DNA of 64,000 nucleotides from Chrysemys picta bellii (taxonomy: Eukaryota): NCBI RefSeq assembly GCF_011386835.1, contig NC_088807.1:23870001-23934000 (forward strand). Reading direction: 5' to 3'. Shown one piece after another: positions 1 to 64,000 of this stretch. Below the pieces are notes generated by a model. That model was not told the origin of the DNA. It was given only the letters and a program-made list of their open reading frames with translations, and ran no database searches. Position 1 is the first letter of the stretch. Each line of letters begins with the position of its first letter. A program made the position numbers and the translations under genes.

Positions 1-149
1 GCAGCGCCCCCAGCACCTGCCCCCCCGGCTCCCCCTCCGCTGTCCCCCAGTACTCCCTGGGAATCCCCTCCCTCCCGCACCTGGCATCCACCTGTCCAGG
101 CTGCACCTGCCCCTCCCCCGCCATGTGACCTTTGGACCCTCCCCCGCCC

Positions 150-370
150 TCACCTGGGCTGTCTCTGTCCAAAACAAGGACCCAGGCGTCCGGGTCCTCG
201 GGAACCTCGAGCCGTTCGGACACCCCCCCCTGCCGCGCTCCCCTGAGATCAGCCGGACCCCAGCCCCCTCCGACACACCTGGACCGGTCCCGGGGGGCCG
301 GATTACGAGCAGAGCCCCCCGCCCCCCCTTTCTGATCGGCCCCGCCCCCTTCCCGGACGGGCGGCAGGTG
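150..370. promoter_or_regulatory. Candidate divergent promoter with non-coding first exons (PRRG2 on +; possibly NOSIP on -)
   Basis: CpG-rich, with a GC box (CCCCGCCCC) and nearby ETS-like CCGGA cores. A + strand donor CAG|GTGAGG lies at 367/368 and a - strand donor CAG|GTGAGG at 154/153. NOSIP is suggested only by the human head-to-head arrangement; no NOSIP coding sequence is visible. Confidence 0.4.
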
Positions 371-594
371 AGGTCGGGCTCGGGGTTCGCCTGGAAACTT
401 TCCCAGGGGGTCCTGCGGCGCCGGGGGGGGACTGGCATAGGTCGGGGTAACCGGGAACTAGAGAACTCCGGGCACTTCCCTGTTGTGTGGGGGCGGGGCA
501 GAGGCGACATGGGAGGGTTTGGGGCCGGGACAGGGGGTGGGAGCGTGGTTTGGGGGTGCTGGGGTAGATGTGGGGTGCTAAAGGGATTGGGGGA

Positions 595-1960
595 ATTTTG
601 AGGCTGCTAGGTGAGTCGGGGATGGGTGGATTTGGGGGTGCTGGAGGGATGGGAGATTAGGAAGGGGTGGATTAGGGGTGCTGGAGGGATGGGAGTTCAG
701 GAAGGGGTGGATTTGCGGGTGCTAGAGGAGTTGGGGAAGGGTTGAGGGAGGGGGTGGATTTGGGGGTGCTAGAGGAATTGGGGGAAGGGGTTGAGGGAGT
801 GGGTGGATTTGGGAGTGCAGGAGGAGATGGGTTTGGGAGGGAATGGGTTTGGGGGTGCTAGAGGATTTGGGGGTGCTAGAGGAATTGGAGGAAGGAGGTT
901 GAGGGAGGGGGTGGATTTGGGGTGCTAGAGAATTGGGGGAAGGGGGTTGAGGGAGGGGTGGATTTGGGAGTGCAGGAGGAGATGGGTTTGGGAGGGAATG
1001 GATTGGGGGTGCTAGAGGAATTGGGGGATGGGGGTTTGGGAAGGGCTTGTGGGTGGTGTAGGAATTGGGGAAGGGGGTTCAGAGAGGGGTGGATTTGGGG
1101 TGCTAGAGGAGTTGGGGGATGGGAGTTCAGGAAGGGGTGGATTTGGGGGTGCTAGAGGAATTAGAGGAAGGAGGTTGAGGGAGGGGGTGGATTTGGGGGT
1201 GCTAGAGAATTGGGGGAAGGGGGTTGAGGGAGGGGGTGGATTTGGGAGTGCAGGAGGAGATGGGTTTGGGAGGGAATGGATTTGGGGGTGCTAGAGGAAT
1301 TGGGGGATGGGGGTTTGGGAGGGGCTTATGGGTGGTGTAGGAATTGGGGAAGGGGGTTCAGGGAGGGGGTGGATTTGGGGGTGCTAGAGGAATTGGGGGA
1401 TGGGGGTGGGAGGGGTTTGTGGGTGGTGTAGGAATTGGGGGAAGGGGGTTCAGGGAGGGGTGGATTTGGGGTGCTAGAGGAGTTGGGGATGGGAGTTCAG
1501 GAAGGGGTGGATTTGGGGGTGCTAGAGGAATTGGAGGAAGGGGGTTGAGGGAGGGGGTGGATTTTGGAGTGCAGGAGGAGATGGGTTTGGGAGGGAATGG
1601 ATTTGGGGGTGCTAGAGGAATTGGGGGATGGGGGTTTGGGAGGGGCTTGTGGGTGGTGTAGGAATTGGGGGAAGGGGATTCAGGGAGGGGGTGGATTTGG
1701 GGGTGCTAGAGGAATTGGGGGATGGGGGTTTGGAAGGGGCTTGTGGGTGGTGTAGGAATTGGGGGAAGGGGGTTCAGGGAGGGGGTGGATTTGGGGGTGC
1801 TAGAGGACTTGGGGGATGGGGGTTTGGGAGGGGCTTGTGGGTGGTGTAGGAATTGGGGGAAGGGGGTTCAGGGAGGGGGTGGATTTGGGGGTGCTAGAGG
1901 AATTGGGGGATGGGGTTGGGAGGGGTTTGTGGGTGGTGTAGGAATCGGGGGATGGGATTC
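595..1960 (+). repeat. G-rich minisatellite (GGATTTGGGGGTGCTAGAGGAATTGGGGG-type units) in PRRG2 intron 1
   Basis: Directly visible degenerate tandem repetition; it explains the Gly-rich ORFs here. Confidence 0.9.
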
Positions 1961-2156
1961 ACTGCACCAGGAGCAGGTGGGATTTGGGGTAACACAATGG
2001 GGGGATTTGGGGGTGCCAGCCTGGTACCAATTGCAGATCGTGGAGTGGGGGGTGCCCAACTCCGGGGGTGATGGAGAAGGGGCACCAGGGATGCTGGGCT
2101 GGCTGCCCCCCTCCCCTGACGCTGCCCCCCCCTTGCAGGTCCCCCCTCCCCCCGTC

Positions 2157-5100
2157 ATGTGGAGGGCGCCCGTCCTGCTACTGCTGGGCCACGTTTTCGT
2201 CTCCAGCTTTGCCAGCACCCTCCGCAGGCAGCGGCCCCACGCACCACTCGGGGGGCAAGGTAAGTGGGGGGGGGCTTTAATGGGGGTCCCAGACCCTGGG
2301 AGCGGGAGCAACTCAGGATCCTACCTGAATCCCTCCCTCTCCCGACGCATTAGGAGAGTGGGTGCCCTAAATCCGGATCCCTAGATCCCACTCCCCTCCC
2401 AGAGCTGGGGAGAGAACCCAGGCGTCCTGAGCCCCGTTCTCCCCCCTTCCTCCAGTGTTCCTGGGTGCAGATGCCGCGCAGGGGTTCTTGGGGCGCCGGC
2501 TCCTCTACAATCACTGGGACTTCGAGCTGGTGACGCCGGGGAACCTGGAGCGCGAGTGCTGGGAGGAGGTTTGCAACTACGAGGAGGCGCGGGAAGTCTT
2601 CGAGAACAACGTTGCAACAGCTGAGTACGGGGGGGGGCACACACGGAGCTGTGGGGGGCCACGGGGGCCCGGGAGGCTGCAGAGGGGGAGGGGACTTGGG
2701 TGCCGCAGGGGGATCGGGTGTAGGGGGGGATGGGGGAGTGGGGTCCCCATGACCCAGCGGGGAGCAGCCATGTCTCAGGGAAGGATCCTAGCTGGCCCAG
2801 AGCCCGGACACCTGGGTTCCCACCTCCCACCACACACCCCCGTCTCCCTGGGGGCGGGTGAATGACGCCCACGTTACCCATGGGGCCCTGCGGCATTGAG
2901 GCCTGAGAGCAGAGGGGGCGGGGCAGGGCAGGTGGTTAACTCTTCTGACCCCGTGAGCCAGCTGGGTCCTAATCCCTGTACTGCTCCAGGGGGAGGGGGA
3001 TTCTCTCTCATTCTGTGGGGGGTGAGACAGCTCTGAGGTACCCCCAATCAGCCTGGTACCCCCACTCCAGCTCAGCATCCCATCTCTCCCAGCACCATAA
3101 ACCATGCCGTTACCAGGTAACCTGCCCCCCCACCCAGGGAAGTCGCCCCCCCCCCGCAGGCCTCCTTACTTAGGGGTCAGGTGAGCCCTACTAGCCACCC
3201 AGCCTCTGGGGCCTGTGTCGGGGAGTTCCGCAGGCCCAAGTGCGATAGGACTCGCCCAGCCTTCTTGCAAACCCAACGAGCTCGGGACCAGCTGTGAAAT
3301 CCTGTGGCATAGAGTTCCACAGGCCCACCCTTGCTGTGGGGGAGGAGCTGTGAATTTGCCCCTTTCCATTTCATGATGGGAGGGTGGGCTCAATCCCTGG
3401 TGCTGGGAGCGGAGTGGGGTCTAGTGGTTGGAGCAGGGGGGCTGGGAGCCAGGACTCCTGGTGGGGAGTGGGGTTTAGTGATTAAGGGGGCTCTAAATGG
3501 CAGGTGGAGGCAGATGTCGGGGAGCAGAGCAGCTGTACCCCTATATTAACCACCCATCTCGTGTTCCTCCCCCCCAGAAAGCCTTTTGGGAGACTTATCC
3601 CCACAATGGGAAAGGCGGGAGCTCAGGTGAGTGTGGGGCACCCCCCCTAGAGGGGAAAGACCCTGTACCCCATTCCCCACCCCCCTGAGCCAGCCAGTCC
3701 CCGCTCCTGGGGGCGGGAGAGAGCCTGCTGCCTCTAGGGACACTAATCCCCTCCCCCCTTGCACAGACAGCCCCGGGGTGGACGTGGCCGGGCTGGTGGC
3801 CGGGCTAGTGGCCGGGCTGGTTCTGATGATCATGGTCGGCGTCATTGCCATGTACTGGGTCAAGTACCGGTCCAAGGAGCGCAGGCAGCGCAGGTAAGGG
3901 GGGGCCCAGCAGGGCCTGGGGGGAAGGGGAGGGGCCAGAGACATGAGGGGCACTGCCCCCCTGGGGGGGATGGGTGGAAGGTAGGGGAAGAGGAGGGGGT
4001 GGGAGGGGGTGGTAGGGGCACAGTGCCCCCAGGAGAGAGGAAGTGGGGGGAGGGGCACGACACATTCTGGGGAGGGGAGGGAATGGGAGGGGTTGCATTA
4101 CCCCCAGGGGAGCGGACGGGGTGGGAGGTGCCCCCAGGGAAGGGGAGGGGATGGGAGGGGTTGCAGCACCCCCAGGGAAGGGGAGGGGCATGGGGGAGGG
4201 GCATGGCATTCCCAGGGAGGGAGAGGGGCAGGAGCTGGGGGGAGGGGCACAGCACCCCCAGGGGGAAGGGAGAGGGTCACAGCACTCCCGGGAGAGGGGC
4301 ACAGCACCCTTAGGGGGAAGTAGGGTGACCAGATGTCCTGATTTTTATAGGGACAGTCCTGATTTTTGGGTCTTTTTCTTATATAGGATCCTATTACTCC
4401 CCACCCCCTCTCCGCTTTTTCACACTTGCCATCTGGTCACCCTGGGGGGAAGGGAGGGGTCGCAGCAGCCCCAGGGGAGGGGAAGGGGCGGGAGCGGCAC
4501 AGGGCCCATGGGGGAGGTGCTGAGGTGACGTTCCCCCAGGTGGATTTGCTGGGGGAGGGGTGTGTGCCCCCCATAATCCTCCTGTTTGTCTCCCCCGCAG
4601 TGTCCACGTGCCCCTGAATCCCGACGTGCCCCTGACCTGCCTCCCTGGGGACCCCAAGCCGCTGGGCCCCCCCGGGCTGCCCTCATACCAGGAGGCACTG
4701 GAAGCGTCGGGAGTCCACGACGCGCCCCCCCCGCCTTATCCCAGGTGGGGGCCACTCGGGTGTCTGTCTGTGTGTCTGCCCCTGTCTGTCTGGGTTAGAG
4801 TGCGGGGGCTGGGAGCCAGGACTCCTGGGTTCTCTCCCTTCCTAGCTCTGTGACAATCTGTAAATAATTTTTGGTGTGTTTCGTGTGGCAGCCCTTTGGG
4901 GCCGGGTCTGTGCAGCGCCAGGGCCCCCCAGCTTTGGCTGGGGGGGTGGGGTCAGTGCAGCCCCCCATCAGCCCGTTCTCAGGCACACAGACTCCCCCTT
5001 CCCCCCCAGCTGAGATCGGGGCCCCGTCACGGACACCGACGTAGGCTGGTGCGGGCAGGGCCCTGTGAATCTCGAGTCCGGGGCTGCGCAGGTCTGGGGG

Positions 5101-5220
5101 GGTGTTTGCAAAGGGGGGGGGGGGGACACCAACTTTATGTCCCCTCTGCCTGGGTCCCAGTGTGTAACCTGATTTCCTTTTTCCCCCAGGGCTCCCAGCT
5201 CTTCCACCCAGCCCCACTGA
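2157..5220 (+). CDS. PRRG2: Transmembrane gamma-carboxyglutamic acid protein 2 (proline-rich Gla protein 2), 205 aa
   Basis: Coding exons 2157-2259, 2456-2619, 3578-3626, 3767-3893, 4601-4744, 5190-5220; 618 nt, in frame. Signal peptide MWRAPVLLLLG; Gla domain [44 protein letters not shown]; TM helix; cytoplasmic LPSY and PPPY motifs; ends PH* like the human protein. Position upstream of PRR12 matches human. The donor after 2619 is atypical (GCTGAG). Confidence 0.92.
4321..4444. mobile_element. 124-bp hAT-type MITE in PRRG2 intron
   Basis: Terminal inverted repeats TAGGGTGACCAGA ... TCTGGTCACCCTG, with a perfect 8-bp target-site duplication GGGGGAAG at 4313-4320 and 4445-4452. An 8-bp TSD is the hAT signature. 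Confidence 0.9.
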
Positions 5221-5279
5221 TCGGACCCACAGCCACTGGATTGCTGCTGTGGGCGGGCGGGGGGAGCGGGGGGAAGATG

Positions 5280-6060
5280 TGGTGAGTGTGCGTCCGTGGG
5301 ATACAATGAGTGTATGGATGAATGTGAGATGCACGGTGAGTGTGCAACGCGTGAAGGGAAACGGGGTGAATGTGCAGGTGTGAGTGTGCGAGGTGACCAT
5401 GCGAGGTGAGTGTACATGCATGCGGCACAGGGTGTGTGCAAAGGGGGTGCAAGGCAGAGGGCACATGGGACTGGGGTGAGTGTGCAAGACTGGGGGAGCA
5501 TGTGTGATGGGGCCGTGTATGTAAGGCACGTGGGTGTATGTGCCTGGGGTGTGCGTGCGTGAGTGAGACATGAGGGTGCATGTAAGTGTGATGTGGGGCG
5601 AGTGTGTGAGGCCAGGGGCATATGTGATGGGGAGTGGGTGTGCAACATATAAGGGATATGTGTGATGGGGAGTGGGTGTCCGAGATACACGGGGTGTGTG
5701 AAGTGGAGTGAGTGCAATGATGGGGAACGTGACGGCGAGCAGGTGTGCGAAACATTGGGGTATGTGTGGTGTGGGATGAGTGTGCAAGGCTAGGGTCATG
5801 TGCAACAGGGATGGGTGAGTGTGCCAGACATGGGCATGTGTGCCGGAGATGAGTGAGAGATGGTGGGCGAGCACATCCAAGCGTGCGAGACACAGGTCTG
5901 TGTGTGGAGGAGTGAGGGGGCACAAGCATGCTGGGTGGTGTGCACGCACAATGGGGTGAGTGGGGTGGTGTGCACGCACAATGGGGTGAGTGTGAGGATG
6001 AAGCGAGTGTGTGACACACTGAGCGCATGTGCAAGGCACAAGTGTGTGCATGTGCCGTGA
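5280..6060 (+). repeat. TG-rich low-complexity tract in PRRG2 3' UTR
   Basis: Dense GTGTG/GTGAGTG/GTGCA repetition between the stop codon and the AATAAA. Confidence 0.7.
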
Positions 6061-6242
6061 GTGGCGTCTGACAGAGTGCTGGGCACTGGGGGTGCACCTG
6101 GCCCCCCAACCCTCTGTCCACCCCATTTGGCAGCACAGAGGAGCCGGCTGGGGATGGTGCTGACCCACCCGGTCCCCATCCCGCTGTAGCCGGCTGCACC
6201 GGGGCTGGGACCCGCCTCCCGCACCGGGATTGTTGTCAGCGT

Positions 6243-6248
6243 AATAAA
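6243..6248 (+). terminator. Probable PRRG2 polyadenylation signal
   Basis: AATAAA about 1 kb downstream of the stop at 5220. Confidence 0.65.
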
Positions 6249-6399
6249 GCGCCAGCCGTTTGCTAGAACCCGCCGTGTCCTGCGTCTGGGGTGAGGGCGC
6301 GTCTCACGGGGCCCCTCTCGCCGGCTGAGTGTTCCTGGGTGTGCAAACCCGCGTGATTGTACCTGTGCGAAGAGCTGCTCCTACCACACCTGGCACGGG

Positions 6400-7230
6400 C
6401 CGCCAGGGCCGAGCCACGCCGGGGGACACGGGGACGCTGGTGCACGCTCTGCCGGGGGTGAGCCACGCCTGGGGACACGAGGACGCTGGTGCATGCTCTG
6501 CCCCAGGTGAGCCACGCCGGGGGACACGGGGACGCTGGTGCACGTGCCGGCCCAGGACAGCCACGCCGGGGGACATGGGGATGCTGGTGCACGCACCGCC
6601 CTGGGCGAGCCACGCCGGGGGACACGGGGACGCTGGTGCACGCGCCGGCCAGGGCCGAGCCACGCCTGGGGACACGAGGACGCTGGTGCACGTGCTGCCC
6701 CGGGTGAGCCACGCCTGGGGACAAGGGGACGCTGGTGCATGCGCCGGCCAGGGCCGAGCCACGCCTGGGGACACAAGGACACTGGTGCACATTCTACCGG
6801 GGGTGAGCCACACCTGGGGACACGGGGACGCTGGTGCACATTCTACCGGGGGTGAGCCACACCTGGGGACACGGGGACGTTGGTGCACGTGCCGGCCAGG
6901 GCCGAGCCGTGCCTGGGGACACGGGGACGCTGGTGCACGTTCTGCCGGGGGTGAGCCACACCTGGGGACACGGGGACGCTGGTGCACACTCTGCTGGGGG
7001 TGAGCCACGCCTGGGGACACGGGGACGCTGGTGCATGCACCGGCCAGGGCCGAGCCACGCCTGGGGACACGAGGACGCTGGTGCATGCTCTGCCCCAGGT
7101 GAGCCACGCCTGGGGACACGAGGACGCTGGTGCAAGTGCCGCCAGGGCTGAGCCACGCCTGGGGACACGGGGACGCTGGTGCACGCTCTACCGGGGGTGA
7201 GCCACGCCTGGGGACACGGGGACGCTGGTG
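6400..7230. repeat. Intergenic tandem repeat, ~42-46-bp unit (GAGCCACGCCTGGGGACACGGGGACGCTGGTGCA core)
   Basis: Roughly 18-20 visible copies; it generates the overlapping repetitive ORFs at 6263-7468. Confidence 0.9.
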
Positions 7231-7479
7231 CATCTGTGCAAACTGCTTCATGATCCAGGGCTTGGACCCGTGCGGCTGGGGCGTGAATGGTGCTGGTGCA
7301 CGCCCAGCTATCCCGTGCACGTGGAAACCCAGCATGCATCATGGGCCCCCTCGTGCTGCGGCTTGCAGGGTGGCCTGATGCCTGGGTGAGGGGCACTGAG
7401 GCCCTGGTGGCCCCGGTCGGGGAGGGAACATTGCAGGACATGGATTGGCCTCTTGCTCTGCCTATCATTTCTCTGCAGC

Positions 7480-7700
7480 AGCGGGTTCCGCCCCTCCATG
7501 GGAGCGGATTGGTGGGAAGGAGACAGACAGGCAGTTCAGCCCAGCCAATGAAGCCTCGAGTAGGAGCATGGCGGGAAGGGCTCTAATCTATTTCCCCCCT
7601 CCCTGGAACTACAGCTCCCAGCATGCAGTGCTTCCACTTCATTCCAAGCACCCGGCTTCCTTCCTTCCTCCCGGTGCGTGATGGGACTCGTAGTCCCTCC
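7480..7700. promoter_or_regulatory. Promoter-like element upstream of PRR12 with two ZNF143/THAP11-type sites and CCAAT boxes
   Basis: ACTACAGCTCCCAGCATGCAGTGC at 7608-7631; reverse-strand ACTACGAGTCCCATCACGCACCG near 7675-7697; GATTGG and CCAAT boxes at about 7507-7548; GC box TTCCGCCC. Confidence 0.6.
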
Positions 7701-8279
7701 TTTCTCCCCCTCCCCCAGAGGCTGCCATAGCCCCTGTGTTGTTTTTGGCCAAGGCAGACCATGGGGCCTGGCCTACAGTAGGGGCCAGCTTGGGACCCTG
7801 TTATAAGAGTAGGGGGAGGGGCAGGACCAGCCCCTAGATGCCTGGGTCCTGCCCCATATTTTCTGGGCCCCACCCTCAGGACTCAAATGCAACCCCCACC
7901 CTGGCCAGCCCCAAACCTTGGGCAAGTAGGTTCCAAGGAGTTGTGCTCCCCCCCCCCCGTCTCTGCCAGTGGTGGGCGCCCCTTAGCCAGAGGGCCTGTG
8001 GGGAGGGCGTGGGGTGGCAGAGTCAGGGGTGTGTGTGGGGGAGTTCCCCCCAGCAGCCTTCCCCCAGCGCTCCATGCTGTGTGTCTGAGATCGCACACCG
8101 GTGTGTGTGTGTTGGGCAGGGTTCACACTGCACACGCCTGTGATGGGGGGTCGTGCAAGACACAGACACGAGTGAGGGGTTTTGCAAGTTGCACAGACAT
8201 TTTTTGGGGGGGGGGGTGTTGCATGGTGCACCTGTGTGTGTGTGTGTGATATTGGGGAGGGGTATAGTCCTGATCCTCA

Positions 8280-8960
8280 TCCCCCTCTAACCCTGTCCCA
8301 CTCCCTCCCTCCTCTCTCAGCCCCATTCCTTCCTTCCCCATCCCTCCCTCCTCCTCTCTCTGCCCCACTCCCTCTTCCCCCTCCCTCCTCTCTGCCCCAC
8401 TCCCTCCCTCCTTCTCTCTGCCCCACTCCCTCCATCCCCTCCCTCCTCTCTCAGCCCCATTCCTTCCCCTCCTCTCTCTGCCCCACTCCCTCCTTCCTTG
8501 ACCCTTATCTCCTCCTCTATCCCTACCCCATCCCCTCCCTCCTCCTGTCTCTGCCCCACTCCCTCCTTCCCTACCCCTCCCTCCTCTCTCTGCCCCATCC
8601 CTTCCTTCCCCATCCTGCCTCCTCCTCTCTCTGCCCCACTCCTCCTTCCTTGACCCTTCTCTCCTCCTCTATCCCTACCCCATTCCCTCCATCCCCTCCC
8701 TCCCCGTCTCTGCCCCACTCCTCCTTCCCTACCCCTCCCTCCTTCCTCTCTCTGCCCCATCCCTTCCTTCCCCATCCTGCCCCCTCCTCTCTCTGCCCCA
8801 CTCCCTCCTTCCTTGACCCTTCTCTCCTCCTCTATCCCTACCCCATCCCCTCCCTCCCCCTGTCTCTGCCCCACTCCCTCCTTCCTTGACCCTTCTCTCC
8901 TCCTCTATCCCTACCCCATTCCCTCCATCCCCCGTCTCTGCCCCGCTCCCTCCATCCACG
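8280..8960. repeat. C/T-rich tandem repeat (CTCTCTGCCCCACTCCCTCC units) upstream of PRR12
   Basis: Visible polypyrimidine tandem repetition. Confidence 0.85.
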
Positions 8961-9201
8961 CCCCACTCCCCTCTCCCTGCCCCACACTCCCTCCCTCCCC
9001 CGACCCCCCCCCCCGCTCCGTCTCTCTCCCTCCTCCCCCGTCTCTGTCTCATTCCCCCCTTCTCCTCCCCCCAGCACGGGATTGTGGGAGGAAGCGGGGC
9101 GGACAGAGACACCCAGCGAACATGGCTGCACCATGATCCGCCTCGCCAGCGGCCGCCGCCTCCCGCAGCCCCAGCGCCAGCGCCGCCAGCCCGGGGCCTG
9201 A

Positions 9202-23373
<14,172 letters not shown>

Positions 23374-23679
23374 GTGAGCCCGGGGGGCGTGCGGGGGGAG
23401 GGGAGGGCGGGGAGTCACAGCGCCGGAGCCCGGCTCCGGCCGGTCGGTTCAAGCCATGGGGCCGGGGCAGGCCTGGCCCCACGGCTCCTCTGCCCAGCTC
23501 CAATCCTACCCCGTTCTTTTTCCCATGTTACTAGGGTCACCCCCATTCCCTCCCCTGGGTACAGGACACCCCATCCATCCCAACTGCAGGAGAGGCCTGG
23601 GTAAACCCCACATGTAAACCCCAGAGAAAGAAAAATAGAGAACCAGAGAGAATGCCCCCAGGGTGAAAGAGCAGAGTGA

Positions 23680-25415
23680 AAGAGGAGGTTAGAGAGGAAA
23701 AGGCGTCTTTAAAAAGTCAAATCCCGGTGAGGGAAGGAGCCTAAACTCTGGCAATCAAGTGCAAAAGGATCGTTGGCCAAAAGAGAATTTAAAGAGCAAC
23801 CAGCAAATGACACAAAATCGAACTCCGTGAGAAGCAGGAAGCCTGACCAACAATCAGTGAACGAGGTGCTAAGGGAACACTCAAGGAAGACAAGGCCGTG
23901 GCGGAGAAGCCAAATGAATTCTTTGCGTCGGTCTTCACTGCAGAGGAGGGGAGGAGACGCCAAACTCGAGCCATGTTTTTTGGGTGACAGATCTGAGGAA
24001 CTGCCCCAGATTGAGTGTCAGTAGAGGAGGTTTGGGAATAAAGTGATACATTAACCAGGAACAGGTCCCTAGGCCCGACTGGGAATCACCCGAGTTCGGC
24101 AGGAACTACGAGATGAAATTGCCGAACTACTCACTGGGGTGTGTCACCAATCGCTTAACTCCGCCTCTGGCCCAGACGGCTGGAGGGTAGCTCACGTGAT
24201 GCCGATTTTTCAGAAAGGTTCCAGGGGCGATCCTGGCAATTCCAGGCCGGTGAGCCTAACTTCAGTACCGGGCAAACTGGTTAAAACCGTGGTAAAGAAC
24301 AGCGTGATCAGGCACCGAGACGAACGTGCTGTGTTGGCTTTTGGAGAGGAAAATCACGCCTCACCGATCTATTAGAATTCTTCCAGGGGGTCGACACAAG
24401 TGACAAGGGGAGCCAGTGTCCTTAGACTTTCAGGAAGCCTGTGACAAGGTCCCTCACCCAAGGCTCTTAAGCAAACTAAGCTGGCATGGGATAAGGGGGA
24501 AGGTCCCTCGCGGGTGGGGTGACCAGACAGCAAATGTGAAAATCGGGATGGGGTGGGGGGTAATAGGAGCCTATATAAGAAAAAGCCCCCAAAATCGGAC
24601 TGTCCCTATAAAAATCGGGACATGGGGTCAGTAACTGGGGAAAGACAGGAACAAAGGGGTGGAATCAAGGGGCAGTTTTCAGGCTGGAGAGAGGTGAATA
24701 GTGGGGTCCCCGGGGGGCTGCACTGGGCCCAGCGCTGCTCAACATGGGCATAAGTGAGCTGGGAAAAGGGGGAACCAGGAGGCGGCGGAGTTTGCAGATG
24801 ACACAAAATGATGCTGGATAAATCAGTCCGAAGCAGCCCATGAAGAGTACCAAGGGACCTCACCGAGCTGCAGGTGAAATTCAGGTCGATCGAAAACAGA
24901 ATCCCTGCTCTACATAGGAAAGGCTGGGGGCCTGAATGAGCCGTTCCCGCTCAAGCAAGAGCTCTGGGAGTCATTACGTCCGCTCGGTGGGCAGCGTATT
25001 GGAAAGGGATAGATGATACGCGAATAAATACCCTAATTGCTGCTGTATAAATCCACGGCACGACCACACCTCGAATACTGCATCCGTTCTGGTCGCCCCA
25101 TCTCAAAAAAGATCTACTCGGATTGAAAAGGTGGCAGAGAACAGCGACAAGAACGCTTAGGGGGGCAGAACAGCTTCCATACGAGGAGAGGTGAAAAAGC
25201 CGGGGCCGATTCAGCTTGGAAAAGGGACGAGTAAGGAGGGATATGAAGGAGATCTATAAACTCATGACTAGTGTGAAGCAAGTGACTAGGGACGTGTTAT
25301 TTACCCCTTCTTGTAACACAAAAACAAGGGGTCACCGATGAAATGAACAGGCAGTGGGTTTAAAACAAACCGAAGGAAGTATTTCTTCACCCAACGAACC
25401 GTTAACCTGTGGAAC
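23680..25415 (+). mobile_element. Degenerate CR1 LINE (ORF2 linker, reverse transcriptase and C-terminal part), running into the gap
   Basis: Frameshifted translation gives CR1-type blocks: EFFASVFT, DGWRVAHVMPIFQKGSRGDPGNSRPVSLTSVPGKLV, LDFQEACDKVPHPRLLSKL, LEYCIRSGRPISK, RGHRMK...FKTNRRKYFFTQRTVNLWN. Confidence 0.9.
24515..24630. mobile_element. Second copy of the hAT MITE, reverse orientation, nested in the CR1
   Basis: Sequence matches the reverse complement of 4321-4444 (GGGTGACCAGACAGCAAATGTGAAAATCGGGA...CTGTCCCTATAAAAATCGGGACAT). The right end is truncated and no clear TSD is visible. Confidence 0.8.
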
Positions 25416-25915
25416 NNNNNNNNNNNNNNNNNNNNNNNNNNNNNNNNNNNNNNNNNNNNNNNNNNNNNNNNNNNNNNNNNNNNNNNNNNNNNNNNNNNNN
25501 NNNNNNNNNNNNNNNNNNNNNNNNNNNNNNNNNNNNNNNNNNNNNNNNNNNNNNNNNNNNNNNNNNNNNNNNNNNNNNNNNNNNNNNNNNNNNNNNNNNN
25601 NNNNNNNNNNNNNNNNNNNNNNNNNNNNNNNNNNNNNNNNNNNNNNNNNNNNNNNNNNNNNNNNNNNNNNNNNNNNNNNNNNNNNNNNNNNNNNNNNNNN
25701 NNNNNNNNNNNNNNNNNNNNNNNNNNNNNNNNNNNNNNNNNNNNNNNNNNNNNNNNNNNNNNNNNNNNNNNNNNNNNNNNNNNNNNNNNNNNNNNNNNNN
25801 NNNNNNNNNNNNNNNNNNNNNNNNNNNNNNNNNNNNNNNNNNNNNNNNNNNNNNNNNNNNNNNNNNNNNNNNNNNNNNNNNNNNNNNNNNNNNNNNNNNN
25901 NNNNNNNNNNNNNNN
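25416..25915. other. Assembly gap (500 N; true size unknown)
   Basis: Run of exactly 500 N. Confidence 0.99.
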
Positions 25916-26342
25916 CACCCATGGTACCTTAATGGGAGTCTCACATTTCTCCTTTCCCCAACTGAAATGGGGCCTGGCTTGGTGCCCCCACCCCCGTACA
26001 ATGGTGGGGGGCAAAGTGCCCATGGGGGGGCACTTGGACTGAGACCCCACAAACTCTCCAGCCACAAGCTGTCTGTCATGGGGCTCCCACCCTGCCACCC
26101 CACATCTTTGAGGGGAGCTGCTACCCCCTGACCCCATAATGCAGGTGACCACTGCCCAACCCCTACAGACCAGGGGGGGAACCACCCCCTTTCTATGTCC
26201 CCCAAAATATCACTTGGGCTCCCCATCCTCTGTCTCCCCTATTTATAGATATGTACAAACACTGATGGACTATACTGCCCCTCTCCCCATCTTGCACAGC
26301 TGGGTGAGTGTTGGGGGGGCCAAGATTGTGGGGGGGCCCCCA

Positions 26343-29295
26343 TCACAGAATGCAGCAGGGGCAGCCATTGGACTCTTAGTTGGGGGGTGCACAGTAGGAG
26401 CAAGGGGGGGTCTCCAGCTCCTGGAACCTCCTGCAAGAAAGAAGGGGGGAGACACTTATGAACGGAGCCCAAACTGGGGGCGGTGCCCCTTCTGGGGTAC
26501 TGGGAGGGGAAGTGCTGTTTTGGGGGTATCCCTGAGGGAGTCAAACCCCATGTTACCACAATGGGGGACATGCCCCATTGGGGGGGGGCTGATGGTTCCC
26601 CAGGCAATTCACTGAGAGTTAAGGGGGGGCGTCAGGGGGGACTGAAGCCCTGTTTGGAGGGATCTCACAGGAAGTTTGGTAGGAATCTACCCCCATGGCG
26701 GGGGGACAACCCTTGGGGGAAATATCACGCACAGTGTGGGTCTCCCTGGCGAGACATCCTGCAGCGCGCACTCCCCTATTTTATGGGGTGCCTTGGTCAG
26801 AGCCGCCCCCCCATACCTGATGGCTCGGACGACCTCATGGAAGGACTCGTCTACGTTGAGGCGGATCTTGGCCGAGGCTTCCATGTAGGGATGCGATTCT
26901 CCTGGGCGAAGGCCAGCGCCTCCTCCTTGGGCACCTGGAGGGGGAGGATTACAAGCAGATCCTCAATCCATTCGACTGGTGGGAGCGGGGGACAAGCTGG
27001 GCACCTCTCAAAGCCCCAGGGCAGTCGGGGGACCCAGGCATCCGGGCTTCAGAAAGCCCATGCCATGAGAGACAGCAGCATTTCCTGTCTGGAGCACCCT
27101 CCAAGATGGCCGCCGACAGCGCGAGTGGCCCATGGGGCGGTACTTCCTGTCTGGGCACCGTTCAAGATGGCCGCCGACAGAGCGCGAGTGGCCCATGGGG
27201 CGGTACTTCCTGTCTGGGCACCCTCCACCAGATGGCTGCCGACAGAGCACGAGTGGCCCATGGGGCGGTACTTCCTGTCTGGGCACCCTCCAAGATGGCC
27301 GCTGACACAGCACGAGTGGCCCACGGGTCAGCACATCCTGTCTGGGCACCGTCCAAGATGGCCGCCGACAGCGCGAGTGGTCCATGGGGCGGCACTTCCT
27401 GTCTGGGGCACCGTCCAAGATGGCCGCCGACAGAGCGCGAGTGGTCCATGGGGCGGCACTTCCTGTCTGGGCACCGTCCAAGATGGCCACCGACAGAGCG
27501 CGAGTGGCCCATGGGGCGGCACTTCCTGTCTGGGTACCCTCCAAGATGGCCCACCATGGCTCGAGCCCAGTGGCCCTGGGGCCCCATCAGGACACCCCAG
27601 CGTGGGCGGAGCCCAGAGACCCCTCTGGCCCCGCCCCCTCTCACCTGGCGCTGCAGGTCCAGGTCGGCCTTGTTGCCCACGAGGATCATGGGAAAGTCGT
27701 CCCGGTCTTTGACCCGCAGGATCTGGGTGTGGAACTTGCTGATCTCGGTGAAGCTGCAGGGGGACGAGATGGAGAGCGGATGGGGGGGGGCTGCTGGAGG
27801 GGGGGGTCCTCGCCGGTGGGAGGGGCCCAGGAGGGTGTGATTGGGCAGCAGGGATCTGAGGGTGGGGGGCTGTCCTGGCCAGGCCGCCGGGGTAGAGGTG
27901 GGGGGGATCTCATGGGCGGGGTACAGGGTGGCTGCCGTAGTGGGGGGGGGGGTCTCAGTGTCGGGGGGGGCCTTACCTGCCGCGGTCATTGATGGCGTAG
28001 ATGAGCAGGAACCCCTCCCCCGTCCGCATGTACTGCTCCCGCATGGCCCCGAACTCCTCCTGCCCGGCCGTGTCCAGGACTGTGGGGGAGAGATGGAGGG
28101 CGGCGGGGGGGTTAACTTTCCCACATCCTGAGGGTCAGGGCTCCTATCCCTCCTGTCCCCTAGCTGGGGAGAGAACCCAGGAGTCCTGGCTCCAGCCCCC
28201 CCCTGCTCTAACCACTAGATCCCACTCCCCTCCCAGAGCCAGGGAGAGAACCCAGGAGTCCTGTCTCCCAGCTCCTCCCCCCTGTTGCCCACCCATAGAA
28301 CTTCCTCCCACCTCTGCAGCCTCCCCCATAGCAGGGCAGGTGGGTCCCTGGGTGAGGCCCCTCTGCTCTAGCTGGGGCAGGGCTCCCCCGAAGTGGGGCG
28401 CAAGCCAGCCCCTCCTCCCCCCCCCCCCCCCGCGACACACTCACTGTCCAGCCGGGTCGCGGTCCCATCGATGGTGCAAAATCTTCGTATAGGAGTCCTC
28501 GATTGTGGGGTCATAGTCCGAGACAAAGTACGACTGGGGGAGGGGGAAGGGGGGGGTTACAGCCCCTATTAGAACCCAGGCGTCCGGGATCTTCTCCCCC
28601 CCCCCCCCCCGGCTATGACCACTGGACCCTACTGAGCTCTGAGAGCTGTGGAGAGAACCCAGGAGTCCTGGCTGCCAGCCCCCCCCCCCCGCTCTAACCA
28701 CTAGCCCCCTCTCCCTCCCAGAGCCAGGGACAGAACCCAGGAGTCCGGGCTCCCAGCCCCCCCCCCCCATCCAGTTCTTGAGAAGAGAAGATTTGGTGGA
28801 ACGTGGAACAAGCGGCTGCTCCTGCCCCCCCCCTCCGCCGCCGCCCCCCCCATCCCCCCCAGGCCTGTCCCGGGCAGCGGGAGGGGTGGGGCGGCTCCCT
28901 CGCTCCAGGCCCCAAATTCCTGCTGCGCTCCCCCGGGCGGCGGGGGAGGGAGAGGAAATAGGAATTTCCTCCCCCCCCCCCGCTCCCTGCCCTCCCCAGA
29001 CGCGCTCCCCCCTCGCAGGCCGGGCACCCCCACCTCTAGGCCACCCCCGTCCCCCCACTCAGCCCCCCCTCCTGCCCCCCTGAGCCAGGACCCCCCACAG
29101 CCTGAACTTTTCCAGGGAGGAAACTTTGCCGCCCCGGAAAGGGGGGGGGGTCCCGGCGGGGGGCCCCCCATGCCGCCCCGGGGCCCCCCTTACCTGAATG
29201 AACTGGATGGTCAGGGCGCTCTTCCCCACGCCGCCCCCTCCCACCACCACTAGCTTGTATTTCTCCTGGGGCGCCCCCGGCTCTTTGGGGGCCAT
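26343..29295 (-). CDS. RRAS: Ras-related protein R-Ras
   Basis: Exons (-) 29295-29194 ([34 protein letters not shown]), 28533-28445 ([17 protein letters not shown]), 28079-27977 ([23 protein letters not shown]), 27753-27645 ([11 protein letters not shown]), 26934-26817 ([12 protein letters not shown]), 26430-26343 (ends NGCPCCIL*, a CAAX box). Synteny with PRR12 and SCAF1. As assembled there is +1 nt in exon 2, -1 nt in exon 5 and an in-frame TAA in exon 6. Confidence 0.92.
27075..27555. repeat. ~62-bp tandem repeat carrying YY1 (CAAGATGGCCGCC) and ETS (ACTTCCTG) motifs, RRAS intron 4
   Basis: 8 copies of the AGATGGC core counted, at about 27104, 27165, 27230, 27293, 27357, 27418, 27481 and 27544. 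Confidence 0.88.
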
Positions 29296-31539
29296 GTCTG
29301 GGGGGCTGCGCCCCCTGGGGGGGAGTTTTCAACTCTTGGGGGGACCCCCCACCCCGCCCCTCCGCGTCCGGCCCGGCGATGCGCTGGAGTCCCCAGAATA
29401 TGGCTGGCTAGTCTCCCCCCCCCGCGCCCGGTCCGGCTACCCCCTCTCCAGACCTGGGCGGGGTCCTGTGTTATGCTAATCTATGCTAATTAGGCACTCG
29501 CATAGTCATGAGGCGCCGGGCGATTCACAAAAATCCACTTCCCTATATGGCGCGCGGGCGAGATGGAAGGGGGGGGTAGCAGCCGCCCCTCCCACCCCAC
29601 ACACACACTCCTCTAAACCCCGGGCTGGGAGCCAGGACTCCTGGGTTCCATCCCCAACTCTGGGGGGGGGGAGTGGGGTCTAGTGGGTAAGGGGAGGCTG
29701 GGAGCCAGGACGCCTGGGTTCTGTCCTTGTGGGACTGTCCCTCTTTCCCCTTCTGCATCACCGCCCCCCATCCAGATCGCCCCCCATAGCCCTGTGCAGG
29801 GGGGGGGGGGTTACAGCCCAGGCACAAGGACCCAGCGGAGCTGGGGAGGGGGGGGGGGGCATGACCTCACTACATTCCTTTCATATGGTGTGTTGAGGAA
29901 GTCGACTCAGTTCCCCCCTCCCACTCCGGGCACCGCCTCCCCCCCCCCCACAGCCCTCCCCTTTCCGGAGCCTGGAGGGGGAGGGGCAGGGGCAGCCGGA
30001 CAGCGCTGTTGAGGGGCTGGGTGGGAAACTGTCTGCCCATTCCTCTACCCCCGCAGTCCCAGAGGTGGGGGGGGAGGGTCAGGTTGGAGTCAGGGACCCC
30101 GTCCAAGTACTGTGGGGCCTTGGTCAGGGGGAACCCCCACAATAGGGCCAAAAAGGAGCCTGGGGGAGAGTAGAACCCAGGTGTCCTGGCTCCTAACCTC
30201 CCCCACCCCCCTAGCTGGGGATGGAACCCAGGAGTCCTGGCTCCCAGCCCCCCCCTACTCTAGCCAGTAGACCCCACTCCTCTCCCAGAGCCAGGGATGG
30301 AACCCAGGAGTCCTGGCTCCCAGCCCACCCCCATTCTAGCTGCTAGACCCCACTCCCCTCCCAGAGCCAGGGAGAGAACCCAGGAGTCCTGGCTCCCAGC
30401 CCCCCTGCTCTAACCACTAGACCCCACTCCCCTCACAGAGCTGGGGATGGAACCCAGGAGTCCTGCTTCAATCCCCCAAGGAAAATGGGATTCAGGGCTG
30501 TGGGGGGCTGTGGTTAGAGGGTTTCCCACAGAAGAGGCTTGGGGCTTTTCGGGCTGAGTTTGGGGGGTCTGAGGCTTGGGGTGTGGGGGGACTGGGACTG
30601 GATGAGGCTGGGGTTTGGGGCATTCAGGTTGGGAGCGGAGGGGGCTGGAGTTTGGGGCTACAGGAGCCTGGGAGGTTTTGGGGGGGTGGGGGTGGATTCA
30701 CACCCTGGCACCAGTGGAGGTGCAGGCCTGTTATAACCAGGGGGATGGGGGTGGCTGGAGTGGGTGTGGGTAGGTAACCCCTGGTCCCCCATCTCTCTGA
30801 TTCCCCCCCAATCCAGGACCCCCACATCACCGAGCCCCCATGGGAGCCGGGACAAGCTGGGAGCATTAATCCCTCCCCCAGCCCCTCCCTGGCTCCGTCA
30901 TCCCTGCCCGCCAGACCTGCCTCTCTCCCCCCTCCCAGCTGCTGCTGAGTCCCCATTTTGGGGGGGATGCCCACACCTGACCTGCACCCCCTCTTTCTCC
31001 TGGGCTCCCCCTCCCAGTGATACGTCTCCCATGGGGTCTCCTGGAGTGTGGGGGGAACAGTAACGGGGCTAGGAACCTGCTGCTCCTCCTTTGGCCCCAG
31101 CACTCCCAAGGGGGGGGTGTTGGGACCCACAGTGGGGGGGCGGGTGACCTGGAGTCCCAGGGACCGGGGGCTGGATGCTAAAGGTAGACAAAGTCCCACG
31201 CTCCGTCCATCCCCGTGAGGGGCCGGGTTCTCCTGCGCTCCGGGCCGCAGCCCCTTGGGTGGCTGCTTTAGCCAAACTCCATGGAGGGGCCAGGAGGGGC
31301 CTGCATGACACGGGCAGGGGCAGTCTGGGCTTTGTGGTTATCCAGCCCCCCCATCTGCACCTGGCATTCTCCAGCCCCCCATCCCCATCTGCACCCTCTA
31401 CCGTCCATCCCTCCCTCCCTCGTGCCGTCCCCCCACTGCAGAGCGCAGGCCAGAGATGCCCTGGTGGGATGATGCTGTTTTGGGGGGGTGACGAGGGCTT
31501 GTCACAGCCTGAGGACTTGGGGGATAGCGTCACGCTGGG

Positions 31540-32430
31540 ATGACCTCAGGGTGTGACATCACAAGGGGGTGGTGCAAAGGTGTGAGGATCGGTGCAAAGT
31601 CACAAGATATGTTGTTGACATCGTGATGATGTCACGGGGTGAGGTCACAGTGTGATGATCTCATAAAACCAAGCCCCTATGGGCATGTACCATGGTGGGC
31701 GGATGTCACTGTGAGATGATGTCATAATGTTGGGGATGCCATCACACTAGGGTCTTGGGAGGATGATGTCCTAGTGTGGCAAGGGGGGGGTGATGACATT
31801 CGGGGGCGGAGTCCCAGCGGATGATGTCATGGAGTGGGGGGTGACATCACAGGAGTGTCTCGGGAAGATGATGTCGCAGTGGGCGGGGGGGGCAATGACA
31901 TGAGGAGATGGAATCCCAGGGGATGATGTCATGGAGTGGGGGGTGACATCACAGCAGTGTCTCGGGAAGATGATGTCATAGTTGGCAGGGGGGTGATGAC
32001 ATTAGGGGGCGGAGTCCCAGGGGATGATGTCATGGAGTGGGGGGGTGACATCACAGGAGTGTCTCGGGAAGATGATGTTGCAGTGGGCAGGGGGGTGATG
32101 ACATGAGGAGGTGGAATCCCAGGGAATGATGTCATGGAGTGGGGGGGTGACATCACAGCAGTATCTCAGGAAGATGATGTCATAGTTGGTGGGGGGGCGA
32201 TGACATGAGGAGGTGGAATCCCAGGGGATGATGTCATGGAGTGGGGGGTGACATCACAGCAGTATCTCGGGAAGATGATGTCGCAGTGGGCGGGGGGGTG
32301 ATGACATCAGGGGGCGGAGACCCAGGGGATGATGTGACCACGGATGACGCAATGGTGGGATGGGATGACATCACAACAGTGCCTTGGGGATGATGTCACA
32401 GCGCTGTGCCATGGCAATGTGACGTCACGA
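31540..32430. repeat. ~102-bp tandem repeat and flanks rich in TGACATCA/TGATGTCA
   Basis: Five full units at about 31820-32330; 18 TGACATCA octamers counted on either strand; a perfect TGACGTCA at 32420-32427. Confidence 0.85.
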
Positions 32431-32992
32431 CGCTACAATGACGTCGCGGTTCGACACGGACTCTCGGACGCCACAACCGCTAAAACTACCACTCCCATGA
32501 AGCACCGGGCGCTCCCGCAAGGCATGGTGGGATCGGTTCCCCCGCCGCCGCTCAGCCCCGTCTCTCCCAGGCTGCCCCGCGGCAGGGCGGCGCGGAGCTC
32601 TCTGGGACACGTAGTCCCGCCCCGCGGGGAGCGGGCGGGGGAGGGGAAGCGCCCGGCGCGGCGGGCGGCCGCGGAGCATGATGGGAAAGGCAGGCGCCGG
32701 GCCCCTGAGTCATGGTGGGGGGATCCGGACTACACCTCCCGGCATGCCCCGCGCGGCGGGGGCGCGGCCTGGGCGGCGGGCGGGCCGCGGGGCATGCCGG
32801 GAGCGGTAGTTCCCCTCCCCCTCCCGCCAGGGGCGGCGGACTCCATCTCCCATCGGCCCCCGCGGCGCCGCAGCGGCCGAGCCGGAGCCGGAGCCGAGCG
32901 GGGAGCGGGGTAAGATGGCGGCGGCCGCGGCGGCCGGGCCGGGGCAGCGGCGCCCATTGTCCTAGGGGAGGGGCCGGGCCCCGCGCGCGCAG
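32430..32992 (+). promoter_or_regulatory. SCAF1 CpG-island promoter and non-coding exon 1
   Basis: CpG island with three ZNF143/THAP11-type motifs (reverse GGACTACGTGTCCCAGAG near 32600-32618; ACTACACCTCCCGGCATGCCCCGC near 32729; its inverted partner near 32787-32810), YY1 motif AAGATGGCGGC at 32912 and donor CAG|GTAACC at 32992/32993. Confidence 0.75.
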
Positions 32993-33009
32993 GTAACCGG
33001 GGGGCGGGG

Positions 33010-35000
33010 GATGTAGCGGGGGTTACATGGGGGAGGGGGTTGTATGGGGGGCTGGGTAGAGTGGGGGTGTGGGGGGAGGGGTTACATGGGGCTCTGGGGG
33101 GGCGGTATGGGGGAGGGGGTTGTATGGGGGGCTGGGTAGAGTGGGGGTGTGGGGGGGAGGGGTTACATGGAGCTCTGGGGGGGCGGTATGGGGGAGGGGG
33201 TTGTATGGGGGGCTGGATACAGTGGGGGTGTGGGGGGGAGGGGTTACATGGAGCTCTGGGGGGGATGGTATGGGGGAGGGGGTTGTATGGGGGGCTGGGT
33301 AGAGTGGGGTGTGGGGGGGAGGGGTTACATGGAGCTCTGGGGGGGCGGTATGGGGGAGGGGGTTGTATGGGGGGCTGGATACAGTGGGGGTGTGGGGGGG
33401 AGGGGTTACATGGAGCTCTGGGGGGGATGGTATGGGGGAGGGGGTTGTATGGGGGGCTGGGTAGAGTGGGGTGTGGGGGGGAGGGGTTACATGGAGCTCT
33501 GGGGGGGATGGTATGGGGGAGGGGGTTGTATGGGGGGCTGGATAGAGTGGGGGTCAGGAAGGGGGTAGTGGATATAGTGGGGGGGTCGAGAAAGGGACGA
33601 GGGGGTTGTATGGCGCTCTCGGGGGGTGCGGTATGGGGAAGGGGGTTGTATGGGGGCTGGATATAGTGGGGGTGTGGGGGGAGGGGTTATATGGGGCTCT
33701 GGGGGTGCGGTATGGGGGAGGGGGTTGTATGGGGGGGCTGGATATAGTGGGGGTGTGGGGGGAGGGGGTTACATGGGGCTCTGGGGGGGCGGTATGGGGG
33801 AGGGGGTTGTATGGGGGGCTGGGTAGAGTGAGGGTGTGGGGGGAGGGGGTTACATGGGGCTCTGGGGGGGACGGTATGGGGGAGGGGGTTGTATGGGGGG
33901 CTGGGTAGAGTGGGGGTGTGGGGGGAGGGGGTTACATGGGGCTCTGGGGGGTGCGGTATGGGGGAAGGTGGTTGTATGGGGGGCTGGATATAGTGGGGGT
34001 CAGGAAGGGGGTAGTGGATATAGTGGGGGGGTCGGGAAAGGGACAAGGGGGTTGTATGGGGCTCTCGGGGGTGCGGTATGGGGAGGGGGTTGTATGGGGT
34101 GCTGGATAGAGTGGGGGTGTCGGGGGAGGAGGTTATATGGGGCTCTGAGGGGTGCGGTATGGGGAACGGGGTTGTATGGGGTGCTGCATATAGTGGGGGT
34201 GTGGGGGGAGGGGTTATATGGGGCTCTGGGGGTGCAGTATGGGGGAGGGGGTTGTATGGGGTGCTGGATATAGTGGGGGTGTGGGGGGAGGAGTTACATG
34301 GGGCTCTGGGGGGTGCGGTATGGGGAAGGGGGTTGTATGGGGTGCTGGATATAGTGGGGGTGTGGGGGGAGGAGTTACATGGGGCTCTGGGGGGTGCGGT
34401 ATGGGGAAGGGGGTTGTATGGGGTGCTGGATAGAATGGGGGTCAGGAAGGGGGTAGTGGCTATAGTGGGGGGGTTGGGAAAGGGACAAGGGGGTTGTATG
34501 GGGCTCTCGGGGCTGCGGTATGGGGGAGGGGGCTGTATGGGGGGGCTGGATATAGTGGGGGTGTGGGAGGAGGGGTTACATGGGGCTCTGGGGGTGCAGT
34601 ATGGGGGAGGGGGTTGTATGGGGTGCTGGATATAGTGGGTGTGTGGGGGGAGGGGTTACATGGGGCTCTGGGGGGTGCGGTATGGGGAAGGGGGTTGTAT
34701 GGGGGGCTGGATATAGTGGGTGTGGGGGGAGGGGGTTACATGGAGCTCTGGGGGGGATGGTATGGGGGAGGGGGTTGTATGGGGGGCTGGATAGAATGGG
34801 GGTCAGGAAGGGGGTAGTGGATATAGTGGGGGGGTCGGGAAAGGGACGAGGGGGTTGTATGGCGCTCTCGGGGGGTGCGGTATGGGGAAGGGGGTTGTAT
34901 GGGGTGCTGGATATAGTGGGGGTCAGGAAGGGGGTAGTGGATATAGTGGGGGTATTGGGGGAGGGGGTTATATGGGGGAATGGGGGTGGATATAGTGGGG
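33010..35000 (+). repeat. ~2-kb G-rich minisatellite at the start of SCAF1 intron 1
   Basis: Units such as GGTATGGGGGAGGGGGTTGTATGGGGGGCTGGATATAGTGGGGGTGTGG repeated directly after the exon-1 donor. Confidence 0.92.
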
Positions 35001-36522
35001 GTGCGGTGTGGGGGAGAGGGGTTGTATGTTTGTATGGGGGTAGTGGTGGATATAGTTGGGATGGAAAGGGAGTGCAGTGTCGGGGGAGGGGGTTATATAT
35101 GTGGGGGTGGATATAGCATGGGAGTGGGAAGGGGAGAAGGTTGTAGGGGGGCCTTGGGGGTGGTTGTGGATATAGCATGGGAAAGGGAAGGGGGCAGCGG
35201 GGGGGAGGGGTTATGTGGGGGTATGTAAGGGGTGCAGTGTAGGTGGAGAGGAGGGGGTACAGTGTGGGGGAGGATGTTATAGGGAGCATGGTGGTTGTGG
35301 ATACAGCATGGGGGCAGGAAGGGGAGGGGATTATATGGGGCCTTGGATGTGGGGGTGGATATAGCAAGGGAATGGGAAGGGGGGCAGTGTGGGGGGGTGG
35401 GAAGGAGAGGGGGTGTGCTGTAGGTGGAGACGACGAGACACTGTGTGGGAGAGGGGCTGTGGGGGCCTTGGGGGTTGTGGGTACAGCGTGGGATGTAGAA
35501 AGGGGATGGAGTGCAGCATAGGGGAGGAGATTATAGGGGGCATGGGTGGGGGCAGGAAGGAGGTGTGGGGGGAGGGGTTATATGGGGGGTGGATACAACA
35601 TGGGGGGCAGGATGGGATGGGATAGGGGGTTCCAAGCAGGGGCTGTGGAGGTGAAGGGGTTAATGTGGGACCAGCCAGGGTGGGGGTGTGACAAGGGGGG
35701 GCTGGGGTTAATGGGGCGGGGGGGAGATGAACCTAGGGATGGGGATTGGAGGCCAATGGGGGAAGGAGAAGGAAGACGGGATAATGGGGCGGCTAATGAT
35801 GGGGTCATTAATCTGGGGGAGGGGAGTGGGGGGCTGGAGGAGATGAGGGAGGAAGGAGGGACAGGGCTAAGGGAGTGGGTGCGGGTTGGAAAGGGAGGGG
35901 AATTGCTGGGGTGGCTGGGAAGCGGGGGTGATGGTCTGCCCCCCTCTCCGGGCAGGGGAATGAAGCCACGCCCTCCCCCACACCCTAGGGCAGGCTGCTG
36001 AGTTGAGCTGGTGCACAAAGGCCAGTGGCTGTCTCTGTCCGTCCCCCCCACGCCTCTCACTCAGCCACACAGCAAAGGGGGGGGGGGGCCATGATGGGGC
36101 GCCCAGGTCAGAGGGGACCCTGTGGCTCTATTTTCCCTGTTGAGCTCACAGCTTCAGCCCGTACTGGGGCAGAGACATGTCCTGGCATGGGGGAGAAACG
36201 GGCCCTTTCCTCTCTGGGGGGCGCTGCCCTAATCTGGGGCTACGGGTTGGGATTGAAGAGGTGGTGCTTGGCTGTAGGATGGATGCCCCTAGCCCGGATA
36301 AGCTCTTCTGCCGTTAGAAGAGGACCCAAGGGCAGCATTGGGAGGAGCTGGGAGCCAGGACTCCTGAGTTCTCTCCCTGGCTCTGGGAGGGGAGTGGGGT
36401 CTAGTGGTTAGAGCAGGGGGGCTGGGAGCCAAGCTGGGCACAGTGGCTGCATTGCTGGTGGTGGTGGTAGCCCATGACCTCGCTCACCTTCCCTGTTCGT
36501 AGGATCCTCTCCGCCCGCGGCC

Positions 36523-39500
36523 ATGGAAGAGGAGGAGAATCCACCTCCCCCGGCACCAGAGGATCCAGTGGGGGGCAGTGAGGAGCAGGGGCGGCCAAGC
36601 GATGCCCCCCCGGACAGGGAGCCGCGTCAGCCGGGTGCTCTGTGCACTGGACAAGTCATCGTGCTGGTAAGATCCATGGCTCTGTGCTGCCCACCCAGTT
36701 CCAGGGGCCTGGCATGGTGCAGCCGCATCTGGGGGACACAACTGTTGCTGGATGGGATGTGGTGGGGGAACTATGGGTCCCAGCATGCTCTGCTGCCTCG
36801 CGCTCAGTGTGTGGGGCCTGGAAACTGCGGGTCCCAGCATGCACTGCTCCCTCGCCCTCAGTGTGTGGGGCCTGGGAACTGCGGGTCCCAGCATGCACTG
36901 CTCTCTCGCGCTCAGTGTGTGGGGCCTGGGAACTATGGGTCCCAGCATGCACTGCTCCCTCGCCCTCAGTGTGTGGGGCCTGGGAACTGCGGGTCCCAGC
37001 ATGCACTGCTCTCTCGCGCTCAGTGTGTGGGGCCTGGGAACTGCGGGTCCCAGCATGCACTGCTCTCTCGCGCTCAGTGTGTGGGGCCTGGGAACTGCGG
37101 GTCCCAGCATGCACTGCTCTCTCGCGCTCAGTGTGTGGGGCCTGGGAACTGCGGGTCCCAGCATGCACTGCTCCCTCGCGCTCAGTGTGTGGGGCCTGGG
37201 GACTGCGGGTCCCAGCATGCACTGCTCCCTCGCGCTCAGTGTGTGGGGCCTGGGAACTGCGGGTCCCAGCATGCACTGCTCCCTCGCCCTCAGTGTGTGG
37301 GGCCTGGGAAATGTGGGTCCCAGCATGCACTGCTCCCTCGCGCTCAGTGTGTGGGGCCTGGGAACTACTGGTCCCAGCATGCACTGCTCCCTCGCCCTCA
37401 GTGTGTGGGGACTATGGGTCCCAGCATCTACTGCTCCCTTGTACTCAGTGTCTGGAAGGCCCTGGGGACTGCAGATCCCAGCATGCACTGCTCCCTCGCC
37501 CTCAGTGTGTGGGGCCTGGGAACTACGGGTCCCAGCATGCACTGCTCCGCTCCACTTCTGCTGAGGTGGGGTCCCATTTTGGGGTGATCCTGGTACCTCC
37601 CTTTGCGCTGGGCGTTCCTTGCCTGGGGCGCCTCCAGTGGGTGGAGGCTGGGCCAGGGGACAGCCCGTCCGGTGTTCCCAGCCCAGCTTGGGACGCGCTT
37701 TGGGGGTTGGCTGGAGAGCCCCGGCTAACCGACCCCCTCTCTCAGCAGAAGGCCTTGCAGCAGGTGGTGAGCGGCAGCTTCCAGAGCGAGCGGCCGGGCC
37801 AGGCTGGCGAGAAAGGTATGGACCAGGACACGGCGGGGTGGGGGCCCGGGGACAACCAACCTCGCAGCCGGGGATCGGGTCCAGCCCTGAATCTGGGACA
37901 CCCAGCCTCTGCCCCCTTTGTGAGCCAGACCTAATGGCTTCCCCATCTGCACCCCCGGGGTATGGGACAGGGGCACCCCCGGCCACGGGCCCGAGAGCAG
38001 CGGGGCCGACCCTCTGTCCCTGTTGCAGATGCGGAGAGGAAGAAGATGAGCCGGAAGAAATGGTGCCGGAACCCCCGGGCGGTTGGATCTGGCAGTGGCA
38101 AGGGGGGCACCGGGGACCCCATGGGCACATGTGACCGGAGCAGCACCGTGAGTGACCCTGATCAGCCTGAACCCCCAGCACGTGGGAACTAGGGGCGCCA
38201 GCCGCCCTTGTGCTCAGTGTGCCAGCCGCTGGGAACTGTGGGTCCCAGCATGCACTGCTCCCTCAGCTCCATGTGTGTATATCCGGGTCCCAGCATGCAC
38301 TGCTCCCTCAGCTCCGTGCACCCAGCATGCACTGCTCCCTCAGCTCCATGTGTGCGAATCCGGGTCCCAGCATGCACTGCTCCCTCAGCTCCATGCACCC
38401 AGCATGCACTGCTCCCTCAGCTCCATGTGTGTGGATCCGGGTCCCAACATGCACTGCTCCCTCAGCTCCATGCCTCCGAATCCAGGTCCCAGCATGCACT
38501 GCGCCCTCAGCTCCATGCACCCAGCATGCACTGCTCCCTCAGCTCCATGTGTGCGAATCCGGGTCCCAGCATGCACTGCTCCCTCAGCTCCATGCACCCA
38601 GCATGCACTGCTCCCTCAGCTCCATGTGTGTGGATCCGGGTCCCAACATGCACTGCTCCCTCAGCTCCATGCCTCCGAATCCAGGTCCCAGCATGCACTG
38701 CGCCCTCAGCTCCATGCACCCAGCATGCACTGCTCCCTCAGCTCCATGTGTGCGAATCCGGGTCCCAGCATGCACTGCTCCCTCAGCTCCATGCACCCAG
38801 CATGCACTGCTCCCTCAGCTCCATGCGTGCGGATCCAGGTCCCAGCATGCACTGCTCCCTCAGCTCCATGCGTGTGGATCCGGGTCCCAGCATGCACTGC
38901 TCCCTCAGCTCCATGCGTGCGGATCCGGGTCCCAGCATGCACTGCTCCCTCAGCTCCATGCGTGCGGATCCAGGTCCCAGCATGCACTGCTCCCTCAGCT
39001 CCATGCGTGCGGATCCAGGTCCCAGCATGCACTGCTCCCTCAGCTCCATGCGTGCGGATCCAGCTCCCAGCATGCACTGCTCCCTCAGCTCCATGCGTGT
39101 GGAGACAGGTCCCAGCATGCACTGCTCCTTCAGCTCCCTGTCTGCGAATCCAGCTCCCAGCATGCACTGCTCCCTCAGCTCCATGCGTGTGGAGACAGGT
39201 CCCAGCATGCACTGCTCCTTCAGCTCCCTGTCTGCGAATCCAGCTCCCAGCATGCACTGCTCCCTCAGCTCCATGTCTGCGAATCCAGCTCCCAGCATGC
39301 ACTGCTCCCTCAGCTCCGTGCACCCAGCATGCACTGCTCCCTCAGCTCCATGCCTGTGGATCCGGGTCCCAGCATGCACTGCGCCCTCAGCTCCATGCGT
39401 GCGGATCCAGGTCCCAGCATGCACTGCGCCCTCAGCTCCATGCGTGCGGATCCAGGTCCCAGCATGCCCTGCTCCTTCAGCTCCATGTGTGCGAATCCAG

Positions 39501-42500
39501 GTCCCAGCATGCACTGCTCCCTCAGCTCCATGTCTGCGAATCCAGGTCCCAGCATGCACTGCTCCCTCAGCTCCATGCGTGTGGAGACAGGTCCCAGCAT
39601 GCACTGCTCCCTCAGCGCCATGCGTGTGGAGACAGGTCCCAGCATGCACTGCGCCCTCAGCTCCATGCACCCAGCATGCACTGCTCCCTCAGCTCCATGC
39701 GTGTGGAGACAGGTCCCAGCATGCACTGCTCCCTCAGCGCCATGCGTGTGGAGACAGGTCCCAGCATGCACTGCGCCCTCAGCTCCATGCACCCAGCATG
39801 CACTGCTCCCTCAGCTCCATGCGTGTGGAGACAGGTCCCAGCATGCACTGCTCCTTCAGCTCCCTGTCTGCGAATCCAGCTCCCAGCATGCACTGCTCCC
39901 TCAGCTCCATGTCTGCGAATCCAGGTCCCAGCATGCACTGCTCCCTTAGCTCCATGTCTGCGAATCCAGCTCTCAGCATGCACTGCTCCCTCAGCTCCAT
40001 GCGTGTGGAGACAGGTCCCAGCATGCACTGCTCCCTCAGCTCCATGTCTGCGAATCCAGGTCCCAGCATGCACTGCTCCCTCAGCTCCATGTCTGCGAAT
40101 CCAGGTCCCAGCATGCACTGCTCCCTTAGCTCCATGTGTGCGAATCCAGCTCCCAGCATGCACTGCTCCCTCAGCTCCATGCACCCAGCATGCACTGCTC
40201 CCTCAGCTCCATGCGTGTGGAGACAGGTCCCAGCATGCACTGCTCCCTGAGCTCCCTGTCTGCGAATCCAGCTCCCAGCATGCACTGCTCCCTCAGCTCC
40301 ATGTCTGCGAATCCAGCTCCCAGCATGCACTGCTCCCTCAGCTCCATGCGTGTGGAGACAGGTCCCAGCATGCACTGCTCCCTCAGCTCCCTGTCTGTGG
40401 ATCCGGGTCCCAGCATGCACTGCTCCCTCAGCTCCATGCCTGTGGATCCGGGTCCCAGCATGCACTGCTCCCTCAGCTCCATGCCTGTGAATCCAGCTCC
40501 CAGCATGCACTGCTCCCTCAGCTCCATGCCTGCGAATCCAGGTCCCAGCATGCACTGCTCCCTCAGCTCCATGCGTGTGGATCCGGGTCCCAGCATGCAC
40601 TGCTCTTTCCCATCCCAGTGGTGGGGTGCTGTGCATGCTGGGAGCCATGGCCTGGGAAGCCGCTGCAAAGGGGCAACCCTGGGGGCTGTGGTGGGGGAGA
40701 GGGGGCGCCCCCCGCTGGCCCTGCCCAACCTCTGTCATCTTCTCCCCAGGTCCCCGAGGCCCTGGGCCTGTTCTCCGGCCTGGCGGGGGCCCTGCAGTTC
40801 CTGCAGAGGTCGTGTGCCGCCTCCATGCAGACCCGGCTCCTCCTGGGAGACGAGGGGCTCCTGGGGCCCCCGGGCATCTGGTAAGGGCAGGTCCCCTGCA
40901 CCCCAGCTGGGGGGGACATCTGAGGAATGGGGTCACAGCGGGGGAGCTGGGATCCCGGACTCCTGGGTTCCATCCCTGGCTGTGGGAGGGGAGTGGGGGG
41001 CTCGTGGTTGGAGAAAGGGACTGTCAGAGGGGCTAAGGCGTGGGGGTGGGGGGCCGAGGTCTCTCTCTGGTGTGTGACCGGAATGGGGAGGGGTTGTGGA
41101 TGACATGAATTTGCTGGTCTCAGCAGAGGCCCAGTCACGTTACAGAGCCCCATAAGGGGAGGGGCCCCCCCCCAGCCCTCAGGGCGGTGTGCAAAGCCCC
41201 CCTCCAGCTTTGACCGGCCTCTCCTCCTCCTGGCAGCGGGGACACGGAGCCGGACGAGGTGGAGCTGGTGGCCGAGGTGCGGCTGGGGGACGTGGCTGCT
41301 GCGTCCGGCATCTTCAGGAGAGAGCGGGCCTGGAGAGTGCACAAATCAGGTAGGGACGGGGGTGGGGAGGACAGGCCATGGGGCCTGTCCCCTCTAGGAG
41401 GCGCTGGCTCCCACCCGGCCCCAGGGCGGGGACTGGCTGGCTCAGGGGGTCGGGGAATGGGGCACGGGGCCTGTCCCCTCTAGGAGGCGCCATCTCCCAC
41501 CCGGCCCCAGGGCGGGGACTGGCTGGCTCTGGGGGACAGGGAACAGGACATGGGGCCTGTCCCCTCTAGGGGGCGCCGGCTCCCACCCGGCCCCAGGGCG
41601 GGGACTGGCTGGCTCTGGGGGACAGGGAACAGGACATGGGGCCTGTCCCCTCTAGGGGGCGCCGTCTCCCATCCAACCCCAGGGCGGGGACTGGCTGGCT
41701 CTGGGGGACAGGGAACAGGACATGGGGCCTGTCCCCTCCAGGAGGCGCCGTCTCCCATCCAACCCCAGGGCGGGGACTGGCTGGCTCCGGGGGGCAGGGA
41801 ATGGGACATGGGGCCTGTCCCCTCTAGGAGCATGCGAGATGATTGGTGGTGGTGGGGGGGGGGGTACCAGGCTGGTCCCATTGCCACCCCCATCCCTCCT
41901 CTTTGCATTTCCCTGCAGTCTCCCTGCCCAGCCCCTCGGCCCTGCGCTGGAGAGGAGCCGGCAGCCTCCCCGTTGCCCTGGCCCCGCCTTCCGGCCCCCT
42001 GGACCTTAAGTGGCCACACAGGACTCGTGGGGGCGCAGCCCCGCTCCCCGGCACGGGCAGGACTCGGCGCGTCCCCGGCCGCTGGGCGGTGGCCCTGGGC
42101 ACCGGCACGGGGGTCTCCAACGGGCAGCAGCGGCCCCAGGCCCCAGCAGGCAGGGACCCGGAGGCCCAGCGCTCCCAGCCGCCCCCCGCCAGCGCCCTGG
42201 AAAAGGCCGATTCCAGCTCGTCTTCCTCCTCGTCCTGCTCCTCCTCGTCGTCATCCTCCTCCTCCCAGCAGGCGGCGCCCCCCGGGGGCGGGGACAGCAA
42301 CCTCTGCCCCCTGCGCTCGCCAGACTTGGATATTTATGATCCCTTCCACCCCACGGACGAGGACAACCCCGGTGGAGACTTCGGCTACGCGGCCTCGCCC
42401 GGCAAGCAGCAGGACCAGAAATACGACCCCTTCGACCCCACTGGGTCCAACCCCAGCTCCTCCCGCAGCAGCCCCTCCCCCGACGAGGAGGAGGAAGACG

Positions 42501-45500
42501 AGGAGGAGGAAGACGAGGACGACGCGGCCGCCCCCCGGCCCGACATGTCCCACAGCATCAGCCGCATCTCGGAGACCCTGGCCGGCATTTACGACGAGAA
42601 CAGCTTGAGTCAGGACTTCCCCAGCTCGGAGAAGGGGCGGGAAGAGGCGGAGCCCAGCGAGGCCCCGGTGGCCGGTGGCCGGCGCCCTGAAAAGGAACCG
42701 GCGGCTGGGGCCGACTCCACCCTGCCTGAGGAGGAGAATGCCTCGGAGCAATCGGACGGGGCCCCCGAGCCGCCCCCAGAGCCGCGTCGCCGCGTCTTTG
42801 TGGTGGACCTCGCCAGCAAGAGCCGCTCGGAGGCAGAGGCCAACCCCAAGCTGGAGGGGAAGGTGTCGCTGGAGGTGGTGACGGCCGGAAACCCCAAGGC
42901 GCCGGCACGGGGGGAGAAGGGCCCCAAGGCGGGCCGGCACCGGGGCGGGCGGCGCTCCTCTCTGGACTGGGCCGGTGCCGACTCGGAGATCGAGGAAGGT
43001 GAGATCGTGCAGCCGGAGGACGAACGCTACAGCCCCATCCGTCTCTTCCGCAGCCGGTGCCGGCCGGCTGAGCAGCGCCCCCTGCGGGTGGCGGAGGGGG
43101 ACGACTTCCTGTCTCTCCACGCCGACTCGGACGAGGAGGGGGACTTCGGCGAGAGCCAGCCTGAGCCCCGGTGGAAGGCGGCTGCCGACCTGCGGCGCAA
43201 GATCCTGACGCAGCGCCGTGAGCGGTACCGCCACGACTCCCCCAAGCACTCGGGCTCCAGCTCCGGCTCCCGCAAGAAGGCCAAGCGTTCCCGCGAGCGC
43301 CGGCCCCCCAAGGCCAAGGAGCCCCGCGCTGGCCCTTGGCCCCCCAAGAAGAAATCCAAGTCGCGCTCGAAGTCCAAGGAACGTCGGCGCTCCCGGTCCC
43401 GCCGGCGCGGCTCCCGCTCTCGGTCCCGCCGGCGCGGCTCCCGCTCCTGGTCGCCCTCCCTCAGCACCGGCCTGTCAGCCATGGGCTCGGAGCGGCACCG
43501 GCGGTCGCGGGAGAGGCGGCGGGGCCGACGCTCGCGCTCAGGGAGCCGGGCGCGGCACAAGGAGAAGCACCGGGACGGCGGCAGCGGCAAGAAGAAGAAG
43601 AAGCAACAGCGCTCCCGTTCCCGGGAGAAGCGGCCGCCCCGCGACAAGCAGCGCGAGGTGCACGTCCTGGAGGAGCCCAAGGCAGAGGAGCGCCGGCGGG
43701 ACGCCCGCACCGTCGTGCCGCCCTCCATCCAGGACCTCAACGACACCGACCTGTTCACCATCAAGAGGACCATCACGGTCAGCCGGCAGGACGGCTCCCC
43801 GGAGCCAGCCAAGCGGGAGGTGCTCTACGACTCGGAGGGGCTGAGCTTCGAGGGCTGCTTCTCAGACCGCGAGCCCGCTGAGGGGCCCCGGCACCTGGGC
43901 GGCAAGGGCGAAGGGGGGCCGCCCCGCAAGGAGCGGCTGGAGGAGGAGGCCAAGCCGCCCAAGGAGAAGGAGCGGAAGCGGGGGTACCCGGAGGAGCGCC
44001 CCGCGCCCCGCGAGAAGTCCAAGAAGAGGTTCAAGGAGGCGCCGGGCCGGTCGGCGCCCGAGGCGGGCAAGGCGGAGAAGGAGAAGTCGCGGCCGGAGCG
44101 GGAGAAGCCCCCCCGGAAAGCCAAGGCTGGGCACAAGGACAGCAGCAAGGCGGGCAGCTCGGGCCGCAAGGTCAAGCTGCAGTCCAAGGTGGCGGTGCTG
44201 ATCCGCGAGGGCGTCAGCAGCACCACGGTCTCCGGCAAGGAAGGGGGCTCCATCGGCATCAAATTCAGCCGGGACAAGGAGAGCCGCTCGCCCTTCCTCA
44301 AGCCGGAGGAGAAGGGGCCCGGGGCCGACGCCAAGGCGGAGCCGGCCAAGGAGCCGGGCGTGAAGGCCAAGAAGGTCAAGGGGCTGAAGGCCAAGGCAGG
44401 GCTGAAGAAGGCCAAGGGGCCGGGGGCCAAGACCAAGGGGCCCTCGGAGGCCAAGAAGAAGAAGAAGATGAAAGCCAAGACGGGGCTGAAGAAGTCAAAG
44501 GCGGATAGCTGCAGCCAGGGGGCCGGGAGCCCGCCCGCTCCCGCCCCAGAGCCGACGGGGGGCTCCGGCTCCCCACTCAGCCCCCCGCCCAAGCCGCCGC
44601 CCGCCCCGGCCGAACAGGAACTGACCCCCGACTCGCAGACGGTGGACAGCAGCTGCAAGACGCCCGACGTCTCCTTCCTGCCCGAGGAGGCGGCCGTGCC
44701 TGTGCCCGGCGAGCAGCAGAGGACGCCGGCGGGCGAGCCCCAGGCCGACAGCCTCTCCGAGCCCAAGGAGGAGCCCGCCCGCGCCCCGCCCCCGGCCCCC
44801 ATGGCCTGGAACTTGCAGGGGGGTGTGGACTGCACCACGAGCGGCGTCCTGGCACGTAGGTGACGGGGAGAGGGGTGCTCCCAGGGGGCTGGCTGGGTTG
44901 TGGGGGGCGGAGGGGGAGCTCCCGGCCGGGATGGGGGAGGCAGGGCATGGGGGTTGGGTCCCCCAGTGCATGGGGGGTCGTGGGGGAAGCAGTGGGGTGA
45001 GGGCCACCCCAGCTCTGACACCCCCCTCCCCCCCCCGCCGTCTCTCACCCAGTGACCGCCCTGCTCTTCAAGATGGAGGAAGCCAACCTCGCGAGCCGGG
45101 CCAAGGCCCATGAACTGATCCAGGCCACCAACCAGGTAGGGGGCGCTCTCCCCGGCCGGCAGGGCTGGGCCCGGTGCCCCCGTGTGACGCTATGGGGCGC
45201 TGTGCTGCAGGGAGCGGGGCAGGGCAGTAGGGGGCGCTGTGCTGCAGGGAGTGGGGCAGGACAGTAGGGGGCACTCTCCCCGGCCGGCGGGGCTGGGCCC
45301 GGTGCCCCTGTGTGATGCTAGGGGGCGCTGTGCTGCAGGGAGTGGGGCGGGGCTCAATAAGGGGTGCTCTCCCCGGCCATGTCATGACACCAATTTGCTC
45401 ACTGAGCCGAAAGTTGGCCTGGGAACCCCGGCGTCCTGGCTGAAGGCCCACATGGGGGATTGTCTGCTCCCAATCCCTGTCTACCCAGCCCCCCCGCTCT

Positions 45501-46520
45501 CCCCCCCCAGAGAGGCCCCGTCTCCACATTGGGCAAGGGGACCCCAGCTACCCAGCCCCCCCGGAGGGGCCGCATCCTAGCACCGGGCGAGGGGTCCCTG
45601 GCTGCCCCACCCCAGTGCTGGGGCCCCCGGCTGAGACTAATCACCTTCTCTCCCCCTAGATCCTGAGTCACACCAAACCCTCCACGTCCTTGGCGGGCTC
45701 CCAGGCGCCCGCGCCGCCCCCCACCCACACGGCCGCCCCTTACCTGCTGCACAGCTCCCTGCCCCTGGTGGGCTGCAGCTCCACCCCCCCGACCCCCACC
45801 GGGCTGCCTGGCCCCCTCGGCCCGGGCTCGGCGGGCGCTGGCAGCGGGACGCTCTTCGGCACCGGCTCCGGCAGCGACCTGGGCAAGCGGGACGGGAGCA
45901 CCAGCTCCGACGGGCGCGGGGACACGGATAAGGTTAGTGTGTGTGTGGGGGGATGTTTGAGCACTGAGGAGGGGGCCAAGGCTGGGCAGGGTCCCACCAT
46001 GCCCTGGGGAGGTCGTGAGCTTGGCAGCAATGGTGGTGGTGGTGGGGGGGGGGGGTCTGTCCCAGGCTGTGAGATGGGGGGGCCCCTCCCCGGTGTGCTG
46101 ACCCCTGCTCCCCCCCCCCCCAGTACCTGAAGAAGCTGCACACGCAGGAGCGGGCGGTGGAGGAGGTGAAGCTGGCCATCAAGCCCTACTACCAGAAGAA
46201 GGAGATCACCAAGGAGGAATACAAGGACATCCTGCGCAAAGCCGTGCACAAGGTGGGGCGGCGGGGCACCGGCGGGGCTGGGGGCCTGAGGCTTGGTGCC
46301 CCCCACCCTCACTGACGCCCGTTGTGTCGTGTCCCCCCCCCAGATCTGCCACAGCAGGAGCGGGGAAATCAACCCGGTGAAGGTGAACAACCTGGTACGG
46401 GCGTACGTTCAGCGTTACAAGTACTTCCGGAAACACGGCCGCCGCATGGAGGAGGAGCCGGGGGGCCCCAAGGACCTGGGGGGGCTGGACAAGGCCTCGC
46501 TACCCATGCCCCCCCTCTGA
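36523..46520 (+). CDS. SCAF1: SR-related CTD-associated factor 1 (SR-A1), about 1390 aa, apparently intact
   Basis: Coding exons 36523-36666, 37749-37815 (NAGNAG alternative start 37746), 38029-38147, 40750-40880, 41237-41349, 41919-44855, 45053-45135, 45660-45932, 46124-46252, 46344-46520; 4173 nt, in frame. Conserved blocks [21 protein letters not shown], an RS domain, [38 protein letters not shown] and the C-terminal [47 protein letters not shown] domain. Confidence 0.94.
36765..37550 (+). repeat. 54-bp tandem repeat containing ACT(G/A)CGGGTCCCAGCATGCACTGC, SCAF1 intron 2
   Basis: 12 in-register copies (18-codon period in ORF 36523..37587) plus 2-3 degenerate ones. Confidence 0.92.
38235..40610 (+). 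repeat. 45-bp/32-bp tandem repeat containing CCCAGCATGCACTGC, SCAF1 intron 4
   Basis: About 55 copies, estimated from length divided by unit size; higher-order blocks are visible (for example a ~199-bp repeat at 38310-38800). Confidence 0.93.
41375..41830 (+). repeat. 86-bp tandem repeat carrying a CTCF-like motif (CCTCTAGGGGGCGC), SCAF1 intron 6
   Basis: Motif copies start at 41391, 41477, 41563, 41649, 41735 and (truncated) 41821. Related monomers lie near 3640-3740, 13465-13580, 36195-36230 and 54040-54710. Confidence 0.85.
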
Positions 46521-47264
46521 GCCCGGCGGGGGGCCCACCCCCCCATCTCCGTCTCTAGCTAACTCGGACCCCCTTATGCAAAGGGAAGGGAGGCGCTCGT
46601 GACCTCCCCCCAGCCCCCCCAGACTCTGAATGGTTTTAAACAGGAACAGTTTTATTCTGTACATATGGCTGGGCTGGACTTGGGGAGGGGGGGGCGGGCC
46701 TGGCTGGGGGGGGCCTGTGCGTGGGCTGCTGTCCCCCCGACTTCGCCCATTTTACTCATGTTAGCATGTTTTTATTTGGATTCCTCCCCCTGGGGAATGG
46801 GGGGACCTTCTCATCCAGCCCCCCTCGACCCCCAGCTCTCCTGGTGCAGATGCCCCCCATCTCTGTATCTCCCTTTCTGTCTCTTCATAAACTGCGTTAG
46901 CCACTTACCTCTGGATTTTCTTCTTGGGGCGGGGGACACGTGTGATACCAGGTCTGGGGGGCTGGCACTAGGGGGCAGGGTTGGGGGCTGCCCCCCAGCC
47001 AAGGCACAAGGAGTCCCCCTAAACCCCACCCTTTCCTGGAGCAGGTTCTCTCTGCTGCCCCCTGGGGAGACATCAGCCCCCGCACTCACTCCAGAGGGGC
47101 CACATCCCATCCAGGGGTCCCCATAGAACCAGCCCCCGTGCCCCACCCCAGAGCAGTTCCCGGACAAATGGGGGAGGGGCATGTCCCCATGGAGCTAGCG
47201 GGTAGGGGCGCCCTCCGACGCTGGGGGCGTGGGGGAAGCCGAGCTGGGAACGGGAGATGATGGG

Positions 47265-48165
47265 AAAGCGACGCTGCTCCCAGCCAGCTTCGCTCCCGTC
47301 TTCCTAGCGACGTTACCCCAGGGGACGGGACGCAGAGCGGGACAAGTCCGAGATCTTCGGACCAATCGGAATGAATTCAAGTCGGGGGGGCCGGGGGCAA
47401 AGAAACCTCGGAGCCACTGTGGTGATAACGGCAAACTCCCAGATGACAGGAGAGTCCCGGAAGCCTGGAGAAGGGCCAACGCGGTGCCCGTCTTTAGAAA
47501 GGGGCAAAAGGAGGCGCCGGGGAACTCGACCAGTCAGCCAGACTTTGATCCCTGGGAAAACCTTCAATTTGCGAACGGCTGGAGGACAAAGGGCTGATGG
47601 CCAGCAGCCAGCATGGAGTCACCAGGAACCGACCCTGCCAAGGCAGCTCGATTTCCGTCTCTGGCGCGGTAACCGCTTCGGTGGCTGGGGGAACGCGGTG
47701 GACATCATCTACCTGGACTTTAGCAAGGCTTTGACCCACATGACAACCCGCCGAGGAAGCCGGAGAAATGCGGGATCCGGAATTGGTTAAACAAGTGGCT
47801 AGGAATGGAATGAGGGAGTGGGGTCGTCGGCTGTGGGACTCGAGGGCAGGTGCCTCCAGTCTGCTGCTGACCCGAAACTGGGAGGTTGCCAACACCTTGG
47901 AGGATGGAGCTACGGTTCAGAGGGATCTTGATAAATGGGAGAACTGGGCTCTAGCCGACAAACCGAAATTCAGCAGAGACAAGTGTCAGGTGCTGCGCTG
48001 AGGGAACAAAACCCCGCTGCACCAATACAGAAGCGGGGGGGAACTGGCTTGGCAGTGGCCCTGCGGAGAAGAAGCTGGGGCAGATCCCGGCCTCAACGTG
48101 AGTCAGCAACGCGATGCTGTTGCAAAAGAAAAAGCAAATGCAGGTTTGGGTTTGCATTACCAGAG
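47265..48165 (+). mobile_element. Degenerate CR1 LINE reverse-transcriptase fragment between SCAF1 and IRF3
   Basis: Remnant translations SFAPVF, VPEAWRRANAVPVFRKGQKEAPGN, VDIIYLDFSKA, TVQRDLDKWENWA, KFSRDKCQVL and NVSQQRDAVA are typical of CR1 ORF2. Confidence 0.85.
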
Positions 48166-48599
48166 CACAGCCGGCGCTCGCACGCGCAGCGTTCATGCCT
48201 GGCGCACAACTCGGATTTTCTGCACAGACAGTGTGGGGCACATGGGGCTACTGGGGGGGGTGTCACAAACTGGGCTTCAGAAGGGCTACTGGGAGGGACA
48301 TGGGTGGGGGTTCAGGAGCTAGTGGGGTGACAGCATTGGGCTGAATGGGGGGGTGCAGGGACACCTAGGATTGGGGGCAGATGTGCCTGACTGGATGGGA
48401 GAGTCTAGGGGGTCAGTCATGGTCTGCCTGGGGGAGCCTCCCCAACTCCCTAACAATCTACCTGCCCCCCCCGCAAACCCTGTTCCATATTTTTCCCACC
48501 CGCAACCCTCCAGGTTCACTCACAGGCTCCTTCCCTCTCCCTCCGCTCCTCCGACCCCTGGCGCGGCGGGAAATACGGCTCTCTCGTGTAGTTGAATCG

Positions 48600-48860
48600 A
48601 ATTTACTCACATTTCTGTGTTAATTTGCTGAGTAAGGAATCTATTTGTCAAAAAAAAACATTTCCCGAGTCCTTTTTCTTTTTGGTGTGTGTCTGTATTG
48701 TTACAGACGGACTTGCTGCCCGGTATTTTGAAATAAATGACGAAAATCGGTGAAAGTGGAGTGATTACAGAGTGTTATTTTGACAAATAAAACCAGGCAG
48801 AATTGGAAAACACGGGGCGCGGAATCGTTAATGGTTCGGCGCAGAATTCCCCCTGGGGGT
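48600..48860. mobile_element. Possible non-autonomous DNA-transposon remnant
   Basis: AT-rich island ending ...TTTTGACAAATAAAA...GCAGAATT...GGCGCAGAATTCCCCCTGGGG, which resembles a repeat terminus I recall from turtle genomes. No TSD or second TIR was confirmed. Confidence 0.35.
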
Positions 48861-49417
48861 GCGATCGTATCGCACGGCTCCGGTGAGGCCTTGGCTGGAG
48901 TCCCGTGTCCACGTCCGGTCACCACTGTGAGGAAAGCGGCGGGAGCCCCCCCCCGCCCCGAAGGGACCGGGTGTGTGAAGTTCGGAGAAGAGAAGGCTGG
49001 AAAGGCTGCCATGAAAACGCCCGGGACCCATTCTCGCTGCCCCGGAGGGCAGGACAAGAGGCGACGGCGTCACCCTCGGGCAGAGGCCAGTGAGAGGAAA
49101 ACGTCCTAAGGGGGTAAGAAAAGTCGGACGACGGCCGGGGCGAGGGGGGCCGCATGGACACCTGTCTGGGCTGGACGGGGGCTTAGAGCTGCTGACCCTA
49201 GCGGGCGTTTCTAGCCCTATGGCTCTACGAGAACCAGGCGGTCCCAACCCAGAGGGGCCGCCTCCCTAGCTAACCAGTCCCCCTGCCAGGGTGGCCTGAT
49301 GGTACAGACAAGGGGGACACTCTCCCAGCTCGGGGTGGGGTCTAGTGGTTAGAGCAGGGGGGAGGGAAAGAGCCCGGATGCCTGGGTTCGGTCGGGTCGG
49401 GCAGCGCGAGCGTCCGG

Positions 49418-52400
49418 CTAGCCGTAGGGCTGGCTCTCCATCCGCTCCTCCCAGCCCCGCAGGGCCTCCAGCAGCCCGGCCTCCCCCAGCGAGTCCGAGA
49501 TGCGGAGGTCCAGCTCCTCTGCCCGCAGCGATGACGCCCCCCTGGCCTGGCTCAGCTGGTGCAGGGTCTGCAGGACCGTGGGCACCACCTGGGGGGGGGG
49601 GAAGAGGGTTGGTGTTTGCGGGATTCCCAGCCCCCCCGAACCGATTCCCAGGGCTAAGCGGCTGGAGCCAGCTCAGAACCATCTAAACCCAGCCGGTGCC
49701 AGCCCCCCCTTCCCCCCCCCAGGACCTGCAGCTGGACTCACCCCATGGGGAGCGGCAGAGCTGGGGCTCCAGGTCTCTCGCTCTGGGGCAGGATGTCCAC
49801 CGCCCCATGGACCAAGCCCCCCTCCACCAGGGCCAAATGCCCTCGGACATTCTTTATGTTGGGGGTGGGGGGGGGAGAGGACAGGAGGGAATCCCCCCCC
49901 CCCCAGCAGGGCGGAGGGAGGGAGTGAGCCGGACACCAGAGGCGGACCAGGGAGGGGAGTGGTAAGGGGGGGGGGCGCGGATTCCTACCTGCACCATGAT
50001 GAGTTTCTTTTTCCAGGGGCGCCCCGTGTCCGGCCAGGCCTCCCCCAGGCAGAGCCACAGTTCGTAGGTGGGGGAGCTGCCCTGCCCCTCCATGAAGCAG
50101 ATGAGCTCTGGGGGCAAAAGGGGGAGCATCAGCCAGGTGGGGGGGGGGGCAGGGGTCCCACCAGGGCTCCCCCAAGCATGCCCCCCGCCACACCCCCTGG
50201 GGGCTCCCTCTCCCCCATACCTCTGACGAAGCGCGGCAGATCGTAGAGGGGGGTATACCCCTCCTTGGACAGCTCCCCGCCTCTTGCTCGGGGGTCTCCG
50301 TGCGCCCCCAGTAGGCGTGGAGGCGCCCCAGGCGGGTGGCGCACAGGGAGGATCCCTGCACCCGCAGCAGCACCCCGGCCCCCAGCCCCTGCAGCAGCCG
50401 GGCCGTGTACGAGGCCTGCACCTGGTCCACCAGCACCCCCGGCTCGGGCAGCACCACGTCCGCCAGCTCGGGCCAGGGGCTGGGCGCAGGGCTGGGGGGC
50501 ACCAGCCGGAAGCCCTGCGAGTTGGGGACCAGCGTCTGCAGCACGAGGTGCCCCCGGTAATAGACCCGCACCTCAAAAAACGTCACTGCGGGGAGAGAGA
50601 GTGTGAAGGGGGAGACGCTGGCCCCCCAGTAAGAGCCAGAGCCCCCCCAGCAGCCCCCCACTGCCCCCTGATCCCCCAGTAAGAGCCAGAGCCCCCCCAG
50701 CAGCCCCCCACTACCCCATGATCCCCCAGTAACAGAGCCCCCCAATGCCCCCCTGATCCCCCAATAACAGCCAGAGCCCCCCAATGCCCCCCTGATCCCC
50801 CAGTAAGAGCCAGAGCCCCCCCAGCAGCCCCCCACTGCCCCATGATCCCCCAGTAACAGAGCCCCCCCAACTCCTTATAGCCCCCTGACACAAACTCGCC
50901 ACCCCCCCACTTGCCCCAGAGATGTGGGTGCTACACAGGGCGGAGGAGGGGTCCTGACCATCCCCCACCCCCAGCGAGTCTGGCTGCAGCCCCAGCAGTG
51001 GCCAGCGGAGGGCGCCAGGACACTCACTCAGCTCGTTGGACCCCAGCAGCTGCTCCAGGGAGCTGGGGGCCGGCACCAGGGGAGGGAACTCCCCGAACCC
51101 CGGCGAGAGAGCGCCCCCTGGGGGAGAGACACACACTGGTGAGGGGCGGAGCCCGGGGCTGGGCTCCGCCCCCTGGGGGAGAGACACACATCGGTGAGGG
51201 GCGGAGCCCGGGGCTGCGCTAGCAGGGGGCTGCGGGTCAGGAGTGAGGGGCACAGGCTGGGCGGGGGGGGGGGCGGGGCTGGCAGGGCGGGGCTAGCAGG
51301 GGGCTGCGGGTCAGGAGTGAGGGGCACGGGCTGGGCAGGGGGGGCACGGGCTGGGCTGGCAGGGGCTGCGGGTCGGGAGTGAGGGGCACGGGCTGGGCGG
51401 GGGGGGCAGGGCTGGGCTGGCAGGGGCTGGGGGTCGGGAGTGAGGGGCACGGGCTGGGCTGGGGGGGGGGCACAGATGGGGATTTACCCACCTGTTGCTA
51501 CGTCACTGCCATACGGGGCAGCTGGTGCTAGCGCTGGGCCAAGAGCATCTGGAACAGAAAGTCAACTAGTTAAAGCGGGGGAGGGGCTGGGAGCCCGGAC
51601 TCCTGGGTTCTCTCCCCGGCTAAGGAGGAGGAGGAAGGGGGGGCGGTTCCTTGCCGGCCGAAGCGATGCAGGACCTCGCAGGAGAAGCCCTTCGGCCCGG
51701 CCTGGCTTGACTCGGCTCGCTGGCCCCAGGGCCCGGAAGAGCGGGGGCGCGGGGGGGAGGGCACCAACCTGCCGCCGGCCGGCGGGGAAAGGCCGGGGCA
51801 GGGCGACAACCGGCCGCTTCCCCCGGCCCAGGAACGAACCCTGCGCTGAAGCGCCCGGGGGCTGGACCATGGGACCGGCGCCGGCGGGTCCAGGCCGTCT
51901 CCTCGGCACAGACACGGGGGTCACTGCGGTGCCAGGCGTGAGCGGGGGCTTTACGGCCCAGAGAGACCCCAGCCTCCCGGCACCGCTTCGGGGCTCCGCC
52001 GTCTGCACTGGCGAGGGGGCAGGAGGGCCCAAGCGCTGGGGGGGCTGGAGAAGGCGCCGCCTGGGAGGCGAGGGAGCGATGAGGGGTCGAGGTGAAGGGA
52101 GTGGCCTGGGGCCAGGCCACCAACCTAGGGGCTGGTGCAGCTTCACCCAAATGAAAGGGCCAGTGCTCGGGGGGGCTGGGAGCCAGGACTCCTGGGTTCC
52201 ATGCAGAGCCTGGCGTAGCCAGCCCCTCACCCTGGCCTCTGGCCCTGCCCCCTCCCCCGGGGGCACTCACCCTCGTCGGGGCTGGAGAGGGCCAGTGCGT
52301 TCAGAATGTCGTCCAGCTCCTCGTCCTGGGGGGGGTGCAGAATTTGGGGTGTCACTAAGGGAAAGGGCCCCTCAGTACCCACCATTCCCCCGCTGCCGCC

Positions 52401-54010
52401 CCTCCCCAACCCCTGACCCAGGCTGCTCTGTTCCCTGCCCCCCCCCCGCCCCCCGGGAGCACTGACCTGGCTGGAGGAGAAGCTGCCCCCCGACCTGTCC
52501 ACGAGCTGGGTGCTTGCGTCAGCCTCGGTGCCCCCCACGGCAGCACTGGGGGCCTCGTCCGCACCTGGGGGGGAGAACAGTGCCACAGGCCCCCCTGAGC
52601 CACACACTGGTGTCTGCTTGAGATGGGCACAGCCCCCCCCATGCCCTTCACTCCCAACCCGCAGCCCCCAGGGGAGGGGGCAGGGCTGGAGCCTGGCCCT
52701 GCCCCCCCATCTCTGCCAGTGCCCCTCACTCCCGACCCGCAGCCCCCTGCTCGCCCAGCCCTGCCCCCCTCAGACCCCCCTGGTGCCCCTCACTCCCGAC
52801 CCGCAGCCCCCGCTAGCCTGGTTCTGCCCCCCCCTCCATCTCTGTCGGTGCCCCTCACTCCCGACCCGCAGTCCCCTGCCAGCCCAGCCCCCCCCCAGAT
52901 CTGCCGGTGCCCCTCACTCCCAACCCGCAGCCCCCTGCCAGCCCAGCCCTGCCCCCCAGCTCTGCTGGTGCCCCTCACTCCCGACCCGCAGCCCCCTGCC
53001 AGCCCAGCCCTGCCCCCCAGCTCTGCCGGTGCCCCTCACTCCCGACCCGCAGCCCCCTGCCAGCCCAGCCCCCCCCCATCTCTGCCGGTGCCCCTCACTC
53101 CCAACCCGCAGCCCCCCCCAGCTCTGCCGGTGCCCCTCACTCCCGACCCGCAGCCCCTGCTCGCCCGGCCCCGGGCTCCCCCGTCTAACCCCTCACCTGC
53201 CCGGGCCCCGTCGGGCAGGATCTCATAGACCTTGTGGGGGTCGGCGGAGTCCGAGCTGTGATCCCGAAGCACCTGGATCCCCGGCTTCCGGTTGAGGGCA
53301 GAGCGGAAGTTGCGTTTCCAGACGGAGGGCGCGGGGGCATCCTGGCCTGGCCGGAAGCTGCCGCTGTCAATGGCCCAGTCCTGGGGGGTTGGGGGGGGGA
53401 AGAGATGTAGGTACTTGGCAGCTGGGGAGGCCTAGAGGAGGCTGTGGGGTGGGGCATAATCAGGGTCCCCCAGACCTCACTTTTCCACCCCCCTCCCACC
53501 CAGGAGGGCACGAGGGCTGCGAAGTGGCTGGGATCCCAGCCCGCAGCCCCCTGCCAGGGGAGCCGTTCAGAGGGAGGGGGCTGGGTCCTGGCATGGGGGG
53601 CAGGGGGGACAGGATGGGCCCACAGGGCACCTGCTAAAAGGGGAGGCTTTTTAAAGCAAAGCAGCCTGGGGAACTCCCTGCTACTGGACGCAGGGAATCC
53701 GGGATCAGGGGTATAAACCCGGCCATTGGAGATCCGCCCCCCGCACCATCACTGGCAACGACGGGTCACCACAGCCGGGGTGGGGGGCGAGGAATCGCCC
53801 TGCCCCCATATCTGTGGGTGCAGAGGGGCTGGGAGGGGGGGGTACCCGGAATAGCTGGAAGTCCTCGCTGGAGGCGTCCTGCCGCAGCCCGTGTTTCCAG
53901 GGCACCCGGAACTGGGTGCGCCCCTGGTCCAGCCACCGCACCCCCGGGTAGCAGCCACTGTCCAACTTCCCCCGCAGCCACGGCACGATCAGCGGCTTCG
54001 GGGTCCCCAT
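49418..54010 (-). CDS. IRF3: Interferon regulatory factor 3, about 415 aa after correcting one frameshift
   Basis: Exons (-) 54010-53846 ([12 protein letters not shown]...[12 protein letters not shown]), 53380-53197 ([12 protein letters not shown]...DPHKVYE), 52564-52467, 52325-52271, 51117-51028, 50585-50221 ([12 protein letters not shown] association domain), 50107-49989 ([10 protein letters not shown]...KKKLIMVQ), 49588-49418 (GASSL...DLRIS). Tryptophan-repeat DNA-binding domain, pLxIS motif, and synteny with SCAF1 and BCL2L12. One nt is missing near 50275-50281. Confidence 0.93.
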
Positions 54011-54039
54011 CGCCCGGGCGCCGCCTAGGGGAGAGAGGG

Positions 54040-54710
54040 GGGCACGTGGGGGCGGGGCCTGTCCCCTTTCGGGGGCGGGGCCCACCCAAGGCAGGGACTG
54101 GCTTGGAGGGCAGGGAATGGGGGCGGGCCTGTCCCCTCGGGGGAGGGGGGGGCTGGGAATGGGGGTGGGGCCTGTCCCCTCAGGGGGGGTGAGTGGGCAG
54201 GGAATGGGGGCGGGGCCTGTCCCCTCGGGGGAGGGGGGGCTGGAATGGGGGTGGGGCCTGTCCCTCAGGGGGGGTGAGTGGGTAGGGAATGGGGGCGGGG
54301 CCTGTCCCCTCGGGGGATGGGGGGCTCGGAATGGGGGTGGAGCCTGTCCCCTCTAAGGGGGGCTGGGTTGGGGGGGGGGGCGGCTCTCATCCAGGACAGG
54401 GAATGGGGGGGCCGGGCCGGCTCTCGTCTAGCGCAGGGAATGGGGGGGGGGGGCCGGCTCTCACCCAGGACAGGGGCTGGGTTGGGGGGCAGGGAATGGG
54501 GGGTGGCTCTCACCCAGGGCAGGGAGGGGCTCAGTTGGGGGGCAGGGAATGGGGGCGGGGACTGTCCCCTGGGGGGGGGGTAGATAATGGGGGGGCCGGC
54601 TCTCAACCAGGTCAGGGAATGGGGGGGCCGGGCCGGCTCTCACCCAGCGCAGGGGCTGGGGGCGGGGCCTGTCCCCTCAGGGGGGGCTGAGTTGGGGGGG
54701 CAGGGAATGG
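54040..54710. repeat. G-rich tandem repeat (GGGAATGGGGGCGGGGCCTGTCCCCTC family) in IRF3 intron 1
   Basis: Visible tandem units related to the 41375-41830 array but mostly lacking the full CTCF-like core. Confidence 0.8.
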
Positions 54711-54718
54711 CCCCCCCC

Positions 54719-54830
54719 GTACCTGCCTGGCACTCTCCAGACGAGGAAGCGGCTCAGAGAAATGGAATCCGCCCCCCCCAGGTCACATGACTCCCCCCCC
54801 GCCCCAGCACGTCACGTGATCCCCAAACTT
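54719..54830 (-). promoter_or_regulatory. Candidate IRF3 non-coding exon / promoter-proximal element
   Basis: Minus-strand donor CAG|GTACGG at 54723/54722; GGAAG ETS core; GTCACATGAC at 54782 and CACGTCACGTGA (E-box/CRE composite) at about 54808. Confidence 0.45.
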
Positions 54831-56219
54831 TGTTACAATTTGTGTCCCTGCCGGTTCCTTCCCCCGGGGCCGGGGTCTGTGGGGGGCGCAGCCGCCCCCC
54901 GCGATTCCTGGGGGTTCCCCCTTCCCCCCACAGCTGATTGTGGGGCGGCTGGGAGTTCAGATCATGAGATCACCCCAGGCCTCAACACCCCCCCTCGGCA
55001 GAAGCCATCCAGGAGATGCAGCCACCTCTGGGGTGGGGCTGGGGGGGTGGGTATACGGGGTCCCCCCTGGGATGGGGCGCGGGGGGCTGGGTATACGGGG
55101 TCCCCCCTGGGGTGGGGCTGGGGGGGGTGGGTTTACGGGGTCCCCGCTGGGGTGGGGCGCGGGGGGCTGGGTATACGGGGTCCCCTCGCCCAGCTCCGAG
55201 ATGCGCCTGGCTCTGGGTGATGTGAACCAGGCAGCGGGAGCCCAGCCGGGCTGCGAGGCCGGGTCCTGCCCTGTGCCCGCAGCAGCCGTGCGCCGTGGGG
55301 CACTGACCGGCGTGCCCGGGAGCAGGCGTCGCACGGGGGCTGCATGCACTATTCTCAGCCGCGCCCTTGGGGGGGTCGCAGGCTGCAGACGGGGTCGGGG
55401 CCAGGGGCGCACGGCGGCTGCTCCCCTGGCTGGGCACGCGTGTTACACGCACAGTCACACGTGTGAAGCAGCGTCTGCCTCCCCCGGTGCCAGCTGCTCC
55501 TTGACACCCCCTGGGACACCCCCCTCCCCCGCCAGTCGCCTCCCGGGCCCGGGGCAGGACGGACACACGGACGCGGACACGTGAGTGTCTCTGCGCCTGA
55601 CCAGCTCCCCACAGCCCGGCCCCCCACTGCCCAGCCTGGCCCCCCACAGCCCGGCCCCCCACAGCCCGGCTCCCCACTGCCTAGCCTGGCCCCCCACAGC
55701 CCGGCTCCCCACTGCCCAGCCCAGCTCCCCACTGCCCAGCCTGGCCCCCCACAGCCCAGGTCCCCACTGCCCAGCCCCCCACAGCCCAGCCTGGCCCCAC
55801 ACTGCCCAGCCCAGCCTGGTGCCCCATGTCGCTGTGCCCCAGAGCCCAGCAGCCCCTTCTGGGGGAGCGAGGGGCCGGGACACCAGATCCTCCCCTTCCC
55901 CCTCCTCTAACCACTAGACCCCCCTCCCCTCCCTCCCCAGGACTCCTGGGTTCTCTCCCTGGCCCCAGGGCCGCCCAGAGGATGCAGGAGGCCTGGGGCA
56001 AAGCAATGTCGGGGGCCCCTTCCATACAAAAAGGTTGCAATACTACAGAATTCTATCTTCTCGGGGGCCCTGTGGGGCCCGGGCAAATTGCCCCACTTGC
56101 CCCCGTTCTGGGCCACCCTGCCTGGCTCGGGGAAGGGGGGGGGCTGGGAGCCAGGACTCCTGGGTTCTCTCCACAGCCGCGCTCCTCCCAGGGGGTCCAA
56201 AGCGCCCCGGGCCCAGCCC

Positions 56220-56420
56220 GTGGAAGGGGGCGGAGCTTATTGGTTTCTCTATATGCAAATAAGCAAGGCCCCATCCCTTTCCTCTCATTTGCATCTCGCG
56301 GCGCCGCCGCCTCCTGCGCCCAATAGACACGTCAGGGGGCGTGGCTTATGTGCCCCGCCCCCCGCCTCTAAGCGCCGCCCCCCACGGGCGGTACATGCTC
56401 CGTTTCCTGCTGCTCAGAAA
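56220..56420. promoter_or_regulatory. CpG-rich, near-symmetrical promoter between IRF3 and BCL2L12
   Basis: GC box (56226), ATTGG (56239), octamer ATGCAAAT (56253-56260), octamer ATTTGCAT (56287-56294), CCAAT (56320), CACGTCA (56328) and GGGGCGTGG (56336). Confidence 0.65.
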
Positions 56421-56519
56421 GTTTGTGAAGTTTCGGGCGACCCCCCCCCCCCCCCCCCGCGCTTCGGAAAGTTGAGAGGGGCGGGGCTGGGCGGGGGTAG
56501 TTACTGGGAAGGGGGTGTC

Positions 56520-57270
56520 GGAGGGGGAAGCAGTGGCGGGGAGGGGTGCCAGCGGGGGGACGGGGGAGGGGGAGCAGCGGGGGGGGTGGAAAGGGGAGGG
56601 GGTGCCAGCGGGGGGACGGGGGAGGGGGGTGCCAGCGGGGGGGGGGAGGGGGAGCAGCGGGGGGGTGGTGGAAAGGGGAGGGGGTGCCAGCGGGGGACGG
56701 GGGAGGGGGTGCCAGCGGGGGGGGGGAGGGGGAGCAGCGGGGGGGTGGTGGAAAGGGGAGGGGGTGCCAGCGGGGGGACGGGGAGGGGGAGCAGCGGGGG
56801 GGGTGGAAAGGGGAGGGGGTGCCAGCGGGGGAGCAGGGGAGGGGGAGCAGCGGGAAGTGATGGAAAGGGGAGGGGGTGCCAGCGGGGGAGCAGGGGAGGG
56901 GGAGCAGCGGGGGGTGATGGAAAGGGGAGGGGGTGCCAGCGGGGGGACGGGGGAGGGGGAGCAGCGGGGGGGGTGGAAAGGGGAGGGGGTGCCAGCGGGG
57001 GGACGGGGGAGGGGGAGCAGCGGGGGGGTGATGGAAAGGGGAGGGGGTGCCAGCGGGGGAGCAGGGGAGGGGGAGCAGCGGGGGGTGATGGAAAGGGGAG
57101 GGGGTGCCAGCGGGGGGACGGGGAGGGGGAACAGCGGGGGGGGGTGGAAAGGGGAGGGGGTGCCAGCGGGGGGACGGGGGAGGGGGAGCAGCGGGGGGGG
57201 GTGGTGGAAAGGGGAGGGGGTGCCAGCGGGGGGACGGGGGAGCAGCGGGGGCGTGATGGAAAGGGGAGGG
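56520..57270 (+). repeat. G-rich minisatellite (GGGGGTGGTGGAAAGGGGAGGGGGTGCCAGCGGGG) upstream of the BCL2L12 start exon
   Basis: Visible tandem repetition of a ~45-55-bp unit. Confidence 0.9.
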
Positions 57271-57516
57271 GTAAGTGGGGGGGAGGGTTGAGTGACACGC
57301 CTGCCCCCCCCCCATAGGTGTGATCCGGGGTGGCCTTGAACATGGGTTCTGCGAATCGCAGCGTCACCCCCCCCCCGCGGCACCCTGCCCCCCCCCTTCC
57401 CGCAGCTGGGCAGGGAGTCGCCCGGTTTGTGCACAGGTTGTGTCGGGGGGCTGGACAGAGATTCCCCCCCTTCGCCCTGTGTCTGATCCCCCCTCTTCCC
57501 CCCCCCAGGCAGGGCC

Positions 57517-60500
57517 ATGGCGGGGCCCCCCCAGCAGCGCCGCCGGCTGCAGGAGGAGACGCGGCTGGTGCTGGAGGCCTTCCTGCGGGGGCTCTGGGCC
57601 GGCGGCCCCCCCTGGGGCACGTGGGGGGCAGCTACCATGACCCCCACTGCTACGCGCACAGGTAAGGGGGGCGGGGCTCACCCCCCTGGGCGCATGCAGG
57701 GAAGGGGGGGCAGAGCTTATGGAGTCGTCCCCCCCCCCAGGAGGGGGGCAGCGGTGGAGGGGGGGAATGTGCAGGTTGGGGGGTGTTAGCCAGGGAAAGG
57801 GGCATGTGGGTGAGGGGAGGAATGGGGGAGAGGTTGCCTGTGGGTGCCCCAGGGATGGGGGGGGTCTGCAGGTGTGTGTGTGGGGTGGGATATGCAGGAG
57901 GGGAGATGGGGGTGGGGGGTGTCTGGGTGCAGGGGGGGATATGCGGGAAAGGGTGGAGGGCTGGGAGGGGGGGTATACAGGGCGGGGGGATATGCACAGG
58001 TGGGGGGATGGGGATATACGTGGCAGGGGGATATGCAGGTGTGGGGGGGCAGGGGGAGGGGGGAATATGCAGGTGTGGGGGGGCAGGGGGAGGGGGGAAT
58101 ATACAGGGCGGGGGACATGCAGGAGTGGGAGGATGGGGGAGAGGGGATATACTGGGGGAGGAGGGGACATGCATTCTGGGGAAGAGCTCCCTGCCCCCCG
58201 ACTCTCCCTGCAGGCACTCTGCGGAGCCGGGGGGGGGCTGGACCCCCCCTGCACGAGAAGATCAACCGGGCGGAGGAGCACAAGCACGGCTTTAAGACCA
58301 GCATGAAGCGGCTGCTACAGCGACGTACCAGCCCCCGCCGGGACCCCCCCGGCCCCCCGCCCCCCAGGGCAGAGCCCCACGAAGGGCCGAAGGAGGGGGG
58401 GGAGGAGCGCCCCAAGCGCGGCCGGGGGTTTCCCTTCAAGGGCGTGCTGCGGAGGAAGGGCCCCTCCCGGGAGGAGACAGAGCCCCCGCCTCGCCCCTCC
58501 GCACCCCCCAACTCCCTGCCAGTCACCCCCTGCTACTGCACGGACACCCTGAGCGCACAGCCAGACTCCCCGCCTCTGGGTAAGAGACCCACGGGGCCGG
58601 GAGAGAACCCAGGCGTCCGGGCTCCCAGCCCCTCCCCCCTGCTCTAAACTATACACCCCCGTCCCCTCCCATTGCCAGGGAGAGAACCCAGGCGTCCGGG
58701 CTCCCAGCCCCTCCCCCCTGCTCTAAACTATACACCCCCGTCCCCCCCCATTGCCAGGGAGAGAACCCAGGCGTCCGGGCTCCCCCCTGCCCTGACCCCA
58801 GCTCTCTCCGCAGGCCGGGCGGCCGAGGACCCGGAGTTCTACACCCGCGTGGCCCGGAAGCTGGACCGGCTGGTGAAGAAACAGCGGAGCGGCGCCAGCA
58901 GCCCCAGCGGGGTCCGGTCCCCTGGGGTCGTGGCCGGGCCCCTCAGCCCAGAGCCGGGCCCCGGGCCCCCAGGTGAGCAGGGGCCTTGGTCCTCCCCCCC
59001 ACCCCCCGGGGGCAGCTCTGGGTCACAGGCCTGTGTCTCTCCCCCAGCCCCCCCGGAGCCGGCCAGCGAGACGCACAAGGAGCAGGTCATCCAGAGACTG
59101 GTGGCGCTGCTGGAGGAGCAAGCCGGGGTCATCAACGACGAGGTGCCGACCCGGTGCCCCCTCTCCCACCCCGCAGCCCCTCCGGCCCTGCCCCCTCCAA
59201 CCCCGCCGGTGCCCCCGCTCCCGCCCCGCAGCCCAGCCCTGCCCTGCCGCCTCCAACCCCGCCGGTGCCCCCTCTCCCGCCCCGCAGCCCCTCCAGTGTC
59301 CCTCACTCCCGCTCGCCCGGCCCTGCCCCCTCCAGCCCCGCCGGTGCCCCCCCTCCCGCCCCGCAGCCCAGCCCTGCCCTGCCCCCTCCAACCCCGCCGG
59401 TGCCCCGCTCCCGCCCCGCAGCCCCTGCGCGCCCGGCACTGCCCCCTCCAGCCCTGCCGGTGCCCCCGCTCCCGCCCCGCAGCCCAGCCCGGCCCTGCCC
59501 CCTCCAGCCCCGCCGGTGCCCCCGCTCCCGCCCCGCAGCCCCCGCTCGCCCGGCCCTGCCCCCTCCAACCCCGCCAGTGCCCCCTCTCCCGCCCCGCAGC
59601 CCAGCCCGGCCCTGCCCCCTCCAGCCCTGCCGGTGCTCCTCACTCCCGCCCCGCAGCCCAGCCCTGCCCTGCCCCCTCCAACCCCGCCAGTGCCCCCACT
59701 CCCGCCCCGCAGCCCCCGCTCGCCCGGCACTGCCCCCTCCAGCCCTGCCGGTGCCCCCACTCCCGCCCCGCAGCCCCTCCAGCCCTGCCCTGCCCCCTCC
59801 AGCCCCGCCGGTGCCCCCACTCCCGCCCCGCAGCCCTCGCTCGCCTGGCACTGCCCCCTCCAGCCCTGCCGGTGCCCCCGCTCCCGCCCCGCAGCCCCCG
59901 CTCGCCCGGCCCTGCCCCCTCCAGCCCCGCCGGTGCCCCCTCGCCCGCCCCGCAGCCCCCGCTCGCCTGGCACTGCCCCCTCCAACCCCGCCGGTGCCCC
60001 TCTCCCGCCCCGCAGCCCCCGCTCGCCCGGCCCTGCCCCTCCAGCCCCGCCGGTGCCCCCTCTCCCGCCCCGCAGCCCCCGCTCGCCCGGCCCTGCCCCT
60101 CCAAGCCCCGCCGGTGCCCCCGCTCCCGCCCCGCAGCCCCTGCGCGCCCGGCCCTGGTGACCCCCCCAGCCCCGCCGGTGCCCCCGCTCCCGCCCCGCAG
60201 CCCCTGCGTGCCCGGCCCTGCTGACCCCTCCAGCCCCACCGGTGCCCCCGCTCCCGCCCTGCAGCCCCCTGCCAGCCCTGTCCTGCCCCCCCCCCCAGCC
60301 CCGCCGGTGCCCCTCACTCCCGCCCCGCAGCCCCTCCAGTGTCCCTCACTCCCGTTCGCCCAGCACTGCCCCCTCCAGCCCCGCCGGTGCCCCCTCTCCC
60401 GCCCCGCAGCCCCCTGCCAGCCCTGTCCTGCCCCCCCCCAGCCCCGCCGGTGCCCCCTCTCCCGCCCCGCAGCCCCCTGCCAGCCCTGCCCTGGTGACCC

Positions 60501-62205
60501 CCCCCGGTAACCCTCCCCGCCCCCCCAGCCCTGCCGGTGCCCCTCACTGCCGACCCGCAGCCCCTGCAGCCCAGCCCTGGTCTCTCCCCCACAGATCGAG
60601 GCTGACCCGCTGCTCCGCAGTTCCCTGTCCCGCCTGTCGTACCGCAGCTTCTCCCGGCTGGCCGAGGCGTACACCGCGCGGGCCGACCCGGGCAGCCCCA
60701 GCCCCCAGCTCGCCCGGCTGGCCCTGACCATGGAGCTGACGCGGAAGGTGGCGGGAATCAACAGCCACACGGTGCAGACGCTGATGGGCTACAGCCTGCA
60801 GTACATGGACATGTTCGTCCCCTGGCTGCAGCAGCAGGGCGGCTGGGTACGGGGGGGGCTGGGAAGGGGGGGTCTGGAGGGAACGGGGGCAGGGGTCTGG
60901 GAAGGGCGGCTGGGAGCAGGGTGTACCGGGGGCTGGGAAGGGGAGTCTGGAAGGAAGGGGGGTGGGGGCTGGGGTCAGGGTATACTGGGGGGCTGAGAAG
61001 GGGGGGTCAGGAGGGAAGGGGGTGGGGGGCTGGGGTCAGAGTATACTGGGGGGCTGAGAAGGGGGGTCTGGAGGGAAGGGGGTGGGGGGCTGGGATCAGG
61101 GTATACTGGGGGGCTGAGAAGGGGGGTCTGGAGGGAAGGGGGTGGGGGGCTGGGGTCAGGGTATACTGGGGGGCTGAGAAGGGGGGTCTGGAGGGAAGGG
61201 GGTGGGGGCTGGGATCAGGGTATACTGGGGGGCTGAGAAGGGGGGTCTGGAGGGAAGGGGGTGGGGGGCTGGGGTCAGGGTATACTGGGGGGCTGAGAAG
61301 GGGGGGTCTGGAGGGAAGGGGGTGGGGGGCTGGGATCAGGGTATACTGGGGGGCTGAGAAGGGGGGGTCTGGAGGGAAGGGGGTGGGGGGCTGGGATCAG
61401 GGTATACTGGGGGGCTGAGAAGGGGGGGGTCAGGAGGGAAGGGGGTTGGGGGGCTGGGATCAGGGTGTACTAGGGGCTGGGAAGGGGAGTCTGGAAGGAA
61501 AGGGTGGGGGGCTGGGGTCAGGCTATACTGGGGGCTGAGAAGGGGGGTCAGGAGGGAAGGGGGGTGGGGGCTGGGGTCAGGGTATACTGGGGGGCTGAGA
61601 AGGGGGGGTCAGGAGGGAAGGGGGTTGGGGGGCTGGGATCAGGGTGTACTAGGGGCTGGGAAGGGGAGTCTGGAAGGAAAGGGTGGGGGGCTGGGGTCAG
61701 GGTATACTGGGGGGCTGAGAAGGGGGGGTCAGGAGGGAAGGGGGGTGGGGGCTGGGGTCAGGGTATACTGGGGGGCTGAGAAGGGGGGGTCAGGAGGGAA
61801 GCGGGTGGGGGGCTGGGGTCAGGGTATACTGGGGGGCTGAGAAGGCGGGGTCAGGAGGGAAGGGGGGTGGGGGCTGGGGTCAGGGTGTACCGGGGGCTGG
61901 GTACAGGGTGGGCTGGGGGGAGCTGCGCACATGGGGGAGGCGGCTCTGTCTATGGTGTTGGGGAGTCAGTGGGTGGCTGGGGGGACCCTGAGCAGGAAGT
62001 GGGGTGCTGATTGGGGCTTGGAGGCAGGCTGGGGTTGATCCCTGGCTCACAGTCTGCCGGGCAGGGGCTGCATGACCCTGGGGTGGGTTTTGGGGGGGGG
62101 GGGCTGTCTGGGATAACCCTCCTCCCATCTTAGGGGCTAATCTCTCCCCACCCCTGGCAGGAGAGCATCGCGGGACAGGACGAGATGTTCGACGTCCTGG
62201 ACTAG
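57517..62205 (+). CDS. BCL2L12: Bcl-2-like protein 12, about 353 aa
   Basis: Exons 57517-57661 (EETRLVLEAFLR), 58214-58579 (HEKINRAEEHKHGF), 58814-58972 (EFYTRVARKLDRLV), 59048-59142 (KEQVIQRLVALLEEQAGVIN), 60595-60846 (LARLALTMELTRKVAG...FVPWLQQQGGW, BH2), 62161-62205 (ends VLD*). Head-to-head with IRF3 as in human. Probable compensating -1/+1 indels at about 57587 and 58243. Confidence 0.9.
59145..60590 (+). repeat. C-rich tandem repeat (CCGGTGCCCCCGCTCCCGCCCCGCAGCCCC family) filling a BCL2L12 intron
   Basis: Visible tandem units; these are the source of the Pro-rich ORFs 58672..60510 and 58973..60160. Confidence 0.9.
60850..61890 (+). repeat. ~60-bp G-rich tandem repeat in the last BCL2L12 intron
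   Basis: About 16 copies of GGGGCTGGGGTCAGGGTATACTGGGGGGCTGAGAAGGGGGGTCTGGAGGGAAGGGGGT. Confidence 0.92.
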
Positions 62206-62542
62206 CAGCCCCTGGCCATGGGGGGATCTGGGGGGTGTCACAAGGCCGGTCCCTCCCCAGAACCCACCTTGCGGGGAGGGTTCAGAACACAGCCGTGGCG
62301 GGGGGGACAGGGGCTTTGGGGAGGGGGAACCTGTCCAGGGGGAGGGGCAGGAAACTGAGCCAGCCCTCCCCGAATTCTCAGGGGGAGTGTGTGTGGGGGG
62401 GTCGCTGGAAGAATCCGCCCCACAAAATCTCTGGGCCTGCCCAGGTTGGGGGAGCCCTAGCAGAGAGAGACCCCCCACTTTTGTTTTGGGTGGTGGGGGG
62501 CGAGTGATTGTTTTATATAAAGAATTTTCAATATATTTTAAT

Positions 62543-62548
62543 ATTAAA
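62543..62548 (+). terminator. Probable BCL2L12 polyadenylation signal
   Basis: ATTAAA at the end of an AU-rich patch about 340 nt after the stop codon, followed by a GT-rich stretch. Confidence 0.7.
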
Positions 62549-62939
62549 GCGCCTGGCGTGTCTGTGTCTCTCCTGCCACCACCACCCCCCGGCTGCGTGG
62601 CCAGATTGAGGGGGCCCTGCACTGCATCCAGTGGGAGCGGCGGTCCCCTCTGGGGTGGGGTGCCGAGATGCGGGGGAGGGGAGGAGGAAGACGGGACTGC
62701 CATGATGGAGGAAGGGAGTTGCAGTGGGTGGGGTGAGGTGGGTTGGGGGCACCCAGGGGGCCTTGGCAGGGAGCACACTAAGGGATGGGGAGGGAGGTGC
62801 AGTGGGAGAAGCGCAGTGAGAGGGTGGGGCTTGCAGTGTTCGCAGAGGGATGTGCAGTGAGGGGATGGCAGTGGTGGCAGGCTGCAGTGAGGGGGTGGAG
62901 CAGTAGAGGGGAGAGGGTTGGAATGGGGGCAGTAGAAGT

Positions 62940-63038
62940 CAGATCCTAGTGAGGTGAATAGAAAGGAGCATAACCACGGCCCGATGTAGTGTAAAACTGT
63001 AATAAGAAAAGCCCGAGAGGAGTTTGAAGACCGGCTAG
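62940..63038 (+). mobile_element. CR1 ORF2 fragment running into the second gap
   Basis: Translates with a shift to DPSEVNRKEH...CKTVIRKAREEFEDRLA, homologous to the start of the CR1 at about 23720-23810. Confidence 0.7.
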
Positions 63039-63538
63039 NNNNNNNNNNNNNNNNNNNNNNNNNNNNNNNNNNNNNNNNNNNNNNNNNNNNNNNNNNNNNN
63101 NNNNNNNNNNNNNNNNNNNNNNNNNNNNNNNNNNNNNNNNNNNNNNNNNNNNNNNNNNNNNNNNNNNNNNNNNNNNNNNNNNNNNNNNNNNNNNNNNNNN
63201 NNNNNNNNNNNNNNNNNNNNNNNNNNNNNNNNNNNNNNNNNNNNNNNNNNNNNNNNNNNNNNNNNNNNNNNNNNNNNNNNNNNNNNNNNNNNNNNNNNNN
63301 NNNNNNNNNNNNNNNNNNNNNNNNNNNNNNNNNNNNNNNNNNNNNNNNNNNNNNNNNNNNNNNNNNNNNNNNNNNNNNNNNNNNNNNNNNNNNNNNNNNN
63401 NNNNNNNNNNNNNNNNNNNNNNNNNNNNNNNNNNNNNNNNNNNNNNNNNNNNNNNNNNNNNNNNNNNNNNNNNNNNNNNNNNNNNNNNNNNNNNNNNNNN
63501 NNNNNNNNNNNNNNNNNNNNNNNNNNNNNNNNNNNNNN
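63039..63538. other. Assembly gap (500 N; true size unknown)
   Basis: Run of exactly 500 N. Confidence 0.99.
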
Positions 63539-64000
63539 TGGAGAGAGAAGGGGCAGACACTGGAGTGTGGGGCAGGGAGGGGGGAATGGGGCGAAGAGAG
63601 AGCGTATGGGGTGGGTCTGACAGGAGGGGCTGGGGGGGAAAGGATGGAGAGACCAGGGATGGAGCTGACTGGGGGAGGCAGGACCCACGTGGGGGGCCGA
63701 GAAGGGGGCCGGGGCCCTGGGGGCCGAGGCAGAATGGACGGGCAGCTGGCAGGCGTTATAGGGAGGGGCTGTTGGATGGGTGGGGAGGGCCTGGGGGGCG
63801 TTTAGCAGACTGGCATGGGGGCAGAACCTGCGGCTGCGAGGTCACGTCTGTCTGTCCTCCCCCAGAGAAGGAACAGCAGCCTGGGGGTGTGGGTATTGAT
63901 GAGTATCTGGGGGGCTCTGGAGGGGTGGAGCCCCTGCCCCACCCCAGAGGGGCTGCGTTGCCGGGCGAGGGCTGGGCTGGGCCGGGCCGTCTCTCGGTCC

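What the first reader, a model, noticed from the sequence alone, without database searches (positions are those of the whole stretch)
36765..40610. About 70 tandem ZNF143/Staf-type binding sites in two SCAF1 introns
Seen: two different tandem units (54 bp in intron 2; 45/32 bp in intron 4) share one invariant core, CCCAGCATGCACTGC. In the 54-bp unit the core is preceded by ACTGCGGG, ACTATGGG or ACTACGGG at exactly the spacing of the ACTACAAT-TCCCA composite. A single near-identical site (ACTACAGCTCCCAGCATGCAGTGC) sits in the promoter-like element at 7608, and related sites are in the SCAF1 promoter. Established: TCCCA-N2-ATGC(A/C)YYGC is the ZNF143/Staf motif, and the ACTACA extension marks THAP11/HCFC1 co-bound sites, normally one to a few per promoter. 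Inference: a promoter element was amplified into a kilobase-scale binding array that could act as a ZNF143 sink, intragenic promoter or enhancer. Alternatively it is a neutral, methylated minisatellite. The same core gives GCAUG (RBFOX-type) in the pre-mRNA.
Basis: partly seen in the sequence, partly recalled or inferred. Interest (0 to 1): 0.72.

Follow-up and report, generated by a model that had tools for sequence, protein, structure and literature searches.

The report
ZNF143-motif minisatellites in SCAF1 introns
Two introns of a turtle SCAF1 gene are mostly tandem repeats whose every unit carries a near-consensus docking site for the transcription factor ZNF143; the repeats are real and striking, but they behave like ordinary unstable, methylated minisatellites, and nothing yet shows that they regulate anything.

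Summary
The 15-base core occurs 72 times in the window against 0.01 expected. Array 1 (54-bp unit, intron 2) has 15 cores, array 2 (45/32-bp units, intron 4) has 56, one lies at 7617, and one inverted copy follows array 2. Sixty-nine units match the published 18-base Staf/ZNF143 consensus with at most two mismatches. RNA contigs from two turtles splice across both arrays, so the intron assignment is right.

- CpG observed/expected is 0.32-0.35 in the arrays and 0.98 in SCAF1's own promoter, which has about seven such sites.
- The THAP11 half (M4) is intact in 4 of 15 units of array 1 and in no unit of array 2.
- A contig from a relative about 3% diverged has 2 cores where the window has 15.
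- The invariant block in array 2 is real (P=0.0006, the most extreme of 19 arrays tested). But it spans 28 bases, 11 beyond the ZNF143 footprint, and P weakens to 0.02 once CpG-prone columns are removed.

Most likely these are near-neutral minisatellites seeded from an intronic ZNF143-type site. In-vivo binding is plausible but untested. Earlier notes of this scan list eight other ZNF143-motif clusters or arrays elsewhere in this genome.

The parts
32480..32990 (+). SCAF1 promoter and 5'UTR exon 1 (the exon ends at 32990). It holds about seven SBS-type sites in both orientations, including a convergent pair of perfect 18/18 matches at 32736(+) and 32786(-).
   Evidence: CpG o/e is 0.98. The loose ends of RNA contigs X15 and X19 before 36501 match 32977-32990.
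36503..36666 (+). SCAF1 exon 2, with the start codon at 36523.
   Evidence: RNA contigs X15 and X19 cover it and leave it by a GT..AG joint. ORF.
36766..37548 (+). Array 1: a 54-bp minisatellite with 14.6 copies and 15 cores, filling 72% of intron 2 (36667-37748). Ten interior units are nearly identical. Old decayed units of 47 and 57 bp lie at 37373-37476.
   Evidence: Exact M4 matches occur only at 36770, 36932, 37411 and 37522. CpG o/e is 0.35.
37749..37815 (+). SCAF1 exon 3. It has a NAGNAG acceptor: X15 uses 37746 and X19 uses 37749.
   Evidence: Joints.
38029..38147 (+). SCAF1 exon 4.
   Evidence: Joints.
38184..38243 (+). Decayed 54-type unit(s) at the 5' edge of array 2. The upstream one has lost its core.
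   Evidence: Local alignment to the 54-bp consensus and reading.
38244..40605 (+). Array 2: 56 cores (45 units of 45 bp, 10 of 32 bp), filling 91% of intron 4 (38148-40749). It has 20 spacer types and higher-order blocks, for example a 199-bp five-unit block repeated 2.4 times.
   Evidence: The invariant block is 28 of 45 columns (P=0.0006). CpG o/e is 0.32.
40627..40644 (-). Inverted SBS-like copy (17/18 match) that faces the last direct core at 40587-40604. The two form a convergent pair and a strong hairpin.
   Evidence: Folded as DNA: -34.2 kcal/mol, z = -4.07.
40750..40880 (+). Start of SCAF1 exon 5.
   Evidence: Joint 38147|40750 in X15 and X19.
41843..44863 (+). Large Ser/Arg-rich open reading frame of the same gene.
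   Evidence: Nearest Atlas cluster is 'splicing factor, arginine/serine-rich 19', a weak match (0.79). The SCAF11-like_C domain PF23030 is found at 46157-46312 (E = 2.3e-7).
7608..7694 (.). Convergent pair of SBS2/M4 sites (7608+ and 7694-) in unique sequence with CCAAT boxes.

Best explanation
These are two ordinary, fast-turning-over intronic minisatellites. They grew by unequal exchange or replication slippage from an intronic ZNF143/Staf-type site. The two unit types are homologous along their whole length, so they share one founder sequence, although their flanks are unrelated. They are transcribed as part of the SCAF1 pre-mRNA and spliced out cleanly. In the germ line they are methylated like the surrounding intron, and their CpGs decay. 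The core survives largely because it has no CpG and because whole units are copied together. As a by-product, the locus offers about 70 same-strand, CpG-free, near-consensus ZNF143 (and ZNF76) sites, which may be occupied wherever the chromatin is open. No regulatory role is shown. Shown here: the anatomy, the motif match, the intron position and splicing, the CpG depletion, the copy-number difference between relatives and the uneven variability. Inferred: the growth mechanism, the methylation state and the near-neutrality.
For: - The window holds more than 25 other minisatellite arrays, so arrays are the local norm.
- CpG o/e is 0.32-0.35 in the arrays, 0.11-0.46 in the neighbouring intron sequence and 0.98 in the true promoter.
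- The high-frequency variants of array 2 include CG/TG and CG/CA alternations at three CpG sites.
- Higher-order blocks and 20 spacer types show repeated segmental amplification.
- The 1161-base contig of organism D, about 3% diverged in the flanks, runs 36404-36827 and then 37526-38269. That leaves 2 cores instead of 15.
- The amplified interior units of array 1 carry ACTGCG, which fails M4; the intact M4 boxes (ACTATG/ACTACG) sit at both edges and at two interior units (36932, 37411).
- The invariant block of array 2 covers the SBS plus 11 further bases. High-frequency variants are 0 of 11 in that extension and 8 of 16 in the spacer (P=0.008). SBS against the rest gives only P=0.06.
- With CpG-prone columns removed, the clustering weakens to P=0.023.
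- Two motif-free arrays show similar clustering, with P about 0.01.
- RNA contigs of two organisms splice normally across both arrays.
- Units do not fold better than shuffles, and Rfam has no match.
Against: - The 24-25 bases shared without a single difference by two arrays whose remaining columns differ at about a third of positions, and the 28-column invariant run in array 2 (P=0.0006, the most extreme of 19 arrays), are more than CpG effects alone explain.
- The conserved part includes all informative positions of a 7-finger factor's motif.
- SCAF1's own promoter is built from the same motif class, so the gene very likely responds to ZNF143.
- Contigs of all four other organisms carry the same core.
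- Earlier notes report other ZNF143-motif arrays in this genome, which could mean the motif favours amplification or retention.
Confidence: 0.6

Rival explanations
1. The arrays are occupied by ZNF143 (or ZNF76) in vivo and act in cis. They could work as an intragenic enhancer or cluster that feeds SCAF1's ZNF143-type promoter 3.8-7.6 kb upstream, as an alternative promoter, or as a local sink. Selection on binding would then keep the core intact.
For: Sixty-nine units match the 18-base consensus at 16-17 of 18 positions, with mismatches only at the ends. The core lacks CpG, so methylation cannot directly block recognition. The core block is significantly less variable than the spacer and is identical between the two arrays. 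The gene's promoter has about seven such sites. The ZNF143 DNA-binding domain binds SBS1 and SBS2 with Kd of about 1.4-1.6 nM, and ChIP score rises with the number of SBS2 motifs (PMC3627581). Array 2 ends in a convergent site pair like those of the two promoters in this window.
Against: The CpG depletion equals that of bulk intron, whereas ZNF143 sites are typically in CpG islands within 2 kb of a start site (PMC3627581). The 3' GCG, which PMC5006282 changed to TAC to alleviate Staf's stimulatory activity, is GCT in all but 6 units. Invariance extends 11 bases beyond the footprint. Copy number is 2 against 15 between close relatives. No RNA joint starts inside an array (contigs only, so this is weak).
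Confidence: 0.25
2. The unit belongs to a dispersed repeat family (a satellite or the internal repeat of a mobile element) that landed independently in introns 2 and 4 and elsewhere. The shared core would then reflect common descent rather than function.
For: The two arrays are homologous along the whole unit, but their flanks are unrelated. Contigs of organisms C, D and E join array-like cores through other spacers, some resembling a shortened 54-bp unit (tables 5c and 7). Earlier notes list other ZNF143-motif arrays in this genome. Human MLT1J retroelements carry SBS2 sites bound by ZNF143 (PMC3627581).
Against: The remaining 60 kb of the window has no further copy of the unit beyond the bare motif. 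There are no terminal inverted repeats or shared flanks. The odd contigs may simply be the other species' versions of these same arrays. This rival concerns origin and is compatible with either functional reading.
Confidence: 0.1
3. The arrays act at the RNA level, either as GCAUG clusters recruiting RBFOX proteins or as arrays of decoy splice sites that tune inclusion of the small exons 3 and 4.
For: There are 15 and 55 copies of GCATG on the sense strand of introns 2 and 4. Intron 4 has 47 acceptor-like and 23 CAGGT donor-like strings. The arrays flank two short exons.
Against: The high-affinity hexamer TGCATG occurs 0-1 times. RNA contigs of two organisms show only the normal joints, with exons 3 and 4 included. 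The only variation seen is a NAGNAG acceptor unrelated to the arrays.
Confidence: 0.05

Closest known systems
Staf/ZNF143 binding sites SBS1 and SBS2 of vertebrate promoters (PMC3627581, PMC5006282)
   Same: The informative positions are the same (TCCCA, two free bases, ATGC, A, two pyrimidines, GC). In a few units of array 1 the ACTAYR box sits at the canonical distance. The same motif class builds SCAF1's own promoter in this window.
   Different: Known sites occur one to a few per promoter, in CpG islands within about 2 kb of a start site, and usually end in GCG. Here about 70 copies lie in CpG-poor introns 3.8-7.6 kb downstream, mostly end in GCT, and mostly lack the THAP11 box.
Minisatellite VNTRs that carry transcription-factor sites, and intronic VNTR enhancers such as the SLC6A4 and DAT1 intron VNTRs cited in PMC8096271
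   Same: Tandem units of tens of bases inside genes, each unit carrying a factor's motif. Copy number is variable and higher-order structure is present.
   Different: Those human cases have expression or reporter data. Here there is none, and the motif is ZNF143, for which I found no described tandem array in three literature searches.
CTCF-binding macrosatellites (DXZ4, PMC3491370) and the CTCF/REST-motif minisatellites noted elsewhere in this genome by this scan
   Same: A repeat whose conserved part is the long motif of a multi-zinc-finger protein, while the rest of the unit evolves quickly.
   Different: DXZ4 units are kilobases long and CTCF binding is demonstrated. The turtle arrays are 45-54-bp units with no binding data.
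MLT1J retroelements carrying SBS2 sites bound by ZNF143 and THAP11 in human cells (PMC3627581)
   Same: ZNF143 motifs multiplied by a repeat mechanism rather than by promoter evolution.
   Different: Those are dispersed retroelement copies, not a local tandem array. No element body or shared flank is seen here.

Membership tests
Staf/ZNF143 binding site (SBS1) | Match to the 18-base consensus YWCCCRNMATSCMYYRCR | tested here: met
   Sixty-nine array units match with at most two mismatches, all at terminal positions. The window total is 85 against 7.7 expected. The consensus is taken from PMC5006282.
Staf/ZNF143 binding site (SBS1) | 3' GCG element (PMC5006282 changed GCG to TAC to alleviate Staf's stimulatory activity) | tested here: inconclusive
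   GCT in most units; GCG in 6 units of array 2. Two of the three bases are kept, and the effect on affinity is unknown.
Staf/ZNF143 binding site (SBS1) | Occupancy by ZNF143 in cells or in vitro | not testable with these tools
   No ChIP, CUT&RUN or EMSA data were available, and the runs laid were contigs only.
Staf/ZNF143 binding site (SBS1) | Promoter and CpG-island context (within about 2 kb of a start site) | tested here: not met
   The arrays lie in introns 2 and 4, 3.8-7.6 kb from exon 1. CpG o/e is 0.32-0.35 against 0.98 at the promoter.
SBS2 / M4 composite (THAP11-HCFC1 with ZNF143) | ACTAYR box two bases before TCCCR (ACTAYRNNNCCCR) | tested here: not met
   Exact matches in only 4 of 15 units of array 1 (36770, 36932, 37411, 37522) and in none of array 2. 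Most interior units read ACTGCG.
Minisatellite / VNTR | Head-to-tail units of about 10-100 bp, with unit variants and higher-order blocks | tested here: met
Minisatellite / VNTR | Copy number varies between individuals or close species | tested here: met
   The contig of organism D spans intron 2 with 698 bp fewer, giving 2 cores against 15. It is a single short-read contig, so a long-read check is desirable.
RBFOX intronic splicing element cluster | Repeated (U)GCAUG hexamers near regulated exons | tested here: not met
   TGCATG occurs 0 times in intron 2 and once in intron 4. Only the pentamer GCATG is repeated, and no alternative exon use appears.
Transposable-element-derived repeat | Shared element body, terminal repeats, or other copies | tested here: inconclusive
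   There are no homologous flanks or inverted termini and no other copy in the window. Odd core-bearing contigs in other runs leave other loci possible.

The most novel reading that the evidence does not exclude
Turtle GC-rich chromosome regions may hold a class of minisatellites whose conserved cores are the long motifs of tightly binding multi-zinc-finger proteins: ZNF143 here and at about eight other noted places, and CTCF, REST and YY1 elsewhere in this genome. Under this reading, occupancy either triggers tandem amplification (fork stalling and template switching at bound sites) or shields the core from mutation. The SCAF1 arrays would be a 70-site ZNF143 platform coupled to a promoter built from the same motif.
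Probability: 0.12. Interest if true: 0.75.

Novelty: new member of a known kind. Interest (0 to 1): 0.36.

Why it matters
[quoted passage not shown] Its length polymorphism would then be a natural dosage series for testing how site number affects ZNF143-dependent transcription. It would also bear on whether bound motifs promote minisatellite growth. If the arrays are not bound, which I think more likely, they are a clean example of a different point. In a genome with dozens of minisatellites per 64 kb, random seeding is expected to amplify a transcription-factor motif now and then, and a CpG-free core can then look 'conserved' without selection. That is a useful caution for the many similar notes in this scan.

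Tried and rejected
- A dispersed copy of the unit elsewhere in the window: only the bare motif is found.
- Segmental duplication or a mobile element explaining the two arrays: flanks do not align above shuffled controls, and there are no inverted termini.
- Direct derivation from the SCAF1 promoter pair or from the 7.6-kb site: nothing aligns beyond the 17-base motif. A 40-base resemblance between the 7608 site and the end of array 1 extends slightly beyond the composite motif and stays unexplained.
- Hairpin-prone units as the cause of slippage: z-scores are -1.2, -0.04 and +0.9.
- Known RNA families: none found.
- RBFOX hexamers: absent.
- Literature on ZNF143 tandem arrays: three searches found none. 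A search for the literal motif strings gave only primers and unrelated sequences.
- Look-up of our earlier findings by sequence came back blank.
- Copy number from contig depth: not attempted beyond bridging contigs, because depth per contig is no copy number.
Gene identity rests on the large exon, the PF23030 hit, the RNA joints and the neighbouring RRAS note.
- The costly protein searches were not used.


Full report
**What is there.**
- Tandem Repeats Finder reports a 54-bp array at 36766-37548 (14.6 copies, 90% matches).
- It also reports a complex array at 38244-40605, built from 45-bp units with 32-bp deletion variants and 77, 135 and 199-bp higher-order periods.
- Splitting at the cores gives 15 cores in array 1 and 56 in array 2 (45 units of 45 bp, 10 of 32 bp, one terminal partial unit).
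- All of these cores lie on the + strand, the sense strand of the gene.
- One inverted copy lies 22 bases after the last direct core. Together they form a strong hairpin as single-stranded DNA (-34 kcal/mol, z = -4.1).

**Gene context.**
- RNA-type contigs from two coded organisms (X15 of B, X19 of E) join 36666 to 37749 (X19) or 37746 (X15, a NAGNAG acceptor), 37815 to 38029, and 38147 to 40750. All joints are GT..AG.
- Their upstream loose ends match 32977-32990, the end of a 5'UTR exon.
- The gene continues into a 1006-codon Ser/Arg-rich frame. Its nearest Atlas cluster is 'splicing factor, arginine/serine-rich 19', a weak match.
- A downstream exon hits the SCAF11-like C-terminal domain (PF23030, E = 2.3e-7).
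The SCAF1 label is thus well supported but not proven by a full-length comparison.

**Motif identity.**
- PMC5006282 gives the Staf site consensus YWCCCRNMATSCMYYRCR and the M4 motif ACTAYRNNNCCCR. PMC3627581 gives tested SBS1 and SBS2 probes.
- Sixty-nine array units match the 18-base consensus with one or two mismatches, always at the outermost positions.
- The 3' GCG is GCT in all but six units. PMC5006282 changed that triplet to TAC to alleviate Staf's stimulatory activity, so this deviation may matter.
- Exact M4 occurs only four times, all in array 1 and including its first and last units. The amplified interior units read ACTGCG.
- Array 2 has no THAP11 box at all. The 'composite' reading therefore applies to a small minority of units.
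- SCAF1's own promoter (32480-32865) holds about seven SBS-type sites, including a convergent pair of perfect matches. The gene very probably is a ZNF143-type gene.

**Origin.**
- The 54-bp and 45-bp consensus units align along their whole length. They share 21 identical bases plus the three before them, then about two-thirds identity and a 9-base length difference.
- The 5' edge of array 2 still carries decayed 54-type units.
- The flanks of the two arrays do not align with each other, with their own opposite flanks in reverse, or with the promoter. No other copy of the unit exists in the remaining 60 kb.
- So there was one founder sequence, but how it reached two introns 700 bp apart is unknown.
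- Contigs of organisms C, D and E that join array-like cores through other spacers may come from other loci or from those species' own versions of these arrays. I could not tell which.

**Neutral or constrained?** Points for neutrality:
- The window has more than 25 other minisatellites.
- The arrays have CpG o/e of 0.32-0.35, like the neighbouring intron and unlike the promoter at 0.98. Their commonest variants include CG/TG/CA alternations.
- Array 2 has 20 spacer types and clear higher-order blocks.
- A 1161-base contig of organism D, about 3% diverged in the flanks, crosses intron 2 with 698 bases fewer, leaving two cores. The window's array contains a 57-bp unit with about 11 changes, many of them CpG transitions. 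That unit is too old to post-date such a recent split, so I infer that D contracted and that the ten near-identical interior units here are a recent expansion.

Points for constraint:
- In array 2 all nine high-frequency variable columns lie in columns 28-44, leaving a 28-column invariant run (P = 0.0006 by permutation). This is the most extreme of 19 arrays tested in this window, although two motif-free arrays reach P of about 0.01.
- The block is not the ZNF143 footprint, however. The 11 bases 3' of the site are equally invariant (0 of 11 against 8 of 16 in the spacer, P = 0.008). Footprint against the rest gives only P = 0.06, and removing CpG-prone columns leaves P = 0.023.

I conclude that the lower variability of the core is real but is only partly explained, either by CpG absence or by ZNF143 selection.

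**Other readings.**
- RNA-level roles are unlikely. The RBFOX hexamer is absent, and splicing across both arrays is normal in two organisms.
- Units have no unusual fold, and Rfam finds nothing.

**Wider pattern.** Earlier notes of this scan (unchecked by me) list eight other ZNF143-motif clusters or arrays in this genome, together with CTCF, REST and YY1 arrays. A rough estimate, which is inference, suggests random seeding can account for this:
- This window has about 30 arrays, so about 1.5 kb of founder sequence, or 2% of the window.
- It has about 10 single-copy SBS-like sites.
- That predicts roughly 0.2 SBS-seeded arrays per such window, more than enough for the handful noted across 732 windows.

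A proper census is needed before invoking a special mechanism.

**Verdict.** The most likely reading (0.6) is a pair of near-neutral, methylated, unstable minisatellites that happen to multiply a strong ZNF143 site. A bound, cis-acting platform remains a fair rival (0.25). This is a new member of a known kind, namely minisatellites carrying factor motifs (PMC8096271), and no ZNF143 tandem array turned up in the literature searches.

Noticed in passing
window 31715-32335: A 102-bp-unit array lies directly upstream of the SCAF1 promoter. Its units carry CRE-like octamers with the CpG decayed (TGATGTCA, TGACATCA). The adjoining unique promoter sequence keeps an intact TGACGTCA at 32420. This looks like a second promoter-type motif amplified at the same gene.
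   Followed up: partly
window 32480-32990: The SCAF1 promoter is built from about seven SBS/SBS2-type sites in both orientations, including a convergent pair of perfect 18/18 matches (32736+, 32786-), plus a YY1-like AAGATGGCGGC near 32913. CpG o/e is 0.98.
   Followed up: partly
window 7608-7694: A convergent pair of exact M4/SBS2 sites with nearby CCAAT boxes lies in unique sequence between two minisatellites. CpG o/e is only 0.30, which is unusual for a ZNF143-type promoter. The gene was not identified.
   Followed up: no
window 13223-13247: Another single SBS2-type site (exact M4 plus a 17/18 SBS match) on the + strand. Its context was not examined.
   Followed up: no
window 37744-37749: SCAF1 exon 3 has a NAGNAG tandem acceptor. 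The RNA contig of organism B uses the upstream AG and that of organism E the downstream AG, a one-codon difference.
   Followed up: partly
window 27078-27551: A 63-bp-unit array has units combining a YY1-like AAGATGGCCGCC and an ETS-like CACTTCCTG. Its variable columns are not clustered (P = 0.85).
   Followed up: partly
window 56538-57271 and 59308-60334: Two G/C-rich minisatellites without any recognised motif also show significantly clustered variable columns (P = 0.014 and 0.009). Conserved boxes inside units are therefore not specific to motif-bearing arrays.
   Followed up: partly
runs X9, X11, X19 laid on window 37390-40496: Contigs in three other organisms join array-like cores through different short spacers, one resembling a shortened 54-bp unit. 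They come either from other loci with the same core or from species-specific unit variants of these arrays.
   Followed up: no
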